Origin: Vicinamibacteria bacterium
GTDB taxonomy: Bacteria > Acidobacteriota > Vicinamibacteria > Marinacidobacterales > Marinacidobacteraceae
Direction of reading: 5' to 3'
NCBI GenBank assembly: GCA_964291235.2
Contig: OZ219816.1
Coordinates: 1,216,001 to 1,280,000 of the forward strand
DNA: 64,000 bases
In this document: positions 1-64,000 of the stretch, piece by piece
Layout of the letters: the number at the start of each line of letters is the position of its first letter
Position numbering within the stretch: the stretch's first letter is position 1
Program-made: the position numbers and the translations under genes
The notes under the pieces: generated by a model
Seen by the model: only the letters and a program-made list of their open reading frames with translations
Told to the model about the DNA's origin: nothing
Database searches by the model: none

Positions 1-1
1 C

Positions 2-1282
2 CTGCGGCGGGCCGTCGCCGGCGACCCGGAGTTGCAGGTTTCCTGCCTCATCCGCACCGCGGAGGGCAAGTACTACCGGGTGGACGTCGTCACCGCGGAC
101 GAGCTCGCCGGCGGCTTTCCCGACACCCGCGAAGAACTCTTCGGCTACGACGGCGTGATCCTCGGCAGCGTGGAAGCGAGCTTCTTCAGCCAGGATCAGC
201 TCAACATGCTTCGCGATTTCGTGAGCCAGCGTGGTGGCGGCCTCCTGACGCTTGGAGGGACGGCGGCTTTCGGCGAGGGTGGCTACCGGGATACGCCCCT
301 CGCCGAGGTCTTGCCCCTCACGCTGCCCGAAGCGGTTCCCGCTTCCGGCGCCGCCGGATCGCCGACACCGTCGGTTTTCCGTGAGCTGCGGATTCTCCCG
401 ACGCGGGCCGGCTCCCTCCACCCCGTTGTTCGACTGGACGCGGACCCGTTGGCCAACGAGGATCTCTACCGGAACCTGCCTCCGCTCTCCAGCGTCAATC
501 GGGTGGCGGGAGCCAAACCCGGCGCGGCGGTGCTCCTCGAGGGTTTGGGTCCGGCCGAAGAGGCGGAGCCGGTGCTTCTGATCCAGAGATTTGGCCGGGG
601 ACGGGCGGCAAGCCTGACGGTCCAGGACCTTTGGGTGTGGCAGATGGACGCGACGATCCCGGTCGAGGACGAGACCCACGAGCTGCTGACGCGCCGCCTG
701 CTCCGCTGGCTGGCGGCCGATTCCCCCCGGCAGTTGGAGGTCACGGCGGATCCGGCCAAATCACAGGTCGGGGAGCGCGTCACCCTGCGGGCGCGGGTGG
801 AAGACGAACGGTTCCTGGCGGTGAACGACGCGCTGGTGGAGGCGGAGGTCACCGGACCGGACGGGGTCACCTCGGTGGTGCCGCTGCGCTGGACGGGGCA
901 GGGGGACGGTGAGTACTCCGGCGTTTATGTCAGCGGTGAGAGCGGCACGCATCAGGTGGAGGTAAGCGCCGCCGGCGCCGGGCTCGCAGGGGATTCCGGA
1001 GCGCCCCGGTCCGAGACGTCCTTTGAGGCCGGCATCGTGGAGGACGAGTTTTTCGACGCGGAGGCGGATCCCGACCTGCTCCAGCGCATCGCGGAGGCTA
1101 CGGGCGGCCGGGTCTTCGAAGCCGATGAGGCCGAACAGCTGGTTATGGACCTGAGCCTCGCGGAGTCGGGCACCACCGTCGTTGACCGCCGGGATCTGTG
1201 GAACGTTCCGGCGGTGTTCTTGCTGTTGTTCGGGCTGCTGGCCACCGAATGGGGTGTCCGCCACACCCGGGGGCTTCCGTGA
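2..1282 (+). CDS. Membrane-anchored protein with glutamine-amidotransferase-like (DUF1355-type) domain; 5'-truncated by the window edge
   Basis: Frame is open from base 2. Motifs YDGVILGSVEASFF, FVSQRGGGLLTLGG and QRFGRGR, plus a C-terminal TM ending LLATEWGVRH, are typical of genes in MoxR/vWA operons. Confidence 0.75.
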   Translation: MRRAVAGDPELQVSCLIRTAEGKYYRVDVVTADELAGGFPDTREELFGYDGVILGSVEASFFSQDQLNMLRDFVSQRGGGLLTLGGTAAFGEGGYRDTPLAEVLPLTLPEAVPASGAAGSPTPSVFRELRILPTRAGSLHPVVRLDADPLANEDLYRNLPPLSSVNRVAGAKPGAAVLLEGLGPAEEAEPVLLIQRFGRGRAASLTVQDLWVWQMDATIPVEDETHELLTRRLLRWLAADSPRQLEVTADPAKSQVGERVTLRARVEDERFLAVNDALVEAEVTGPDGVTSVVPLRWTGQGDGEYSGVYVSGESGTHQVEVSAAGAGLAGDSGAPRSETSFEAGIVEDEFFDAEADPDLLQRIAEATGGRVFEADEAEQLVMDLSLAESGTTVVDRRDLWNVPAVFLLLFGLLATEWGVRHTRGLP

Positions 1283-2382
1283 TCCGCCGGCCCCCGGGAC
1301 GCGTTGGGGCACGCGGCTGCGGGGCGCTTCGGTGGTCTCTCCCCGGCATTTCCCGGCGCCTCGCTCCCGTTTTCGTTGGCGCGTTGTCCCTGAGCGGAAG
1401 CGTTACGGGGGCGGCGCCGCTTGCGGAGGGCGGGCGCGGCGCGGCGCCGGCGCTGCTGATCGTTGCGGGGGTCGGCGGCTCACCGGAACATCGGGAGCGC
1501 TTTTCCGGTTGGGCGCATGATCTTTGCGCCGCGGTGGCGGCCCTGCCGGTTCCGGCGCAAGTTCGGGTTCTGGTGGAACGCCCACCCGAGGGAGCGGACG
1601 ACGAGGACCGCTGCGCCCCCGCCGGCCGGAGCACCGAGGAAGAGTTGTCCCGCCAGATCGCCGCTCTCGCAGGGACTGCTGACGGAGGTCTTGTGCTCAT
1701 CCTGCTGGGACACGGAACCGGAGGGGGCAACCCGCGCTTCCAGCTCCCGGGGCCCGACCTTTCTCCGGAGCGCCTTCGGGAAATGCTGGAAGCCCTTGAG
1801 CCGCAACCGGTGACCATCGCCCATCTCGGGAGCGCGGCGGGAGCCTTCGTGGCCCCGCTTTCGGGAGCAGGGCGGGTGGTGCTCGCGGCGTCGCGCGCCC
1901 ACGAGACGAACGAGACCCGTTTCGCCCGGCATTTCATCGCTTCTTTTGCCGGGGAGGATGCGGACCGGAACAAGGACGGGTCTTTGTCGGCGCTGGAAGC
2001 TTTCGAGTTTGCGCGGGTCGCAGTGGAGCGCGAATACGAGAGCGAGGGGCTGCTGCGGAGCGAGCACGCACTCCTCGACGACAACGGAGACGGTGTCGGA
2101 AGCCTTGAACCGGAGATGGCCGCGGGGTCGGACGGCGTTGTCGCCGGCCGGCGGCCGTTGCTGTTTCGAACCGCGGAGGCGGCAGGCGACCGCGGGGCGG
2201 ATTCACCGGAATTGCGGGAACTCGTCTCGGAGCGGGACGAGCTGGTTGCCCGGGTGGATGCCCTCCGCGAGGCCAGGAGCGGTGTGGACGAGGAAACCTA
2301 CCTGGCGGAACTCGAGCGGCTCCTGTTGCGGATTGCGGAGATCTCCGAGCGGATCGCGGCGCTGAGGGAGACACCCGAATGA
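1279..2382 (+). CDS. Secreted caspase-fold (clan CD)-like hypothetical protein
   Basis: The GTG start overlaps the upstream stop (GTGA). Shows signal-like N-terminus, LLIVAGVGG, LILLGHG and DADRNKDGSLSALEAF, and a C-terminal coiled coil. Confidence 0.6.
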   Translation: MIRRPPGRVGARGCGALRWSLPGISRRLAPVFVGALSLSGSVTGAAPLAEGGRGAAPALLIVAGVGGSPEHRERFSGWAHDLCAAVAALPVPAQVRVLVERPPEGADDEDRCAPAGRSTEEELSRQIAALAGTADGGLVLILLGHGTGGGNPRFQLPGPDLSPERLREMLEALEPQPVTIAHLGSAAGAFVAPLSGAGRVVLAASRAHETNETRFARHFIASFAGEDADRNKDGSLSALEAFEFARVAVEREYESEGLLRSEHALLDDNGDGVGSLEPEMAAGSDGVVAGRRPLLFRTAEAAGDRGADSPELRELVSERDELVARVDALREARSGVDEETYLAELERLLLRIAEISERIAALRETPE

Positions 2383-5138
2383 GACGGCCGACGCGCGGCG
2401 TCGCGGGCCGGATGGGAAGGCTTGCCCTCAGCGCATCGTGTCTCGTCTGGCTGGCCGCCGGGGGCGCGGCCTCCCCAGGGGGTGGCGCGCCGGAGCAGGC
2501 TCGCGATGCGCCGGAAAGCGCCTGGCCTGGAGGGCCCGCGGCGGCGGCCGCGGCGCTTCGCTCCGGCAACTACGACGAAGCCGAAGCGGCCTACCGGGCT
2601 TCGCTCGCGGAGCCCGGCGCGCGCCTCGGCCTCGCCGAGACGCTTCGGCTGACGGGAAGATATCGGGAGGCGCTCGGGATGCTGGAAGCCGGGACGCCGT
2701 CGGAACCGCCTTCCGTGGCGACTCTCCTGGCCCGGGCGGAAATCCATCTGGAAATCGGCGAGGCCGCGGACGCGGAGGCGCTCCTCCGCCGCATCCTGGA
2801 GGATGAGGGATCCGGAGGCGGTGGGATCTCCGGAGGCGGAAAAATCGAGGTCCGGGCCGAGACCGCGCTCGCCCTGCTCGAACTCCGCCGGGGGGAGCAG
2901 AAGGCCGGGCTGGCCCGGCTCGACCGGGTCATCGACATCTACAACGGGTCACCGGGAGTCCCCTTCAGTGCCCGGGAGCTCGTCGCGGTCGGGCAGGCCG
3001 CCGCCGCCCTCGGATTCCAGAATTCGGGACTCTTCCGTGACGCTCTGCGGGTCTTCGACACCGCCGTGCGCCTGGACCCCGGAGATCCGCTCCCACTGCT
3101 GCTGGCCAGCGAACTTCTCCTTGACAAGTACAACACCGCCGAGGCGGTCGAGAGCATCGGCGCCGTCCTCCGGGACAACCCGAGGCACCCGTGGGCGCTC
3201 CTTCTGATGGCGCGGGTCCAGCAGCGCCAGGGTGGCTCCTTGTCCGCGGACGGCGTGCTGGCGGACCCGCTGGCCGAATCCCTGGAGGCCAACCCGAAGT
3301 TCCCACCGGCGCGGGCGCTGGAGGTCCACCGGCTCCTCGAGCAGGAACGCCGCTCCGAGGCGGAGAGCCGGGCGGTGGCGGCCGTCGAGGCGCTACCCGC
3401 GTCCCCGGACACCATCGCCGCGCTGGCCGCGGTCCGCTTCCTGGCGAACGACGACGCGGCGCTGGCCGCGCTGGAAGGGCGGTACCAGGAGGACTGGGCC
3501 GGAGATCCGCTGCTCGATCTCGCGCTGGCGTCGGCCGCCGAACGGCGGCGCTGGTACCGGGAGGCGGCCCGGCGAAGCCGGGCCGCCCTGGAGCGGCGAC
3601 CGGATTCGGCAACCGCGTTTCGCCTGCTGGGGCTGAACCTGCTCCGCCTGGGGGAGATCGAGGCGGGGCGGAAGGCGCTGGAGGAAGCATTCGGTCGCGA
3701 TCCGTTCGACGCCCTGGTCAAGAACACGCTCGACCTGCTCGACGAAATGCAGGGATTCGAGACGGTGGCGGCGCCGCCCTTCGAGTTCGTCCTGCCGGCC
3801 GGCGAGGCGGCGCTGCTCGGCCCTTACGTGGAAGAAATCTCCCGGGAGGCGGTGGAATCCTTCAGGAGCCGCTACGGATACGAGCCGCCGGAGAGGCTGC
3901 GGATCGAAATCTACGACCGGTCCGCCGACTTCTCCGTACGGACCGTTGGAGTTACCGGAATCGGCGCTCACGGGGTGTGTTTTGGGAACGTGATCGCGAT
4001 GGAGTCCCCATCGGCGCGTGAGATCGGGTCCTACCACTGGGCCTCCACGCTGTGGCACGAGCTGGCGCACGCGGTGTCCATGGGACTTACCGACAACCGG
4101 GTTCCTCGCTGGTTTACGGAGGGCCTCAGCATGTTGGAGGAGCGCCGGCGTTTCGGTGACGGAGCCGGACTGGCGTTCTTCGCCGCCCTCCGGGACGGAA
4201 GGCTTCTCGACGTCCCGCACCTGAACGACGGCTTCGTCCGGCCGACCTGGCCGGGCCAGGTGGGGATTTCCTACTTCCACGCCTCCCTGGTGTTGGAACA
4301 CATCGAGACGGAGTACGGGTTTCCCGCCATTTTGGAGATGCTCTCCGGGTACCGGGACGGCCTGGACACGGTGGAGGTCATCGAGCAGGTTCTGGGAACC
4401 ACCCCGAAAGCGCTGGACGACGCGGTCGATGCCCTCATGGACACGCGTTTCGGCGCTACCGTCCGGGGGCTCGAGCGATCCGCGGCGCACGGCACACCAC
4501 CTCCGGCTGTGCCCCTTCCCGAGGGAAAGCCCTCCATCGAGGCACTCGTCCTCGAGGCGGATGCGGCGCCGGAGGATTTCGTCCTCCAGCTCCGCGCCGG
4601 AATCGCGCTTCACGAGGCCGGGCGGAATGACGAAGCCACCGCGCGGTTCGAGGCCGCCGCGGAACTCGCTCCCGAATACGGTGGCCCCGATGCTCCGCAC
4701 CGCTACCTTTCGGTGCTGTATGCCGAGGCGGAGGACCTCGAGGCGGCCCGAGGCTCGCTCCGGCGGCATCTAAGCCGGTTCCCGGCGGCTTACGAGGACT
4801 GGCTCCGGCTGGCGGCGATGTATTCGGGAGCAGAGGAGGCGCCAGAAGCGCACCGAGCCTTGCAATCCGCAATCGAGGCGTATCCGATGCTCCCCGAACC
4901 GCACGAACGGCTCGCGGAGGCGGCCGAGCGCCAGAGCCTGCCCGATCTTGAGGTTCGCGAGCGCCTCGCGGCCCTGGCGAGCGGCGCCCCGGACCGGGTC
5001 GGCGCGCTCTATTCGCTGGCTGCTGCGCACTTCCGTGCGGGAGAGCGCGAGATGGCCCGGCGCCGGGTCCTCGAGGCCCTGGAAATCGCCCCCACCTTCG
5101 ACCCCGCCCTGCGGCTTTTGCTGAATCTAAGAAGATAA
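2379..5138 (+). CDS. Tetratricopeptide-repeat protein with peptidase MA-like zinc metallopeptidase domain
   Basis: Ala-rich helical repeats and the HExxH...E motif WHELAHAVSMGLTDNRVPRWFTEGLS; ATGA overlap with the upstream gene. Confidence 0.8.
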   Translation: MRRPTRGVAGRMGRLALSASCLVWLAAGGAASPGGGAPEQARDAPESAWPGGPAAAAAALRSGNYDEAEAAYRASLAEPGARLGLAETLRLTGRYREALGMLEAGTPSEPPSVATLLARAEIHLEIGEAADAEALLRRILEDEGSGGGGISGGGKIEVRAETALALLELRRGEQKAGLARLDRVIDIYNGSPGVPFSARELVAVGQAAAALGFQNSGLFRDALRVFDTAVRLDPGDPLPLLLASELLLDKYNTAEAVESIGAVLRDNPRHPWALLLMARVQQRQGGSLSADGVLADPLAESLEANPKFPPARALEVHRLLEQERRSEAESRAVAAVEALPASPDTIAALAAVRFLANDDAALAALEGRYQEDWAGDPLLDLALASAAERRRWYREAARRSRAALERRPDSATAFRLLGLNLLRLGEIEAGRKALEEAFGRDPFDALVKNTLDLLDEMQGFETVAAPPFEFVLPAGEAALLGPYVEEISREAVESFRSRYGYEPPERLRIEIYDRSADFSVRTVGVTGIGAHGVCFGNVIAMESPSAREIGSYHWASTLWHELAHAVSMGLTDNRVPRWFTEGLSMLEERRRFGDGAGLAFFAALRDGRLLDVPHLNDGFVRPTWPGQVGISYFHASLVLEHIETEYGFPAILEMLSGYRDGLDTVEVIEQVLGTTPKALDDAVDALMDTRFGATVRGLERSAAHGTPPPAVPLPEGKPSIEALVLEADAAPEDFVLQLRAGIALHEAGRNDEATARFEAAAELAPEYGGPDAPHRYLSVLYAEAEDLEAARGSLRRHLSRFPAAYEDWLRLAAMYSGAEEAPEAHRALQSAIEAYPMLPEPHERLAEAAERQSLPDLEVRERLAALASGAPDRVGALYSLAAAHFRAGEREMARRRVLEALEIAPTFDPALRLLLNLRR

Positions 5139-5144
5139 CCGGCA

Positions 5145-6038
5145 ATGTTCGTGTCGCCTCCCGGCCGTGGCCCAGGAAAACACCCTCTCCGGATCCGCCT
5201 CGTGGCGCTGCTTCCGATGGCGATGGGCGCCGGCCTTTTCGCCGCTGGCCTGTTCGCCGCCAGCCGGTTGGGCGAGCCCCCCGCGGATCCGCCCGGAAGG
5301 GACGCCGTCGAGCTCACCGCGACCTTCCGTCCGGACCCGAATGCGGTGGAATTTCCGCTCGACTACGAAAACTACCCCTACAGCGATCGTTTCACGTTCG
5401 CGCGGATCCGCTTCGAACCCCCGCAGTATCGGCGCGGTCGGTTCTACTGGGGGCTCGACCTGAAGTGGAACCACGACTACCCATGGGGAGAGCAGAACTT
5501 CACCCGGATCCTCGGCGAATACACCTCCCTCACCCTCAACGAGGGAGGTGGCGACATCTACTCGCTCAATGAGGCCGCGCTCTTCCGCCGCCCCTTCGCG
5601 TATCTGTGCGAGGTGGGGTTCTGGCATCCGAGCGATCAGGAGGCGGAGAACCTGCGCGCCTGGCTGCTCAAGGGTGGGTTCCTGGTGGTGGACGACTTCG
5701 TCCAGCCCCGCCAACTCGGCAATTTTCTGGACCAGATGGGGCGCGTCCTTCCCGACTACGACGCGGTGGAGCTCGACGTTTCGCACCCGGTCTTCGATTC
5801 CTTCTTCCACATCGAGACACTCGACTTCGAGCACGCCGTGCGTCCGGATCTCGTGCCCGTGTACTACGGATTCTTCGAGAACAACGATCCGAACCAGCGC
5901 CTCATGGTGATTGCCAACTACAACCACGACATCGGCGACTACTGGGAGTGGTCAGGCAATGCCTACTGGCCGGTGGCGCTCACCAACGAGGCGTTCAAGC
6001 TGGGTGTGAACTACGTGATTTACGGAATGATTCATTGA
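5145..6038 (+). CDS. DUF4159 domain protein
   Basis: FTFARIRF, WNHDYP, PFAYLCEVG, LRAWLLKGGFLVVDDF and AFKLGVNYVIY motifs. Confidence 0.8.
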   Translation: MFVSPPGRGPGKHPLRIRLVALLPMAMGAGLFAAGLFAASRLGEPPADPPGRDAVELTATFRPDPNAVEFPLDYENYPYSDRFTFARIRFEPPQYRRGRFYWGLDLKWNHDYPWGEQNFTRILGEYTSLTLNEGGGDIYSLNEAALFRRPFAYLCEVGFWHPSDQEAENLRAWLLKGGFLVVDDFVQPRQLGNFLDQMGRVLPDYDAVELDVSHPVFDSFFHIETLDFEHAVRPDLVPVYYGFFENNDPNQRLMVIANYNHDIGDYWEWSGNAYWPVALTNEAFKLGVNYVIYGMIH

Positions 6039-6066
6039 TGGCTGATACGCCGAAACGGAGGATCTC

Positions 6067-7125
6067 TTGTCAGAACAGGACCTGAACCCAGGGGGCGGCG
6101 GAGCCGCGGTCATGGAGCCGCCGGCCGCCTCCGACGGCGAACTCGCCGAGCGTCTGCGCGAGGCCGCCGAGCGCACCACCGGCGAAATCCGGAAGCGGAT
6201 CATCGGACAGGAAAAGGCGGTGGAGGAGGTGTTGATCAGCCTCCTCGTGGGTGGCAACAGCATCATCACCGGCGTTCCCGGGCTCGCCAAGACACTCATC
6301 GTCCAGACCCTCTCGGAGGTTCTGGCGCTGCGCTTTCAGCGGATCCAGTTCACCCCGGACCTGATGCCGTCGGACATCACCGGGACGGACATCATCCAGG
6401 AGAATCCGGAAACCGGAAAGCGCAACCTGGTCTTCGTTCCCGGCCCGGTTTTCGCGAACATCGTGCTGGCGGACGAAATCAACCGGACCCCACCGAAAAC
6501 CCAATCGGCTCTCCTGGAGGCGATGCAGGAGCACCAGGTGACGGTGCAGGGCCGCACCTATCCCTTGCCTGAACCCTATTTCGTGTTCGCGACCCAGAAC
6601 CCGATCGAACTGGAGGGCACCTATCCGCTTCCCGAGGCCCAGCTCGACCGTTTCCTCTTCAACATCATCATCGACTATCTGCCCGTCGATCAGGAGCGCG
6701 ATGTGGTTCGCTCGACAACGTCCGACCACGCCGCGGACCTGGAGAACGTCCTCTCGGGTGAGGAACTGCTCGAGTTCCAGCGGCTGGTGCGCCGGGTTCC
6801 GGTCTCGGAACCCGTACTCGCCTACGCCGTGGAACTGGCGCGCCGCAGCCGCCCCGGCGAGCCCGGAGCTCCGGATTTCGTGAACGAACAGGTCCAGTAC
6901 GGCGCCAGCGTCCGCGCGGCGCAGTTCTCGGTCCTCGGCGGGAAAGCGCGCGCGTTGATTCACGGCCGGCATCACGTGGCGATCGAAGACGTGCAGGCGC
7001 TGGCGCCTCCCATTTTCCGGCACCGGGTGTTGCCGAACTTCCACGCGCAGTCGGAAAAGGTGGACTCCGAAGCCATCGTCCGGCGGCTCATCGAGGAAGT
7101 GCCGGTTCCGTCCTCGCGGATGTAG
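6067..7125 (+). CDS. moxR: MoxR-family AAA+ ATPase
   Basis: Walker [24 protein letters not shown], Walker B LADEINR and [22 protein letters not shown]; GGAGG RBS before the TTG start. Confidence 0.95.
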
Positions 7126-7146
7126 CTCCCGAACTTGCCACGAACC

Positions 7147-8097
7147 ATGCCGGCCGCCCGGACCCGGTTCATCGATCCGGCGGCGCTCGCGCGGATCCAG
7201 AACCTGTCGCTGGTCGCGAAGATGGTGGTCCAGGGATTCATCAGCGGCCTCCATCGCTCGACCTTTCTCGGCCGCTCCATCGACTTTGCGGAACATCGGC
7301 CCTACATGCCCGGCGATGACATTCGCCGCCTCGACTGGCGGCTCTTCGCGCGTTCGGATCGCTTCCACGTCAAGGAGTTCGAGGCCGACACGAACGCCAA
7401 TTTCGTGGTTGCGGTGGATGTGTCGCGCTCGATGGATTTCGGCTGGCGGGGCATCCGGAAACTGGACTACGCGCGTTTCCTGGCGGGCAGCCTGACTGCG
7501 TTTTCGCGCGGCCAGCGCGACCGGGTGGGGCTCGCAATCTTCGACCACGAACTTCGGGAGTTCGTGCCCCCGTCGGCAAAGCACCTGGAGACGGTTCTCC
7601 AGCACCTCGCGCGGGCGGCGCCGTCCGCCGAGCCCGTGGGGCGGGGCAAGGACGCGGGCGCCTCCGGTCTCGAAGCGCCGCTTGCCCGGCTCGGTGCGGC
7701 GCTCGGCCGGCGGGGGCTGATCGCGGTGGTGTCCGATTTCTACGAGCCCCCCGACCGGGTCCTGGCGGCGTTCGACCGGCTTCGCGTGGCCGGGCACGAC
7801 ATCATGGCGTTTCACGTACTGGATCCGGCCGAGCTGGATCTCGATCTGGACGGGGCTGCCGGATTCGAGGAGTCCGGGACCCGGTTCCGCGATCTCGAGT
7901 CGGGAGCTGTCCTCGACCTTTCTCCGGCGCGCGCCCGCGAGCGGTATCGCAGCGCGATGTCGGAACACATTGGCGCGCTCAGAAAGGGGCTCGGCCGCCG
8001 CGACGTGGACTATGTGCTCACCGACACCAAGACCCCCCTTGATTTCGCGTTGTTCCGCTATCTGAGCCAACGCGAAGGTCGCCGCCGCCGTCGCTAA
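7147..8097 (+). CDS. DUF58 domain (vWA-like) protein
   Basis: GLHRS..GRSIDFAEHRPYMPGDDIRRLDW and VDVSRSM; directly follows moxR. Confidence 0.9.
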   Translation: MPAARTRFIDPAALARIQNLSLVAKMVVQGFISGLHRSTFLGRSIDFAEHRPYMPGDDIRRLDWRLFARSDRFHVKEFEADTNANFVVAVDVSRSMDFGWRGIRKLDYARFLAGSLTAFSRGQRDRVGLAIFDHELREFVPPSAKHLETVLQHLARAAPSAEPVGRGKDAGASGLEAPLARLGAALGRRGLIAVVSDFYEPPDRVLAAFDRLRVAGHDIMAFHVLDPAELDLDLDGAAGFEESGTRFRDLESGAVLDLSPARARERYRSAMSEHIGALRKGLGRRDVDYVLTDTKTPLDFALFRYLSQREGRRRRR

Positions 8098-8106
8098 CAG
8101 CCTCAA

Positions 8107-10152
8107 ATGAGTTTTCTGGCGCCGCTCTTCCTGTTGGGCGGGCTCCTCGTGGCGATTCCGGTGATCCTCCACCTGACGCGCCGAAGACGCGAACCCGTCC
8201 AATTCCCCTCCTTCCTGCTGCTGCAGATGACGAGCGCGACCGCCCGTTTCAAGCGCCGCCGCTTCCGCAACATTCCGCTGCTGATCCTTCGCTGTCTCGC
8301 CCTGTTGCTGCTGGCCGCGGCATTCGCCGAACCGGTACTGCGGGGCGGCGCGTTCGCCGCCTCCGGCGAGGATCCGGTGGATCTGGCGGTCGTGGTGGAC
8401 CGGTCGCTGAGCATGACGGTGGGAAACCGCATGGATTCCGCCCGGGAACTCGCCGCCGACGAGTTGAGCACGTTGGGGCGCGACGATCGCGCCGTGATGG
8501 TCGGCTTTGACGAGCGGGCGGAGGCGCTGACCGAACTGACCGGGGACGCCGGGATTCTCGGGCCTGCGGTGGCGGGGCTCACGGCCGGGGAAGGAGGCAC
8601 GAGCTTCGTGTCGGCGCTGGGCCTCGCGGGTCGGCTGCTTCCCCGGACCACGGGACGGCGACGGGAAGTCGTGCTGATTTCGGATCTCCAACGGAGCGGC
8701 TTCGAGGAGGGCCGGCCGGAGCCGAGCCTGCCGTCCGGGGTCGGGTTCCGGGTGCGGGAAGTCGGCCAGGGGGCGCCGGCGAATGCCTGGGTGGCCGGAG
8801 TCGCGCTGGTGCCGGAAGGGCGGGATCAACTCGTGGTGACGGCCGAGCTCCGCTTCGCGCCGTCCCCGGGGCAGCCGGAGTGGAGCGGCGAGGCGGAACT
8901 CGTGCTCTCCGGCAGGACGGTGGACCGGCAGACTCTGAGCGTGACAGACGATCGATTGGCGACCGCCCGGTTCGCTCCGGTCTTGCGCCCTAGCGAACCG
9001 CTCGCCGCGGAGATACGGCTTCCCGGAGACGCGCTCGGCGGGGATGACCGCTTCCACTTCGTGGTGCATCCCGAGGCGGCGATTCAGGTCGCCGATCTCG
9101 GAGGTGATCCAGCCTCGGTGTACGTGCAGGAGGCGCTCGGTGTCGGCATCGCCCCCGGATTCCTCCTCGATCGGGGCCCGGCTCGCGGCGAGCGGGCGGT
9201 GCGGCAATCGCTTGCGGAGAATGAAGTGGCGCTGGTCCGCGATCCGGGACGGTTGGACGCCGGAGCGGTGCGCGCGGTCAGGGAGTTCGTGGAGGCGGGC
9301 GGCGGCCTGGTGATGGCGATGGGGCCCCGGCGCCTCTCGGGGGCCGCGGTTGCCGAGCTCGAGACATTGATACCGGCGCGGCCGGCAGGGTTCGTGGACC
9401 GCGATCCAGCCGGCCGATTCGGAGACCTGGCGGCCCGGCATCCCATCTTCGCACCGTTCGGGGGCGAAGGGCCGGCCGGGCTTGGAGGGCTTTCGTTCTT
9501 TCGCTACCGGGACCTTGGCGAGACCACTCCGGACGCCGAGGTGCTGGCGCGATTCGACGACGGGAAACCCGCCGTGGTCGCATCCGGCCGGGGCGAAGGC
9601 CGGGTCCTTCTCTTCGCGTCCTCACTCGATGCGGAATGGACCGATCTCCCGCGCCGCCCCGCCTTCGTTCCCTTCCTGCACCGGCTGGTCGAGGTCGCCG
9701 CCGGTTACGAGCGGATTCCGGTCGCCTACCGGGTGGGCGAAAGCGTGGACCCGCACGGCGCGTTCCGGTTGGGCCCGGCGCCGGACGCCGAAGCCGGCGA
9801 GGTGCTGGCGGATTCCCCTTCCGGGGAACGTACCGTCCTGAGGGGGAACGACGCTCTGCGACTGGAGGAGGCGGGCGTGTATCGGGCGCGGCGCCCCGGA
9901 GCGGCGGAGTTCCGGCAGATCGGAGTGAATTCGCCGGTGGCCGAATCGGACCTTCGCACCCTCGATCCGGCGGACGTGCGGATGGCCGCCGCGGCCCCGG
10001 CCGAACCGGAGACGGTCGCGGTGCAGGCCGCGACAACCCCCGAGGCGGGGGGCCAGGCGGTGGCATGGTTGCTGTTGTCCGGGCTCTTGCTGCTGCTGGC
10101 GAGCGAGGCGTGGGCCGCGAACCGGAGGGTGGCGCCGGTGCAGCCGGAATGA
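8107..10152 (+). CDS. BatA N-terminal double-TM + vWA domain membrane protein
   Basis: MSFLAPLFLLG..IPVILHL (BatA-type N-terminus), MIDAS-like VVDRSLSM, LISD and a C-terminal TM. Confidence 0.85.
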   Translation: MSFLAPLFLLGGLLVAIPVILHLTRRRREPVQFPSFLLLQMTSATARFKRRRFRNIPLLILRCLALLLLAAAFAEPVLRGGAFAASGEDPVDLAVVVDRSLSMTVGNRMDSARELAADELSTLGRDDRAVMVGFDERAEALTELTGDAGILGPAVAGLTAGEGGTSFVSALGLAGRLLPRTTGRRREVVLISDLQRSGFEEGRPEPSLPSGVGFRVREVGQGAPANAWVAGVALVPEGRDQLVVTAELRFAPSPGQPEWSGEAELVLSGRTVDRQTLSVTDDRLATARFAPVLRPSEPLAAEIRLPGDALGGDDRFHFVVHPEAAIQVADLGGDPASVYVQEALGVGIAPGFLLDRGPARGERAVRQSLAENEVALVRDPGRLDAGAVRAVREFVEAGGGLVMAMGPRRLSGAAVAELETLIPARPAGFVDRDPAGRFGDLAARHPIFAPFGGEGPAGLGGLSFFRYRDLGETTPDAEVLARFDDGKPAVVASGRGEGRVLLFASSLDAEWTDLPRRPAFVPFLHRLVEVAAGYERIPVAYRVGESVDPHGAFRLGPAPDAEAGEVLADSPSGERTVLRGNDALRLEEAGVYRARRPGAAEFRQIGVNSPVAESDLRTLDPADVRMAAAAPAEPETVAVQAATTPEAGGQAVAWLLLSGLLLLLASEAWAANRRVAPVQPE

Positions 10153-10207
10153 GGGTTGTCCCGACGGCGCCCATCGCGGTTGCCTATACTGCGTCCGCCC
10201 GCCTTCC

Positions 10208-13200
10208 ATGACGCAACTCGGGTTGCATCCGTCGCAACAAACGTCCTACGACGAACTCCTCCGGGTCATCCGGCGGGTGCGCAGCCGTTGGCGCACAAGG
10301 CGTCTTCTGCTCGGCTTCGCGATGGTGGGTGCGGCGACGGTGCTCGTCGTCGGAGTTTCCTCCGCCGCGATCGACGCGCTGCGATACGCCCCGTGGGTCG
10401 TGCGGAGCCTCCAGGCGCTGACCCTGGTGGCTTTTGGCGCAGCGGTGTGGCGGTTTGCCATTCGACCGCTTCGTTCCCGGGTCAGCGACCAGCAGGTGGC
10501 CCTCTACGTCGAGGAACACGATCCCACGCTTCGGGAAGCGGTGATCAGCGGCGTCGAGCTCGGGCGCGAGGCTTCGGGCGGAGAGGCGCGCAGCAGCGGG
10601 ATTTCGCCGGACCTCACCCGGTTGGTCGTGGAGGAGGCGATTCACCGCCTGGAGACCCTGAATCAGGGCCGCCTGATCGAGACATCCGCCCTCCGGCGGG
10701 CTGCAGGGGTCTTCGCCACCGTGGGCGGGGTGGCCGTCGTGGCGTCGCTGCTGGCTCCTCCCGCGCTCCTCAAGGGAGCTGCGCTGCTGCTGTCGCCCTG
10801 GGGCGACATCACCGGCGCCAACCCCTACCGGGTGCTGGTGGACCCCGGTGACGCGGCCGTCGCGCGCGACTCGGACCGCTGGATCGAGGCGCGTCTCGAC
10901 GGGTTCACGGCGGAACGGGTGGATCTCCGGACCCGGGTCGAGGGCGGCGCCCAGTGGGAATCGATTCCGATGCTCCCCGATCCGGAAGATGGCGCCTTTC
11001 GCCACCTCCTGCTCGGGATCCCCGAAGCAACCGACTACTACGTGGACGCGGACGGGGTGCTGTCCCCGACGTTCCGGATCGAGGTCGAGGATGTCCCCTA
11101 CGTGGCGCGGATCGCACTCCGCTACCGCTATCCCGACCACACCGGACTGAGTCCCCGCGAGGTCGAGGACGGCGGAGACATCGCCGGTGTCGCCGGCACG
11201 GTCATCGAACTGCAAGTCATTCCCACGGTCCCCGCGTCGGCCGGCGTCCTTCGCCTGGAGCCGGGAGCTGTCGAGATTCCGCTCGAGATTGCCGAGGCGC
11301 CCGGAGAGTCGCCATCGGGGGCGGGGGCGGAAGTGCTGACCGCCGCGTTGACGCTCGCCGAGTCGGGGTCCTATCGGGTGGCGCTCGCCGGTCCCGACGG
11401 CAACCTGCGAACCGCCTCGCGGGACTACCTGATCGAGGTCCTCGAGGACCTGCCGCCGCTCGTGCGCTTCCTGCGGCCCGGCCGGGACGCCCAGGCGAAC
11501 CCGGTCGAAGAGGTGTTCACCGAGGTCCTGGCCGAGGATGATTACGCGGTCCGGGGGCTCGAAATACGGGTTTCCGTGAATGGCGGCGAAGAGACGCGCG
11601 AGGTGCTGGCGTCCGGCGGAGCGCGGGACGAGATCCAGTCGGGATACACGCTGTTCCTGGAGGAGCACGACCTGGTCCCGGGCGACCTGGTCTCCTACTA
11701 CGCGGTGGCCCGGGACGGGGCCGGCGCCGAAGCCTCGACGGACATGTTCTTCATCGCGGTGCGGCCGTTCGACCGAACCTATCGGCAGGCTGATGCGATG
11801 CCTGGCGGAGGTGGCGCCGGCGCCGGGGATGGGCTCGACGGGACCCTGACGCTGCGCCAGAAGCAGGTCGTGGTCGCGACGTTCAAGATCCTTCGTGATC
11901 GCGACGGAATGCCGGCGAACGCCGTCACCGAGACCGTCGCCACCATCGGCCTCGCACAGGGGCGCCTCCGCGAACAGGTCGCCACCCTGACGCGGCGTCT
12001 CCAGAATCGCGGGATCGGCGCAAGCGCCGAATTCGGCGAGATCGTGGAGCACCTCGACGCGGGCCTGGTCGAAATGACCGCGGCCGAGGAACTGCTGGTC
12101 GCCGAGCGGCCGGACGACGCACTTCCCCGGGAACAAAAGGCGCTGACCCATTTGCAGCGCGCCGACGCGGTGTTCCGGGATGTCCAGGTCGCCTTCGGAC
12201 AAGGCGGCGGCGGAGGCGGGGGTGGCGGGCCGCCGGCGCAGGCCGAGGACCTCGCGCATCTCTTCGAACTGGAGATGGACAAGCTGCGAAACCAGTACGA
12301 GACGGTGGAACAGCAGCGCCGCTCGTCCGCCGACAACGAGGTGGACGAGGTACTCCAGCGCCTCGCGGAGCTGGCCCGCCGCCAGGAGCAGGAGAACGAA
12401 CGTCTGCGCCGCGGTGTCCGGCAATCGGGCGGGGGCGCCGGGTCGGCACAGAACCAGTTGGCGGCCGAAACCGAGGATGTGGCCCGACGGCTGGAGCGCC
12501 TGGCCCGCGAGCGCTCCCGGCCGGACCTCGCCGCCGTCTCCCGGCGACTCCGGGACGCAGCGCAGGAAATGCGGGCGGCCAGCGGGGGGAACGGCGGGGA
12601 AGGTCTCGAGAGCGGTCTTTCGGCCGCCAATGCGCTGCGCGGAGCGCGCCGCGATCTTGACGGACAGCGGCGCGAGCGGCTCGGACGCGACGTGGACAAC
12701 GCTCTCGCCGAAGTGAAGCGCCTGCGGAGCGCGCAGGACCGGATTCGCTCCGCCGTGCAGGACCTCGAATCGGAGCGGAGCGCCGAGGCGATCGCGCAGA
12801 TTTCGGGAGACAAGCAGGAACTCGCGGGACGTGTCCAGCGGCTGGAGCAGCAACTCGACGAGGTGAGCCGGGACTGGAGCCGGGACGAACCGGAGGCGTC
12901 GCGGGCGGTGGGTGAGGCCGCCGATGGCATCCGCGATCGCAAGCTGAAGGAAAAGATCCACTACTCCCGCGGGGTCGCGGCGGAGCGGTCCACGGACTAT
13001 GCCGACCAGTTCGAAGCGATGATCGAAGGCGATCTGGAAGCGTTGGAGCAGGATCTCGCGGCGGCGCGGGACGCGGTGGAAGGTTCCGACCGCGCGGGCC
13101 GCAACGACGTGCTCGATCGGGCGGCAAACCTTGTCCGGGGGCTCGAGGGACTCAGGAACCGACTCGCGGATCGCGCCGAGCAATCCGGATCCGAGTCGGA

Positions 13201-13675
13201 GTCCGGATCCGAGTCGGCATCGGAATCCGCATCGGAATCCGAAGGCCAGGACACTTCCGGTTCCGGGCAAGAGAGTTCAGGAGAGGGGCAGGGCAGTGGC
13301 GGGCGCGCGGCCGACGGGCGTGAAGCCCGCCAGCTCCAGCGCGAACTCGACCGCCGGGTCCAGGATGCGGAAGCCCTCGGGCGGGAGTTGACCGGGATCG
13401 GCGCGAGCGGCAACCGGGGCGCCGAGCGTCTCGGGCAGGTGGCCTCCGCGCTCCGCGGCCTGAATCCCGAGCGTCTGACGGGAGATCCTCGGGGCATGGA
13501 GATTCTCGAAGCCGAAGTGCTCGACAGTCTCCGTCAGATCGAGTTCGAGCTCCGGCGGGCGCTCGGCGGGGGCGCCGGAGCGGATGTCCTCACCGGGTCC
13601 GACGACCGCGTGCCCGAGGAGTACCGGGAGATGGTGGAGGAGTACTTCCGGGCGCTCAGCCGCCGCCCGACCTAA
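10208..13675 (+). CDS. Large membrane/coiled-coil protein (DUF4175-like)
   Basis: N-terminal TMs, a beta-rich middle, long coiled coils and the C-terminal VPEEYREMVEEYFRALS signature. Confidence 0.75.
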   Translation: MTQLGLHPSQQTSYDELLRVIRRVRSRWRTRRLLLGFAMVGAATVLVVGVSSAAIDALRYAPWVVRSLQALTLVAFGAAVWRFAIRPLRSRVSDQQVALYVEEHDPTLREAVISGVELGREASGGEARSSGISPDLTRLVVEEAIHRLETLNQGRLIETSALRRAAGVFATVGGVAVVASLLAPPALLKGAALLLSPWGDITGANPYRVLVDPGDAAVARDSDRWIEARLDGFTAERVDLRTRVEGGAQWESIPMLPDPEDGAFRHLLLGIPEATDYYVDADGVLSPTFRIEVEDVPYVARIALRYRYPDHTGLSPREVEDGGDIAGVAGTVIELQVIPTVPASAGVLRLEPGAVEIPLEIAEAPGESPSGAGAEVLTAALTLAESGSYRVALAGPDGNLRTASRDYLIEVLEDLPPLVRFLRPGRDAQANPVEEVFTEVLAEDDYAVRGLEIRVSVNGGEETREVLASGGARDEIQSGYTLFLEEHDLVPGDLVSYYAVARDGAGAEASTDMFFIAVRPFDRTYRQADAMPGGGGAGAGDGLDGTLTLRQKQVVVATFKILRDRDGMPANAVTETVATIGLAQGRLREQVATLTRRLQNRGIGASAEFGEIVEHLDAGLVEMTAAEELLVAERPDDALPREQKALTHLQRADAVFRDVQVAFGQGGGGGGGGGPPAQAEDLAHLFELEMDKLRNQYETVEQQRRSSADNEVDEVLQRLAELARRQEQENERLRRGVRQSGGGAGSAQNQLAAETEDVARRLERLARERSRPDLAAVSRRLRDAAQEMRAASGGNGGEGLESGLSAANALRGARRDLDGQRRERLGRDVDNALAEVKRLRSAQDRIRSAVQDLESERSAEAIAQISGDKQELAGRVQRLEQQLDEVSRDWSRDEPEASRAVGEAADGIRDRKLKEKIHYSRGVAAERSTDYADQFEAMIEGDLEALEQDLAAARDAVEGSDRAGRNDVLDRAANLVRGLEGLRNRLADRAEQSGSESESGSESASESASESEGQDTSGSGQESSGEGQGSGGRAADGREARQLQRELDRRVQDAEALGRELTGIGASGNRGAERLGQVASALRGLNPERLTGDPRGMEILEAEVLDSLRQIEFELRRALGGGAGADVLTGSDDRVPEEYREMVEEYFRALSRRPT

Positions 13676-13696
13676 GCGCCGGCGCCGGTCGGGCCC

Positions 13697-15070
13697 CTAC
13701 CGCCGCGCGGTCGGGAACACCACCACACTCTCGTTCCCGTCGGAAGCCACCGAGGCGACGCCGAAGAGGTAGTTGTCGATCACCAGGTTTTCGAACACGT
13801 ACTCCGTCACCTCCCCCACGAACCGCGAGTGCTCCCACTGCGGCGCGGTGGTGTCCCGCCAATAGACGCGGTACCCGGCGAGGTCCGCCGAGGACGCCGG
13901 ATCCCACGACAGGACGGCGGAGGCTCGCACCGCGCCCGCGATCCCGACATTCGGGGGCGGGGCGGGGGCCCAGGCCAGCCCGGCGAGGCTGATCACGTTC
14001 ACGCCGGTCAACTTCGCGGCGTACGCGAAGTTGACCCCCTCGATCACATCCCCGTATTCGATCCCGTCTTCCACCCGGAGATCCTGGTGCTGGCGCCGGT
14101 AGTTCTCGTGGGTTTCCATGATGCGGACGCCGGGAAACCCGGCGTCATTGAACGGGCGATGGTGGCCGCCGCGTCCGAACCGGTCGAGGCGGTAGATCAG
14201 CTTGGCCTCCAGGTTCGGGATGTAGAGGTCCGTCATCCGCGCCACGTAGCGCGCGAGTTGACGCGAGACTCCGTCCACTTCACCGCCGGTGACTCGTCTC
14301 CGCCGGCGCGCCTCTTCGGTTTCGGTCACCGGGGTGGGCTCCGAGAACACCCGGAAGACATCGTTGCGGATGACTCCGTCCACCCCTTCGATGTTCCCGA
14401 TCATGTCGTTGTTCAGCACGGCCTCGATGTCCCAGCCTTCTTCGACCGCGACGCTCGCCATGTGCCGGCCGCCGTAGAGCCCCTGTTCTTCGCCGGAAAG
14501 GCCGGCCAGGATGATGGTGGCGGGGAACGAGCCGGCGTATCGGCTCAGCACCCGGGCCGCCTCGATCGCGCCCGCCATTCCGCTCGCGTTGTCGTTGGCG
14601 CCGGGTGAGTCGTCGGTGAAGTTGTTCGAGTCGGAGATTCGGCTGTCGATGTCGCCGGACATGATCACGTAGCGGTTCGGTTCGGTAGCGCCCCGAATGG
14701 TCGCGAGGACGTTGACCACCTCGGTGTCCACCGGGATGCGGCTCCCCTCCCGGCCCGGAACCACCGTCCGCTGATAGGAGACCTCGAGGCATCCCCCGCA
14801 GGCATCGGAGATCAGGGTGAATTCCGCGTGAATCCAGCGCCTTGCGGCACCGATGCCGCGGGTTTCGCTCTCGGTGTCGGAGAGGGTGTGACGGGTGCCG
14901 AAGTCCACCAGGGTGCGGATGTCGGATTCGATGCGTTCCGCGGAAACCTCCTTCAGGAGGTCGTACATGCGGGGATCCCGCCCCGGCGGTTCGCCAGGCT
15001 GGGCCATCCCCGCGACCGGCGCGGCGAGGAGGAGGAGGCAGCAGGCGACGGGACGGAGGCGCTCAAGCAT
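13697..15070 (-). CDS. M28 family metallopeptidase with C-terminal Fn3-like domain
   Basis: Signal peptide from MLERLRP, SPGANDNASG, GEEQGLYG, LNNDMIGN, GGHHRPF. The start was moved from the ORF-track start because that overlaps the next gene. Confidence 0.85.
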   Translation of the reverse strand: MLERLRPVACCLLLLAAPVAGMAQPGEPPGRDPRMYDLLKEVSAERIESDIRTLVDFGTRHTLSDTESETRGIGAARRWIHAEFTLISDACGGCLEVSYQRTVVPGREGSRIPVDTEVVNVLATIRGATEPNRYVIMSGDIDSRISDSNNFTDDSPGANDNASGMAGAIEAARVLSRYAGSFPATIILAGLSGEEQGLYGGRHMASVAVEEGWDIEAVLNNDMIGNIEGVDGVIRNDVFRVFSEPTPVTETEEARRRRRVTGGEVDGVSRQLARYVARMTDLYIPNLEAKLIYRLDRFGRGGHHRPFNDAGFPGVRIMETHENYRRQHQDLRVEDGIEYGDVIEGVNFAYAAKLTGVNVISLAGLAWAPAPPPNVGIAGAVRASAVLSWDPASSADLAGYRVYWRDTTAPQWEHSRFVGEVTEYVFENLVIDNYLFGVASVASDGNESVVVFPTARR

Positions 15071-15123
15071 GGCCGGGGTTTGTATCACCGCCGCCCGCGC
15101 GGGCCGGCGGGTTGGCCGCCCTC

Positions 15124-15624
15124 TCAACCGGAAGAAGTGTGGTCGTGGGAAATCTTCCAGCCGTCTCCGGTCCGTTCGAAGAGCAGGGTGAAAAGCCCGG
15201 TGGGGGCGTCGTTTCGCCGCTCGAGGTTGTAGCGCCCGAAGACAAAGACGAATTCGTCGGAGAGCACGCGGACGTCGAGGTCGGTGAACGTCAGCGTTCC
15301 CATGGCGGCGCGATCCGGATACGTCCGCCGGTACCGCTCGAGCACGTCCTCGGTCCCGTAACGAACGCTCCCTCCCGACACGAACCGCATCCGCGGGGAC
15401 TCCAGGTAATCCGCGACGAAGGTAACCAGATCCCCCTCGTTCCAGGCGCCGGACTGCCGCTCCATCAGGGAGCGGACGTCGGCCTCGATGGCGGCCGCAG
15501 CTTCCGGCGTGACCGCTTCGCGCTCCTCTTCGGGCGCATCGGGAGCGGGAGCGGAGTCCGGCGGCGGCGCGCAGGCGCCGGAGAGCAGGATCGATATTCC
15601 GAGAGAGATCGCGTGTTTCCGCAT
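15124..15624 (-). CDS. NTF2-like (DUF4440/SnoaL) lipoprotein
   Basis: Lipobox LSGAC, AWNEGDLVTFVADY and GWKISHDHTS. Confidence 0.8.
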   Translation of the reverse strand: MRKHAISLGISILLSGACAPPPDSAPAPDAPEEEREAVTPEAAAAIEADVRSLMERQSGAWNEGDLVTFVADYLESPRMRFVSGGSVRYGTEDVLERYRRTYPDRAAMGTLTFTDLDVRVLSDEFVFVFGRYNLERRNDAPTGLFTLLFERTGDGWKISHDHTSSG

Positions 15625-15686
15625 CCGGCGCATGGTAGCGACCGGGCTGCGCGCTACGATCAACTGGCATCAGGAGGCGAGAGCGA

Positions 15687-16778
15687 ATGGCGTTTTATGA
15701 CAATCCCGGGGGCAACGGACCCTGGTCGGGACTCGGCGGGGAAGGCCCCGCCATGCCCGATCTGGAGAGCCTGTTGCGGCGCTTCGGCAAGAGTGCGCGG
15801 CAGACGGCCCTCCGGGTCGGCGCGGGGGTCTTGGTGGTGATCCTGTTCTTCATGTCGGTCTATCAGGTACAGCCGGAGGAGGTGGGAGTGGTCACCCGCT
15901 TTGGACGCTACGCGCGGGTGAGCGCTTCGGGGCTGCACTTCATCGTGCCGTTTCTCGAGTCGGTGACCAAGGTGCCGGTGGGGCGGCAGCTCAAGGAGGA
16001 GTTCGGCTTCCGGACCGTCGAAGCCGGGGTGCGGACCACCTACGACGACCGCCAGTTCCTCGAGGAGTCGCTCATGCTCACCGGCGATCTGAACGTCGCC
16101 GTCGTCGAATGGATCGTCCAGTTCAAGGTGCAGGATCCGAGGGCCTACCTCTTCAACGTGCGGGAGATCCGCTCCACCTTTCGCGACATGAGCGAGGCCG
16201 CCATGCGCGACGTGGTGGGGGATCACAGCGTGGATGAGGTCCTCACCGTCGGCCGCGAGCGGATGGCGGCGCTGGCCAAGGATCTCCTCCAGGATCTGAG
16301 CGACCGCTACGAGACCGGGATCAGCGTCCAGCAACTGGTCCTCCAGGACGTGAATCCTCCGGATGCGGTGAAGCCCTCCTTCAACGAGGTCAACGAGGCC
16401 ATTCAGGAGAAGGAAAGGCTCACGAACGAAGCGCTGGCTGAATACAACCAGGCGATTCCGCGTGCCCGCGGTGACGCCGAACGGCTGATCCAGGAGGCCG
16501 AGGGGTACGCCGCCGAGCGGGTCAACCGGTCTCGCGGCGAGGCCTCACGCTTCGAGGCAATTTACGCGGAGTACCGCAACGCCCCCCGGGTGACCCGGTC
16601 GCGGATGTATCTCGAAACCCTTTCCGAGGTGATGCCGAAACTCGGGCAGAAGGTGATCCTGGACGAGAGCGGAGCGAACATCCTGCCGCTCCTCAATTTG
16701 AACGGGCAACGTCGCCAGCAGCCCAATCCCGGGGCGCCCCCTCCGAATCAGGATCCGGGACGGGAGGACTCGAGATGA
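15687..16778 (+). CDS. hflK: FtsH protease modulator HflK
   Basis: SPFH domain, MLTGDLN, LQDVNPP, YNQAIPRARG and VTRSRMYLET. Confidence 0.95.
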   Translation: MAFYDNPGGNGPWSGLGGEGPAMPDLESLLRRFGKSARQTALRVGAGVLVVILFFMSVYQVQPEEVGVVTRFGRYARVSASGLHFIVPFLESVTKVPVGRQLKEEFGFRTVEAGVRTTYDDRQFLEESLMLTGDLNVAVVEWIVQFKVQDPRAYLFNVREIRSTFRDMSEAAMRDVVGDHSVDEVLTVGRERMAALAKDLLQDLSDRYETGISVQQLVLQDVNPPDAVKPSFNEVNEAIQEKERLTNEALAEYNQAIPRARGDAERLIQEAEGYAAERVNRSRGEASRFEAIYAEYRNAPRVTRSRMYLETLSEVMPKLGQKVILDESGANILPLLNLNGQRRQQPNPGAPPPNQDPGREDSR

Positions 16779-17704
16779 AGCGCGCGGCGCCGGTCCTCGG
16801 GACCCTACTCGGCCTCGTCGCCTTCTTCTCGGCAACCTACACGATCAACGAGACGGAACAGGCCATCATCACCCAGTTCGGGGAGCCCGTGGGCGGCGCG
16901 GTGAACGAGCCGGGCCTCCACTTCAAGCTTCCCTTCATCCAGCGGGTGACCCGCTTCGACCAGCGTTGGCTGCCCTGGGATGGGGACGCCAACCAGATCA
17001 CCACCCGGGACAAGAAGTTCATCTGGGTGGACACCTACGCGCGCTGGCGGATTTCCGACCCGCTGCTGTTCTTCCAGTCGGTTCGCGACGAGCTGGGAGC
17101 GCAGAGCCGCCTCGACGACATCATCGACGGAGAAACCCGCAATGCGGTGGCGACCTACGACCTCATCGAGATCGTGCGCATCACCAACCGCGAGTTCGAG
17201 ATAACCGAGGATCTCATGTCCTTCGCCAACGAAGAAGTCGTCGGGGACATCGAGTTCGGCCGTAACGCCATCACTCGCAGCATCCTCGAAAAGGCATCGG
17301 ACGTGACCCCCAACTTCGGAATCGAGCTGGTGGACGTGCGGATCAAGCGCGTCAACTACGTCGAGGAGGTCCGGGCCAAGGTGTACGAACGGATGATCTC
17401 GGAGCGCCAGCGGATTGCCGAGCGGAGCCGTTCCGAGGGCCAGGGGCGAGCGGCTGAAGTCCGTGGCCAACGCGAGCGGGAGCTGAAGACCATCGAATCC
17501 GAGGCCTTCCGTCAGGCCGAGGAAATTCGTGGCCGGGCCGACGCGGAAGCCTCGGCGATCTACGCCAGTGCCTACCAGCGGGACGCTGACTTCTACCGGT
17601 TCATGAAGTCGCTCGAGACCTACCGCACGGCGCTCGACGACGGGGTCACCCTGGTCATCGGCAGCGACAGCGAGTTCCTCGATTTCCTCCGTCGGTCCCG
17701 GTAG
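16775..17704 (+). CDS. hflC: FtsH protease modulator HflC
   Basis: TQFGEP..PGLHFKLPFIQ, VDVRIKR, YERMISERQRIA and DFYRFMKSLETY; overlaps hflK. Confidence 0.95.
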   Translation: MKRAAPVLGTLLGLVAFFSATYTINETEQAIITQFGEPVGGAVNEPGLHFKLPFIQRVTRFDQRWLPWDGDANQITTRDKKFIWVDTYARWRISDPLLFFQSVRDELGAQSRLDDIIDGETRNAVATYDLIEIVRITNREFEITEDLMSFANEEVVGDIEFGRNAITRSILEKASDVTPNFGIELVDVRIKRVNYVEEVRAKVYERMISERQRIAERSRSEGQGRAAEVRGQRERELKTIESEAFRQAEEIRGRADAEASAIYASAYQRDADFYRFMKSLETYRTALDDGVTLVIGSDSEFLDFLRRSR

Positions 17705-17717
17705 GACCGAGCCCCTT

Positions 17718-17742
17718 CTCCCGGGCCGCCGTGGCCCGGGAG
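17718..17742 (+). terminator. GC-rich hairpin after hflC
   Basis: CTCCCGGGCC-GCCGT-GGCCCGGGAG, a 10-bp stem without a clear U-tract. Confidence 0.4.
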
Positions 17743-17849
17743 GAGGCGGGTGGAATTCGTCCGGTGGCGCCCGCCGCATTGCCGCCTCGGCGGGGTTTCC
17801 GTCATCATTGCGAGCCGCACTCCTCTTTCCGCAAAGGTTGCATTCCAAA

Positions 17850-20414
17850 ATGAAGACGAAATTCCGTTCCCGCCTCGCCTTCCGGTCGGCGCTGGTGTTG
17901 CTGGTAGCCGCCTTTACGGCGGCGCCCGTGTTCTCCCAGGACGCGCCGCCCACCATCGAAGAGAAGACCTCCGGGATGGAGCCGATTTCCGGGTTCGTGC
18001 CGCTCTTCTGGGACGAGCGCACGGGGCACCTGTTCGCCGAGTTCGCAGAAATGGACGAGGAGTTCCTCTATTCGGTTTCGGCGGCTTCCGGCCTGGGCAG
18101 CAACCCGATCGGGCTGGATCGGGGACAGATCAGCCGGCGCGCCATCCTCAAGCCGATTCGGGTCGGCCCGCGGGTGCTGCTCATGGAACCCAACTACCGC
18201 TTCCGTGCCGTCAGCGACAACCCCGACGAGGTGCGCGCGGTACAGGACGCCTTCGCCCCCTCGGTGCACTGGGGCTTCCAGGTGGTGGCGGAAACCGGAG
18301 AGCGGGTCCTCGTGGACATGACCGACTTCTTCCTGCGGGACGCCCACGGTTCCGCAGCGCGGATCCAGCGCGCCGGGCAGGGGACCTACCGGCTGGACCG
18401 GGACCGGAGTGTCTTCTACCTGCCGAACATCAAGGGCTTCCCCGACAACACCGAAGTGGAGACGATGCTGACGTTCACGAGCGACCAGCCCGGGCGGCTG
18501 GTAACCGGCGTCGCCGCCAGCGGGGACGCGGTGACCCTGCGGCACCACCATTCGCTCGTGCGGCTGCCGGGACCGGGTTTCGAGGTCCGGGTGGCCGACC
18601 CCCGCATCGGGGTGAACGGCCCCACCTACATGGACTACGCGACCCCGATCGACCAGCCCATGACGGTGCGGCTGACCGCCCGCCACCGGCTTGAGAAGGT
18701 TGATCCCACCGCGGAACGTTCGGAGGTCGTGGAACCGATCGTGTACTACCTCGACCGCGGCGTCCCCGAGCCGGTGCGCACCGCGCTCCTCGAGGGCGCC
18801 CGCTGGTGGGCCGAGGCCTTCGAGGCGGCCGGATTCATCGATGCCTATCGGGTCGAAGTGCTGCCGGAGGGAGCCGACGCCCAGGACATCCGCTACAACA
18901 TGATCCACTGGACGCATCGCCGCACCCGCGGCTGGTCGTACGGGGGAGGGGTCCAGGATCCGCGAACCGGGGAGATCATCAAGGGCAACGTGAACCTGGG
19001 TAGCCTGCGGCTCCGCCAGGACCACCTCCACGGGGTGGGTCTGGTGGCGCCTTTCGACGGGGCCTCCGGCGCTCCTCCCGCCGGGCTGCCGCCGGATCCG
19101 GACGGACCCCACTCCTGCGGGCTCTCCGCCGCCCCGGGCTTTTCCTATCTGGCCCAGGTGGGCGAGGGCGCGTCGCCGGTGGACCTGGCACTCGCCCGGG
19201 TCGCCCAGCTTTCCGCCCACGAAGTCGGGCACACGCTCGGCTTTCCGCACAACTACATGAGTTCGACCTACGGCGGCCGGGCCAGCGTCATGGACTACCC
19301 GGCGCCGCTCGCGGTCCTCGAGGACGGCGTGGTGAAGCTGGATGACGCCTACGGGGTCGGGGTGGGCTCCTACGACATCCTGTCCGTTCGCTGGGCCTAC
19401 GGACAGTTCTCGCCGGAGGAGACCGCCGCGGCGCTCGACGCCATCATGCAGGAAGGGCTGATGTCCGAGACGCGGTTCATGGCCCACACCGACAACTACA
19501 TCGGCGCGGGCGCCCATCCGCTCGCCTCCGTCTGGGACAACGGCCAGGACCTGGTCCGGCACCTGGGACGCGAAATCGAGATCCGCCAGGCCGGGCTCGA
19601 CGCGTTCGGGGAAAACGTCATCCGGCCGGGCGAGGCCATGTCACTGCTCGAGCCCGTGCTGGTTCCGCTCTACCTGCACCACCGCTTCCAGATGAAGGCG
19701 GCGCTGAACACCGTCGGCGGCCAGGAGTACTACTACGCGGTGCGGGGTGACGGACAGCGACCGGTCGCGTCCGTTCCGGGAAGCCGCCAGCGGGAGGCGC
19801 TCGACATCGTCCTCCAGACGCTCGAAACCGACTTCCTGGCGCTGCCGGAACGGATCATCGAGATGATCCCTCCGCCCGCCTACCGGGAAGCCGGTGGCGA
19901 GACCTTCGACGGCAACACCGGCCTGGTATTCGACCCGCTCGCGGCCGCGGACACCTCGGCTGACTACACGGTGGAGCTCCTGCTCCACCCGGAGCGGATG
20001 GCGCGGCTCGTGAACAATCACGCCCTGGATCCCGACCAACCCGGACTCGCGGAAGTGCTGGATCGACTGGTCGAAGAGACCTGGGGCGCCGCGGAGCCGG
20101 AGGGCAGCTACCGGCGGGCGGTGCAGGACGCCGCCGAGCGGAGCGTCCTGAACGGCATGATGCGCGAGGCGATGAACCCGGACAACCCGGCGCGGGTGCG
20201 GGCGGTCCTCGAGGATCGGCTCATGGCCCTCGGGGGAACGCTCGGTGACATGGACGGTAGAACGCCTCACGAGACGTTGGCCGCCGCCGACATCCACCGG
20301 TTCGCCAACCGCGACGAGAGCCTCGACCCGAACGCCAGCCGTCCGGAGCGGCCGCCGGGATCGCCCATCGGGGGCGCGAGCGCTTCCGGGACGCGGAGGG
20401 TTCCGGGTCGCTGA
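17850..20414 (+). CDS. Secreted zinc-dependent metalloprotease (metzincin; DUF5117/DUF4953-type)
   Basis: Signal peptide, HEVGHTLGFPH zinc motif and Met-turn ASVMDYP. Confidence 0.9.
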   Translation: MKTKFRSRLAFRSALVLLVAAFTAAPVFSQDAPPTIEEKTSGMEPISGFVPLFWDERTGHLFAEFAEMDEEFLYSVSAASGLGSNPIGLDRGQISRRAILKPIRVGPRVLLMEPNYRFRAVSDNPDEVRAVQDAFAPSVHWGFQVVAETGERVLVDMTDFFLRDAHGSAARIQRAGQGTYRLDRDRSVFYLPNIKGFPDNTEVETMLTFTSDQPGRLVTGVAASGDAVTLRHHHSLVRLPGPGFEVRVADPRIGVNGPTYMDYATPIDQPMTVRLTARHRLEKVDPTAERSEVVEPIVYYLDRGVPEPVRTALLEGARWWAEAFEAAGFIDAYRVEVLPEGADAQDIRYNMIHWTHRRTRGWSYGGGVQDPRTGEIIKGNVNLGSLRLRQDHLHGVGLVAPFDGASGAPPAGLPPDPDGPHSCGLSAAPGFSYLAQVGEGASPVDLALARVAQLSAHEVGHTLGFPHNYMSSTYGGRASVMDYPAPLAVLEDGVVKLDDAYGVGVGSYDILSVRWAYGQFSPEETAAALDAIMQEGLMSETRFMAHTDNYIGAGAHPLASVWDNGQDLVRHLGREIEIRQAGLDAFGENVIRPGEAMSLLEPVLVPLYLHHRFQMKAALNTVGGQEYYYAVRGDGQRPVASVPGSRQREALDIVLQTLETDFLALPERIIEMIPPPAYREAGGETFDGNTGLVFDPLAAADTSADYTVELLLHPERMARLVNNHALDPDQPGLAEVLDRLVEETWGAAEPEGSYRRAVQDAAERSVLNGMMREAMNPDNPARVRAVLEDRLMALGGTLGDMDGRTPHETLAAADIHRFANRDESLDPNASRPERPPGSPIGGASASGTRRVPGR

Positions 20415-20420
20415 CCCCGC

Positions 20421-20460
20421 GGAGCGGCGAGTTCGGCTTGACTCGCCGCTCCCGGTTTCT
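20421..20460 (+). terminator. Intrinsic terminator-like hairpin
   Basis: GGAGCGGCGAGT-(8 nt)-ACTCGCCGCTCC, a 12-bp perfect stem followed by CGGTTTCTT, just after the stop codon. Confidence 0.65.
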
Positions 20461-20465
20461 TGTCC

Positions 20466-20563
20466 GGATTCTGCATACTTCCGCGGTAGAGATCGACGCA
20501 GACTGGTTCTCCGCTCGGCGGGAATCCCACCAGCCTTGACGTCGCACGGGCACGGGAGCCCCC
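20466..20563 (-). repeat. Terminal module plus start of an inverted REP-like unit, interrupted by IS110
   Basis: Homologous to 46200-46290 and to the reverse complements of 22740-22823 and 53618-53687; continues at 22102 after the IS. Confidence 0.8.
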
Positions 20564-20565
20564 TA

Positions 20566-20571
20566 TAGGAT
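20566..20571 (+). promoter_or_regulatory. -10 box (TAGGAT) of the circle-junction promoter; the -35 (TTGCGT) is at 22081-22086
   Basis: Joining the right and left ends through one CC gives TTGCGT-17 bp-TAGGAT. Confidence 0.6.
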
Positions 20572-20577
20572 CGGCGA

Positions 20578-20770
20578 CGTCCTGCGGGAGCTGAGATTCA
20601 GCTGCCGTTGTATCAACTCAGGTTGGCCAATCCGCCGGGAGTACTAACTGAGCCCCGGTGCTGCGAGCACCTACGGTGGACACGTACCCCGACGGATGGC
20701 CGTGATGGACGACCAGTGGAGAGTCGGTTCCAATCGAGAACCAGTATAGGGGCTGGACAGCATCGCGGCG
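20578..20770 (+). ncRNA. IS110 bridge RNA (target-binding loop about 20625-20701, donor-binding loop about 20701-20767)
   Basis: Two stem-flanked internal loops whose guide segments match the target (GAGCCCC / CGGTGG) and the donor (GTGGAGAGTC / TATAGG), plus a 5' hairpin AGCTGA-GAT-TCAGCT. The ends are approximate. Confidence 0.85.
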
Positions 20771-20812
20771 CGGCGGACCTCCGACGGAGCGCAAGCTCGA
20801 AGGAAGACAGCG

Positions 20813-22075
20813 ATGAAGCAGAAGCTGAGCTGGTTCGTGGGCATCGACTGGGGCGAGCAGAGCCACCAGGTGTGCCTGTGCGACAGGCGCGGGAAGGTGC
20901 GCGGGGAGCGCGCCTTCGCGCACAAGGGATCGGGGCTGGCGGCCCTGGTGAAGTGGCTTAGGAAGCAGACGGGTGTGCCGCCGGCGCGGGTGGCGGTCGC
21001 GATCGAGCGGCCGGATGGGGCGGTGGTGGCGACGCTGCTGGAGGCGGGGTTTGCGGTCTATGCGGTGAACCCGCGGCAGACGAGCCACCTGCGGAAGTTC
21101 ATCTCCCACCCGGGGCACAAGAACGACCGGCGGGACGCCCGGATGTTGGCCACCACGCTGCAGGCGAGCCTGGCGGGGTTCCGGCTGCTGGTGCCGCTAC
21201 CGGGGTTGGTGCTGCGGCTGCGGGAGCGGACCCGGACGGCGGACCGTCTGCTCCAGGAGCAGGTCCGGCAGTGCCTGCGGATCCGGAGTGCGCTGGTGGA
21301 CTACTTCCCGCAACTGCTGGAGGTAGCCGGCGAGGCGAAGAACCTGGGGACTCCGTTCTTCCGGGAGTTGTGGGCTCGGGCTTCTACGCCGGCGAAAGCG
21401 CGGAAGGTGTGGTTGTCCACGTTGGAGAAGCTGGTTCGGCGGTATGGAGTGACCCGGATCAGCGCCGCGCGGATCCAGGCGTTGTTCCGGGAGCCGGCGT
21501 TGGTGATGGCGCCGGGGGCGACCGAGGCGTCGGTGGAGACGATCCGCACGGCGCTCGCGCAGTTGGAGGTCGTGCGAGCGGAACTCGTCCGGGCGGAGGG
21601 CCAGATGACCCAGCTGCTGGACGAGTTCTCGGAGACGGCGGAGGCCGGGGGTGGTTCGGATGCCACGGGCCTGGATCTGGTGAGCGCGTTGCGCTCACGC
21701 CCGGGCGCGGGGGACAAGGCGCTGGCCCGGTTGTTCGCCTGGGGCTTCGAAGCGCTCTCGGAGGGGAACTACCGCCGTCTGCGCGCCTACTGTGGAGTAG
21801 CCCCGATCGAGGACCAGTCCGGCAAGTCCGCACAGCTCCGGCAACGGCGCGCCGTTCCCAGTTCGCTGCAACACGCCACCTACATCCTGGCGCGGGGGGT
21901 CGTCCGCTGGGACGAGAAGGTGGCGGCCTACAACCGGAAGTTGAAGGCGGAAGGGAAGCACACGGCCCGGCGCCACCGGAGCATCGCGGATCAACAACTC
22001 CGGGTGCTGTGCGCGATGGCCCGGAACCGAACCCTCTTTGATCCCAACTTCTCCCAGAAGCGGAGGGCCGCCTAA
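20813..22075 (+). CDS. IS110 family transposase/recombinase
   Basis: RuvC-like DEDD residues (FVGID, AIERP, KNDRRDA) and the C-terminal YCGVAPIEDQSG serine motif; AGGAAG RBS. Confidence 0.95.
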   Translation: MKQKLSWFVGIDWGEQSHQVCLCDRRGKVRGERAFAHKGSGLAALVKWLRKQTGVPPARVAVAIERPDGAVVATLLEAGFAVYAVNPRQTSHLRKFISHPGHKNDRRDARMLATTLQASLAGFRLLVPLPGLVLRLRERTRTADRLLQEQVRQCLRIRSALVDYFPQLLEVAGEAKNLGTPFFRELWARASTPAKARKVWLSTLEKLVRRYGVTRISAARIQALFREPALVMAPGATEASVETIRTALAQLEVVRAELVRAEGQMTQLLDEFSETAEAGGGSDATGLDLVSALRSRPGAGDKALARLFAWGFEALSEGNYRRLRAYCGVAPIEDQSGKSAQLRQRRAVPSSLQHATYILARGVVRWDEKVAAYNRKLKAEGKHTARRHRSIADQQLRVLCAMARNRTLFDPNFSQKRRAA

Positions 22076-22101
22076 CGCTCTTGCGTTCTCGTGGAAAGTC
22101 C

Positions 22102-22206
22102 ACCGGGAGAACTGGGCCGGCCTCCAGGCTGGCACAGCGGGCCGCAGGCCCGCGTCGGCGCAGACCCCACCCGTCGGCATGGTTCCCGTCTCGGCCCGTA
22201 CCCCAC
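22102..22206 (-). repeat. Remainder of the inverted REP-like unit downstream of the IS
   Basis: GCCGGCCTCCAGGCTGGCACAGC and ATGGTTCCCGTCTCGGCCCGTACCCCAC are near reverse complements of segments of the 121-bp unit. Confidence 0.7.
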
Positions 22207-22270
22207 TCGGCGCGGTGGCCCGGTTTTCTCTGTCGCCAAATGCACCGGTTCTGGATGTCGCTTGACGCAG

Positions 22271-22823
22271 GGCTGGTGGACTTCTCCCCGAGAGCGGAAC
22301 CATCGTGACGCTGGAGAGTCCGTCCGGCCGCCCGCCTGCGGCGGGCTGTGCCGGCCTGGAGGCCGGCGTTCCCGTGCCGGCGCGACATCAAGGCTGGTGG
22401 GGTGGCCGCCGAGAGGGGAACCATCCTGACGCTGAAGGGTCCGTCCCGCCGCCCGCCTGGGGCGGGCTGTGCCGACCAGAGGTCGGCGTTCCCGTGCCTA
22501 CGGGACATTAAGGCTGGTGGGGTGGCCGCGGAGAGGGGAACCATCGTGACGCTGAAGGGTCCGTCCCGCCGCCCGCCTGCGGCGGGCTGTGCCGGCCTGG
22601 AGGCCGGCGTTCCCGTGCCTGCGTGACATCAAGGCTGGTGGGGCGGCGGCCGAGAGGGGAACCGTCCTGACGCTGAAGGGTCCGTCCCGCCGCCCGCCTG
22701 CGGCGGGCTGTGCCGGCCTGGAGGCCGGCGTTCCCGTGCCTGGGCGACATCAAGGCTGGTGGGGTGGCGGCCGAGAGGGGAACTATCTGGCGTTGATCTC
22801 GGCGGCGGGAGTACGAGAAATCC
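22271..22823 (+). repeat. Tandem array of four about 121-bp REP/BIME-like units plus terminal module
   Basis: Units start at 22271, 22392, 22512 and 22633, with a partial unit at 22754. Each holds the palindromes CCCGCC-TGC-GGCGGG and GCCGGCC-TGGA-GGCCGGC. Confidence 0.9.
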
Positions 22824-22826
22824 GCG

Positions 22827-24299
22827 CTAGTGGTGGGTCGGAATCGGTAAGGCGAGGACCGACGCGCGGGCCCGGATCATCATGTGGACGGCGGGGTCCG
22901 GCCGGAAGAAGGAGCCGGCGTGGCCCTGGTCGTAGCCGAGCACCAGGAGATCCCGCGGACCGGTGAGCCGCGCGAGTTGGCGGGGCGGGTTGCCTTCCGC
23001 GCGGATGATGGGAACCCGGACCCGGTAGAGATCGGCCATCCGTTCGATGGCCTTCAGCACGGAGGCGACGTCGCCGCCGCTCTCGAGACCCCGGCCGATG
23101 AAGGAGGGGGGCGTCACCAGCACGGCGGCGAGCGGGATGCGGAACTGCCGGGCCAGTCCGATCGCGGTGTCCGCGGCGCGCAGGGTGGCCTCCACGTCGG
23201 TGACCGGGATCACGAGCCGTTCCCACGGAAAGCTGCCGCCCGGGATCAGGACCGGGCACGAAAAACGCGCCATGGTGGAGAGGAAACGCGCCGCGTTCAG
23301 GCCGATCCGGGCGGCGAAGGAGGCCTCTCCGTGGTCGATGAGGACGCAGCCGGCGTCCGGCCGGGCGGCGTCGAAGGGATCGTCGCCGGGTGGGATCCTG
23401 GTAACCCGGTCCGCGGGGACATCGAAGTCGTCGGGAGGCTCGACGCCCTCGGGGGCGACGATGCGCAACCGGCGCGCTCTCGAGGTGCGGAACAGGTACT
23501 CCGCTTCGCGCCAGGCGACCTCGGGGAGCGGCCGTTCGGCGAAGACCACGATGTGACTCCCGAACTGGAGCGGGAACAGGGACTTCCCCTCGCGGAGGAA
23601 TTCGGCGGCGCCCGGAGCGACCTCGGGCTCCCCGGTGATCAGGAGGCGGTCTCCCGCCTCGATCACCGCGTCGCCGTCCGGCACCACGAAGCGCCCGCCC
23701 CGGTAGATGCCGGCGACAAGCCACTTGCGGGCGCCGAGGTCCCTGAGCTTCACGTTGACCGCGGGCGAGGTGGGCAACACCTGGATCTCCCGGATCTCGC
23801 CGTGACCGAGGCCCAGGGAGGCCTCCACCTGGTGGGAGCGTTCCACCCGGTTCCGGATCTGGCTCGCGATGACGCCGGGCCGGGCGATGCTTTCGGCTCC
23901 GGTGGCCCGCAGCCGCCCGGCCCGGTGGGATTCGCGCAGGGTGCCAATGGTGGCCGGACGGGGCGTCAGGTCGGCCGCCACCCGGCAGACCTCGATGTTG
24001 ACGGTGTCCTGGTCGGTGGCGGCGATGACCCACTCGGCCCCGTCGCCGGCGGCGGCGGCGAGTGCCAGCGCACTCGTACCGTCGCGGAGCAGGGTCTCCA
24101 CCGGCCGGCCGGCGGCATCCTCGCGGAGGCGGTCCAGTTTCTTCGGGTCCGTGTCGAGCACCACCACCCGCCGCTCGCCGGCAAGCTGGCGCGCCAGCTC
24201 CCGCCCGGTCTGCCCGGCGCCGACGATGACGACCCGAGGGAGGTCGTGGGGGGACGGCGCTTCACTCTCCGGAGAGAGGTCCGGAGAGCGTTCAGGCAT
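22827..24299 (-). CDS. TrkA-like RCK_N/RCK_C protein fused to universal-stress-protein-like domain(s)
   Basis: VVIVGAGQTG, IAATDQDTVN, VVPDGDAVIEAGDRL and C-terminal DLLVLG..GS...MMIRARASVL. Confidence 0.75.
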   Translation of the reverse strand: MPERSPDLSPESEAPSPHDLPRVVIVGAGQTGRELARQLAGERRVVVLDTDPKKLDRLREDAAGRPVETLLRDGTSALALAAAAGDGAEWVIAATDQDTVNIEVCRVAADLTPRPATIGTLRESHRAGRLRATGAESIARPGVIASQIRNRVERSHQVEASLGLGHGEIREIQVLPTSPAVNVKLRDLGARKWLVAGIYRGGRFVVPDGDAVIEAGDRLLITGEPEVAPGAAEFLREGKSLFPLQFGSHIVVFAERPLPEVAWREAEYLFRTSRARRLRIVAPEGVEPPDDFDVPADRVTRIPPGDDPFDAARPDAGCVLIDHGEASFAARIGLNAARFLSTMARFSCPVLIPGGSFPWERLVIPVTDVEATLRAADTAIGLARQFRIPLAAVLVTPPSFIGRGLESGGDVASVLKAIERMADLYRVRVPIIRAEGNPPRQLARLTGPRDLLVLGYDQGHAGSFFRPDPAVHMMIRARASVLALPIPTHH

Positions 24300-24412
24300 G
24301 ACGGAGAAGGGTCCGGACCGGGCGCGGCACGAGGCCCGAGGCGCGGCGCGTCAAGGCGCCGCGCCGGAACGGAATCTTCCGTCCGGCGCGCGGCGAACCA
24401 GTGAGCGGAAAA

Positions 24413-25180
24413 CTACTGCGCTCTCAGGGTGCCCGTAATCGTGGACACCGCCTCGGTGTCCCAGGGCGGCACCATCACCCTGCTGATGGGCGCCTGGGGG
24501 TCCGTCGGGGTGTCCGGACCGGTCTCTTCGGTACCGCCGACGGCCATGTACGGTTCGCCATCAACGACTCCGGCGTCGTATATCTCGGCTCGGACCATAA
24601 GCGTCTCCATCCAGTTGCCGTCCGCATCGATGGCGCAGGTATTGAAGCCGATGAACCAGTCCGGGCTCGGCGAGAGTTTCTGGGCATAGCTGATGCACGG
24701 AAACTCGGAACTGAGGGTGATTTCCGAGGCTCCCAGCAACGCGACGATCTGATCGAAGCTCTCCGCGAGGACCACCCAGCCCATCTCCATGGCGTCGTCC
24801 GCCAGGTCGTGCGAATGGCCGTCCCAGGCTAGGTGTTCGAGACCCTCGGAGGCCATCCCGCCTTCTTCCCAGACCACGGTATCCAGGGGGTGGGCGATGA
24901 ACGCGATTTCGTTCTCGGCCATCGCGCCCTCGGGGTACAACTCCGCGCCAAGGATCAGGAAAAGCGGATTCGTCGAATAGTGCGGGTCGTACATGATGTC
25001 GTAGGTGCGCATCTCGGCTTCCGGCTCCGGCTCGGGCTCCGGTGCGGGAGGCGGCGTAGGCGTGGGCGCCGGGGCGGGCGCGGGCGCGGGGGTGGTGCCG
25101 CCCGAATCGCCGCCGCAACTCGCCAAGAGGAAGGCACTGGCCAGCAGCACGGTTCCCACCCAGATGGTTCTTGTTTTCAT
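24413..25180 (-). CDS. Spondin_N domain lipoprotein
   Basis: Lipobox LASC, Pro/Ala linker, SPSPDWFIG and YDAG; AGGAGG RBS. Confidence 0.75.
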   Translation of the reverse strand: MKTRTIWVGTVLLASAFLLASCGGDSGGTTPAPAPAPAPTPTPPPAPEPEPEPEAEMRTYDIMYDPHYSTNPLFLILGAELYPEGAMAENEIAFIAHPLDTVVWEEGGMASEGLEHLAWDGHSHDLADDAMEMGWVVLAESFDQIVALLGASEITLSSEFPCISYAQKLSPSPDWFIGFNTCAIDADGNWMETLMVRAEIYDAGVVDGEPYMAVGGTEETGPDTPTDPQAPISRVMVPPWDTEAVSTITGTLRAQ

Positions 25181-25309
25181 CGCGGTTCCTCCTTTAGGTC
25201 CCGAAAATACCCGTTTCCCGTAACGATTCCATTACGGTCAAAATGAATGGTACCGCATCGCGGTTCGCTTGGGCCGGCGAAAACGCGCGGACCCTCTCCG
25301 CCACCGAAC

Positions 25310-26074
25310 CTATTCCTGCTGACGCGTCGCGGTGAGCGGATAGGCGACGGCGGGCGCCGCGAGGTAGGGCGGGGCGTCGAGAACCGCTATGGGCTCCCGC
25401 GGGTCGGTGTCGGAGGACTTGACCATGAAGTCCTCACCTTCGGCGGTGCCCGCGTCGTAGGCGATCACGTCGGCCCCCATCTCGTCGAGCCAGCGCCCCT
25501 CTTCGTCCGTCGCGCAGGCGTTGCTGAGCCCGATAAACCAGTCCGAGCTGGGAGCGATCTGCTGGGCATAGGTGAGACAGGGTCGCTCGAGGTCCATCTC
25601 GATCGAAGGGTCCGGACTGAGGAATATCTGGAGAAACTCCCCCAGGTTCGCGGCAATTACTTTCATGCCGGCGGCTTCGGCCTCGGCGACGAACGCCGCC
25701 GACGCTCCCGTCTCGGCGAGCAGCTTCAGGGCATCGGAAGCAGTCTCCCCGACTGTCCATGGGGCGGCGTCCCGCGGGTGCGCGATCATGGCGAGCGGAA
25801 ACGCGAAGTCCACGCCCTCGGGGAGGGAACCGGGAACCCGTGGCCCGAGCTGGGCAACCGGCTGGGCGAACGTGTAGGTCGCGGTTTCCGGCTCCGGGGG
25901 TGGCGGCGGATCGGGAGCAGGTGCAGGAGTCGGCGCGGGCGCCGGCGCCACCGGCGCGGGGCGGTCCTCACCACAGGCGGAGATCGAAAGGGCGGCAGCA
26001 GCCAGCAACAGAGCGGTCAGGGCGGGAAAGAGGGAACGAGAAGGAACCAGCTTGAGGCAAGCAGCAAGGCGCAA
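25310..26074 (-). CDS. Spondin_N domain lipoprotein (paralog)
   Basis: Lipobox ISAC, Pro linker, APSSDWFIG and YDAGTAEG; TTG start chosen after a GGAG RBS. Confidence 0.75.
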   Translation of the reverse strand: MRLAACLKLVPSRSLFPALTALLLAAAALSISACGEDRPAPVAPAPAPTPAPAPDPPPPPEPETATYTFAQPVAQLGPRVPGSLPEGVDFAFPLAMIAHPRDAAPWTVGETASDALKLLAETGASAAFVAEAEAAGMKVIAANLGEFLQIFLSPDPSIEMDLERPCLTYAQQIAPSSDWFIGLSNACATDEEGRWLDEMGADVIAYDAGTAEGEDFMVKSSDTDPREPIAVLDAPPYLAAPAVAYPLTATRQQE

Positions 26075-26181
26075 CGAATTACTCCGGGGTGGGCCGGCAG
26101 GAACCGGGTTTGGCAAGCAGAGAGGCCGGTGGGGGGGACGCCGGCGCCGGGAAGTCTATATTTTGAAACCGGCTTTCAGTT

Positions 26182-27927
26182 TCACTCTTGCGAAACGGCG
26201 ACCCCCGTGCCGGCACGAACCGGATCCACCCCCGGCTCGAACCGCGTTTCTTCCCCGGCCGAACCGCGGAGGATGCCGCTCGCGCGCCCAAAGTGCCCGC
26301 TCAACGCGGTCTCCCGCCGCACCAGCACTTCGTGCCCGCGCGCTTCGAGGCCGTGGGCGATGGCCCGGCAATCGGACGTCCGCTCATCGAGCGTGAGAGG
26401 TCCGAGGTCGGCGTGGAAGCCGGGGCCACCCACCGCGTCCTGAACCGACACGTCCCGATCCACCAGCCGGGCGACTCCCAGCGCGGCGGCGGAAATGAGG
26501 CGCCGCCCGCCGGGCGATCCCACCGCGGCCCAGGGGAACGCGCCGCGGGAGAGGATTGCGGGCGCCCCGGCGTGGAGCGCCCGGCGTCCGGGCGCCGGGG
26601 AGATCAGCCGCCCCGGACGCGGGTCGAACCACATCATTCCGTTGTTGAGCGGATAGCCGAGCCCGGGGGCCGCGAAGGCCGAGCCGAAACGGCCGCCGAG
26701 GGTCGCCGTGAGGGATACCGCCATCCCCCCGGAATCCATCGCGTTGACATGGGTCGTGCAGTCTCCCGTCGGGCCACCCGCAGGCGGCGACCGGAAGCGC
26801 TTCTCCGCCCCCGGGGGGAGCGGCCGGGCCAGGGTCTCGATCCGGGGGCCGTCGGGTGACATCCCGTCGCGCCGGGCCCGGAGATAGCCGGGATCGAGGA
26901 GATCGGCAGACGCTACGGGAGCGACGTCCGGGTCTCCCAGGTAGCTGAACCGATCCGCGAACGCCAGCCGCAGCGACTCCGCCACCAGGTGGAGGAAGGT
27001 GACTTCCGCCTCGGCTGCACCGCTGTCCGGATCCACGGGGGGAAAGGCGTCCAGGTGCAGGAGGGCGGCGGCGAGGGTGGGTCCTCCCGAATTCGCGGGC
27101 AGGGTGGCCACCGTGCAATCCCGAAACCGGAACCGCAAGGGTGCGACCTCGCGCACCGCCGCCGCTTCAAAGTCGCATTCGGAGAGGATGCCCCCGGCGT
27201 CGTTCACGGTCTCGAGGAGTCGGTGCGCGATCGGCCCCCGGTAAAACGGCTCGGGCCCCTCGCCCGCCAGCAGCCGCAAGGATCCGGCGAGGTCGGGATT
27301 CCGCAGCCGATCTTCCTCGCCCCCCGGAACGAAAGGAACGCCGTCCCCCCGCGTATACAGGGCGAACGCTGCCGGTGAGAGCCGAAGCCGCCGGTAGCCG
27401 GCGGCCGCGTGAACAGCAAACACCCAGTCGGGCAAAAACCCATCCTCGGCCAGCGCGACTGCCGGTTCCACCACCGCCTCGAACGAGAGGCGGCCGAAAC
27501 GGCGGTGCAGTTCGAAGAGGACGGCCGGAGCGGTGGGAACGAGCACACTGAGCGCTCCGGTCTCGGCGCGGTCTCCCCTGGTCGGAGGAAACCCGTAGAG
27601 TCCGCCTCCGACTCCCGTCAGGGGCTCGAACATTTCCTCGTGAGCGCGCGCCGGGCAACGGGCACTGCCGTCGAGCGCCACCGTGGCGCCGCTCGCCGCG
27701 TCGTGGATCACGCCGTAGGCCGTTCCGCCGAGGCCGTTCATGGCCGGCTCGACCACCCCGGCGGCGAGCAACGCCGCGACCGCCGCGTCGGCGGCGTTTC
27801 CTCCCGCGGCGAGGATCTGGCCACCCGCACGGGCAGCGCCCGAAGTCATCGCGGTCACGGCGCCGCGGTTCCCGGACACCCGGGAACGGCCGGGCAGGGG
27901 AACCTGTTCGATGAGCGAGGTCGTCAT
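26182..27927 (-). CDS. ggt: Gamma-glutamyltransferase family protein
   Basis: GGNAADAAVA, VVEPAMNGLGG, nucleophile motif CTTHVNAMD, LNNGM and GSPGG. Confidence 0.88.
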   Translation of the reverse strand: MTTSLIEQVPLPGRSRVSGNRGAVTAMTSGAARAGGQILAAGGNAADAAVAALLAAGVVEPAMNGLGGTAYGVIHDAASGATVALDGSARCPARAHEEMFEPLTGVGGGLYGFPPTRGDRAETGALSVLVPTAPAVLFELHRRFGRLSFEAVVEPAVALAEDGFLPDWVFAVHAAAGYRRLRLSPAAFALYTRGDGVPFVPGGEEDRLRNPDLAGSLRLLAGEGPEPFYRGPIAHRLLETVNDAGGILSECDFEAAAVREVAPLRFRFRDCTVATLPANSGGPTLAAALLHLDAFPPVDPDSGAAEAEVTFLHLVAESLRLAFADRFSYLGDPDVAPVASADLLDPGYLRARRDGMSPDGPRIETLARPLPPGAEKRFRSPPAGGPTGDCTTHVNAMDSGGMAVSLTATLGGRFGSAFAAPGLGYPLNNGMMWFDPRPGRLISPAPGRRALHAGAPAILSRGAFPWAAVGSPGGRRLISAAALGVARLVDRDVSVQDAVGGPGFHADLGPLTLDERTSDCRAIAHGLEARGHEVLVRRETALSGHFGRASGILRGSAGEETRFEPGVDPVRAGTGVAVSQE

Positions 27928-27933
27928 CCGGCG

Positions 27934-28914
27934 TCAGTCGGCGAGCAGCGAGGGGTCCGCGTTCCCCCCACAGAGGGGAGTGAGGATGTCGCGGCGACGA
28001 AACCGCTCCGGATGCTCGAGGAGTGCGGCTACGCCCGCGGCGCCGGCGGGTTCCACCACCAGCCCGAGCGTCCGGTGCAGCAGACGCACGGCCTCCCGAA
28101 GGGCGGACTCGCTGACTTCCACCACCTCGTCCACCACCTGGCGCATGACCGGAACCGCCTCCGGGACCGGCACCCGCACGGCGATGCCGTCGGCGATGGT
28201 CGCCGGGGCAGTTCCGGCTGGAGACGGGTCTCCCGAGAGGAAGGCCCGCCGCATGACCGGCGCTTCCCGCGCGACCACGCCGACCACGGCCATCTCCGGG
28301 GCGGCGTGACGGATCCAGAGTCCCATGCCACCGATAAGGGCGCCGTTCCCGACCGGGATGACGACGGTGTCGGCGGAGACCCCGGCCTCCAGGCACTCGA
28401 GCGCGATGGTCCCGGCGCCCTCGGTGATTTCAGGTTCCCGGCCGTCTTCCACGAACTCAGCGCCGCTCTCCTCGGCGTAGGCAAGAGCCGCTTCCTTCGC
28501 CGCGTCGAAGTCGTCGCCGGCGAGGCGTACGTCGGCGCCGAGATCACGCATCGCCCGGACCTTGTCGGGATTGGCATGGAGCGACGAGAACACCGTGAGG
28601 GGAAGTCCCTGGCGGCGGGCGGCCCACGCCAGGCCCTGTCCGAAATTCCCGGCCGAGCCGGTGACCCACCCCGGGCTCCCCGCCGGAAGAGCGCGGAGAC
28701 GCCGGACCGCTTCCGGCCCTCGCCGGGCGCCGAACCAGCAGGCGCCGCGGGCCTTGAAGCTGCGAATCGGGTTGACGCACTCCACTTTCACGCTGACGCG
28801 GCAGCCGGTGGCGGCGCCGAGGGGGTCCGATCGAAACATCGGCGTATCCCGGAACTCCCGGGGGATGGCGGCGCCGGCGGCTTCGATGCCTTGCGGCGTA
28901 GGTTCTGACGGCAC
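27934..28914 (-). CDS. PLP-dependent threonine/serine dehydratase family enzyme
   Basis: KVECVNPIRSFKARGA, SAGNFGQG, PVGNGALIGG, TIADGIAV and EPAGAAG; GTG start inferred. Confidence 0.85.
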   Translation of the reverse strand: MPSEPTPQGIEAAGAAIPREFRDTPMFRSDPLGAATGCRVSVKVECVNPIRSFKARGACWFGARRGPEAVRRLRALPAGSPGWVTGSAGNFGQGLAWAARRQGLPLTVFSSLHANPDKVRAMRDLGADVRLAGDDFDAAKEAALAYAEESGAEFVEDGREPEITEGAGTIALECLEAGVSADTVVIPVGNGALIGGMGLWIRHAAPEMAVVGVVAREAPVMRRAFLSGDPSPAGTAPATIADGIAVRVPVPEAVPVMRQVVDEVVEVSESALREAVRLLHRTLGLVVEPAGAAGVAALLEHPERFRRRDILTPLCGGNADPSLLAD

Positions 28915-29035
28915 GGCCGGGATGGTAAGGCGCGCGTCTGCCCGGCGGCGGTCGAATACACTTTCGGACCCGTTTGGACCGCCGCTCCCGCGCTGCCGGG
29001 AGGGGCGAAAACGAGCAGCGGGTGAGGAAAATCCG

Positions 29036-30172
29036 ATGAAGAAGAAAGCCCAGTGGACCGGCCGCAATATCAGCCGCCGGCAGTTCGTCCAGGCCGGCGC
29101 CGCGGGCGCCGCCGCTCTCGGCGCGGCCGCCAGCGCGGCGCCGGCGGTGCAATCGTCGGGGCCGAGGCCGGTGGTAATCGCCTCGGGGAACGGGAACCGC
29201 TACAAGAACGGCGGTGACGAGGTCGTCGTCGAACGTGCGTTCCGGATGATGACCGGGGGAAAGGACATCCTCGAGAGCCTGATCGAGGGGGTGAAGATCA
29301 CGGAACTCGATCCCGAGGATGCGAGCGTCGGCTACGGGGGCCGGCCGAACGCGGACGGCGTCGTCCAACTCGATTCATGCTGCATGCACGGACCGAATCG
29401 GCGTGCCGGCGCAGTCGCCGGAATCGAAGGGGTGCGGACTCCGGCATCCGTGGCCTACCAGGTTCTCCAGGTAACGGACCACCACCTGCTCGTGGGGAAG
29501 GGGGCCCAGGGATTCGCCCGCAACATGGGCTTCGAAATCGAGGACGACCTGAACACCCCGCGTTCCCGGGAAATGTGGCTCGAATGGAAGCGGCGGATTG
29601 ATCCCGGACACTACCTCGATCCGAAGAAACGCGCCGAGGCCGGACACGCCGCCGGGCTCTCCATGGTCCGTGACGGACTCATGGACGAAGAGGAGTACTA
29701 CGGCACCATCAACTGCGACGGGCTGAACGCGAACGGCGACCTCGCCGGAGTGACCACCACCAGCGGATTGGCGTGGAAGATCCCGGGGCGCGTCGGCGAT
29801 TCGCCCATCCTGGGCGCCGGGCTCTACGTGGACAATGCGGTGGGCGCGGCGGGCTCCACGGGCCGGGGCGAGGCCAATCTCTACGGCCTCTGCTCCTTCC
29901 TGATCGTGGACGAGATGCGGCGCGGCGCCCACCCCAAGGACGCCGCGATGACCGCGCTCTCGCGCGTCAAGGACAACACGGTAGAGAAGCGGCTCCTGAA
30001 CAGCCGGGGGCTGCCGAACTTCGGGCTGTCGTTCTACGTAGTCAACAAGGCCGGCGAACATGCCGGCGTCTCGATGTACACGAGCGCACGTTCGACCTAC
30101 GCGGTCTGCGACGAGAACGGCCCGCAGTCGGTTTCCATGGAGCCTTTCCTCGAGGGCAGCGCGTCGGACTGA
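29036..30172 (+). CDS. Tat-exported type-2 asparaginase / glycosylasparaginase
   Basis: Tat motif SRRQFVQ, SVGYGG, autocleavage site YGTINC, TTTSGL and GRVGDSPILGAG. Confidence 0.9.
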   Translation: MKKKAQWTGRNISRRQFVQAGAAGAAALGAAASAAPAVQSSGPRPVVIASGNGNRYKNGGDEVVVERAFRMMTGGKDILESLIEGVKITELDPEDASVGYGGRPNADGVVQLDSCCMHGPNRRAGAVAGIEGVRTPASVAYQVLQVTDHHLLVGKGAQGFARNMGFEIEDDLNTPRSREMWLEWKRRIDPGHYLDPKKRAEAGHAAGLSMVRDGLMDEEEYYGTINCDGLNANGDLAGVTTTSGLAWKIPGRVGDSPILGAGLYVDNAVGAAGSTGRGEANLYGLCSFLIVDEMRRGAHPKDAAMTALSRVKDNTVEKRLLNSRGLPNFGLSFYVVNKAGEHAGVSMYTSARSTYAVCDENGPQSVSMEPFLEGSASD

Positions 30173-30199
30173 GACGCCTCGGGAGTCGGGAACCGCCGT

Positions 30200-30565
30200 A
30201 TGCCGTGGAACGCCGAAGGCGTGCGGCCCCGCACTTCGTGCCGCGCCCTGTTGTGGTTGGCCCTCCTCGTCACGATTCCGGCCGGCGCCGCGTGGGGACA
30301 GGAGGAAACCGAAGAGAAGAAGAACCCCCGTCCACCCACGATTTTCGACTTCGGCCACCAGGTGGACGATCCCAGGACACTCCTGTCACCGAAACAGGAC
30401 CTGGAGGACCGTTGGCGGCGTATCTGGCGTCAGACCGGTACGCGCTATCACCTCTATCCGACGCAAAAGGCGGGGCGGGACAACTGGCCGCCGCTCGGCA
30501 TGTACGCGGGGGGCTGGAACTACAGCGTTTGGCGCGATCCGGTCACCGGCTGGCCGGAATTCTGA
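30200..30565 (+). CDS. Small secreted Trp-rich hypothetical protein
   Basis: Signal peptide (LLWLALLVTIPAGAAWG), coding-like composition, and fills the gap between two same-strand genes. Confidence 0.6.
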   Translation: MPWNAEGVRPRTSCRALLWLALLVTIPAGAAWGQEETEEKKNPRPPTIFDFGHQVDDPRTLLSPKQDLEDRWRRIWRQTGTRYHLYPTQKAGRDNWPPLGMYAGGWNYSVWRDPVTGWPEF

Positions 30566-30606
30566 AGCCGCACCGGGACTCCTCAAGCAACGACGATGGA
30601 CAACCC

Positions 30607-31914
30607 GTGCGGATCCTGAGTTTCACCGCCGGAGCGGGCGAGATGCTCTGTGGGAGCTGCATCCGGGACAACGCGCTGGCGCGGTCCCTTGCCGGCCGCG
30701 GACACGATGTCCACCTCGTTCCGTTGTACCAGCGCAGCCGCACCGACGAAACGAGCGTTTCGGAAACCCAGGTGCGCTTCGGCGGGCTCTCGGTGTTCCT
30801 GCAGCACGCGGCCCCGCTCTTCGGAGCGCTCCCCGGACTCGACCGGATTCTCGATTCACCGGCGCTGCTCGGCCTCGTCGAGCGGTTTTCCTCGTCCACC
30901 GACCCGACCAAACTCGGGCCGCTCACCGTCACCACGCTGGAAGGGGTCCAGGGACCGGCCCGGCGCGCGGTCGAGGCTCTCGCGGAGTCCGTCCGGGATG
31001 CCGGACCCGACGTGGTGGTGCTGCCCAACTCGCTGCTGCTCGGTCTCGCCGCTCCGCTTGCCGCGGCCACCGGAGCCCCGGTCGTCGTTACCTTCTCCGG
31101 AGAGGATCTGTTCCTGTCACGGCTGCCCTCCGGTGACCGCCAGCGGGCTCTCGACCTGATGCGGGACGCCGCGGGAGCCGCGGATCATTTCGTAGGCGTT
31201 ACCGAGCATCACGCCCGCGGAATGGCGGACACGCTGGGCATCCCGGATGACCGGGTGTCCTTCGTGCGGTTGGGAGTGGATCCCGACGGATATCCGGCGG
31301 CGCCGAAGGACGGGCTGACCGTCGGCGCCGGCGATGAAGCGCGGCCGGTGACGATCGGCTTCTTCTCCCGGATCGCTCCGGAGAAGGGACTCGATCGGCT
31401 GGCCCGGGCCGTGCTCCAACTGGCCGCCCAACCGGAAGCGCCGCCGCTCCGGGTCCGGGCGGCCGGCTGGATGAGCCGCGGGAGCAAGGGGTATCTGGAG
31501 GGAGTACGCCGCCTGTTCGCCGCAAGCAAATCCGGCGTCTCCTTCGAGTACGTCGGCGAACTGGATCACGCCGGGAAGATCGCCTTCCTGCGAGGGGCCG
31601 ACGTCATCGGCGTCCCCGCGACGTTCCCCGAACCGAAGGGGATCCCGGCGATCGAGGCAATGATGGCGGGCACCCCCGTCGTGGTCCCGCAGCAAGGGGC
31701 GTATCCGGCCTTGCTGGATCGGGCTGAAGGCGGCGTCCTCGCGAAGAGCAGCGAGCCCGCGGACTTCGCCGCGGCGCTCTCGCGGCTTGTGCTGCACCCG
31801 GAGCGGAGGAGAAGCGTTGGGGCACGCGGGTTCCAGCGCGTGAGGGAAGAGCACTCGGTCGACCGGATGGCCGAAGATGCCGAAGCGGCGTTCGCACGTG
31901 TGATCGCCGCCTGA
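30607..31914 (+). CDS. Glycosyltransferase family 4 with N-terminal CxxC
   Basis: GTG start of RILSFTAGAGEMLCGSCIRDN; GT-B motifs SRIAPEKG and EPKGIPAIEAMMAGTPVV. Confidence 0.85.
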   Translation: MRILSFTAGAGEMLCGSCIRDNALARSLAGRGHDVHLVPLYQRSRTDETSVSETQVRFGGLSVFLQHAAPLFGALPGLDRILDSPALLGLVERFSSSTDPTKLGPLTVTTLEGVQGPARRAVEALAESVRDAGPDVVVLPNSLLLGLAAPLAAATGAPVVVTFSGEDLFLSRLPSGDRQRALDLMRDAAGAADHFVGVTEHHARGMADTLGIPDDRVSFVRLGVDPDGYPAAPKDGLTVGAGDEARPVTIGFFSRIAPEKGLDRLARAVLQLAAQPEAPPLRVRAAGWMSRGSKGYLEGVRRLFAASKSGVSFEYVGELDHAGKIAFLRGADVIGVPATFPEPKGIPAIEAMMAGTPVVVPQQGAYPALLDRAEGGVLAKSSEPADFAAALSRLVLHPERRRSVGARGFQRVREEHSVDRMAEDAEAAFARVIAA

Positions 31915-31936
31915 CACCGGTTCAGGAAACCAGACG

Positions 31937-33034
31937 ATGGAAACGCAATCGCCAGACTCCGCAGCCGCCGTGGCGGCGCGCCATGACCTCGACGAGCACG
32001 TCCGGGACATCGTGCGCTGGCACTTCTCCAAGGACACGGGATGTTCCTTCTGGCTGGACTTCCGGAAGCGGCTGGACTTTGACCCGCTCACTGCGATTCA
32101 GGGTTTTGACGACTTGAGGCGGTTTCCGCCATTCGAGGACGAATGGCTCCGGGGAGGCCCGATGCGACGCTGGATCCCCGCGCCCTATCAGGATCGCCCG
32201 CTCTACGTCTTCGAAACCGGGGGAACCACCGGAATTCCGAAGAGCCGCACCTCCGTGGACGACTTCCGGATCGACTACGAACTGTTCAGCGCGGTCCTTT
32301 CCGAGGAGCACTTCCCCCCCGGGTCCAACTGGCTGATGCTGGGGCCATCGGGCCCGCGCCGGCTGCGGCTCGCGGTGGAACATCTGGCCCAGTTCCGGGG
32401 CGGGATCGCGTTCTGTGTGGATCTCGACCCCCGCTGGGTCATCAAGCTGATCAAGAAAGGCTGGACCGAACACCTGCTGGCGTACCAGGCGCACGTGATC
32501 GACCAGGCGCTCACCGTCCTCTCCGCCGGGCACGACATCCAGTGCCTCTTCACGACGCCGAAGTTGCTCGAAGCGCTCTGTCTGCGACTTGAGGACGAGG
32601 GGAGGACGCTTGCCGAAACAGGCATCCGGGGCATCTTTTCCGGGGGTACGGAGTTCACCCCGCAGTGGACGCGGTTCGCGATGGAGGAGTTGCTCGACGG
32701 TGTCTTCCTGCAACCCACCTACGGCAACACCCTGATGGGTCTCGCCCCGGCGCGTCCTCCGACTCCGGAGGACGGCTACCAGATCGCCTACTACCCGCCG
32801 CTGCCCCGCGCCGTCCTGGAAGTCGTGAATCCCGATACCGGCGAGGTGGTGGACTACGGGGCAACCGGCCGGGTGCGCCTCACGACGCTCACCCGGGAGT
32901 TCTTCGTCCCCGGTTTCCTGGAGCGCGACGAGGGCGAGCGGGAACCGCCCTGGGGCCCGTACGCGTGGGACGGGGTGAGCGGCGTCCGCCCCTTCGGCAA
33001 GCTTCCGGGCGGCACCACCGTAGGCGTTTACTAA
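31937..33034 (+). CDS. EhpF/GriC-like stand-alone adenylate-forming protein
   Basis: WHFSKDTGCSFW, P-loop FETGGTTGIPK, GPSGP, VDLDPRW, YGNT and GFLERD. Confidence 0.7.
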   Translation: METQSPDSAAAVAARHDLDEHVRDIVRWHFSKDTGCSFWLDFRKRLDFDPLTAIQGFDDLRRFPPFEDEWLRGGPMRRWIPAPYQDRPLYVFETGGTTGIPKSRTSVDDFRIDYELFSAVLSEEHFPPGSNWLMLGPSGPRRLRLAVEHLAQFRGGIAFCVDLDPRWVIKLIKKGWTEHLLAYQAHVIDQALTVLSAGHDIQCLFTTPKLLEALCLRLEDEGRTLAETGIRGIFSGGTEFTPQWTRFAMEELLDGVFLQPTYGNTLMGLAPARPPTPEDGYQIAYYPPLPRAVLEVVNPDTGEVVDYGATGRVRLTTLTREFFVPGFLERDEGEREPPWGPYAWDGVSGVRPFGKLPGGTTVGVY

Positions 33035-33098
33035 CCTCCGTTCGCGTGCCGCGGACGGTGCGTCCGCCGGCAGGAGCGAGCCTCCCGAGGAGGACACG

Positions 33099-35567
33099 AT
33101 GATGACCTGGCGAACCTGGATCCGGAACGGCGGGCGCCGACTCCTCCTGGCGGTGGCCGTCACCGCCGCCGTCCCCGGCGCCGCGAGCGCCCAGTCCGAA
33201 ACGGTGCTGATCCGCGGGCAGACGATCCACACGGTCACCGGCGGGACCCTTTCCGGGGGGGAGATCCTGATCCGGGACGGGGTGATCGAGGCGGTGGGGG
33301 CGTCGGTGGACGCCCCGGCGGACGCCCGCGTGTACGAAGCCGAGGTCGTCATCCCGGGCCTGATCGACGCCCACGCGCATCTCGCGCTGGACCGTTCCAG
33401 CCGTGCGCGGATCCCCGGCCCGGTAACCGCGGAGTGGAAGGCCGTGGAGCACCTCGATCTTGCGGATCCCATGATTCAGGTGGCGCTCTCGGGAGGCGTG
33501 ACGTCCCTCGTCACGCGCTCGGGCAGCGGCATCATTTCCAGCGGGCAGGCGGTCGCTCTCAAGGCGAAGCGCGTTCCCGGCCCGGAGATGATCCTCAAGC
33601 CCTACGTGGACCTGAAGATGGCCGTACGCCCGCTGATCAACCTGCGGCCCGGCGAGACCCCGCAGACGGTCATGGGGTGGTACGCCACCGCCGACGAGTA
33701 CTTCCGCCGCGCCGAAGCCTACGTGCGGGAGCAGGAAGCGCATGCCGCCGGGACCGGACCCGCTCCGGAGCGCGACGAGCGCCTGGAGGCGTTCGCGGCC
33801 GTGATCCGCGGGGAGGTCATGGTCCACGCGCACGCCCACTATCCGAGCGAGGTCATGATGGTGCTCCGGCTCGCGCGGAAGTACGGCTTCTTCGACCGCC
33901 TCGCCATCGCGCACGCCGAGGAGATCTTTCCGCTCACCGAGCTGCTCGCCGGAACCGAGATCGTGCCGGTCATCGGTCCGATGATGATCGTCCAGTACTG
34001 GGGCGACCCCGAGCCCCTGAATCTGCTGAAGGACCTCCTCGACGCGGGTGTGCACGCCAGCATCCAGACGGACATGTCGAACCAGCACTTCAAGGACTTC
34101 CGCGAGTACGGGGCGTTTCTGGCGCGTCACGGCCTCACCGACGACCAGGCGCTCGAGGTAATGACGATCAACGGAGCGCGCGCGATGATGCTCCAGGACC
34201 GGGTGGGGAGCATCGAGGTCGGGAAGGACGCGGACCTGGTGCTGCTCGACGGGCACTTTCTCGACCTGACCGCCGACCGGGTGGAGCGGGTGTTCGTGGA
34301 CGGGCGCCTCGAATACGAGCGCGACCGGGTGCTCCAGGCCGAGCGGCCCCGGGCCGTAGGGCCGTTCACTCCGCTGACCGGAGCGATCACCGCGGACGAC
34401 CGGACCTTCGCGATCACCGGCGCGCACGTGTTCACCGTGAGCGGCGGCGCGATCCCGGACGCCACCCTCGTGGTGGAGGACGGCCGGTTCACCCGGGTGG
34501 AGGCGGAGGCGGCTCCTCCCGCCGGGATGGCGGTCATGGACGTCGGGGGCAGGGTGGTCATGCCGGGAACGGTGATCGCGCGCGCTTTCCCGAACGACTG
34601 GATCGGCGACCTCAAGTGGCAGGTGCAAAACGACGAGATCACCGCACCGGTGGTGCCGGAGATGAACGCCCTCTATGCCGTGGACCCCTGGTTTCCCTCG
34701 TACCGAGTGAACACGACGATCGGGGTGACCGCGATCCACGTCACCCCGGGCACCCGCAATCTGGTGGGCGGGAACGGGGTCCTGGTAAAGACCCCCGGCC
34801 TCGACTTCGAAAAGATGGTGCGCCGCGAGCCGGCCAGCATGGTGTTCGCCCTCACCGCTTCGGCGCTCCGGGAATGGACCGATGAGGCCGGGGCGTCGCT
34901 GACGCTCGAGAGCGCGTCCGCGATGATCCGACGGACCCTGGACGCCGCCCGGAGCTACGCGGAGGCGGAAGGGTTCCGCGACTACGACGCGCGCCTCGAG
35001 GCGCTCGGGCCGCTACTCCGGCGAGAGGTGCCGGCGATGGTCCATGCGGACCGCGTGGTCGAGATCGAAGCGGCGCTGAGCCTCGCGGAGGACTACGGCC
35101 TGCGGCTCGTGATCACCGGCGGGGTCGAGGCGCACCGGTTGGCCGACCGGCTGGCGGCGGCGGGCGCGGGAGTCATTCTGGGCAACTCGGGAAGCTACGC
35201 CTCGGACATCCGGGGCGGTGGCGATGGCTGGAGCGTGGAGGGGCCGGCGATCCTGAACCGGGCGGGCGTGAAGGTGGCCTTTTACGGTCCGGGCGCCTCG
35301 CGGCGGGCTTCGCCCATCGGGCGGCTGGGGGGTGAGCCGATCCTCAACGCGGCGTGGGCGTTCCGCAACGGGGTCCCGGAGGTGGACGCGCTGAAGATGG
35401 CAACGCTCCATGCAGCCGAACTGGTGGACGCAGGCGACCGGATCGGAAGCATCGAGCCGGGCAAGGACGCGGACTTCGTCATTCTGGAAGGGCACCCGTT
35501 CGATTACCGGGTATTGCCGGGGTGGGTGTTCGTGGACGGGAGGTCGGAGGCCGGCAATCCGCCGTAG
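33099..35567 (+). CDS. Secreted tandem two-domain amidohydrolase
   Basis: PGLIDAHAH in domain 1 and two copies of GSIExGKDAD; signal peptide and GGAGG RBS. Confidence 0.85.
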   Translation: MMTWRTWIRNGGRRLLLAVAVTAAVPGAASAQSETVLIRGQTIHTVTGGTLSGGEILIRDGVIEAVGASVDAPADARVYEAEVVIPGLIDAHAHLALDRSSRARIPGPVTAEWKAVEHLDLADPMIQVALSGGVTSLVTRSGSGIISSGQAVALKAKRVPGPEMILKPYVDLKMAVRPLINLRPGETPQTVMGWYATADEYFRRAEAYVREQEAHAAGTGPAPERDERLEAFAAVIRGEVMVHAHAHYPSEVMMVLRLARKYGFFDRLAIAHAEEIFPLTELLAGTEIVPVIGPMMIVQYWGDPEPLNLLKDLLDAGVHASIQTDMSNQHFKDFREYGAFLARHGLTDDQALEVMTINGARAMMLQDRVGSIEVGKDADLVLLDGHFLDLTADRVERVFVDGRLEYERDRVLQAERPRAVGPFTPLTGAITADDRTFAITGAHVFTVSGGAIPDATLVVEDGRFTRVEAEAAPPAGMAVMDVGGRVVMPGTVIARAFPNDWIGDLKWQVQNDEITAPVVPEMNALYAVDPWFPSYRVNTTIGVTAIHVTPGTRNLVGGNGVLVKTPGLDFEKMVRREPASMVFALTASALREWTDEAGASLTLESASAMIRRTLDAARSYAEAEGFRDYDARLEALGPLLRREVPAMVHADRVVEIEAALSLAEDYGLRLVITGGVEAHRLADRLAAAGAGVILGNSGSYASDIRGGGDGWSVEGPAILNRAGVKVAFYGPGASRRASPIGRLGGEPILNAAWAFRNGVPEVDALKMATLHAAELVDAGDRIGSIEPGKDADFVILEGHPFDYRVLPGWVFVDGRSEAGNPP

Positions 35568-35593
35568 GAAACACTCCCTCCTGAACAGCCTCC

Positions 35594-35623
35594 TTGACTT
35601 TCAGGTGGTTTGTGGCATCTACT
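35594..35623 (+). promoter_or_regulatory. Possible sigma70 promoter for the cold-shock gene (long 5' UTR)
   Basis: TTGACT -35 in an AT-richer patch, with only a weak -10 (TCTACT, 18-bp spacer). Confidence 0.35.
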
Positions 35624-35783
35624 CCCGCCTTCTTGCGCGCACCGGCCTGGTGCGATCCAGGATCGTCGCTACCGCGACCGGTCTCCCGATCCCCTGCCGA
35701 TGCGAGCTTCAAACCGAGCGCCCCCGCACTTTGAGCGGGGCGCCCAAAACAACAACTATTGTTGGCTGTTAGAGGAACGATTC

Positions 35784-35993
35784 ATGGCTACCGGCACGGT
35801 AAAGTGGTTTAACGCGGCGAAGGGCTTCGGGTTCATCGAGCCCGAGGACCGTTCAAAGGACGTCTTCGTCCACATCTCGGAGGTGGAGAAAGCCGGGATG
35901 AATTCGCTTCGCGAAGGCCAGAAGGTCTCGTATGAACTTCAGGTTGGAAACAACGGCAAGACGTCCGCCGGAAATCTGTCCTCCGCCGACTAG
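35784..35993 (+). CDS. Cold-shock protein (CspA family)
   Basis: [18 protein letters not shown] and DVFVHIS; GAGGA RBS. Confidence 0.95.
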
Positions 35994-36165
35994 ATAGTCG
36001 GGGCTCCCCGTCTCCGGACGGGTGTCGCCCCAGCCCGGTCCTTCCAGACGAACGGACCACGAGCCGGCCGATGAGGCCGCATCACGTCTGTGGTCTGGAA
36101 ACCTGCGCGCCGTGCGCTACCCGCGTAGGCTGGGCGCAAGGCGCTGGTTTCGCGCTTCCGCGCGA

Positions 36166-36193
36166 TGCCGACCGGACGTCGGCGTTCCATGCC
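36166..36193 (+). repeat. Single degenerate REP-like palindrome
   Basis: TGCCGACCGGACGTCGGCGTTCCATGCC resembles TGCCGACCAGAGGTCGGCGTTCCCGTGCC at about 22470. Confidence 0.55.
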
Positions 36194-36248
36194 CAGGCGC
36201 CATACGGCCTCTGAGCGGCGTGGGGCGGCCTCGGAATCGGTTGGGGAA

Positions 36249-38267
36249 TCAGTTCGTCGTGGGCTGGGTGCGGTACTTGTCGAACCAGGCCACGATGTTG
36301 GCGATTTTCGCCATCAACTGACTGGGGCGGCGGCTCATGTCGTGGGACGCGCCCGGCAACCGGACCACGGCGGTATCGATGCCGCGGAACTTGAGGGCGT
36401 GAAACAACTGGTATGACTCCGACAGGGGTGTCCGGAGATCCTCCGCGCCGGTGAGAATCAGCGTCGGCGTCTCCACGTTCCCGGCGAGGGAGAGCGGCGA
36501 GAACCTCCAGTAGGGCTCGGGATTCTCCCAGGGCAGGCCCTCGTAGCGGCTGAAGTAATAGCCGTACCAGTTGTCGGCGGTCAGGGTCTTGCTGATCCAG
36601 TTGACGACGGGCTTTTGCGACACCGCGGCACGGAAGCGATCGGTCTTGCCGACGATCCAGGCGGTCATGATGCCGCCGGCGCTGCCCCCGGTGACGAACA
36701 GGTTGTCTTCGTCCACGTAGCCCCGGGCGATCACGGCGTCCACCCCGGACATCAGGTCGTCGTAGTCGTTGCCGGGATAGTTGCGGTAGAGCAGGTCCCC
36801 GAACTCCTGGCCGTAGCTGGTGCTCCCGCGCGGATTGGCGTAGAGCACCACGTACCCGGCGGCCGCGAGCAGTTGCATTTCCGCCGAGAAGCGGTCGCCG
36901 TAGTTGGAAATCGGGCCGCCGTGGATTTCGAGGATCAACGGATATCTGCGACTCGGGTCGAAATCCGGCGGCTTGACGATCCAGCCGTGCACCGGCCGGC
37001 CGTCGAAAGAGGAGTCCCACCAGATCTCCTCGACCTCGCCCAGGGTCTTGCCGGCGAGCAGGTCTTCGTTGAGCCCGGTGATCTGGCGGATCGACTCCCC
37101 GTGCTGGCCGACGGCCAGCTCGCCCGGCATTCCCGGGCGGCTCTGGTTGAACGCGAAGGCGCCGGTTTCGGCAACCGAGAAGGAACCGCCGCCGTAGGGA
37201 CGGCCGTACGAGGTTCCCCCGAGATCCTCCCCGAGGACTTCGACCTCGCCGTCAAGGGTGACGAACGCGACCTTCGAGTTTCCCTCGTCGTCGTACTGGA
37301 AGTAGATGCGGTGCCCGTCCGCGGCCCACACGGGGTTCGAGACGCTCCGGTCGAGGCCAGTGGTCACTACCCGCTGGCCGCTGCCGTCCAGGTTCATGAC
37401 CTCGAGCCGGCTGACCTGGTAGGTCCGTACCTGGTCCTCATAGCCCACGAACGCGATCTGTTGCCCGTCGGGAGACACCGCGGGGCTGCGATCGGGCCCC
37501 TTCCGGTCGGTCAGCGCCCGGATTTCTCCCCCGGCCACGGGCGCGATGTAGAGCTCCGAGTTGCGGTAGTCGAGCACCCAGTCCGGACTGCGGTTCGAGG
37601 AGAAGACGAGATTCCCGCCGTCCGGTGTCCAGGCGGCCGGGCTGGAATGCTGGAAATCGCCGGAAGTGACCTGCACCGGCGTGCCGCCTTCGACGGGGAG
37701 AACGAAGATGTGCTGGTAGCCGAAGTCGAGGTACCCGACGCCGTCCTGCCGGTTCTTGAAGCGATCCTCCATGATCGGGGGATCGGCCCACTCCGCGCCC
37801 GGGGGCGGTTTGGGCGGCGGGGCAAGCTGGGGCGCCGCGTGAGGCACCAGCATGTTGAAGGCGAGCTGGCGCCCGTCCGGCGACCAGCGGATGCCGCGGG
37901 GTGATTCCAGAAGCTGGGTGAGGGTCGCCGTCTCGCCGCTGTCCATCCAGCGCAGCTGGATCTGTCCGCTCGCGGTATAGGCGATGCGAGTGCCGTCCGG
38001 GGACCAGCGCGGGGATGAGCCCGCCGCCAGACGCCGGTGATCGCTGCCGTCGGCGTTCACCAGCCACAACTCGGAGCGCCGCCGATCGCGCATGATGTCC
38101 ATCGAAGTGCGGACGTACACGACCTGGCTGCCGTCCGGGGATATCTGCGGGTCGGCCGCGAATTCGAGCTGGAAGACGTCCATCGGCTCGAATGGCGTTT
38201 GGGCGCCGGCGGCGGCCGGCAAGGTCAACGCGGCGGCGAGGGCAAGGAGTTGCGTGATCCTGAACAT
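36249..38267 (-). CDS. S9 family peptidase (beta-propeller + alpha/beta hydrolase)
   Basis: WSPDG repeats, IHGGP, GGSAGG nucleophile, EDLRTP and GASH. Confidence 0.93.
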   Translation of the reverse strand: MFRITQLLALAAALTLPAAAGAQTPFEPMDVFQLEFAADPQISPDGSQVVYVRTSMDIMRDRRRSELWLVNADGSDHRRLAAGSSPRWSPDGTRIAYTASGQIQLRWMDSGETATLTQLLESPRGIRWSPDGRQLAFNMLVPHAAPQLAPPPKPPPGAEWADPPIMEDRFKNRQDGVGYLDFGYQHIFVLPVEGGTPVQVTSGDFQHSSPAAWTPDGGNLVFSSNRSPDWVLDYRNSELYIAPVAGGEIRALTDRKGPDRSPAVSPDGQQIAFVGYEDQVRTYQVSRLEVMNLDGSGQRVVTTGLDRSVSNPVWAADGHRIYFQYDDEGNSKVAFVTLDGEVEVLGEDLGGTSYGRPYGGGSFSVAETGAFAFNQSRPGMPGELAVGQHGESIRQITGLNEDLLAGKTLGEVEEIWWDSSFDGRPVHGWIVKPPDFDPSRRYPLILEIHGGPISNYGDRFSAEMQLLAAAGYVVLYANPRGSTSYGQEFGDLLYRNYPGNDYDDLMSGVDAVIARGYVDEDNLFVTGGSAGGIMTAWIVGKTDRFRAAVSQKPVVNWISKTLTADNWYGYYFSRYEGLPWENPEPYWRFSPLSLAGNVETPTLILTGAEDLRTPLSESYQLFHALKFRGIDTAVVRLPGASHDMSRRPSQLMAKIANIVAWFDKYRTQPTTN

Positions 38268-38353
38268 GTCTTGACTCCCGGGCTGGGGTAGGGGGCTGAA
38301 GCGGCTAACCGGCGGCTAGCGGGGGCGAGGCAACGTAACAGAGACGCGCGGGA

Positions 38354-40369
38354 TCAATTCCCGGATGACGTCCGGTACTTCTCGAACCAGGCGATCTGGT
38401 TCGCCACCTTGGCGATCAGCTCGCTCGGGCGGCGGCTCATGTTGTGGAAGGCCCCGGGGATGCGGACCACCGCCGTATCGATGCCGCGGAACTTCAGCGC
38501 GTGGAACAGTTGATACGACTCCGACAGCGGCGTCCGGAGATCCAGCGAACCCGTAAGCACCATAGTCGGGGTGCTCACGTTTCCCACCAGGGAGAGCGGC
38601 GAGAACTTCCAGTAGGGCTCCGGATCCTCCCAGGGCAGTCCCTCGTAGCGATTGCCGAAGTAGTTGAACCAGTTGTCGGCAGTCAGCGTCTTGCTGATCC
38701 AGTTGATGACGGGTTTTTCGGAAACGGCGGCGCGGAAGCGGTCGGTTTTCCCCACGATCCAGGCCGTCATGATGCCGCCGGCGCTTCCGCCGGTAACGAA
38801 GAGATTGTCTTCGTCCACGTAGCCGCGGGCGATCACCGCGTCCACTCCGGACATGAGGTCGTCAAAGTCGTTGCCGGGATAGTTGTGGTAGAGCAGGTCC
38901 CCGAATTCCTCCCCGTAGCTGGTGCTGCCCCGGGGGTTCGCGTAGAGGACGACGTAGCCGGCGGCGGCGAACAACTGCATCTCGGCTGAGAACCGATCGC
39001 CGTAGTGGGCGATCGGGCCGCCGTGAATCTCCAGAATGAAGGGATAGCGGCGGGACGGATCGAAACCCGGCGGCTTCACGATCCATCCCTGGACCGGGCG
39101 CCCGTCGGCAGACGAGTCCCACCAGATCTCCTCGACCTCGCCGAGCGTCCGCTGACGCAGCAAATCCTCGTTGAGCGAGGTGATCCGCCGCACCGATTCT
39201 CCGGGCGCACCGGCCGCAACCTCGCCCGGCTGATCGGGGCGCGTCTGGTTGAAGGCGAAGGCGCCGGTGTCGGCGACCGAGAAAGAGCCGCTGCCGTAGG
39301 GAAGCCCGTAGGCGGATCCGCCGCCGCTTTCCCCGAGAACGGCGACCTCGCCGTCGAGGGTCGTGAAGGCGACCTTCCGGTTTCCCTCGTCGTCGTAGTG
39401 GAAGTAGATGCGGTGCCCGTCCGCCGCCCACACCGGGTTCGAAACGCTCCGGTCGAGGCCGCTTGTGACCACCCGGCGCCCGCTCCCGTCCAGGTTCATC
39501 ACTTCGAGGCGGCGGACCTGGTAGGTGCGGAGCCGGTCCTCGTTGCCCACGAACGCGACCTGCTGCCCGTCGGGGGACACGGCCGGGCTGTGGTCAGGGC
39601 CGTTCCGGCTGGTCAGCGCCCGGATCTCTCCGCCCCCGACCGGCGCGAGGTAGAGCTCCGAGTTGCGGTAGTCGCGCTCCCAATCAGGCTTGCGGTTCGA
39701 TGAGAAGACGAGTTGAAGTCCGTCCGGGGTCCAGGCCGCGGGCCCGGAATGCTGGAAGTCGCCGGTGGTGACCTGGACTGGCGTGCCGCCTTCCACCGGG
39801 AGCACGAAGAGGTGGTCGTAACCGAAGTCGAGATAGCCCACCCCGTCCTGCTTGCTCTTGAAGCGGTCTTCCATGATGGGAGGATCGGCCCACGTGGCGC
39901 CGGGGGGCGGCTTGGGAGGGGCGACGAGTTGGGGCGGGGGGTACGGCACCAGCTTGTTGAAGGCGAGCCTCCGGCCGTCGGGTGACCAACGGATGTTTCG
40001 CGGCGGCTCGAGGACTTGCGTGAGGGTGGCGGTCTCGCCGGTGTCCATCCAGCGAAGCTCGATCTGGCCGTCCGCGACATACGCGACCCGCGTCCCGTCG
40101 GGGGACCAGCGCGGACCTGCGCCGGCGCTCAGGGGGCGGTGGCCGGTCCCGTCGGTGTTCACGATCCACAGCTCGGTGCGTTGGCGGTCCTTCATGATGT
40201 CCATGGAGGTGCGGACGTAAACGACCTGCGAACCATCCGGCGAGATCTGGGGATCCACCGCGAACTCGAGCTGGAATACGTCCATCGGCTGGAACGCGGT
40301 TTGGGCCCCCGCCGACGCGGGGACGGCCCAGGCAGCGGCGAGGGCAAGTGTGAGCGTGATCCTGGGCAT
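38354..40369 (-). CDS. S9 family peptidase (tandem paralog)
   Basis: Same motifs and closely similar to the neighbouring gene. Confidence 0.93.
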   Translation of the reverse strand: MPRITLTLALAAAWAVPASAGAQTAFQPMDVFQLEFAVDPQISPDGSQVVYVRTSMDIMKDRQRTELWIVNTDGTGHRPLSAGAGPRWSPDGTRVAYVADGQIELRWMDTGETATLTQVLEPPRNIRWSPDGRRLAFNKLVPYPPPQLVAPPKPPPGATWADPPIMEDRFKSKQDGVGYLDFGYDHLFVLPVEGGTPVQVTTGDFQHSGPAAWTPDGLQLVFSSNRKPDWERDYRNSELYLAPVGGGEIRALTSRNGPDHSPAVSPDGQQVAFVGNEDRLRTYQVRRLEVMNLDGSGRRVVTSGLDRSVSNPVWAADGHRIYFHYDDEGNRKVAFTTLDGEVAVLGESGGGSAYGLPYGSGSFSVADTGAFAFNQTRPDQPGEVAAGAPGESVRRITSLNEDLLRQRTLGEVEEIWWDSSADGRPVQGWIVKPPGFDPSRRYPFILEIHGGPIAHYGDRFSAEMQLFAAAGYVVLYANPRGSTSYGEEFGDLLYHNYPGNDFDDLMSGVDAVIARGYVDEDNLFVTGGSAGGIMTAWIVGKTDRFRAAVSEKPVINWISKTLTADNWFNYFGNRYEGLPWEDPEPYWKFSPLSLVGNVSTPTMVLTGSLDLRTPLSESYQLFHALKFRGIDTAVVRIPGAFHNMSRRPSELIAKVANQIAWFEKYRTSSGN

Positions 40370-40491
40370 GTGGCGGCTCCTGAATTGGGGGCTGGCGGGC
40401 GAGCTTCGGACGGTAGCAAACCCCCGTCCGGTGGATCATGTCGGAGAGGAACAGAGAACGGCTACCGGCACCCGCTAGACTCCGTCGCCCC

Positions 40492-41913
40492 GTGATCCGA
40501 GTTCCCGTCCTCCGTTGGGGAAAGCCCTACAACAGCCTCGAGACAACCACCGTTTCCCACTTCCTGACCGGGGAACCGATCGCCGAGGTCGATCAGGCCG
40601 CCGCCGGCATGGTCAAGCGCGATCTGCGGCGGGCGGACCGGGCGCGGGCGGCGCTCAAGGAAATCCCCATCCCGGAACTCCTCGACCGGATCAAGGTGGC
40701 CGCCCGGCTCTACATGGAAGCCGACCTGCCACTAGGGGACGGAGTGCAGACCCCCGAGGAGTTCGTCCACGCGCAGTCGGCCAGCACCGGCCTTCCGGAG
40801 TCCATGTGCCGCGCCAACATGGAAAAGAACCGCTTCGTTCTGGAGCGGATGGACCAGGTACTGGACGCGCTCACCCGCGGGCTCGATCTTGACATCCTCT
40901 CGGCGGGGCACGGGATCGAGGAGCGGGGGGTTCCGATCTCCTACCAGGCGCAGACGCCGGTGCTCGCCTGCGTTCTCCCGTCGAACTCCCCGGGAGTCCA
41001 CACGCTCTGGCTCCCGGTGATTCCGCTCCAGATCGGTCTCGTCCTGAAGCCGGGTCCGGAGGAGCCCTGGACGCCGTATCGCATGGCCGAGGCGTTCTTC
41101 GCAGCCGGGATTCCGAGAGAAGCCATTGCCGTCTATCCGGGCGGCGCCGAAGTGGGAGCGGCGGTGGTCGAGAGTGCTCCGCGGACCCTCATCTTCGGGA
41201 GCCGCGCCACTGTCGAGCGGTATCGGAGCAACCCGTCGGTACGGGTCCACGGGCCCGGGTTTTCCAAGATCCTGCTCGGAGACGACCAAGTGGACCGCTG
41301 GGAGGAGCACCTCGACGTGCTCGTCGAGAGTGTCTTCCTGAACAGCGGCCGGAGCTGCATTTCCTGTTCGGGAATCTGGGCCTCCCGTCACACCGAGGAG
41401 ATCGCCGCGGCGCTCGCCGAGCGACTCGCCCCGGTGGCGCCCCGGCCACCCGAAGATCCGGAGAGCGCGCTCGCCGCCTTCACGGTCCCGGGAATGGCGG
41501 AGGCGATCGACCGGGATATCGAGGAGCGGCTCGGCGGCGGCGGAGCGACCGATCTGACCGCTCCCCGGCGCGGCGCCCCGCGCCTTGCCCGGGAGGGACG
41601 GGCCTCCTGGCTCCGGCCCACCGTGCTCCACTGCGACAGCCCGGAGGCGGCGGCCGCCAACGTGGAATACATGTTCCCGTTCGTTTCCGTGGTCCGCTGC
41701 CCCCAGGAAAAGATGATCGGTGGCATCGGCGACACTCTGGTGGCGACCGCGATCACCGACGACGCCGCGTTCCGGGCGGACCTCCTGGAGACGACCTCGA
41801 TCGACCGGCTGAACTTCGGACCGATCCCGACCACCCGGCTCAACTGGCTGCAGCCGCACGAGGGGAACATCCTGGACGTTCTCTACCGTGCCCGAGCCTT
41901 CCAGCGCGCCTGA
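40492..41913 (+). CDS. ALDH-superfamily GriD/EhpG/LuxC-like reductase component
   Basis: LPSNSPGVH, LKPGPEEP, HGPGFSK (in place of ELGGK), catalytic Cys in NSGRSCISCS, EYMFPF and PHEGN; GTG start inferred. Confidence 0.75.
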   Translation: MIRVPVLRWGKPYNSLETTTVSHFLTGEPIAEVDQAAAGMVKRDLRRADRARAALKEIPIPELLDRIKVAARLYMEADLPLGDGVQTPEEFVHAQSASTGLPESMCRANMEKNRFVLERMDQVLDALTRGLDLDILSAGHGIEERGVPISYQAQTPVLACVLPSNSPGVHTLWLPVIPLQIGLVLKPGPEEPWTPYRMAEAFFAAGIPREAIAVYPGGAEVGAAVVESAPRTLIFGSRATVERYRSNPSVRVHGPGFSKILLGDDQVDRWEEHLDVLVESVFLNSGRSCISCSGIWASRHTEEIAAALAERLAPVAPRPPEDPESALAAFTVPGMAEAIDRDIEERLGGGGATDLTAPRRGAPRLAREGRASWLRPTVLHCDSPEAAAANVEYMFPFVSVVRCPQEKMIGGIGDTLVATAITDDAAFRADLLETTSIDRLNFGPIPTTRLNWLQPHEGNILDVLYRARAFQRA

Positions 41914-41919
41914 ACCAAG

Positions 41920-42627
41920 GTGACCGACGCGGCGGCGGCCCCGGCCGGACCCGCGGGTGATGGCCTCGAAGTAGCCGGACTGGTCAAGGACTATCCGGGG
42001 CCCCAGGGCTTCTTGCGGGTGCTCGACGGCGTCGCTTTCGAGCTCCGTCCCGGAGAAGCGGCATCCGTGATGGGCGCCTCCGGCTGCGGAAAGAGCACGC
42101 TCCTGTTTCTGCTCGGAGCGATCGAAGTGCCGTCCGAGGGAGTGGTTCGTCTCGACGGTACGGACCCGCACGACCTCTCGGCGGATGAACAGGCCCGGTT
42201 CCGTCGCGAGCGGGTGGGTTTCGTGTTCCAGGATCACTGCCTCCTCCCGCAGTGCACCGCGATCGAAAACGTGCTGGCCCCGACGCTGCCCGATCCGAGG
42301 CCAGGTGATGCCGAACGCGCCGCCCGTCTCCTCGACCGGGTAGGACTTTCCGGGCGCGCGGCCCATCTGCCAGCCGAACTCTCGGGAGGCGAAAAGCAGC
42401 GGGTGGCGATCGCCCGCGCCCTGGTGCGAACGCCCCGTCTTCTGCTCTGCGATGAACCCACGGGAAATCTCGATGGCGAATCCGCCGCCGGAGTGGCGGA
42501 TCTCCTGCTCGAGGCGGGCGCCCTCGACGAGGGGCGGATCGTCGTCCTGGTAACCCACGATGCGGAACTCGGCGCACGCTTCCCCAAGCGCTACCGGATG
42601 CACCGGGGACGGCTGACCAGCCTCTGA
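41920..42627 (+). CDS. ABC transporter ATP-binding protein (LolD/MacB-like)
   Basis: GASGCGKST, LSGGEKQRVAIARAL, CDEPTGNLD and VTHD. Confidence 0.93.
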   Translation: MTDAAAAPAGPAGDGLEVAGLVKDYPGPQGFLRVLDGVAFELRPGEAASVMGASGCGKSTLLFLLGAIEVPSEGVVRLDGTDPHDLSADEQARFRRERVGFVFQDHCLLPQCTAIENVLAPTLPDPRPGDAERAARLLDRVGLSGRAAHLPAELSGGEKQRVAIARALVRTPRLLLCDEPTGNLDGESAAGVADLLLEAGALDEGRIVVLVTHDAELGARFPKRYRMHRGRLTSL

Positions 42628-42634
42628 GGAAGCC

Positions 42635-45600
42635 ATGGCGACCGCCTTCGGGGCCGCCCGATTCAGGCGGCGCGGCCTCACGTACTACCGCCGCGAACAC
42701 CTGCTGGTCGCTGCCGCCACCGCGATCGCGGTGGCGGTGCTGGTCGGCGCCCTGGTGGTCGGCGACTCGGTCCGGGGCAGCCTGAGAGCCGCGTTCACCG
42801 AGCGCCTCGGCGCCACCGATTACGCCGTCCTCCCGATCCACGCTTTCTCGGACGACCCGGACGCCGGACTGGGGGCGCGCCTGGCCGCCCGGGACGACTA
42901 CCGGTCCCGGTTCGAACCGGCCGTCCCCGTCTTCCGGCTTGCCGGCACCGTGGTGGGCCCGGGCGGCGAGACGGCTCCGGTGACGGTGTTCGGAGTGGAT
43001 GCCCGGTTCTTCCGTTTCCACGGCCTCGCGGATCGCGTGGAATCCGGAACCGCGCGGATCAGCACCGGTATCCGGCGGCTTGGATTCGTGCCCGGAGACG
43101 CGATCCTGATCTCGATCGGCGGACACGAAGACATCGCGGCGGCATCGCTGTTCGGGGAAAAGGAAGAGGCCGGCATCACCATCCGCCGGGAGGTCGCAGC
43201 CTGGCCAAATCCGGCCCCGGGCGTCGCTTCGGGGGATTTCGCGCTCTTTCCCGGGCAGGGGGCGCCCCGGGCGGTGTTCTTGCCGATCGACGACCTGCGG
43301 CGGGTGGTCGATGCGGACGGCGGAGGGCGAGGCGGGGAAGCGGCCGCGCCACGGGCGAACGCGCTTCTCATCCGCGCCGCGGGCGGGGGAGGAAGCGACC
43401 CGGAGGAACGGACAGCGGCGCTGACGGCCGCCCTCGCGGCGGTCTCTTCCCTGGATGACCGGGGCCTCTCCCTGTCGCCCGGAACAACGGGCATCGTCCT
43501 GGAAAGCCGCAGCCTGGTGCTCGCGGACCCGGTGGTGGAGGGGGCGTTCGCCGCGGCCGAGGCGCTGCGCCTCGATGCCGCTCCCGTCCTCACCTACCTG
43601 GCGACTTCCATCCGTGCCGCCGATCGGGAGACCCCGTATTCACTCATCAGCGGCATCCCGGCGCCGCTTCTCCCGGACGACGGTGAGCGGGAGGGCGGCC
43701 GGAACGTGATCCACCCGGGGCCGTGGTTGGCCGAGGACCTCGGCCTCCAGTCCGGAGACCCGATCGAACTCTCGTTCCTCGTCTGGGAGGAGCAAGGGCG
43801 GTTTCACACCGAGACGGCGTCGTTCGTCGCCGGGGCGCCGGTCGCCGGGGACGGCCTCTTTGGGGATCAGACGCTCGCGCCCGAGTTTCCCGGGGTCAGC
43901 GATTCGACCCGCATGGGCGACTGGGATCCGCCGTTTCCGGTGGATCTCGGCCGGATTCGGGAGCGCGACGAACGGTACTGGGAAGAGCACCGGACCCTCC
44001 CCAAGGCCTTCGTCCCGCTTCCGGTGGCGCGCCGGCTCTGGAGCATGCGCCAGGGAAGCGCCACTTCAGTCCGATTCACCCCCGAACGTCCCGGCGAGGA
44101 CGAGGGAGAGCTTGCGGCCGCGCTATCTGCCGCTCTCTCGACCGCTCTGCCGCCAGAGGAGTTCGGCCTCGTGCCGCTCGCGGTGCGGGAGCAGGGGCTG
44201 GAGGCATCGCGGGGGGCCACCGACTTCGGGCTCTACTTCCTCTACTTCTCCTATTTTCTGCTGGTGTCCGCGTTCGTGCTGCTCGCCCTCCTCTACCGGT
44301 TGGGGGTGGAGCGGCGGCTGCGGGAGATCGGCCTGCTGCTCGCCTGCGGCTGGTCGCCGGCGCGCGTCTCGCGCAGCCTGCTGGGTGAAGTTGCCGGCGT
44401 GGCAACGGCCGGAGCGGTGGCGGGCGCGTTCCTCGGCCTCCTGTACGCCACCGGAATGATCGGCCTGCTGTCCGGCGTCTGGGACGGAGCGGTGGCCGGG
44501 ACCCTCTCCCCGGATGCCGAAAGCGGGCGCACGGGCGGGGCACTCGGCGTGTCCCTGAGGTGGTCTTCCGTGCTGGCCGGCGGTTTCTCGGGAGTCCTGA
44601 TGGCCATGGGGGCCGCCTGGTGGACTCTGAGGAAGCTCGTCCGCTGCTCCCCGCGGGGACTCCTCGCCGGGAACCCGGTGGACGACCTCGCGGGGTGGAC
44701 CCAGGCGCCGCCGCCGCGGGCCTCGGGATCGGCGGCGCGCCGCTTCGGCCTGCTGACCGCGGTGGCGGGTGCGGCGCTTCTCGGACTGGGGCTGAGCGGA
44801 ACGATCGCGGAAGCGGGCGCCTTCTTCGGGGCGGGTTCAGCCCTGCTGGCAACGGCCCTGCTGTTCGCCTGGGCGCGGCTGAAGAGCCTCGCCGATCCGG
44901 CGCGGCGCGCCGTTGCCGCAGCCGGGAACTCGGGTCTGCGTGGCCTCGCCTTCCGCGCCACCACCTTCCGGCCCGGCCGGAGCCTCGCGGCGATGATCCT
45001 GGTGGCGTTCGCGGCGTTCACCCTGGTCGCGGTCGAGGCGTTCCGGAAACGTCCCGATCCCGGGACCCTCCCGGCGGGAGCGGGCGGGTTCGTGTCCATG
45101 ACCGAGACCGTCTTCGGTTCGCCCTGGGATCCCCGGGATCCGGAGGGCATCGAGGCGCTCTACCTGGAGCCGCCCGAAGCGTCGGGATTCCGCATCCAGC
45201 CACTGCGCCTCGCGGGCGACGAAGATGCCAGCTGCCTGAACCTCTACCGCCCCTCGCGGCCCCGCGTGATCGGGATTCCCAGAGCGCTCGCCGAGGAGAA
45301 CCGGTTCCCGTTCGGCGCCCATCTCGGGGAGAGCCCCGAGGAAATCGAAAACCCCTGGCGTCTGCTCTGGCGAGACCGGGAGTCGGGCGAGGCGATTCCG
45401 GTCATCGGCGACCAGAACTCGATGACCTACGTGCTCAAGTGGCCCGTCGGCGAGGAACGCGTCTTCCCGATCGGGGACGCGGGCGCCCCGGTACGGCTTC
45501 GGCTCGTGGGCACGCTCTGGGACAGTCTGTTCCAGGGCGAGTTGCTGATGGCCGAGGAAGATCTGCTGGACGCGCTACCCGCTCCCGATGGCTACCGGCT

Positions 45601-46142
45601 GTTTCTGACCGAGCCCGTCGAGAGCAACGAAGAATCTGAAGGAATCGCTTGCCGCCGCGGAAGCGGATGCCGGCGGCATGCTGTCCGCCGCGCTCGCCGA
45701 CTACGGGGCGATTTCGACCCCCACCCGGGTCCGGCTCGACGAGTTCCACCGCGTGGAGAACACCTATTTGTCCACCTTCCAGGCCCTCGGCGGCCTCGGG
45801 TTGCTGCTCGGCACCTTCGGCCTCGGCGCGGTGCTGCTCCGGAACGCGGACGAGCGACGCCAGGAGTGGGCGCTCCTCCGCGCCGCCGGCTACCGGCAGC
45901 GGGACTTCACCCGGCTCGGATTCTGGGAAAACGCCCTGCTCCTCAGCGCCGGGCTCGGCGCCGGAAGCATTGCCGCGCTCATCGCGATCCTCCCGGTGCT
46001 GGGGCAACGCGACGCCGGCGGCAGTCTCGGGCTATTGCTCCTGTTGCTCCTCGGGGTCCTGACCTTCGGCTTGGCCGCGGGGGCGTTCGCGGCCCGCCTG
46101 GCCGGGAACCGCCCGATTCTGGAGTCCCTCCGGGCCGGCTGA
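42635..46142 (+). pseudogene. Large FtsX/MacB-type ABC permease with one frameshift near 45620-45650 (real or sequencing error)
   Basis: ORF 42635 loses coding character after FLTEPVES. The final TM domain (VENTYLSTFQALGGLGLLLG..ERRQEWALLRAAG) lies in another frame ending at 46142. Confidence 0.75.
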
Positions 46143-46199
46143 TCGCGAACGGTTGCGGAGCCAGGGACCGCCCGCCCGTGTCTTCGCGCGACCTGGCCC

Positions 46200-46343
46200 G
46201 GATTTCTCATACTGCCGCCGCAGAGATCGATGCGAGGTGGTTCTCCTCTCGGCGGGAACCCGACCAGCCGGATAGCGTGTAGGCACGGGAACGCCGGCCT
46301 CCAGGCCGGCACAGCCCGCCGTAGGCGGGCGGCGGGACGGACC
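46200..46343 (-). repeat. Terminal module plus one inverted REP-like unit
   Basis: GGATTTCTCATACTGCCGCCGCAGAGATCG..., then GGGAACGCCGGCCTCCAGGCCGGCACAGCCCGCCGTAGGCGGG. Confidence 0.85.
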
Positions 46344-46424
46344 TGGTTGGCCGGGATGGCTCACTTTCTCGGACGGGAGCCCGTGAGCGCGAGCGGCGAG
46401 GAACCGCCCGCGGCGCTACGCGCC

Positions 46425-46495
46425 GCTGTGCCGGCCCCCACCGGGAGAACTGGCCTGGAGGTCGGTCCAGTTCTCCCGGTGGGGACTCCCGTGCC
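46425..46495 (+). repeat. REP variant with 18-bp perfect inverted repeat; unoccupied IS110 target-like site on the minus strand
   Basis: CCCCACCGGGAGAACTGG (46436-46453) / CCAGTTCTCCCGGTGGGG (46467-46484). Confidence 0.85.
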
Positions 46496-46622
46496 TACAC
46501 GATCCGTCCGGTCGGGGTCCGCGCCTGACGGCGTTCCCGTGCCCTTGCGACACCAAGACACTGCCGGGGTCCAGGCCCGCCCGGGCCGAGAGTGGCGCCA
46601 TGGCGACGCTGGACGTCGCGGA

Positions 46623-46943
46623 TCAGACTTTGGGGTCCGGAGTAGCTCCATCGGCCGCGCCGTCCTGGAGCGCAAAGAGATGCGCGGTCGAGGCGGCGTG
46701 GCGGAATGGCCTCGCTTCGGCGTAGTCGGGGTCGGCGTACCACGCCTCCGCGGAAGCCCGGTCGGGAAACTCCAGAATGACCATCCGGCCGTCGAATTCG
46801 TCACCCTCCAGGGGAGTGACGGCGGCTCCGCGGGTCAGGAAGCGGCCTCCGTGTTTCTTCAGGGTGGCCGGCGTCCGGTCCGTGTACTTCCGGTACGTCT
46901 CCGCATCGTGAACGCTGATCATCGCGACAACGTAGGCAGGCAT
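46623..46943 (-). CDS. DUF1330 domain protein
   Basis: MPAYVV, HGGRFLTRG, LEG, ILEFPD and AWYADPDY. Confidence 0.9.
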   Translation of the reverse strand: MPAYVVAMISVHDAETYRKYTDRTPATLKKHGGRFLTRGAAVTPLEGDEFDGRMVILEFPDRASAEAWYADPDYAEARPFRHAASTAHLFALQDGAADGATPDPKV

Positions 46944-46969
46944 CGGGTTTCCTTTCTGAGGTTGCGTGG

Positions 46970-48172
46970 CTAGCGCCCGAAGATGTGCTTCGGGATGTAT
47001 CCGGTGACCACCTGGGTCAGGTCCACCACCTCGCTGACACGGAAATCCACCGCGATGCTCGCGAGCGAGAGCGCCTTCGCCGGAGTGAGGCCCTTCGCTT
47101 CGCCCAGAAACTCCACGACCTCCCAGGTCGCCTGCCGGGCGGCCCGGTCCAGGTCGAGGTCGATCCCCATGACCATGTAGTAGTCATCGTCCTCGGCCCA
47201 GGGGGAGGAGGGCGCGCGGCCCTTGTGGACGTTGAACCGGAACACCCCGCTCAGGGACTGTTCGATCGCGGTGCCGCTCACTTCGCCGTCCCCCTGGGCG
47301 CCGTGGGGATCACCGGCGTAGAAGAGGGCGCCGGGATGAAAGACCGGGAGATACACCGTGGTCCCCGCCTTCAGGTCCTTCACGTCGAGATTGCCCCCGA
47401 AGGCTCCCGGCGGCCGCGAACCCTGGACTCCCGGCACCGTCACGCCCGGTTCTCCCACTACCGGGTCCGGCGCCACCGCGAGGATTCCCATGAAGGGCGC
47501 CAGCGGCACCTTGATGTCCTCCGCGAGGAAGGCCACCTCGCGGCCGTTCTCCCACCCCGTTCGGATCAGGTGGCGCGTCCCGGGCGGGATATCGAACGCC
47601 GGGTCGTCGGGACGGGCCCCCGGGTAGCTCTCGGAGAAGACCCCGCCGCGCGCGGAGGTGTTGTTGACACCCCACGGCGCCCGCGTCTCGACCGAAAGGA
47701 TCTCGATCTCGAGCATGTCTCCGGGCTCCGCGCCCTCGACGTACACCGGGCCGGTGATGACGTGGCCGCTGCGGCCCTCCCGCGGACGGCTCTCCCGGGA
47801 GGCCCAGAAGTCGAGGACGTCCTGGTGGATTTCGTCGCGCGGCACCCCAAGCGCGGTGAGCCAGGCCACCGGCTCCTCATCCTGGACGGCGCCGTTATGC
47901 GTGAGCGTGTCCATCCGCACGGTCTCGCCGGGCCGGACCCGGAGCACCGGTTCCTTGTCGATCGGAAACCAGCCCCAGCTCAGGTTCCCGGGCGACGAGG
48001 GGACGAAATGGTCCGCCTCCAGCGGCGCGGGGGGGCCGCCCGCCGCCGGATCTCCATCCGTCGCGCTTCCATCCGTGGCCGCCTCCGGAGGGGCGCAGCC
48101 GGCGCCGGCCAGGAGTGCGCAAAACACCAGCGGCCGGCACAATCCCGGCCGGATTCCGTTCTCAGGTCGCAT
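46970..48172 (-). CDS. Acetamidase/formamidase family lipoprotein
   Basis: GHVITGPVYVEGAEPGD, GGNLD and GDPHGAQGDGEV; lipobox AGC. Confidence 0.88.
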   Translation of the reverse strand: MRPENGIRPGLCRPLVFCALLAGAGCAPPEAATDGSATDGDPAAGGPPAPLEADHFVPSSPGNLSWGWFPIDKEPVLRVRPGETVRMDTLTHNGAVQDEEPVAWLTALGVPRDEIHQDVLDFWASRESRPREGRSGHVITGPVYVEGAEPGDMLEIEILSVETRAPWGVNNTSARGGVFSESYPGARPDDPAFDIPPGTRHLIRTGWENGREVAFLAEDIKVPLAPFMGILAVAPDPVVGEPGVTVPGVQGSRPPGAFGGNLDVKDLKAGTTVYLPVFHPGALFYAGDPHGAQGDGEVSGTAIEQSLSGVFRFNVHKGRAPSSPWAEDDDYYMVMGIDLDLDRAARQATWEVVEFLGEAKGLTPAKALSLASIAVDFRVSEVVDLTQVVTGYIPKHIFGR

Positions 48173-48184
48173 CGGGCGCCTCCG

Positions 48185-49855
48185 CTAACGGCCGGAGCCG
48201 CCGGTTGACCCGGTCCGCATCCCGCGGTTCGGGCCGGTGAAATCCGGCTGCACGTCGGAATCGGCGAGATCCCAGGCCAGTTGGTACACGAGCCGGACGA
48301 TCCGTTCCATCTTCTCGTATTCGATCTTCTCGGGCCGGTCGTAGATCGTGTGGTAGTCGGGGTGGAGGCCGGTGTGGAAGAAGAGGGCGGGGACCCCGGT
48401 CTGGAGGAAGGGCCACTGGTCGCTGCGGCGGAGCAGGTTCGAGGCGTTGTTGTCGTACCGCATCTTGAGGTCGAGCTCGGATTCCCGGTTCGCGGAACGC
48501 ACCATCTCGGTCAGGCTCCGGCTGTAGCTGTGGCCCAGGATGTTCACCGCGTTGGCGTTCGAGGCGGCCGTTTGCGGTTCGAGACCCCGGAAGCGCCGGC
48601 CACCGCCCCGGCGGACCTCTTCGTTGCGCCCGATCATGTCCATGTTCAGGACGGCCACCGTCTGCTCCAGCGGGTGCAGCGGGTTCAGCGTGTAGGCCCA
48701 GGCACCGAGCAGCCCACGCTCTTCCGAGTTCCACCCCGCCAGCAGGATGGAGCGCCGGGGCCGCTGACCGGCCCGGGCGGCGCGCCCAAGCGCTTCGGCG
48801 ATCTCGATGAGGGCAACGGTGCCGGAACCATCGTCGTCGGCGCCGGGCCACACGAGATTCCCGTCCGCGCCGTCGTGGTCGTAGTGGGCGCAGATGATGA
48901 TCCATTCGTCAGGGGCTTCGCTCCCGGGAAGGAGACCCACCACGTTGCGGTCGGGGGCGGTCGTGCGGTTCACCGCGGTGGCGAGCCGCACGCGGGCGTC
49001 AAGGGGCAACGGGGCGTTCATCCCGCCGTCGGCCATCACCCCGAGTTCGGCCAGCGTGTGTCCGCTGCCGGCGAGCAGCGTTTCCGCGACCCGCGGCGAG
49101 ATCACCGCGGCCGGGATCTCGACCGACTCCACCCACTCGGCCAGGGTGATCCGGGGAACCCGCCGGGGCGGATCCGGCCAGGCGCCCCGCGCGCTCGCGG
49201 CAAAGTCGAACGCGCCCGGGTGCTGATGGACGTCCCGCACGAAGAGCACTCCCTCCGCGCCGGCGCGGGCCGCCGCCACCGCCTTGCGGAAGGGACGCGA
49301 GGGCTCGGAAGTAGTGAGGCCGTCGAAGAGGCTCGCCGGGTCCGCTTCGCCGGGTTCGTGGTCGAAGATCAGGGCGATGCGTCCGGACAGGTCGGCGCCC
49401 TCCCAGTCATCCCAGCCGAAGGGAGGCGCCCGGATGCCGAATCCAGCGAACGCGAGCGCGCCCTCGGCCACCGCCGACGGCGAGAAGCGCTGGGGATAGA
49501 AGCCCTCCCCGAGCTGGACCGCCTGGACCACCTCGCCCATGACTTCCAGCCGGTTCCCGTCCCCAAGAGCACTGTGCGCGAGCCGGTAGCCCTGGAAGTA
49601 GGAACCGCCCGGGGCCTCGAGCCCGGCGCGGGCGAAACGGCTCGCCACGAACTCGGCGGCGAGACGGTTCTCCGGCGTCTCGCTGAGGCGGCCCTGCATC
49701 CCGTCGGAAGCGAGGAAGAAGAGGTCGGCGCGCAGATCGGCGGCGGTGATCGACTCCACCTCCGGCGCCTGGGCGCCGCCCGGTTGGGCGGCGGCTCCGG
49801 CGGCGAACAGCAAGCTCGACGCGACCAGCGCGGCTGAGCGGGGATGGCTTCGCAT
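48185..49855 (-). CDS. M28 family peptidase with PA domain
   Basis: AHYDH, GADDDGSG, SEERGLLG, NMDMIGR, RSDQ and DYH. Confidence 0.9.
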   Translation of the reverse strand: MRSHPRSAALVASSLLFAAGAAAQPGGAQAPEVESITAADLRADLFFLASDGMQGRLSETPENRLAAEFVASRFARAGLEAPGGSYFQGYRLAHSALGDGNRLEVMGEVVQAVQLGEGFYPQRFSPSAVAEGALAFAGFGIRAPPFGWDDWEGADLSGRIALIFDHEPGEADPASLFDGLTTSEPSRPFRKAVAAARAGAEGVLFVRDVHQHPGAFDFAASARGAWPDPPRRVPRITLAEWVESVEIPAAVISPRVAETLLAGSGHTLAELGVMADGGMNAPLPLDARVRLATAVNRTTAPDRNVVGLLPGSEAPDEWIIICAHYDHDGADGNLVWPGADDDGSGTVALIEIAEALGRAARAGQRPRRSILLAGWNSEERGLLGAWAYTLNPLHPLEQTVAVLNMDMIGRNEEVRRGGGRRFRGLEPQTAASNANAVNILGHSYSRSLTEMVRSANRESELDLKMRYDNNASNLLRRSDQWPFLQTGVPALFFHTGLHPDYHTIYDRPEKIEYEKMERIVRLVYQLAWDLADSDVQPDFTGPNRGMRTGSTGGSGR

Positions 49856-49970
49856 CGTGATCCCTCCCGAGGGCGGCGAGTCTATCCGGGCGGGCCGAGA
49901 CCTCAGCCGGACCACGCAATCGGACGGGGCAGGGGATTCCCCGCCTCTCGGGCGGATACGATTTCCCACC

Positions 49971-52154
49971 ATGAGCCGTACCCGCCTTCTCCCTCTCCTT
50001 CTCGCCTCCGTAGTCGCGTGGCCGCTGGCCGCCGGGGCGCAGTCCGACGAACCGGCCCGGGGATTCCTGGCCGGCCAGTGGCAGCAGCAGCTCGAGCTGG
50101 AGGAACGCTTCCGTGCGATTCCGGACCCGGCCCGGCTCCGGGAGTACATGGAGTTCATGACCGAGGAACCGCATATCGCGGGACTTGGGCACGGCAGCAA
50201 GCGGGTCGCCGACTACGCCCTCGAGAAGTTCCTCTCCTTCGGACTCGACGCCGAGATCGAAGTGACCGAGGCGCTCATGCCGCTCCCGATCGACCGGCAT
50301 GTCGAGGTCCTCGGGCCCGAGCCCTACACCCTGCGGCTCGCGGAACCGGGAGTTCCGGGGGACAAGGATTCCTCCGATCAGGGACGCCTGCCGACGTACA
50401 ACGCCTACGCCGCCGACGGGGACGTGACCGGGGACGTGATCTACGTGAACTACGGCATTCCCGGGGACTACGAGAAACTGGCGGAACTTGGGATTTCCGT
50501 CGAGGGAAAGATCGTGCTGGCTCGCTACGGCCGGAGCTGGCGCGGCATCAAGGCCAAGCTGGCCCAGGACAACGGGGCGATCGGGGTGCTCATCTATTCG
50601 GATCCTGAAGAGGACGGCTACTACCAGGGTCTCACGTATCCCGACGGCCCCTACCGCCCCAAGTGGGGGGTGCAGCGCGGCTCCATCATGGACATGCCGG
50701 TCCATCCCGGCGATCCCCTGACCCCGGGCTGGGGCGCCACCGAGGATCGGGAGAAGCTGACCCGCGAAACGGCGCGCACCCTGGTGCGCATTCCGGTTCT
50801 CCCCATTTCCTGGGGTGATGCGTTGCCCATTCTGGAGCAGCTTCGCGGCACGCCGGCGCCGAACGACGACTGGAAGGGAGCCCTCCCCATCACGTACCAC
50901 ATCGGTCCGGGACCGGCCGAGGTCCGGATGCGCACCGCCTACGACTGGCAGGTGCGCCCCATCTACAACGTGATCGCCCGGATCGAAGGCTCCACCTATC
51001 CCGACGAGTGGATCGTGCACGGGAACCACCACGACGGCTGGTGCGCGGGAGCCACCGATCCGATCAGCGGCGCCGTACAGCTCATGGAGACGGCCCGCGG
51101 CTTCGGCGAACTGCTGCAGGCGGGGATCCGCCCGCGTCGGACAGTCGTCTTCGCGCTTTGGGACGCGGAAGAGTGGGGCCTGCTGGGCTCGACCGAGTGG
51201 GCCGAAACCCATCGCGACGATCTCGGAGAAAAGGGCGTCGTCTATATCAACTCCGACAGCACCGGCAAGGGTTGGCTCAGCATGGCGGGAAGCCACACCC
51301 TCCAGCGCTTCCTGAACGAGGTGGCGCGCGACATCGAGGATCCCGAGAGGGGGACGAGCGTCTTCGACGCGGCGCGGGAGCGTCGGCTCGAGACCGCCGC
51401 GAATCCCGACCTCCGCCAGGAGATCGAGCAGAGCGACGATCTCCGGCTGGCGGCGCTTGGGTCCGGTTCCGACTACACGGTCTTCATCGACCACCTGACC
51501 ATGGCGTCGCTCAACCTCGGCTTCGGCGGCGACAGCCCGGGCGGCGTGTACCACTCGAACTACGACTCTTTCCATTGGTACCTGAACTACTCCGACAGTG
51601 ATTTCGTCTTCGGACGCGCCCTCTCGCAGTTGATTGGCACCTCCATGCTGCGGCTTGCGAACGCGGCGATCCTTCCCTTCGGGTTCACGGATCTCGCCGA
51701 CGCCATGCAGTCCTACGTGGAGGAGATTCGGGAGACCCACGCCGCGATGGAGTCGCCCGAGGAAATTGACTTCGACGCCATCGAGGGAGCGCTCGAGGCG
51801 CTTCGCGATGCAGGGCAGGGATACGAGGAGGCGCTCGCCGGACTCAGCGACGCCTCGGCCGAGGCGGTGCTCACAAACGCCCGGGTTTCGGAGCTGAACC
51901 AGCTCCTCTACACCTCGGAACGGCGTCTCGGGTACGACGAGGGGCTTCCGAACCGGGAGTGGTTCCGCCATCAGGTGTATGCGCCCGGCTTCTACACCGG
52001 CTACGGCGTGAAGACGATCCCGGGTGTCCGCGAAGGCATCGAAGAGGAAGAGTGGGAGGCCGCCCGGTTCTACGTGCGGGTGGTCAGCGAAGCTCTCTCA
52101 TCGCTGACGGAACAGGTTCAGGCAGCCGAGCAGATCATCGCCTCGCTGCGTTAG
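49971..52154 (+). CDS. M28B glutamate carboxypeptidase II-like protein (PA + TfR dimerisation domain)
   Basis: YVNYG, VQRGS, PGDPLTPG, GNHHDGW, WDAEEWGLLGSTEW, GSGSDY and YHSNYD. Confidence 0.9.
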   Translation: MSRTRLLPLLLASVVAWPLAAGAQSDEPARGFLAGQWQQQLELEERFRAIPDPARLREYMEFMTEEPHIAGLGHGSKRVADYALEKFLSFGLDAEIEVTEALMPLPIDRHVEVLGPEPYTLRLAEPGVPGDKDSSDQGRLPTYNAYAADGDVTGDVIYVNYGIPGDYEKLAELGISVEGKIVLARYGRSWRGIKAKLAQDNGAIGVLIYSDPEEDGYYQGLTYPDGPYRPKWGVQRGSIMDMPVHPGDPLTPGWGATEDREKLTRETARTLVRIPVLPISWGDALPILEQLRGTPAPNDDWKGALPITYHIGPGPAEVRMRTAYDWQVRPIYNVIARIEGSTYPDEWIVHGNHHDGWCAGATDPISGAVQLMETARGFGELLQAGIRPRRTVVFALWDAEEWGLLGSTEWAETHRDDLGEKGVVYINSDSTGKGWLSMAGSHTLQRFLNEVARDIEDPERGTSVFDAARERRLETAANPDLRQEIEQSDDLRLAALGSGSDYTVFIDHLTMASLNLGFGGDSPGGVYHSNYDSFHWYLNYSDSDFVFGRALSQLIGTSMLRLANAAILPFGFTDLADAMQSYVEEIRETHAAMESPEEIDFDAIEGALEALRDAGQGYEEALAGLSDASAEAVLTNARVSELNQLLYTSERRLGYDEGLPNREWFRHQVYAPGFYTGYGVKTIPGVREGIEEEEWEAARFYVRVVSEALSSLTEQVQAAEQIIASLR

Positions 52155-52237
52155 GCGCGCGGCGCTTCCACCCGGTTCGACCCTCGAATTCGGCCTTCCG
52201 GCCCGTGCTGGAAGCACGCCCCTGAGCGTCGCGTCCC

Positions 52238-53215
52238 ATGCGCAAATTCCTGGCGTTCGCCGCCGTCTATCTGATCTGGGGTTCCACCTACCTGGCCATC
52301 GGGGTCGGGGTGCGGGACATCCCGCCCTTCCTGATGGCCGGTGTCCGCTTCCTGATTGCGGGAGGGATCCTCTTCCTCTTCGCGAGGCGCGGCGAAGCTC
52401 CGCTTACCCGGCGCGAGTGGATGGAAGCGGGACTCGCCGGTCTCCTCTTCTTCACCTCGGCCCACGGGCTCGGGCACTGGGCCCAGGTGCGCATTCCCTC
52501 GGGCGTCGCCGCCGTGCTGGTGGCAACGGTGGTCTTCTGGATCACCGGCCTCGACGCGGCGTTCGTGACCCGGCGCCTCCCGAAAGCCCTTCCGGTGTTG
52601 TGCGTACTCGCCGGTTTTTCCGGGGTGGTGGTGCTGGTCGCACCCTGGCGGTCGGAGGCGCTGCTCGATCCGGCAGGGGTCCTCGCCATGCTGGCCGCCC
52701 CAATCGCGTGGGCGACCGCGAGCCTCTGGTCCCGCCGGCCCACGATGCCCCGCTGCCTCCCGCTTTCGGCCGGCGCCCAGATGCTCGTTGGGGGCGCGGC
52801 ATTGCTGGCGGTCGGAACCGCCGCGGGAAACTGGCAGGCGCTTTCCCTGTCCGAGATTGGACTCCCGGCGCTCGGTGCGCTCTTCTACCTCGTCGTGTTC
52901 GGCTCGATCGTCGCCTTCGTCGCCTACACCTGGCTCCTATCGCACGTCGAGGCGGCCGTCGCCGCGACCTACGCATTCGTGAACCCGCTCATCGCCGTCG
53001 TGCTCGGCTGGCTGATTCTGAATGAAGACCTCTCCCCCCGGCTCTGGCTGGCGCTCGCGCTGATCGTGGTGCCGGTGGCGCTCCTGCAATGGCACGAGGC
53101 CCGGCTCCGGGCCGCCACCGCCGCCGGCGCAGCACACCCTGCCGAACCCGCACCACGCGGATTGCTGCATGCCGCGGACGCCGCCCGTCGTCCGAGGCGC
53201 GCAGGGTTCCGCTAG
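52238..53215 (+). CDS. EamA/DMT family transporter
   Basis: YLIWGSTY, PPFLMAGVRF, YLVVFGS and YAFVNP; about 10 TMs. Confidence 0.92.
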   Translation: MRKFLAFAAVYLIWGSTYLAIGVGVRDIPPFLMAGVRFLIAGGILFLFARRGEAPLTRREWMEAGLAGLLFFTSAHGLGHWAQVRIPSGVAAVLVATVVFWITGLDAAFVTRRLPKALPVLCVLAGFSGVVVLVAPWRSEALLDPAGVLAMLAAPIAWATASLWSRRPTMPRCLPLSAGAQMLVGGAALLAVGTAAGNWQALSLSEIGLPALGALFYLVVFGSIVAFVAYTWLLSHVEAAVAATYAFVNPLIAVVLGWLILNEDLSPRLWLALALIVVPVALLQWHEARLRAATAAGAAHPAEPAPRGLLHAADAARRPRRAGFR

Positions 53216-53290
53216 CGGGGATGTCTCAGCCTCACGACGTCAGGCAGGGAGCAGATCCCGACCAAGGAAACCGTCCCGACGCTGGGGGAG

Positions 53291-53687
53291 CCGTGCCGCC
53301 GCCCGCCTGCGGCGGGCTGTGCCGGCCTGGAGGCCGGCGTTCCCTTGCGTGTGCGACAGCAGTGCTGCTGGGGGTCCGTCCCGCCGCCCGCCTGCGGCGG
53401 GCTGTGCCGGCCTGGAGGCCGGCGTTCCCTTGCGTGTGCGACAGCAACGCTGCTGGGGGTCCGTCCCGCCGCCCGCCTGCGGCGGGCTGTGCCGGCCTGG
53501 AGGCCGGCGTTCCCTTGCGTGTGCGACAGCAATGCTGCTGAGGGGCCGTCCCGCCCCCCGCCTGCGGCGGGCTGTGCCGGCCTGGAGGCCGGCGTTCCCT
53601 GTCCCTTGTAACGCCGAGGCCGGTGGGGTTCCCCGACGAGAGGGGAACCATCCTGCGTCTATCTCTGCGGCGGAAGTATGAGAATCC
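53291..53687 (+). repeat. Four 85-bp tandem REP/BIME-like units plus terminal module
   Basis: Units at 53291, 53376, 53461 and 53546 share an about 54-bp core with the 121-bp units; ends in ...CTCTGCGGCGGAAGTATGAGAATCC. Confidence 0.9.
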
Positions 53688-53705
53688 CGGCTGGTGCGCG
53701 GCGCA

Positions 53706-54791
53706 TCAGAAGAGGAAGTTGTGGTCGAAGTCGGGGATGCGGCCGGCCTCGATGAGGACGATCCAGTCCAGCAGATCGTCCTCCCCAGCTGCCCAGATGT
53801 TCAGGCAGAGGCGCAGATACTGGAGAACCGTCTCCGTCGCGCCACCCTCGAGGAGCGCCTTGGCGAGCGCCATGTCCGGTCCCCGGAACGTCCCGGTTGG
53901 AGCCCCCTCGGTTCGCGCCGCGGCCAGCAGATGTGCCCCCGCCACCTCCAGATCGCCCTCGGCGAGAGCGATTCGACCCAGTACCAGGTTCCCGACGTGG
54001 AGGTATTCCCCTTGGTTCCGTCTGTCGGAGCTCGCCGCGAGCATGGACTCGGCGTGCGCGCGGGCCTTGTCGAGATCGCCGGATGCGAAGGCCGCGACGG
54101 CGAGGTCGGGGATCAGGTCCGCCCCGGCGTCGGCATCTGACAATTCATGGGCGCGCTCGAAGTCGGCAAGCGCGCGGGCGGCGGTCGCGGCGGCGGTACC
54201 CTCGAAGGGATCGTGGGCCTCACGCCAGCGGCTACGGCCCAGTTGCCGCGCCCAATACGGATTCGAAGGCTCGAGCGCCTCGCCCCGCTCGAGTAGCCGA
54301 AGCTCCAGAGGCCGGTCGCCGGGACTCAGAAAGCGCGACGCATGGCGCAGCAGCACGGCGTTTTCCGGTTCCGCATCGATCAGGCGAAGCCACGCCTTCT
54401 TGCCCGCCGCGTAGCCCTCGGGGTCCCGGAAGGGGAGGATGCGCGCCGCGGCGGTTGCCAGGACGTCCGATTCGGGAGCGTGTTGGATGAACCAGAGAAG
54501 GTGCCGCGAGTGATCTTCCGAAGCGGATCGCTGGTGCGCTCGGTAGTAGCCGATGAGTTGCGCGCGAGCTACGAGATTCTGGGGACTCTCGGCGAGCTGT
54601 AGTTCCAGGGCAGCGGCCTGCCCGGCGGTGAGTTCCGCACCCCTGATCGCTTCTTCACGAAGGTCTTGAGCCGTTGCCGGCATCGCGAGCAGCACCAAGG
54701 TCACCAGCAGGTGACCGGCGCGCCGGCATCCGAATGGCCGGAGGATTTCCCCGGCGAAAGGGCGCCGGGGCGGCCGCGGTCTCGTGGGCAC
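53706..54791 (-). CDS. Secreted TPR-like hypothetical protein
   Basis: Signal ..AMPATA-QD, ARAQLIGYY, HVGNLVLGRIAL and GPDMALAK; start uncertain. Confidence 0.7.
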   Translation of the reverse strand: MPTRPRPPRRPFAGEILRPFGCRRAGHLLVTLVLLAMPATAQDLREEAIRGAELTAGQAAALELQLAESPQNLVARAQLIGYYRAHQRSASEDHSRHLLWFIQHAPESDVLATAAARILPFRDPEGYAAGKKAWLRLIDAEPENAVLLRHASRFLSPGDRPLELRLLERGEALEPSNPYWARQLGRSRWREAHDPFEGTAAATAARALADFERAHELSDADAGADLIPDLAVAAFASGDLDKARAHAESMLAASSDRRNQGEYLHVGNLVLGRIALAEGDLEVAGAHLLAAARTEGAPTGTFRGPDMALAKALLEGGATETVLQYLRLCLNIWAAGEDDLLDWIVLIEAGRIPDFDHNFLF

Positions 54792-54802
54792 AGGGAAGAT
54801 GG

Positions 54803-55837
54803 TCAGAAGCGGAGGTTGGTGAAGTCGGGTGTCCGTCCGGCCTCGATCAGCACGATCCACTCTTTCAGTCGGCCGCGGTCCATTGCCCAGAAACTTCCGC
54901 AGAGTTCCAAATAGCCCACCACCGTCCGGGTCTCTCCGCGCTCGAACAGCTTCTTGGCAAGCGCCATGTCCGGACCGAACGAATTCAACTGAGGCGATCC
55001 GGGCGTCTGCCCAGCCGCGATCAGTCGCGACCCCGCCTCGGCCAGATCGCCCTCGGAGAGAGCGACCCGCCCCAGAACCAGATTTCCGAAATGGATGCGG
55101 TTCCCCTTGTTCCAGTCGTCCGGGATCGCTTCGAGCATGGATTCGGCATGGACCCGAGCCTTGTCCATGTCCCCGGCGACGAACGCGGCCATCCCCAGAT
55201 AGGGCAGCAGGCTGCCCCGTCCGGAGCCGCCCGAGAGTTCGTGGGCGCGTTCGAAGGCGGTGAGCGCGCGGGCCGCCTCGGCCGGGTCGTTCTCGCCGCG
55301 AGGGCTGCGAGCCTGGCGCCAATGAATATTGCCCAATTCCCGGGCCCATTCCGGATTCGAAGGTTCCAGCGACTCGGCTCGCTCCAGCAGCTCGGCCGTC
55401 AACTCGGTATCGCTCAAGGTGAAATAGCTGGCCGCATGGCGAAGAAAGACGGCATTCCTCGGTTGCTGCGCCATCAAACGAAGCCATGCTTCCTTCCCCT
55501 CGATGTACCCATCCGGGTCCATCGAGGGAAAAATGGATGCCTCGGGTCCCTCCAGCACTTCCGACTCCGGCAGGTTCTCGATGAACCAGAGGACGTGCAC
55601 GCGATGACGGTCCGCTGTCGTCCGGAGACCCGGGCCGAAGTAGTAGCCGAGAAGTTGAGCCCGTGCACTCAGGTCCTGCGGGTCGGCCGCGAGCCGCTGC
55701 TCGAGGGCGGCAGCCTGCTCAAGCGTCAGTTCGGACCCCTTCAGAACGTCATCGCGCAGGTCCTCGGCAGAACTTGCTGATCCCAACAACAGCGGCGCCG
55801 AGACCGCGGCAACAAGAAACGTCCGGCGTAGGGACAT
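54803..55837 (-). CDS. Secreted TPR-like hypothetical protein (paralog)
   Basis: GGAGG RBS; ARAQLLGYY, HFGNLVLGRVAL and GSPQLNSFGPDMALAK. Confidence 0.78.
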   Translation of the reverse strand: MSLRRTFLVAAVSAPLLLGSASSAEDLRDDVLKGSELTLEQAAALEQRLAADPQDLSARAQLLGYYFGPGLRTTADRHRVHVLWFIENLPESEVLEGPEASIFPSMDPDGYIEGKEAWLRLMAQQPRNAVFLRHAASYFTLSDTELTAELLERAESLEPSNPEWARELGNIHWRQARSPRGENDPAEAARALTAFERAHELSGGSGRGSLLPYLGMAAFVAGDMDKARVHAESMLEAIPDDWNKGNRIHFGNLVLGRVALSEGDLAEAGSRLIAAGQTPGSPQLNSFGPDMALAKKLFERGETRTVVGYLELCGSFWAMDRGRLKEWIVLIEAGRTPDFTNLRF

Positions 55838-56030
55838 GGCAGGCCTCCGGGGAAGAGTGAACCGTATCGAAATGCAAGCAAACCCGGGGCCGAACACAGT
55901 AGGTGGCGCGTTGGCCGCGCGCGTCGTCCGGACCCGCGGCACACAGCGGTTCTCGAAAGCCCCGCGTTGTTTTGACTGCGGGGTCCGATTGCGCGAACGT
56001 ATGGCCTGAATCTCGCAACTACGACTCTCG

Positions 56031-58475
56031 ATGATGACAAGACGCCGGATGGCGGCGTGGATGGTGCTCGCGGCCCTGACCGCCACTCCTGGTTTGGCCG
56101 AGACGCAGCCGCAGGAAGTCGGAGGACGCGTGGTCGATCGCGTGACCGGCGCACCGGTCAGCGGTGCGAGCGTGACCGCCGGTGACGAAACGGCCTTGAC
56201 CGGCCCGGATGGGGCTTTCCGGCTAACCGCGGATCGTGCGCCGGTGATCGTGGTGGTCGCGGACGGCTACTTCGAGGCCACCGTGGTCGCGAGCGATTCC
56301 GGGGACACGCTGATCGAACTCCTGCCGCGGACTTTCGAAGAGGAGGCCGTCGAGGTGACCGCCGAGGCGCCGGTGCTCGACCGCCCGGCGGCGACCCGGG
56401 TGGCTCCCGAGGAGGTTCTCGAGACCGCGGGGACGGTGGACAACATCTTCCGGGCGCTGGCCACGCTCCCCGGGGTAACGCCCACCACCGACTTCGGCAG
56501 TTTTCTCTCGGTGCGTGGGGGGACGCCCGATCAGAACCTGACGCTCATGGATGGGGTGGAGATCCACAACCCGTACCGGCTCTTCGGCCTGGTGAGCGCC
56601 TTCAACCCGGAGACGATCACCGATTTCTCACTGGCCGCCGGCGGGTTCGGGGCCAAGTACGGCGACCGGCTCTCCTCGCTGCTGGTGGTCCGCAACCGCG
56701 CGGGGCGGCGCAGCTTCCAGGGGACCTCTTCGCTGAGCGTCACCGACGGCAACCTGGTGTTTGAAGGCCCCCTCCCGGGCGGCGGCTCCTGGCTCGCGAC
56801 GGCGCGGCGAACCTACTACGACGTCGTGGTCGGACGGATCCTGGATCAGGACTTTCCGTCCTTCGCCGACTTTCAGATCAGGGCGGACTGGGAGTTCGGT
56901 CCCGGACACCGCCTGTCGTTCATGGGAATCCGCAGCGCGGAAGACACGGACTTCGCCTTCGAGGACGACGATGATGAAGGCGAGCGACGGGTGGATTTTC
57001 TGGGCGACGTCGCGAACGACCTCGGAGCCGTGCGCCTCGACGCCCTCCTTTCGGAACGGGTGACCGCGACGACCATCGTCTCCTGGTACCGGAATACGGA
57101 GTTGTTGGACTTCGAGGCGGACATCTACACCGAGAACCGGGTCGTGAACGTCGAGAACCCCGAACAGCGGGATCTGCTCACCACCATCGCCTTCGACCGG
57201 GAGCGGGCGGTGCGCGACCTGTCCCTGCGTCAGGAAATCGGCATCCAGTTCGGGGGCCGTCACTTCCTTGAAACCGGTTTCGAACTCCACGGTCTCGAAT
57301 CCTCGCTGCGTCAGAACGTCCGCGGTCCCAGAAACGAATCGGAAGCGAATCCGACCAGCATCCAGGGCGGCTCGGCGCTTCCCGATCTTCTCGAATCGGA
57401 GCTTTCCGGGCTACGGGGCGGCGCCTGGATCCAGGACGCCTTCCGTGTCTCGGACCGTTTCACCGTGGAGCCCGGGGTCCGCCTGGAGTGGAGCACGCTG
57501 AACGGGCGGGCGACCGTTTCCCCGCGTTTCGCCGCGGCCTGGGACTTCGGGAAGGGGATCGAGGCCCGCGTCGCGGGCGGCGTCTACACCCAGAGTCCGG
57601 GCTGGGAGAAGTTGATCTCGTCGGACTACCTGCTCGACCTGAACGCAATCGGCGACCTCGCCTTCGAACGCGCGCACCACGCCGTGTTTGGACTCCAGAA
57701 GGCGTTTTCGGACTCGACCCGGCTGCGCGTCGAGGGCTACTGGAAGCGCTTCGACGATCTGCTGGTCGGACGGCTGGAGAACGACACCGAACGGCTCGAG
57801 CGCCTCGCCGAATACGACTTTCCGCGGGAGCTGGCTGCGAACCTGCCGGCCGCCGCCCGGATCACCATCAATCCCGTGAACGAGGGTGGGGGCGTTGCCC
57901 GCGGGATCGACGTCTATCTCGAACGGCTCAACCCGGCGGCGCGCGTGGCCGGCTGGGTTTCCTACGCTTACGGCAAGGCCGAGCGGGAGACCTACGGACT
58001 GCGTTATCCCTTCGAATACGACCGGCCCCACGCACTCAATCTGGTGGGCCGGCTCGGCATCAACGACCGCTGGAGTGTCGCGGCTACCGGCCGCATCGCC
58101 AGCGGTTTCCCCTACACGCCGGCGGTTGGGGTTCGGGTCGCGGCGACCCGGGACGCACGCGGCCGCCTGGTGCCCGAGACGGATGACGACGGGAACCTCG
58201 CCTATGCGGTGGATCTCGGCGGACTCGACAACCTGCACCGTGCGCGGCTCCCGCTCTATGCCCGGCTCGATCTGCGGCTGACCTATCGCCGCGGCGGACC
58301 CGGAGGGCGCTGGTCCGCCTACGCCGAGGTGATCAACGCGCTGAACCGCGACAACGGGGTGGATATCGACCAGCGGGTGATGGCCGACCCGGGCGCGGAG
58401 CGTCCGACCGTCGAGGAGATTCCGGCCTTCGGCTTTCCGTTCGTGCCGACCGTTGGCTTCCGCATCCGCTTCTGA
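56031..58475 (+). CDS. TonB-dependent receptor
   Basis: Carboxypeptidase-regulatory-like N-terminus, plug LPGV..SVRGGTPDQN..DGVEIHNP, GGFGAKYGDRLSS and a terminal Phe. Confidence 0.9.
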   Translation: MMTRRRMAAWMVLAALTATPGLAETQPQEVGGRVVDRVTGAPVSGASVTAGDETALTGPDGAFRLTADRAPVIVVVADGYFEATVVASDSGDTLIELLPRTFEEEAVEVTAEAPVLDRPAATRVAPEEVLETAGTVDNIFRALATLPGVTPTTDFGSFLSVRGGTPDQNLTLMDGVEIHNPYRLFGLVSAFNPETITDFSLAAGGFGAKYGDRLSSLLVVRNRAGRRSFQGTSSLSVTDGNLVFEGPLPGGGSWLATARRTYYDVVVGRILDQDFPSFADFQIRADWEFGPGHRLSFMGIRSAEDTDFAFEDDDDEGERRVDFLGDVANDLGAVRLDALLSERVTATTIVSWYRNTELLDFEADIYTENRVVNVENPEQRDLLTTIAFDRERAVRDLSLRQEIGIQFGGRHFLETGFELHGLESSLRQNVRGPRNESEANPTSIQGGSALPDLLESELSGLRGGAWIQDAFRVSDRFTVEPGVRLEWSTLNGRATVSPRFAAAWDFGKGIEARVAGGVYTQSPGWEKLISSDYLLDLNAIGDLAFERAHHAVFGLQKAFSDSTRLRVEGYWKRFDDLLVGRLENDTERLERLAEYDFPRELAANLPAAARITINPVNEGGGVARGIDVYLERLNPAARVAGWVSYAYGKAERETYGLRYPFEYDRPHALNLVGRLGINDRWSVAATGRIASGFPYTPAVGVRVAATRDARGRLVPETDDDGNLAYAVDLGGLDNLHRARLPLYARLDLRLTYRRGGPGGRWSAYAEVINALNRDNGVDIDQRVMADPGAERPTVEEIPAFGFPFVPTVGFRIRF

Positions 58476-58529
58476 CGCGCAGACCACATCACGGGCGCCC
58501 GCACCGGGCCCCCGCCGTGCCCCTCGGGG

Positions 58530-59633
58530 TCAGTAGCCCACGAATTCGAGGGCGGGGGATCCGAGTCCCGCAATCAGCAGCAGGCTGACGGCTCCCACCA
58601 CCAGGGCAGCAAAAAGTCCGAAGAGAAACGGACGGAGACCGATTTGCCGCAGGCCGGCAAGACTCGTCTGGAGCCCCACGGCCGCCATGGCCAGCAGCAG
58701 ACAGGTTTCGGCGGCATGGCGGAAGAAGCCGACCAGCTGCCTCCAGACGTCCGGATCGAGGAAACCGAACGCCGCCTCCCCGTGATCGCCGATCGTGCGG
58801 AGGGCGGAGCACGCCGCGAATCCGATCACGAACAGGGGAATCATGCGCAGCCAGGCGCGGGCGCCCGGAGATTCGATCGACCGGGCGCCGCCGAAGAGAA
58901 TCCCGGCCAGCGGGATCAGCGCGAGCATCGAGAGGTTCCGCACCAGTTTGGTGACGGTCGCGACGTCGAGCGCCACCGGAGCGCCGTACTGGGCCTGGTA
59001 CATCGCGCCCGCTCCCGCGACCTGGGCGGTTTCGTGGATGGACGCCCCGAGGAAGAGCCCGGCAAGCTCGGGCTGGCCTCCAAACATCGCATTCGCGAGG
59101 ATCGGGTATCCGAACATCGCGGCGATCCCGAAGACCGTGATGCAGGAAACGGCGTAGGTGACCTCGGCCTGCCGGGCCCGAATGAGCGGCGCGGTCGCCA
59201 CGATCGCGGTGGCCCCGCAGATACTCGTTCCCGCCGCGATCAACCCGGCCAGGGTCCGCGAGAGTCCGAGACGTGGTCCCAACAGCCGGACCACGCTCAC
59301 CCCGGCGGCGACGGCGACCACCACGAAGGGCAGGGCGACCAGGGTGAATTTGCCGGCGGCGAGCAGGCTCAGGCGGAAGCCGAGCAACACGATGCCGAGA
59401 CGCAGGATCGTGGTCGAACAAAACCGCAGACCCGGGGCGCCCGCCCCCGCCCAACCGGACAGGTTGGCGACGACCATGCCGAGGAGGATCGCCAACATGA
59501 TCGGGCTGATCGGAGTGCCCGAGAGTCCGAGCAGCGCCTGGGCGATCCACTGCGCGGAAAACGTGGCGACCGCCGAGACCAGCGCCGCCAGGGCCAAGCC
59601 GGTCCAGAAGGCGCGGGATCGCATCGTCTGCAT
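58530..59633 (-). CDS. YeiH/UPF0324 putative sulfate exporter family membrane protein
   Basis: LRLGIVLLG, GTSICGATAI, GASIHETAQV, TKLVRN and MAAVGLQT. Confidence 0.9.
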   Translation of the reverse strand: MQTMRSRAFWTGLALAALVSAVATFSAQWIAQALLGLSGTPISPIMLAILLGMVVANLSGWAGAGAPGLRFCSTTILRLGIVLLGFRLSLLAAGKFTLVALPFVVVAVAAGVSVVRLLGPRLGLSRTLAGLIAAGTSICGATAIVATAPLIRARQAEVTYAVSCITVFGIAAMFGYPILANAMFGGQPELAGLFLGASIHETAQVAGAGAMYQAQYGAPVALDVATVTKLVRNLSMLALIPLAGILFGGARSIESPGARAWLRMIPLFVIGFAACSALRTIGDHGEAAFGFLDPDVWRQLVGFFRHAAETCLLLAMAAVGLQTSLAGLRQIGLRPFLFGLFAALVVGAVSLLLIAGLGSPALEFVGY

Positions 59634-59702
59634 GTGTTCCTTGCGGTCTCCCTGGCAGTTCCGCCCGCGCGCTCCGTCCCGCCACGGTATCCGGGGTGAA
59701 GC

Positions 59703-61034
59703 CTAAGGGCGCGGGCCGCCCGTACCGAATCCCGTGACGCCCACCCGGCGGGGGATGTAATGGTCGGGGTCCACCGTTCGGTGAAACACGATCCGGCCGT
59801 TACTCATGACGAACATGGGCTCGTGGGTGGCGTAGATGTCCTCGAGGGGGTTGCCGTCCACGGACACCAGGTCGGCTTCCAGCCCGACTTCAATCGCCCC
59901 GGTCCGGTCCCGGATCCCGTACACCTCGGCGGAGCGGATGGTGGCCGCCTGCAGCGCCTGCAGCGGGGTCATCCCCATCTCGACGAAGTGGGTCATTTCC
60001 CGGTAGATCCGAACGTTGGTGCGCGGGCCGTACTGGGTATCGGTGGCAGTGATGATGGTGACCCCGAGTTCGAGGGCGCGCTGGAACCCCTTTTCCAGGT
60101 AGTGGAGCAGGTGGCTGCCCCGCTGGTAACTCGCTGACGACTCGTAGTCGTCATGGGGTAGCAGGAAGCCGACGACCGAGGTGTAGGTGGGTACCCACGC
60201 GGTACCCATTTCCAGCATCAGCCGGAGCCCCTCCTCATCCACATAGGAGCCGTGCTCGATCGTGGCGCAGCCGGCGATGATGGCGTTTCTGACGACCTCC
60301 TTGCCGTGCGAGTGGCACGCCACCTTCACGCCGAGCGCGTCCGCTTCCTCCACGATGGCGGTGAGCTCTTCGACGCTGTAAACCAGCATCTTGGGGTCGG
60401 GGCCGTTCGGGCCCGAGGTCGTGCCGCCGGAGCGGGTCTTGATCCAGCGGGCGCCGCGGTCCACGTCCACCTGAACCACCTCGCGCACCGCTTCGGGGCC
60501 CTTGACCTCGCGGTGGAGGTACTTGTAGAGCCGGGGATCGGCGAGCGCGGACTGGCCGAGATTCGGCAGGACATACACCCCGGCCGCGAAGATCTCCGGC
60601 CCCGCGAGATACCCCTGCTCGACCATGTCGTTCATCCGCACATCGAGGAAGCTGCCCACCGCGGCGCTCTTCATGGTGGTGACACCGGATTCAAGGGCCC
60701 GGTAGAGGCCATCCAGCGTGCGCCCGTGCCAGTGGGCGTCGAAGAGGCCGGGCATCAGGTGCCGGCCGCCCATGTCGAGCAGATGGACGCCTTCGGGAGG
60801 TGCGTCGGTCCCGACGGATTCGATGAGTCCGTCGCGGACCACCACCACCGCGTCCTCCAGCACGGTGCCGTCCACCACGTTCACCACGTGGGTATTGACC
60901 AGCGCCACGTGGGCCCGGGGCAGAATCCCGTCCTCCCCCGGCAGGTAGGGGACGGTGGGCTGCGCCAGGACAGTACTGGCGGCCGTTGCGGCGACCGCGG
61001 CCAAAGCCGCGATCCGGAACAGTCTGTGAGTCAT
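59703..61034 (-). CDS. Secreted amidohydrolase family protein (Xaa-Pro dipeptidase-like)
   Basis: PGLFDAHWH, VACHSHG, TIEHGS, TATD and DLVSVDGNPL. Confidence 0.88.
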   Translation of the reverse strand: MTHRLFRIAALAAVAATAASTVLAQPTVPYLPGEDGILPRAHVALVNTHVVNVVDGTVLEDAVVVVRDGLIESVGTDAPPEGVHLLDMGGRHLMPGLFDAHWHGRTLDGLYRALESGVTTMKSAAVGSFLDVRMNDMVEQGYLAGPEIFAAGVYVLPNLGQSALADPRLYKYLHREVKGPEAVREVVQVDVDRGARWIKTRSGGTTSGPNGPDPKMLVYSVEELTAIVEEADALGVKVACHSHGKEVVRNAIIAGCATIEHGSYVDEEGLRLMLEMGTAWVPTYTSVVGFLLPHDDYESSASYQRGSHLLHYLEKGFQRALELGVTIITATDTQYGPRTNVRIYREMTHFVEMGMTPLQALQAATIRSAEVYGIRDRTGAIEVGLEADLVSVDGNPLEDIYATHEPMFVMSNGRIVFHRTVDPDHYIPRRVGVTGFGTGGPRP

Positions 61035-61102
61035 TCGGAATCCTCCGGAACCCGATGGTATGTTCGGAACGTCGTGAGCAGCGACGGCGAAGGAGAAGTG
61101 GC

Positions 61103-62386
61103 ATGCACCGAAGAGCTTTTCTGGCTGCGACGGGCGGAGCGCTGACCGCGCTTCACGCGGATGCCGGGGAACGGATCGGCAAGGCGGTGGCGCGCCTCGG
61201 CGCCCGCACCGCCCAGGCAACGGCACAGGACGAGGACTTCTGGTTCCGGGTGCGCGAGGCGTTCACCATCGACCGCAATCACATCAACCTGAACTCGGGC
61301 AGCGTGAGCCCGGCCCCCGTCACTGTCCAGCGCGCGATGCAACAGTATTGGGACATCATGAACATGGGGCCCTCGCTCTACGTGGACGAACTGCTCGGGC
61401 CGCGGATCGAGGTGGCGCGGCGGAGGCTCGCGGAGACCTTCGGCTGCGGGACCGACGAGATCGCGTTCACCCGGAACGCCAGCGAGGCGATGGAAATCGT
61501 GCAGTTCGGACTTCCGCTCGCGGCCGGGGACGAGGTGCTCACCACCACCCAGGACTACCCGCGGATGCTCATGACCTTCCGCCAGCGAGAACGACGGGAC
61601 GGAATCGTCCTCCGGACGGTGCCCTACCCGACGCCTCCCGAGGATCTATCCGAGCTGACGGGCATCCTCGAGCGGGCGATCACCCCGAAGACGAAGCTGC
61701 TCCTGATCTGCCACACGACTTTCACCACCGGACAGATCTTCCCGGTCGGGGAGATCTGCCGGATGGCGCGCCGTCACGGCATCGAGACCCTGGTGGACGG
61801 CGCTCACGGTTTCGCGCACTTTCCGTTCACCCGGGATGAGCTCGACTGCGACTACTACGGGACGAGCCTCCACAAGTGGCTTTTCGCACCCGTCGGCACG
61901 GGTTTCCTCTATGTCCGCAAGGAGAAGATCCCCAAGGTCTGGCCCCTCATGAGCGCCCCCACCAGCCAGGACGACGACATCCGGAAGTTCGAGCAGATCG
62001 GGACCAACCCGATCGCCGTCCGCGGCCCCATCACCGAGGCGGTGACCTTCCACGAGGGTCTCGGCGCCGAACGAAAGGCCGAGCGGCTGGTGTATCTGCG
62101 TCGCCGCTGGGCGGAGCGGGTCAAGGAACTTCCGGGGGTACAAGTGCTGAATCCGCCGGATATCAAGCAGGCCTGCGGCATCGGAGCGATGCGGATCGAG
62201 GGCGTGGACTCCGGCGCGTTGACCGACTTCCTCGAACGGAAGTACCGGATTCACGTGCGGCCCCGCTTCGTGCAGGGCGAGTTCGACTGCATCCGCGTCT
62301 CTCCGAGCGTCTTCAGCACGCTCGAGGAAATTGATCTCTTCGCTGCCGGGATCGAAGACGCAGCCCGGAACGGGGTATCGGCGTGA
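61103..62386 (+). CDS. Tat-exported aminotransferase class V (isopenicillin-N-epimerase/SufS-like)
   Basis: MHRRAFL, LNSGSVSP, VDGAH and TSLHKWLFAPVGTG; AGGAG RBS. Confidence 0.88.
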   Translation: MHRRAFLAATGGALTALHADAGERIGKAVARLGARTAQATAQDEDFWFRVREAFTIDRNHINLNSGSVSPAPVTVQRAMQQYWDIMNMGPSLYVDELLGPRIEVARRRLAETFGCGTDEIAFTRNASEAMEIVQFGLPLAAGDEVLTTTQDYPRMLMTFRQRERRDGIVLRTVPYPTPPEDLSELTGILERAITPKTKLLLICHTTFTTGQIFPVGEICRMARRHGIETLVDGAHGFAHFPFTRDELDCDYYGTSLHKWLFAPVGTGFLYVRKEKIPKVWPLMSAPTSQDDDIRKFEQIGTNPIAVRGPITEAVTFHEGLGAERKAERLVYLRRRWAERVKELPGVQVLNPPDIKQACGIGAMRIEGVDSGALTDFLERKYRIHVRPRFVQGEFDCIRVSPSVFSTLEEIDLFAAGIEDAARNGVSA

Positions 62387-63597
62387 GTGCGGGGGACGGG
62401 GTTCGCCGCCGGGAGTTCCTCAAGGGTGCGATGGCGGCGCTTCCGGCGGCCGCGGCGTGCGGCGGGGCCGGGGAAAGCCCCGCACCCGAAACGCAGCCGT
62501 CATCCGGATCCGGCCCACCGTCGGGAGTGGCGCTTTGGGGCCAGGACCTCGGCCTCGGCGAGATGTACCGGGGGGACGGTGGTCAGACCGAAGTCGAGCT
62601 CTACGTCCAGAAGTGCGCCGATCACGGCGTCTCGCGGGTGTTCGCGCCGGGGGCGTCGGCGGAACTCGTGGAGGCCGGCGCCGCGGTGGGGGTGGAGGTG
62701 CATCCCTACAAGGCCGTCGCATCCGCCGGCGGGATCCGGATGTACCCCGCGTGGTCCTCGAACTTCATGGTGCCTCGTTTCGGCACCGGGGAGGGAAGGG
62801 AGATCCTGAATTCCCACCGGCCCATCTGGAGCCACCCGCAGCGGATCGAAAGTCTGAGTGACTTCGTTCGCGAGAATCCCGAGCATCGCCATCGAAACCG
62901 GGAGTTGACCGACGAACTGCAACCCTACGAAAGGGTGTTCCTGAGTCCGGGGCTTCCCGAGGGACGGGCGGAAGAAGCCGCGGTGTTCTCGGGACTCCTC
63001 TCCCGGAGCGGGGGACGCGGGATCCAGGCCGAGTTCGTCTCCATCAACGAGGACGAGAGCGGCGTCACCACCGACGGCTACGAGGATTCGATCGCCGGCG
63101 CCTTCCGCGAGGCCACCGGGCGCGATCCCTTCCAGCTACCGAACGACGATCCGGAGTGGGTGCAGTTCCGGGCCGACCGCTGGACCGACATGGTCCGGAC
63201 GATCCGGGATGCGGTCAAGGCGGTCCGTTCCGATGCGGTCTTCACCATTACCGTCATCAATCGCGACGCCGGCGGCTACGTTCCCCGAATCCAGGATTGG
63301 CCGGCCTGGGTCGAACAGGGGCTCTGCGACGAGATGCACCTCTGGTTCCGCTCCACCACCGACATGCCGACCATCGAACGGCACTGCCGCCACTTCGTGG
63401 ATACGGTGGCCGGCCGGGTCCCGACGATGGCCGAATTCTCGGCCTACCACCCGGGGAGCCTCCAGACGGCCGACGCCATGATGGAGGCGGCCCGCATCGC
63501 GCGCGGCGCCGGGATGGACGGGCTCGGGATCTACCGGAGCCACGCGGTGGAGCAGCTCGGGTTCTGGCCGCTCCTCGACCAGATGACGCGCCTCTAG
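62383..63597 (+). CDS. Tat lipoprotein with putative GHL10-like TIM-barrel
   Basis: RRREFLK..AAAC, WVQFRAD and QDWPAWVEQG; GTGA overlap. Confidence 0.6.
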   Translation: MSAGDGVRRREFLKGAMAALPAAAACGGAGESPAPETQPSSGSGPPSGVALWGQDLGLGEMYRGDGGQTEVELYVQKCADHGVSRVFAPGASAELVEAGAAVGVEVHPYKAVASAGGIRMYPAWSSNFMVPRFGTGEGREILNSHRPIWSHPQRIESLSDFVRENPEHRHRNRELTDELQPYERVFLSPGLPEGRAEEAAVFSGLLSRSGGRGIQAEFVSINEDESGVTTDGYEDSIAGAFREATGRDPFQLPNDDPEWVQFRADRWTDMVRTIRDAVKAVRSDAVFTITVINRDAGGYVPRIQDWPAWVEQGLCDEMHLWFRSTTDMPTIERHCRHFVDTVAGRVPTMAEFSAYHPGSLQTADAMMEAARIARGAGMDGLGIYRSHAVEQLGFWPLLDQMTRL

Positions 63598-63709
63598 CCC
63601 GGATTCGCATCCTTGCGAATCAATCCGCCACACAGTACCCACCCAAGCGGGGACGGCGTAACGCCCCTGTGCCTCCGCGCCGTGCGGCTGACTACCAACG
63701 TGGGGTTCA

Positions 63710-63747
63710 GGAGGCCGACCCAGTTCTTCCGGTGGCGTTCCCGTGCC
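63710..63747 (+). repeat. Degenerate REP variant related to the IS110 target
   Basis: Reverse complement reads GGCACGGGAACG-CC-ACCGGAAGAACTGGGTCGGCCTCC. Confidence 0.65.
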
Positions 63748-63775
63748 GGTGCGCCACTAACTCCGCGGTCGTGGG

Positions 63776-64000
63776 TTACTCGGCCATCCGCACCAGCACC
63801 AGGGTGGCAAACGGCACTTCCTGGACGGCGGCCGGCAACTCGCGAATCAGGCCGATCGGCTCGTGCGGAGTCACGTCGGCATCGCGGGCGGTAAAGGTCG
63901 TCCCGCTGTCGGTCCCGGAGTCATACCCGACGAGATCCAACTCGAGCTGCGCCAACCAGCAGCCGTCCTCCTGCAGCGAGACCCCACTTACCCCGACGAA
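63776..64000 (-). CDS. C-terminus of a third Spondin_N domain protein (truncated by the window; absent from the ORF track)
   Basis: Manual translation gives FVGVSGVSLQEDGCWLAQLELDLVGYDSGTDSGTTFTARDADVTPHEPI...VRMAE*. Confidence 0.75.
   Translation of the reverse strand, partial: FVGVSGVSLQEDGCWLAQLELDLVGYDSGTDSGTTFTARDADVTPHEPIGLIRELPAAVQEVPFATLVLVRMAE

Follow-up and report, generated by a model that had tools for sequence, protein, structure and literature searches.

Positions 20564–22101 of the window, by which we mean the whole 64,000-nucleotide stretch of DNA that was analysed, very probably constitute an autonomous insertion sequence of the IS110 group that moves by bridge-RNA-guided recombination. 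A sequence-only reading had interpreted the left end of the element as the bridge RNA of an IS110 recombinase, and this interpretation is supported. It builds on the observed boundaries and copy number of the element, the structure and covariation of its RNA, the covariation of guides with flanking DNA, and the catalytic residues and fold of the recombinase.

The host genome (3.45 Mb in two contigs, 68% G+C) contains five full copies of the element, identified by a DNA search and each exactly 1538 bp long. All five have a left flank ending in GGGAGCCCCC and a right flank starting with ACCGGGAGAAC, with the junction GGGAGCCCCC/ACCGGGAGAAC (a slash marks a junction), and share the repeat-borne site GGGAGCCC-CC/ACCGGGAG. 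The left junction reads GGGAGCCC-CC/TATAGG, with the element starting at 20564, and the right junction reads GTGGAAAGT-CC/ACCG, with the element ending at 22101. The dinucleotide CC is present at both junctions in five of the five copies. Because CC is common to the left flank and the right end, the target is GGGAGCCC-CC-ACCG and the joined ends are GTGGAAAGT-CC-TATAG; the junctions of the five copies thus bear out the target and donor that had been reconstructed from the window. The coordinates 20564–22101 include the right-hand copy of the CC core, and the left-hand copy occupies 20562–20563. The left end of the element comprises 249 non-coding nucleotides, and the right end 26 nucleotides (22076–22101). 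The element and its target are arranged as follows:

20564–22101, + strand: whole IS110-group element, 1538 bp; five copies of equal length with the same junctions
20554–20563, + strand: left target half GGGAGCCC with the core CC, within a REP-like host repeat; identical in all five copies
22102–22119, + strand: right target half ACCG GGAGAACTGGGCCG, part of the host repeat; seen in the flanks of the copies and in empty sites

Three of the copies are identical or one site apart over the 1538 positions, which suggests recent movement. Two copies differ at 18 sites. The reading frames are open in all five. Covariance-model and Pfam-family searches of the genome each return five matches, all on contig C2, and neither detected orphan bridge RNAs or further IS110-family genes.

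The target belongs to a REP-like repeat, since the motif CCCCCACCGGGAG occurs about 99 times in the genome. The motif CCCACCGGGAGAAC is present in about 100 copies. The reconstructed empty 18-mer has five exact occurrences, three of them on contig C1, in addition to many near matches. Sites of the GGGAG type are occupied in 5 of 12 cases, and other sites with the same 12 guide-paired bases in 0 of 14; the probability of this bias, 792/65780 or approximately 0.012, is a hand calculation on small numbers of related sites. Target choice appears to be narrower than the 12 guide-paired bases, with the GGGAG-type repeat family alone being occupied. By analogy, this occupancy recalls the extra target determinant of ISPpu10, for which a target stem-loop beyond base pairing is described to add specificity (10.64898/2026.03.19.712850). 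ISPpu10 and ISPpu9 of Pseudomonas putida (10.64898/2026.03.19.712850, PMC12288879) are likewise IS110 elements that insert into one repetitive extragenic family, but their host belongs to another phylum.

The predicted bridge RNA occupies most of the left end and is composed of a 5′ hairpin followed by a three-way junction with a target-binding and a donor-binding arm:

20578–20779, + strand: predicted bridge RNA, approximately 200 nt long, with its 5′ end deduced from the −10 box and its 3′ end set where helix P1 stops
20584–20608, + strand: 5′ stem-loop with compensatory changes among relatives; 20592 T>C occurs together with 20600 A>G in two genome copies
20621–20628, + strand: 5′ strand of helix P1, which pairs with 20772–20779 and closes the three-way junction
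20630–20697, + strand: target-binding arm with stem, internal loop, and hairpin; helix 2 is 99.4% paired, with 9 of 13 pairs compensatory
20699–20769, + strand: donor-binding arm, corresponding to helices 4 to 6 of the covariation analysis
20772–20779, + strand: 3′ strand of helix P1, supported by covariation and single-sequence folds

Folding of the left end, which had been suggested as a check, gives a minimum free energy of −102.8 kcal/mol for 20564–20812 in RNAfold (z = −2.13), with two arms containing large internal loops. The left ends of close relatives align well and display compensatory changes in the 5′ hairpin and both terminal hairpins. A covariance model built from seven of these left ends, another proposed check, recovers the same RNA upstream of transposases of 26–40% identity with E-values of 1e-9 to 5e-13. 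Covariance model R1 matches 20619–20781 at 179.5 bits. In the 13-sequence covariation alignment A5, which was fitted to the model and favours the modelled structure, 93% of the cells are paired, compared to 34–40% for slid partners; compensatory changes are present in 25 of 41 pairs, and none of 500 shuffles is as good. Helix P1 (helix 1) is 96.4% paired in the 13 sequences, with compensatory changes in four of seven pairs. It is also present in the single-sequence minimum-free-energy folds of 12 of the 13 relatives, which agree independently of the fitted alignment.

The order of 5′ stem-loop, target-binding loop, and donor-binding loop agrees with the published IS621 layout (PMC11208160, PMC11208158), as the sequence-only reading had it, but two details of that reading have to be revised. 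Loop 1 had been closed by pairing GGCCA with TGGCC, a helix that is 82.8% paired among the 13 relatives, has one compensatory pair, and is equalled by 128 of 500 shuffles. The outer helix 20621–20628/20772–20779 is better supported and replaces it, which is why we describe the RNA as a hairpin followed by a three-way junction. For the same reason, the structured RNA extends to about 20779 and not to 20770. No guide is touched by the 18 differences between the two genomic variants of the element, among which is the compensatory T>C/A>G pair of the 5′ hairpin; this pattern suggests that selection acts on the RNA. A scan of 20300–22800 against Rfam 15 at E≤1 matched no family, which means merely that no curated model recognises this RNA.

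The position of the RNA bears on an assignment of the element to the IS1111 group, in which the guide RNA (seekRNA, or right-end bridge RNA) lies in the right end. IS1111 elements share the recombinase family and RNA-guided target choice with the element in the window. They are described to have long right ends and 7–17-bp subterminal inverted repeats (PMC11208160), whereas here the right end is just 26 nt long, the left end spans 249 nt, and it is the left end that contains the structured RNA and its two loops. We consider membership in the IS1111 group extremely improbable.

The two arms of the predicted bridge RNA contain four segments that match the target and the joined ends, together with the hairpins that separate them. 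Each of the motifs listed in the sequence-only reading is found at the position given there:

20650–20656, + strand: left target guide GAGCCCC in top-strand sense, which pairs with the bottom strand; left target positions 2–7 plus the first core base
20657–20671, + strand: target-loop hairpin GGTGCT-GCG-AGCACC; position checked in the sequence
20674–20679, + strand: right target guide CGGTGG, reverse-complementary to CC+ACCG
20680–20681, + strand: target-loop handshake dinucleotide AC, complementary to donor GT (22098–22099) and not to target CC
20716–20725, + strand: left donor guide GTGGAGAGTC, a 9/10 match to the right end at 22091–22100
20726–20730 and 20738–20742, + strand: donor-loop hairpin of GGTTC and GAACC; position checked in the sequence
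20745–20750, + strand: right donor guide TATAGG, reverse-complementary to CC+TATA
20751–20752, + strand: donor-loop handshake dinucleotide GG, complementary to target CC (20560–20561)

The single mismatch of the left donor guide had been predicted to give a G.T wobble, and it does: G20721 stands opposite A22096 and would form the wobble with the bottom strand. Among relatives, A in the guide co-occurs with A in the right end at this position, and G with G. The left guides reach just the first core base in the clade of the window element.

In 20000 mononucleotide shuffles of 20577–20812, the four guide matches occur singly at frequencies of 3.9%, 13%, 0.6%, and 2.8%, the product of which is about 9e-7, and all four never occur together (0/20000). 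The earlier observation of guide matches is confirmed as real and not a product of chance.

Co-variation between guides and flanks was followed in 12 distinct related elements, the boundaries of which were set from multiple copies and end motifs. Additional copies of counted elements (L039-L043, L046, L051, L028-L034, L031) were used for boundary fixing only. Locus L049, truncated at its left, and the loci L052-L057 (26–30% identity, covariance-model E≥0.013 or no match) are outside the guide counts. Locus L044, in which the right end and RNA body are normal but the 130 nt upstream contain neither a recognisable left terminus nor a left target that matches, was excluded from the left side of the counts. 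Watson-Crick and wobble pairs were scored over 17 anchored positions. Cognate targets pair at 14–16 of the 17 positions in all 12 elements, and non-cognate combinations at 10.4 on average (n=128), with every score of at least 14 arising between elements of the same clade. The 12 elements fall into six target classes, each matched by its own loop sequences:

Class 1: GAGCCC-CC-ACCG
Class 2: AGGCCC-CC-ACCG
Class 3: left halves ending in TGTC, GCCG, or GTCC before CC-CCTCC
Class 4: GCACT-CC-A(A/G)A
Class 5: GCGCA-CC-CAGTG
Class 6: CCCACC-CC-CGAGT

The donor guides behave in the same manner. The right donor guide TATAGG accompanies ends of the form CC/TATA, and in distant relatives the guide GTACAGG is found together with the left end CC/TGTAC. 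The left donor guides GGAAAG, GGAGAG, and GGGAAG track the right end of the respective element. The co-variation among homologs that had been put forward as a check is therefore positive for both target and donor in all 12 related elements. The CC core, read earlier from the window, is common to all 12 relatives.

The dinucleotides that directly follow the right guides resemble the handshake guides described for IS621 (PMC11208158; PMC13626964). The target-loop dinucleotide matches donor position 7 in 11 of the 12 elements and the element's own target in one, and the donor-loop dinucleotide matches target position 7 in nine of the 12 and covaries with it (CC, CT, xA). Both handshake pairs of the window element, AC with GT and GG with CC, are perfect.

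A structured left end with matches to its surroundings could also be a mere leader (5′ UTR) or a series of subterminal protein-binding sites, in which case the flank matches would be coincidences or end repeats without a guide role. Such an explanation would account for the donor-side matches, GTGGAGAGTC and TATAGG, which repeat the element's own termini in the way of subterminal repeats of other insertion sequence families, and for a fold of the whole left end with a z-score of just −2.13. It is nonetheless very unlikely, as the target-side guides match DNA outside the element and change with it over six target classes in 12 of 12 elements. Moreover, the strand rule (sense 5′ guide, antisense 3′ guide) and the handshake dinucleotides conform to the RNA model in the literature, and shuffled sequences never reproduced the four matches together.

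Downstream of the non-coding left end, the sole long open reading frame encodes the recombinase:

20813–22075, + strand: gene for the 420-aa recombinase, which consists of a RuvC-like DEDD domain, a long coiled coil carrying a helical insert, and a Tnp domain that contains Ser336

The protein matches the Pfam families DEDD_Tnp_IS110 (PF01548; 4.6e-28, 98.4 bits) and Transposase_20 (PF02371; 1.4e-8, 35.4 bits), both above the cut-offs. The NCBIfam model NF033542 (IS110 family RNA-guided transposase) is covered from position 1 to 342 of 343 with a score of 139.7 bits, against a cut-off of 140 bits. A sequence search of the PDB matched only ISCro4 (phmmer E 2.6e-7) and IS621 (3.3e-6). HMMER alignment to these proteins places D12, E65, D105, D108, and S336 on D11, E60, D102, D105, and S241, residues for which catalytic roles in IS621 are described in PMC11208158. 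Across 27 relatives, each of the five is either invariant or conserved to at least 90%.

The AlphaFold2 model of the recombinase, built with an alignment of relatives, has a pLDDT of 87.5. Foldseek aligns it over the whole length to IS621 and ISCro4 chains with E-values of 2.5e-11 (8wt9) to 2.3e-10, also including 8wt6 and 9t56, with TM-scores on the target of 0.67–0.71 and sequence identities of 18–20%. The extra approximately 90 residues of the protein fall in the coiled-coil region, where the model predicts helices 131–164 and 236–273 with a bundle of short helices between them. The helical insert of about 70 residues (about 165–235) is located at the tip of the coiled coil in the model. 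The two Pfam domains, the aligned DEDD and Ser residues, and the IS621-like model agree with the earlier assignment of the protein to the IS110 DEDD/Ser recombinases. The element had also been called intact, which is in keeping with the conserved catalytic residues, the open frames of the five copies, and the guides that match target and donor.

Joining of the right end to the left end would place two promoter-like halves next to each other:

22081–22086, + strand: −35-like half TTGCGT in the right end; the predicted promoter is complete just at the circle junction
20566–20571, + strand: −10-like half TAGGAT in the left end, the left half of the predicted junction promoter

The computed junction of the right and left ends contains TTGCGT-N17-TAGGAT as its sole sigma-70-like match, which is a weak one (7/12 consensus positions). 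All 12 relatives have the two halves in the geometry TTGnnn-N17-TAnnnT, and in several the first half is a perfect TTGACA. Judged by sequence, this arrangement fits the junction promoter of IS621, which is formed across the boundary of the right and left ends (PMC11208160). A sigma-70 scan of the integrated locus found no promoter-like sites. The terminator-like hairpin at 20421–20452 belongs to the upstream gene.

The sequencing runs listed for this sequence include no RNA run. Contigs of four public runs (X1, X4, X5, X6) were searched over 20200–22500. They contain neither a circle junction nor a joint across 20563/22102 that would represent an empty site, though contigs cannot show absence. 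The contigs stop at the ends of the element (about 20559–20578 and 22118–22119). The word depth inside the element exceeds that of the left flank about 5.8-fold in X1 and 8.3-fold in X4, which fits a multi-copy repeat; these ratios are not independent support, because the best-matching run may be the source sample. A joint from 20590 to 22100 in X5 (depth 3, side 28) falls below the reliability hints and looks like a related repeat of another organism.

These observations bear on whether the copies, while belonging to a true bridge-RNA element, no longer move, either as recent fossils or for want of a required host factor or expression. Loss of mobility would agree with the lack of a circle junction or an empty allele of the site in the contigs of the four runs, with the weak matches of the promoter halves, and with the confinement of the five copies to contig C2 though C1 contains three of the five exact matches to the empty 18-mer. 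We consider it improbable, since three copies are 0–1 of 1538 positions apart, all five frames are open, the catalytic residues are intact, and target and donor continue to be matched by the guides. That the two variants differ by a compensatory pair in the 5′ hairpin, among other sites, and nowhere in the guides is a further sign of selection on the RNA.

The element most likely works as IS621 does, and for transcription, RNA-protein binding, and chemistry we rely on the analogy with the IS621 literature. Excision would join the right end to the left end in a circular or junction form. The joint would set TTGCGT 17 nt upstream of TAGGAT, and an RNA of approximately 200 nt would be transcribed from the left end. 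The RNA would fold into the 5′ hairpin and the three-way junction, with the target-binding loop arm carrying GAGCCCC and CGGTGG and the donor-binding loop arm carrying GTGGAGAGTC and TATAGG. The 420-aa DEDD/Ser recombinase would bind this RNA. In the target GAGCCC-CC-ACCG of the REP-like repeat, and likewise in the circle junction GTGGAAAGT-CC-TATAG, the 5′ guides may base-pair to the bottom strand and the 3′ guides to the top strand. Strands would be exchanged at the CC core. After exchange of the top strands, the AC and GG that lie just 3′ of the right guides may pair with the partner DNA in the handshake.

The element resembles IS621 of E. coli, as described by Durrant (2024, PMC11208160) and Hiraizumi (2024, PMC11208158) and in PDB entries 8WT6-8WT9, in the domain order of RuvC (DEDD), coiled coil, and Tnp (Ser), in a guide RNA located in a long left end opposite a short right end, and in the succession of 5′ stem-loop, target loop, and donor loop. 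In both systems left guides are matched to the bottom strand and right guides to the top strand, the core has two nucleotides, handshake dinucleotides are present, and insertion takes place in repeated extragenic elements; the promoter split over the junction of the right and left ends in IS621 has a putative counterpart here.

The two systems differ in both protein and RNA. The recombinases share approximately 19% identity, and the protein from the window has 420 residues, compared to 326 in IS621, and carries the predicted helical insert of about 70 residues (about 165–235) at the tip of the coiled coil. The core is CC, whereas that of IS621 is CT; the second core T is described as "almost invariant" among IS621 relatives and as being read via a backbone amide (PMC11208158). 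Since CC forms the core both in the window and in each of the 12 relatives, we do not place the element in the IS621 subgroup. The right target guide is formed by six contiguous nucleotides, compared to four in IS621, and the left guides stop at the first core base, whereas all four guides of IS621 include the core (PMC11208160). Helix P1 closes the two arms into a three-way junction with joints of 1–2 nt, whereas IS621 has a flexible linker of approximately 11 nt. The lack of a closing helix in IS621 is judged from the description in PMC11208158 of a target-binding loop at nt 34–98, a linker, and a donor-binding loop at nt 110–177. In the IS621 synaptic complex, the loops that bind target and donor come from two RNA molecules (PMC11208158).

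ISCro4, or IS622, of Citrobacter rodentium (Perry 2025, 10.1101/2025.05.14.653916; PDB 9T56) is similar to the window element in fold (Foldseek E 9e-11) and RNA logic. It has a CT core, is 88% identical to IS621, and is distant from the protein encoded in the window (phmmer E 2.6e-7).

Protein searches place the recombinase in a small clade with 50–81% identity, unnamed by any source, beyond which identity drops to a large group at approximately 40%. The nearest proteins, both unnamed, have identities of 81% and 67%. Scanning species-representative genomes yielded loci in Vicinamibacteria and related metagenome-assembled genomes, with identities of 82% (L038-L043), 67% (L044), and 63–64% (L045-L047) and with truncated forms at L048, L049, and L051. 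Sampling 300 genomes from the phylum added five more with proteins of 30–40% identity. The closest gene on plasmids is 41% identical and labelled just "IS110 family transposase". Judged by sequence, the element belongs to a known kind, within which it is divergent and has no name; identity is approximately 19% to IS621 and does not exceed 41% for any annotated plasmid gene. Predictions of bridge RNAs already numbered in the thousands in 2024 (PMC11208160), and the supplementary tables of Durrant et al. with predicted IS110 elements and bridge RNAs may already list the clade or elements with CC cores. We do not present CC cores or three-way-junction bridge RNAs as unreported features; the comparison covers parts of PMC11208160, PMC11208158, and 10.1101/2025.05.14.653916.

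We speculate that the window element, its Vicinamibacteria relatives, and the group of 26–40% identical proteins of about 412–420 aa form a mechanistically distinct branch of bridge recombinases, an idea that we hold tentatively and regard as rather doubtful. It is suggested by the CC core, the three-way junction closed by a helix, the predicted coiled-coil module of about 70 residues, and the narrower target choice. If it were true, the synapsis geometry and core rules would differ from those of known systems, and the clade would provide an orthogonal programmable recombinase.

Bridge recombinases are under development as programmable tools for DNA insertion, excision, and inversion, and nearly all mechanistic work concerns IS621 and ISCro4, both with a CT core. 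For this far-removed member, the parts list is complete and internally consistent, comprising the recombinase, an RNA of approximately 200 nt, a target of 12 nt, the donor, and the handshake bases. Its natural relatives already display six reprogrammed targets. Together with the CC core and the differently folded RNA, this makes it a reasonable candidate for an orthogonal system. The element is also suited to asking what fixes the core dinucleotide. Biologically it is ordinary, a multi-copy insertion sequence in the REP-like repeats of an acidobacterial genome.

Target sites of the IS110-group element (window 20564-22101, 1538 bp) share twelve bases paired by the guides of the predicted bridge RNA, GAGCCC-CC-ACCG, within a REP-like host repeat. 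In the genome of the window, across contigs C1 and C2, the element occupies 5 of the 12 sites of the GGGAG type. None of the 14 non-GGGAG sites with identical guide-paired bases is occupied in this genome. All five element copies are located on contig C2; contig C1 has three exact empty 18-mers.

The window element itself is located in an intergenic repeat, just past a terminator-like hairpin that follows an open reading frame. These neighbors and an empty site within the window are positioned as follows.

17808-20414, plus strand: upstream open reading frame of 868 amino acids, with a HEVGH zinc-metalloprotease-like motif spotted by eye
20421-20452: terminator-like hairpin after the 868-residue open reading frame
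46473-46490, minus strand: empty near-cognate target site with one mismatch, at a copy of the CCCCCACCGGGAG(AAC) motif

The CCCCCACCGGGAG(AAC) sequence is a conserved host motif. The genome of the window has roughly 100 copies of it, spread over several distinct repeat families, and it also adjoins the related elements L039-L047 in metagenome-assembled genomes of other Vicinamibacteria. Two facing copies of the motif form a palindrome at 46430-46495; the one on the minus strand is the empty site at 46473-46490. Downstream, some 190 bp from the element, a 121-bp unit is repeated in tandem (22288-22787, 4.1 copies, 91% matches). These units look like oppositely oriented members of the REP-like repeat family in which the target motif also occurs.

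Two variants of the element, differing at 18 of 1538 positions, are present within the genome, and the same variant letters recur in public contigs. The differences include one compensatory pair in the 5' hairpin of the predicted bridge RNA (20584-20608), where paired positions 20592 and 20600 of the window element differ from those of the copies at C2:869k and C2:2040k.

In the close relatives L038-L043 (1725 bp) and L045-L047 (1988-1999 bp), approximately 190-460 bp of additional sequence separates the stop codon from the conserved right terminus. The corresponding stretch is just 26 nt long in the window element. At locus L044 (2170-2305), the 67%-identical relative is normal in its RNA body, gene and right end. 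Its left end may have been truncated or replaced, since its 5' hairpin is degenerate and a search of L044 for the CC|TATA left terminus did not find one. Locus L048 (2345-3482) contains a 1138-bp deletion derivative, which also occurs at L051 with the same flanks. The derivative lacks approximately the first 170 recombinase codons, which encode the RuvC domain, and retains both ends and the entire predicted bridge RNA. This makes the derivative a candidate non-autonomous element, which could be mobilized in trans.

Follow-up and report, generated by a model that had tools for sequence, protein, structure and literature searches.

The stretch of DNA analyzed here (the window, 64,000 nucleotides; all coordinates are window positions, and all features of the element are on the + strand) contains an IS110-family insertion sequence, and the question raised by this locus is whether two dinucleotides in the non-coding left end of that element, AC at 20680–20681 and GG at 20751–20752, are handshake guides of a bridge RNA. 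In IS621, as described by Hiraizumi et al. (PMC11208158), handshake guides are the two RNA positions that come after each right guide, and these pair with the non-cognate positions 6–7 after top-strand exchange. We conclude, with a probability of roughly 80%, that both dinucleotides are IS621-type handshake guides and that the bridge RNA to which they belong is encoded by the left end of an IS110-group element (1538 bp) with a REP-like target and the core CC.

The insertion sequence spans 20564–22101 if the core CC is assigned to its right end; 20562–22099 describes it equally well. A genome search found five copies, each 1538 bp long and all inside a REP-like repeat. In all five the junctions read ...GGGAGCCC-CC/TATAGG...AAAGT-CC/ACCGGGAG, where slashes mark the limits of the insert, and across the copies the right junction runs ...GGAAAGT-CC/ACC(G/A)GGAGAACTGGGCC.... 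Uninterrupted GGGAGCCC-CC-ACCGGGAGAACTGG sites elsewhere in the genome represent empty targets, and the 12-bp word GAGCCCCCACCG was found perfect and unoccupied at 21 genome sites, compared with 5 for a backwards control. Occupied and empty sites differed by exactly 1538 bp and had CC as the sole sequence in common, so this comparison fixes both the limits of the insert and the CC core without any use of the handshake bases. The initial annotation had argued that the handshake complementarity lends independent support to the boundaries of the element; empty sites and five copies of identical length bear these boundaries out independently. As is usual in the IS110 group, terminal inverted repeats are lacking, and nothing of the target is duplicated except the 2-nt core.

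Read from the flanks, the copies and the empty sites, the left half of the target (LT positions 1–7, GGAGCCC) lies at 20555–20561, with CC at positions 6–7 (20560–20561), where the donor-loop handshake GG is predicted to pair after exchange. The left copy of the core CC follows at 20562–20563; these two bases are all that the left flank and the insert have in common at their ends. The non-coding left end (249 nt, 20564–20812), which encodes the predicted bridge RNA, opens with TATAGG (20564–20569), at once the right donor half and a −10-like hexamer. The right end, delimited by sequence and junctions, is short (26 nt, 22076–22101) and holds a −35-like TTGCGT at 22081–22086, the left donor half GGAAAGT at 22093–22099 and the right core CC at 22100–22101. 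Beyond it the right half of the target runs into the REP-like repeat (22102–22129, ACCGGGAGAACTGGGCCGGCCTCCAGGC), and 20 further partial genome matches to this right-flank stretch start exactly at the right core, many of them being empty sites of the uninterrupted kind. The target is thus GGAGCCC-CC-ACCG and the donor GGAAAGT-CC-TATA. The REP-like family that serves as the target of the element (…GGGAGCCC CC ACCGGGAGAACTGGGCCGGCCTCCAGGCCGGCACAGC…) is represented at 22102–22160 of the window and at the loci L006–L025, and some of its copies are arranged as inverted pairs.

Two neighboring features were also recorded. To the left, an 868-aa ORF (17808–20414) with an HEVGH zinc-protease-like motif is followed directly by a terminator-like hairpin and T run (20421–20452), and the element begins ~110 bp downstream. 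To the right, positions 22288–22787 form a tandem array with a 121-bp unit (4.1 copies, 91% matches), on which contigs of public runs pile up to a summed depth of thousands, compared with tens in the flanks; with such a depth the 121-bp unit is probably a high-copy repeat. The array also contains GGCCGGCGTTCC, a sequence similar to the one targeted by a related element in sister genomes.

The recombinase gene (20813–22075) encodes a protein of 420 aa in which a RuvC-like DEDD domain precedes a Tnp domain. Pfam matches were obtained to PF01548 (E 4.6e-28, residues 9–166, full profile covered) and to PF02371 (E 1.4e-8, residues 292–373). D12, E65, D105 and D108 were invariant across 8 homologs, as was S336, which aligns with the serine of the ESG motif in ISCro4, a putative catalytic serine. 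Among solved recombinases there were weak sequence matches to ISCro4 (PDB 9t56, E 2.6e-7) and to IS621 (8wt6, E 3.3e-6), the latter over an N-terminal stretch only. In the IS110 group the bridge RNA is reported to sit in a long left end (PMC11208160), and here the left end (249 nt) far exceeds the right end (26 nt), which is the length relation given for that group in the same source.

We then come to the RNA itself. A MAFFT/RNAalifold consensus fold of 23 homologous left ends produced two modules, each consisting of a stem, an internal loop and a hairpin, with compensatory changes in 17 of the 26 consensus pairs. The left end folded as a single sequence took the expected shape at an energy that is not unusual; as its z was only −1.56, the alignment fold was used as structural support. 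A scan of 20300–22400 against Rfam 15 with E up to 1 gave 0 matches, which means only that no Rfam 15 model reaches the RNA.

The target-binding loop module (outer stem, internal loop and inner hairpin) covers 20633–20695, and is supported by the fold and by compensatory changes in consensus columns 21–83. Its left guide, GAGCCCC at 20650–20656, was read from the sequence and is alike in the homologs; it equals top-strand LT positions 2–7 plus the first core base and can therefore pair with the bottom strand. The inner hairpin GGTGCT-GCG-AGCACC follows at 20657–20671 (columns 45–62, with compensatory changes in three of four pairs), and then the right target guide CGGTGG at 20674–20679, complementary to the core plus right target CCACCG at 22100–22105. 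Directly after this guide stands AC (20680–20681), which complements donor positions 6–7, GT at 22098–22099, and to which we apply the handshake concept of PMC11208158.

The donor-binding loop module (outer stems, internal loop and inner hairpin) covers 20698–20769 (fold; columns 96–171). Its left guide, GTGGAGAGTC at 20716–20725, was likewise read from the sequence and equals GTGGAAAGT, the tail of the right end on the top strand, with the first core C added, bar one G-for-A, which would give one G.T wobble with the bottom strand; in an 82%-identical relative the same guide reads GTGGAAAGTT. The inner hairpin GGTTC-CAATCGA-GAACC (20726–20742, columns 127–139) separates it from the right donor guide TATAGG at 20745–20750, which complements the core plus right donor CCTATA at 20562–20567 and is followed by GG (20751–20752), complementary to CC at target positions 6–7. 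All four guides and the core agree with the target and donor set by the copies and empty sites. The predicted RNA thus has the two internal loops of the IS621 type, one for target and one for donor, each with a left and a right guide.

With the two handshake bases included, CGGTGGAC (20674–20681, +) is the exact reverse complement of the right junction GTCCACCG (22098–22105), and TATAGGGG (20745–20752, +) is the exact reverse complement of the left junction CCCCTATA (20560–20567). Both relations had been pointed out in the initial annotation, and sequence reading and pattern searches confirmed them. On both strands of the window CGGTGGAC has 11 matches (shuffle mean 4.84; 0/100 shuffles reached 11), whilst TATAGGGG has 2, namely the two sites just given (shuffle mean 0.18; 2/100 shuffles reached 2). 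Taken alone, the recurrence of an 8-mer within the window is weak evidence. It is the placement across the junctions that carries value, because the matches straddle junctions that were fixed independently, so that position matters and not mere existence. With the two 6-nt right guides taken as given, a 2+2 extension of their pairing with the junctions has a chance of ~0.004 with uniform bases and ~0.007 with the composition of the left end.

By complementarity, all four handshake Watson-Crick pairs are available after strand exchange and none of the four before it. Before exchange AC finds no pair at target positions 6–7 (CC), and GG has no Watson-Crick pair with donor positions 6–7 (GT), where a G.T wobble of the first G with donor T7 is possible. 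The statement of the initial annotation that AC and GG mismatch the unrecombined substrates therefore stands for Watson-Crick pairs and has to be softened for that one possible wobble. AC and GG both lie immediately 3' of the core-binding GG of their right guide, which is where the handshake guides (HSG) of IS621 are placed in the published work, and they pair with non-cognate positions 6–7, as is described there (PMC11208158, PMC13626964). The proposed equivalence with the IS621 handshake thus agrees with the published scheme in both position and partner. The result of this complementarity is eight contiguous pairs at each integrated junction, compared with six in the unrecombined target or donor.

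Covariation was assessed among relatives drawn from the same order and from a public collection sampled at one genome per species, with hosts in Vicinamibacteria/Ca. Marinacidobacterium, Rhodothermales, Arenicellales, Alphaproteobacteria and Bryobacterales. Loops were located by regular expressions on the conserved scaffold, and junctions were chosen by the author from right-guide 6-mers and from the similarity of the flanks to the left guides. Copies were collapsed to distinct elements, and the elements counted are related to each other. Left out or collapsed were L108 (which has a broken target loop), L034, the near-duplicates L076, L079, L083, L090 and L139, and further copies. One element (G019; L033/L041/L049), whose right end was not found within 1.5 kb, entered the donor-loop count only, and another (G053; L035/L042/L050), in whose left end no match to its right donor guide was found, entered the target-loop count only.

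Of 22 elements, 20 have a first donor-loop handshake base that pairs with target position 7, the pairs being C:G, G:C and T:A. When handshakes were shuffled among elements the mean was 11.7, and 0/20000 shuffles reached 20; sliding the partner to other target positions gave at most 11/21 (n = 21 as L128 is without upstream sequence), and a programmatic re-extraction agreed. The second base pairs with target position 6 in 7/22 (shuffle mean 5.3, P 0.22), with 4–6/21 in the slid controls. Such counts lie near the slid and shuffled levels, and no selection is visible there; chance or shared lineage may therefore explain why the second G of GG matches. Two elements, L033 and L143, have neither donor-loop handshake pair (0/2). 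The co-variation that had been put forward as a check on the handshake assignment is thus present for the first donor-loop base, in three pair types, and not above chance for the second.

In the target loop the partner GT is invariant in 19/19 elements, and the handshake is AC in 15 of these, AG in two and AT in two. Donor position 7 is paired in all 19, and position 6 in 15, with wobbles in two more. With an invariant partner AC cannot covary; the pairing there is consistent with the handshake, covariation not being shown by it, and AC could be conserved for some other reason. All four handshake pairs are matched in 4 of the 17 elements for which both junctions are available. Overall, the evidence from the family supports selection at the first handshake base alone. 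This clade may already be part of the orthologue-wide covariation tables of PMC11208158.

A 42%-identical element found in three related genomes has the target CCGGAGG-(T/C)C-GGCGTTCC, with hundreds of unoccupied sites. Here target positions 6–7 are GG and the handshake is CC, a double compensatory switch relative to the CC/GG of the window. Six copies of it were inspected (L030, L039, L040, L047, L053, L054; genomes G033, G034, G030), and all six have TC at the left junction and CC at the right, whilst the core of the empty sites is TC in most and CC otherwise. This fits a left junction that keeps the core of the target and a right junction that keeps that of the donor; among the six copies there were no mixed outcomes of the kind expected from a core heteroduplex.

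Several other relatives have features of their own. In a Rhodothermales relative (L111), ~366 nt upstream of the recombinase gene, the left flank is right-end-like (…TTGCTTAAATGGCAGGAAGT plus a C run) and is followed directly by the left end, which is either a head-to-tail arrangement or an insertion beside a solo right end. Another Rhodothermales relative has at least 12 copies of one element (L089–L102) in which the right target guide is a G run and the target a C homopolymer run, and the junction register is ambiguous at the C run. A 67%-identical copy in relative G032 (L074) has an in-frame TAG and no recognizable left junction upstream, and is probably a decayed copy. In relative G033 (L083–L088) an extra insert within the left end is common to all copies, with 614 nt between left junction and gene, compared with ~250 nt in sister genomes.

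It is possible, though we consider it rather unlikely, that only the first base of each handshake is selected, the second bases matching by chance or descent and adding little to direction. The counts at the second donor-loop base (7/22, with slid controls similar) are what this would predict, and the published covariation signal is restricted to position 7, with bridge-RNA positions 81 and 166, in the legend of Extended Data Fig. 7 of PMC11208158. A G opposite C is moreover likely by chance in G+C-rich sequence, and the left end is 34.5% G. It is harder to reconcile with the report that reprogramming the second donor-loop base of IS621 for post-exchange pairing raised recombination, ~1.2-fold in cells and strongly in vitro (PMC11208158), with the 15/19 relatives (and two wobbles) in which the second target-loop base is paired, and with the 42%-identical relative, in which both target positions and both handshake bases have switched, from CC/GG to GG/CC.

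We regard it as improbable that AC in the target loop owes its conservation to the RNA scaffold or to contact with protein, and that it is complementary to the conserved right-end tail ...AGT only as a by-product rather than as a functional handshake. The invariant A, the C in 15/19 and the invariant GT, which leave covariation unable to be shown, would suit such a role, as would the distance of only 1–3 nt between AC and the closing stem G(T/C)(A/G)CC. In the cryo-EM structures of IS621, however, both positions are reported to be paired with donor positions 6–7 after exchange, and their mutation to block exchange (PMC11208158, PMC13626964), and the equivalent position of the donor loop covaries with its partner in our relatives. 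It is scarcely credible that the 8-bp complementarities have nothing to do with an RNA and are due to chance or to inverted repeats of the DNA, despite the frequency of CGGTGGAC in the window (11 matches against 4.84 expected). Each match spans host flank and element end, unlike terminal inverted repeats, the two are located in the 3' arms of internal loops that covary, and the same relation is found in relatives with different targets.

If AC and GG are handshake guides, their likely effect can be judged from IS621. There, cognate handshake pairing is reported to lock the complex and post-exchange pairing to promote recombination (PMC11208158), and the same dinucleotides to act inversely on excision (PMC13626964, 2026). 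The latter source gives wild-type IS621 one Watson-Crick handshake pair before exchange and three after, a pattern it describes as highly conserved among IS110 elements. By analogy, a complex of recombinase and RNA would hold the REP-like target in its target loop and the joint between right end and left end of a circle in its donor loop. Both top strands would be cut 3' of the core by the recombinase, and the freed strand ends would then swap loops and gain AC:GT and GG:CC, 2+2 extra pairs that would pull the exchange toward insertion. Excision, as the reverse reaction within that same target-loop/donor-loop complex, would start from the 'locked' state. We infer from this analogy that the RNA may be tuned to favor integration, as had been suggested at the outset, and that with four pairs after exchange and none before it the element's bias toward insertion would match or exceed that of wild-type IS621 with its three and one.

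Since the first position is paired in nearly all relatives and the second only in some, we also propose, as a doubtful reading, that the second handshake position could act as an insertion/excision dial in natural IS110 elements, with this element and three others of the 17 at the 'locked-in' extreme. If that were true, this element would form its circles almost exclusively by a donor-only or copy-out route, and the element would offer a naturally optimized CC-core scaffold for one-way insertion. Circle formation is itself debated for IS621; donor-only, copy-out excision is the route favored in a 2026 preprint (10.64898/2026.08.31.748434).

The promoter of the IS621 RNA is reported to be assembled across the circle junction (PMC11208160), and the RNA predicted here is, by the same analogy, probably transcribed from a promoter assembled across the joint between right end and left end of the excised circle. 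The −35-like TTGCGT would stand 15 nt before TATAGG and the pair scores 7/12, with a spacer that is short for sigma-70, a measure from which the promoter rules of the host may differ. A TTGnnn hexamer lies 15–16 nt ahead of the first left-end base in 16 of 17 relatives, and the linear copy had no sigma-70-like promoter site. The nine public runs listed for this DNA are all contig sets, with no RNA run among them, a listing that is silent on expression. Contigs of four of them (X1, X4, X5 and X6) over 20300–22400 contained no circle-junction joint, a negative that carries no weight as contigs are unable to show rare forms. A contig of X4 that joins 20563 to 22103 with an intervening G was not counted as an excision product; its shorter side is 27 letters long, and the joint fits another REP copy, of the GCCGGGAG type (L009).

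For annotation, the analysis provides the boundaries of the element, its predicted guide RNA and its REP target, and the element is a possible extra scaffold for bridge-recombinase engineering. The small family survey independently repeats the published picture, in which position 7 covaries and position 6 does not clearly do so.

Compared with known systems, the element resembles IS621 of E. coli, also of the IS110 group, in most respects. Both have a recombinase in which DEDD is followed by Tnp, a long left end encoding an RNA with target and donor internal loops in the order left guide, hairpin, right guide, and a 2-nt core repeated at both junctions. They also share handshake dinucleotides directly 3' of the core-binding bases and complementary to non-cognate positions 6–7, a −35-like box of the right end that is directed toward the first bases of the left end, and a REP-type target. 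They differ in the core (CC here, CT in IS621), in the length of the recombinase (420 aa here, 328 residues in the solved IS621 chain) and in the right guides, which here pair with only the core plus four bases. The handshake gives four pairs after exchange and none before, whereas wild-type IS621 is reported to have three and one (PMC13626964), and unlike that of IS621 the host is an uncultured member of the Vicinamibacteria (Acidobacteriota). The best sequence match to a solved structure is ISCro4 (PDB 9t56), with which the N-terminal DEDD region and the C-terminal region with its SG motif align, a likeness of protein sequence at low identity. ISPpu9 of Pseudomonas putida is likewise an IS110-family element that targets REP sequences, and is described as having a small-RNA gene downstream of its transposase gene, whereas the RNA predicted here lies upstream, in the left end. 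The arrangement is the published norm of IS110 bridge RNAs and this is an ordinary new example with no special feature; notable only are the CC core, the fully matched handshake and the host phylum, the rest being known. The element is a clean natural example of the published handshake rule in a distant phylum, and leaves the known picture unchanged.

Follow-up and report, generated by a model that had tools for sequence, protein, structure and literature searches.

Insertion of IS110-family elements into REP sequences has been known since the work on IS621 and on Pseudomonas elements (PMC11208160, citing Choi 2003 and Tobes and Pareja 2006; PMC12288879). According to the description of IS621 in PMC11208160, 144 of the 173 mapped insertion sites lie in REPs, single mismatches are poorly tolerated, and the left guides of the bridge RNA read the bottom strand while the right guides read the top strand. 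A comparable preference is displayed by ISPpu9 and ISPpu10, IS110-family elements of Pseudomonas putida that are present in multiple copies only in one REP subtype; for ISPpu10 the preprint account proposes that a stem-loop in the target acts as an extra determinant of specificity (bioRxiv 10.64898/2026.03.19.712850). Here we describe an element of the same family in a 64,000-nucleotide window, the whole stretch of DNA that was analysed, from a member of the Acidobacteriota. The behaviour is already known from E. coli and Pseudomonas, and what is new is a clean example in a different phylum-level lineage; no literature pairing Vicinamibacter with IS110 was found within the limited collection searched. 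The locus provides what is very probably a natural case of bridge-RNA-guided REP insertion from a little-studied high-GC lineage, together with an internal census of five occupied and 189 empty sites and with sister elements whose left guides and targets covary. As comparative material it bears on three questions, namely the number of guide positions that matter, the way in which the core is recognised and whether target context adds to specificity, and it leaves the picture drawn from IS621 and ISPpu9/ISPpu10 unchanged.

The genome (3.45 Mb in two contigs, 68% G+C) carries five copies of the element, all on contig C2 and 98.8-100% identical to one another by BLAST, and the recombinase genes of these five copies are the only matches to PF01548 genome-wide. 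The copy in the window (20564-22101, plus strand; TATAGG...GGAAAGT and a CC core copy at 22100-22101) is positioned between convergent genes for Met-zincin and TrkA-like proteins. To its left stands one half of the target, GGCACGGGAGCCCCC (20549-20563, plus strand), the last CC of which (20562-20563) is the left core copy and directly abuts TATAGG at the 20563/20564 junction, the element itself beginning TATAGGATCGG. At the right junction (22101/22102), GGAAAGTCC, which can also be written CGTGGAAAGTCC, is followed by ACCGGGAGAACTGGGCCGGCCTCCAGGC, and the right half of the target (22102-22130, plus strand) reads ACCGGGAGAACTGG and then enters the REP hairpin GCCGGCCTCCAGGC. Because CC can be assigned to either junction, we give the length of the element as 1538 bp, the CC forming a 2-nt core. 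Terminal inverted repeats are absent, and a 2-nt core is repeated at both junctions as it is in IS621, although the core there is CT. Three extra GGAAAGTCCACC sites outside the element were considered as IS ends and rejected, as they fall in Walker-A-like coding stretches or unrelated DNA.

The recombinase (420 aa; 20813-22075, plus strand) combines a DEDD_Tnp_IS110 domain at residues 9-166 (PF01548; E 4.6e-28, 98.4 bits against a cut-off of 29, profile positions 1-155 of 155) with a Transposase_20 domain at residues 292-373 (PF02371; E 1.4e-8, 35.4 bits against a cut-off of 21.3), and so shares with IS621 the DEDD RuvC-like and Tnp domains. Its similarity to solved transposases is distant (ISCro4, E 2.6e-7; IS621, phmmer E 3.3e-6 against 8wt6_A), and the putative catalytic serine is placed by alignment of the stretch ...EDQSGKS... 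with an SG-containing stretch of ISCro4. Upstream of the gene, the left end (LE; 20564-20812) is long, at 249 nt, and non-coding; the right end (RE; 22076-22101) is short, at 26 nt. The element belongs to the IS110 group of the IS110 family. In elements of the IS1111 group the RNA lies 3' of the gene, unlike in the IS110 group.

All five copies are inserted in one orientation between GAGCCCCC and ACCGGGAGAAC. The junction context is common to all, GGGAGCCCCC to the left of the IS and ACCGGGAGAACTGGGCCG to the right, with a single copy having ACCAGG on the right. The first-pass annotation had proposed that the element uses a multicopy, intergenic, REP-like repeat and had suggested mapping every copy; when this was done, five of five lay in the REP-like target and none in unrelated sequence. 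The 200-bp flanks of the copies are 51-86% identical as against 98.8-100% for the IS itself, and the copies therefore represent independent insertions into paralogous repeats rather than duplications. It is exceedingly improbable that the sites resemble one another because their flanks are part of a larger mobile unit or of segmentally duplicated DNA: copies 1, 4 and 5 do share extended flank similarity, as such a history would produce, but the difference in identity between flank and element speaks against it, as do the 189 IS-free places at which the target module is found, its presence in genomes with no detected IS left end, and the outcome of a BLAST of the IS against the genome, which returned no partial copies, solo ends or miniature derivatives.

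The flanks of all five copies are outside likely-coding ORFs, as assigned by a GC3 heuristic rather than by a gene caller, and each copy lies 103-234 nt downstream of a likely gene end on the same strand as the recombinase. This arrangement points to the targeted REP subtype being fixed in its orientation with respect to transcription from upstream. The copies form two sub-lineages, copies 1-3 and copies 4-5, which are separated by 17 shared substitutions. None of the 17 falls in any of the four guides described below; one lies in the target-loop hairpin (20662), and they include a compensatory pair at 20592/20600.

Folding of the 249-nt LE predicts a bridge RNA with a 5' stem-loop and two stems, each with an internal loop and a capping hairpin, an arrangement that corresponds to IS621, whose long LE encodes an RNA with one loop for the target and another for the donor. 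The predicted 5' stem-loop (20584-20607, plus strand) differs between the sub-lineages by the compensatory exchange of U-A for C-G at 20592/20600. The target-binding loop (20630-20697, plus strand) would comprise an outer stem, a left guide (LTG) GAGCCCC at 20650-20656, a hairpin at 20657-20671 and a right guide (RTG) CGGTGG at 20674-20679, and the donor-binding loop (20698-20769, plus strand) an outer stem, a left guide (LDG) GTGGAGAGTC at 20716-20725, a hairpin at 20726-20742 and a right guide (RDG) TATAGGGG at 20745-20752. The fold of the whole LE has an energy of -102.8 kcal/mol with a z score of only -2.13; the sub-fragment 20630-20790 (z -1.32) does not reproduce the two-loop architecture, which both the full-LE and the alignment folds do show. 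Since a scan of 20300-22400 against Rfam 15 with E up to 1 gave no matches, in which respect the RNA differs from that of IS621, it is assigned by its architecture and covariation rather than by a curated model; either the curated families do not include this RNA or it has diverged too far from them.

The guides match target and donor on both sides of the core. LTG GAGCCCC has the same sequence as the left target on its top strand, up to and including the first core C, and RTG CGGUGG is complementary to CC plus ACCG. On the donor side, LDG GUGGAGAGUC corresponds to the RE end GTGGAAAGTC apart from a single G-T wobble (own pair GGAGAGU/GGAAAGT), and RDG UAUAGG (20745-20750) is complementary to CC plus TATA of the LE start. 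This division of labour, with the bottom strand left to LTG and LDG and the top strand to RTG and RDG, is the one reported for IS621 (PMC11208160); here the LTG matches 7 nt and the RTG pairs over 6 nt, in which it differs from IS621. The pairing scheme departs from that of IS621 in that the second core C faces a G in both left guides, LTG and LDG.

Related elements in other genomes lend support to these assignments. From an alignment of four LE sequences of relatives, a set that is small and drawn from related, non-independent genomes, a consensus structure of 62 pairs emerges, and compensatory changes occur in 11 of these. Left guide and left flank change together across the relatives in five distinct pairings, four of which are perfect and one of which matches at 8 of 9 positions. 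A GAGCCCC guide accompanies a GAGCCCC flank in the element described here and in L002, L003 and L005-L007; AGGCCCC accompanies AGGCCCC in L008/L014 and L015, the site form matching this sister-lineage guide being AGGCCCCC followed by ACCG; guide GGCGUUCC accompanies flank GGCGTTCC in three genomes (L017, L018 and L019), and AUGGAGCGC accompanies ATGGAGCGC in L020/L034. The 8/9 match is that of guide GCCGGCCCC with flank GCCGGGCCC(C) in L032/L036. Locus L004 has the guide GAGCCCC at the site AAGCCCCC (AAGCCCC), and L016, a decayed copy, was left out of the comparison. The LDG likewise tracks the RE end in two relatives, as GGAAAGU/GGAAAGT in L002 and GGAGAGU/GGAGAGT in L008. Right flanks, where they were located, all start with CC followed by ACCGGG(A/C)GAAC.

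The sequence into which the element inserts is a rare subtype of a true REP family. We assign it to such a family because the backbone that lies downstream of where the element inserts, which consists of GCCGGCCTCCAGGCCGGCACAGC and then a second short hairpin, recurs in about 280 copies genome-wide (18-mer, up to 3 mismatches), because its hairpin has 8-bp arms (GCCGGCCT/AGGCCGGC), with 18-bp perfect arms in addition at 46436-46484, and because the genome has a RAYT-like gene with inverted units. This gene, the single Y1_Tnp gene of the genome (L001, G000:C1:15098-18334, ORF 1096-1827; profile match with E 1.5e-7, 32 bits against a cut-off of 23), contains the HVH motif region and is flanked by oppositely oriented base REP units at about 960-1030 and 1920-1990 of L001, with another at about 2040-2100. 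Copy number, the two short hairpins, the tandem and inverted arrangements and the single RAYT-like gene between inverted units are features shared with REP/RAYT (REPIN) systems. What differs is that the IS copies are not inserted in the common, base form of the repeat, ...GGGAACGCC-GG-CCTCCAGG, which makes up 194 of the 280 copies, but in a rare variant that has an 18-nt module, CCCCACCGGGAGAACTGG, in place of part of the 5' end. Only about 17 of the 280 backbone copies bear the module, and the earlier description of the target as a repeat subtype is borne out. The repeat is also multicopy, mostly intergenic and palindromic: besides the shared junctions and the flanked RAYT-like gene, 65 of the 75 places that match the 19-mer of the module exactly are located outside likely-coding ORFs, in a genome of which such ORFs cover 60-65%. 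Directly downstream of the window IS is a tandem array of base REP units without the module (22288-22787, minus strand; period 121 bp, 4.1 copies, 91% matches), so that the IS sits within a REP cluster; the array has by far the top summed contig depth in the sequencing runs examined.

The module itself extends beyond this REP family. It has 83 exact copies in the genome, in at least three unrelated repeat contexts as well as in direct tandem, and its occurrence in unrelated repeats and conservation across genera set it apart from REP/RAYT systems. A search for the exact 18-mer found it in all 15 other genomes examined from the genus, at 5 to 1,288 copies, and in six of 12 genomes from the family's other genera (four of those six genera), and the reversed control gave no matches. 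Genomes in which the search gave no LE match, for example G044, G023, G029 and G041, also contain it. A derivation of the module-bearing REP from base REP plus a single 18-nt insertion was tried and rejected, there being no clean decomposition.

A second copy of the target in the window, at 46455-46495, is not occupied. Its plus strand is CTGGAGGTCGGTCCAGTTCTCCCGGTGGGGACTCCCGTGCC, and the minus-strand reading, GGCACGGGAGTCCCCACCGGGAGAACTGGACCGACCTCCAG, agrees exactly with the reverse complement given in the first-pass annotation; the IS-deleted site given there was likewise reproduced on removal of the IS and one copy of the CC core. The empty 41-mer and the rebuilt occupied 41-mer differ at three of 41 positions, namely C/T at the fourth base of GAGCCCC and two G/A changes further downstream, and the T therefore falls, as had been stated, within the 7-nt region read by the left guide at 20650-20656. 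Chance origin of this resemblance is excluded: with up to 3 mismatches, the right-hand 24-mer has two matches in the window against 0.00 expected from 100 shuffles, and the left 19-mer has one against 0.23 expected. The site is an unoccupied paralogue of the IS target (minus strand), a REP unit bearing the 18-nt module with prefix GAGT and one LTG mismatch, and it lies between convergent FtsX/MacB-like and formamidase-like genes. Together with a second copy of the module, of which it is the opposite arm, it also makes up a perfect 18-bp inverted repeat (46436-46484; arms 46436-46453 and 46467-46484, 13 nt apart), a feature absent from the earlier description. The whole is a double-module REP variant in which the plus-strand arm is the second module copy, with prefix CGGC in place of GAGT and two mismatches to the LTG. 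The more diverged copy noted earlier at 63710-63747 (minus strand) is as described; it reads GGCACGGGAACGCCACCGGAAGAACTGGGTCGGCCTCC, with a degenerate module GGGAACGCCACCGGAAGAACTGG and several mismatches to both guides. We conclude with high confidence that 46455-46495 (minus strand) is an ordinary member of the REP subtype, never occupied or currently unoccupied, and that the subtype is a natural attachment site for this IS110-group element.

It had been suggested that mismatches to the guides account for the empty copies, and a comparison of occupied with empty sites had been proposed. With the IS copies removed in silico, the genome has 194 module sites with up to 3 mismatches in the 18-mer. 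Guide mismatches were counted against GAGCCCCCACCG; the 12 guide-specified bases are GAGCCCCC followed by ACCG, a 12-mer that arises where the module has a GAGC prefix and of which 21 intact exact copies occur genome-wide against 3.7 expected from composition. Four of the sites with no mismatch are occupied and 19 are empty; with one mismatch, one is occupied and 30, the window site among them, are empty; with two or more, none is occupied and 140 are empty. Occupied sites thus number five of 54 with zero or one mismatch versus none of 140 with two or more (one-sided Fisher p=0.0015), in a test that is based on five insertion events and is not fully independent, because the occupied sites themselves helped in part to identify the guide. 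The set of usable sites is thus bounded by guide match, but a perfect match does not predict occupancy.

This pattern bears directly on the proposal that the T at the fourth LTG position blocks pairing and that such mismatches separate empty from occupied sites. As a contributing cause of the empty state we consider this rather unlikely. The T is central in the 7-bp duplex, single mismatches are poorly tolerated by IS621 as noted above, none of the four exact GAGTCCCCACCG sites (contiguous intact 12-mers) is interrupted by the IS, and occupancy declines with mismatch from 4/23 through 1/31 to 0/140. The 19 perfect module sites (21 exact 12-mers) that are nevertheless empty mean, however, that the T is not needed to explain the empty window copy. 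One occupied site has a mismatch of its own in the RTG-paired part, ACCA for ACCG, and two occupied sites in relatives depart from their left guides, L004 at AAGCCCCC as against GAGCCCC and L032/L036 at the same -5 position, although in all three cases the site may have mutated after insertion. The earlier explanation is thus not upheld, and the main correction to it is that the empty state calls for no explanation of its own: most matching sites are empty because there are only five IS copies, just as hundreds of matching REPs stay empty in the case of IS621, which shares the natural use of REP targets. The central mismatch probably makes the window site a poorer substrate, but it does not set empty sites apart from occupied ones, and given that 4 of 23 perfect sites and 1 of 31 one-mismatch sites are occupied it can at most lower the odds.

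Occupancy of a single sequence context hints at a second determinant. Five of the 11 sites in which a single module adjoins the REP backbone (A1) are occupied versus none of 13 others (one-sided Fisher p=0.011), where the test covers perfect or occupied sites, the others are type B, double-module and other sites, and the classes were drawn post hoc, after inspection of the data, for five events. It is accordingly possible, although we propose it tentatively, that the REP backbone and hairpin or some structure of the site gate insertion, and that the double-module palindrome at 46436-46484 is disfavoured whatever the T does. The sequence between -8 and about +18 is common to the contexts, which diverge only beyond these limits, and the stem-loop of the ISPpu10 target, as presented in that preprint, offers a precedent for a target-borne second layer of specificity. 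There the stem-loop uses a 5' extension complementary to LT; here no 5' complement to GAGCCCC is seen, and the candidate feature is instead the REP hairpin 3' of the module. Against such gating, one of six copies of an 82%-identical relative in a sister genome (L004) lies in a type-B-like flank, inspection by eye finds no complementarity of the bridge RNA to the bases at which contexts A and B differ, and purifying selection against type B insertions would give an identical pattern. Two segments of the LE, CGGGAGC (20586-20592) and CCGGGAG (20636-20642), resemble the target, and 7-mer matches of this kind are expected by chance.

According to the mechanism that we propose, the IS would excise as a circle in which RE is joined to LE at the CC core, and transcription of the 5' non-coding end would yield a bridge RNA containing two internal loops. 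LTG GAGCCCC and RTG CGGUGG of the target loop would then read the bottom and top strands of the target, respectively, while LDG and RDG of the donor loop read the RE-LE junction, and the DEDD/Ser recombinase would exchange strands at the core. In such a circle, where a promoter at the junction would drive the RNA, TTGCGT of the RE and TATAGG of the LE would stand 15 nt apart. Site-specificity, RNA fold, matches of guides to target and donor, covariation, REP identity and the census together make it highly likely that this element inserts into the REP subtype by bridge-RNA-guided recombination at a CC core and that its empty paralogous sites are many, the flagged site among them. It is formally conceivable that 46455-46495 once held an IS copy that was precisely excised, since excision in the IS110 family is described as scarless (PMC11208160) and a former site would look identical. 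This history is highly improbable: the site is indistinguishable from the other empty sites among the 189, and its mismatch makes it a poorer site than 19 of them.

Seven sequencing runs contain part of the stretch, none of them listed as RNA. Comparison of 19900-22700 with Logan contigs of four runs gave neither a RE-to-LE circle joint nor an empty-allele contig at the IS locus. A contig of run X4 that joins 20563 to 22103 via G (depth 10.3, side 27) was considered as an empty allele and rejected; we read it as a paralogue because a further REP copy in the genome, GAGCCCCCGCCGGG, has exactly this sequence. In X1, X2 and X4 the IS contig has a word depth 5.3-5.9 times that of the left-flank contig, where word depth is not copy number.

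Across the genus, the covariation described above raises the possibility, which is speculative, of a natural 'retargeting series'. Under this scenario the right guide CGGUGG would be held constant on the 18-nt module while the left guides GAGCCCC, AGGCCCC and GCCGGCCCC address different prefixes and other lineages address base REP, with REP-context gating added in the genome described here. If this is true, bridge-RNA elements and the genus-wide repeat landscape co-evolve, and target structure, beyond guide match, sets which 'safe harbours' are open.

Finally, the relatives vary in the organisation of their ends. A pattern derived from the LDG, applied with up to one mismatch, did not locate the right ends of the more distant relatives L037-L041. 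Other right ends are far longer than the 26-nt RE in the window: L002-L007 (2740-2975) have roughly 230 bp of additional non-coding sequence and L008/L036 several hundred bp, and some of the long right ends (among L002-L008 and L036-L040) contain repeated GTGGGAAGGGTGGGAAGGGCG-like motifs. L009 and L011 (about 1345-2500) are internally deleted IS copies, in which the bridge-RNA region runs directly into the C-terminal portion of the recombinase, the match beginning at residue 170; both lie within an apparent duplicated segment with identical flanks.
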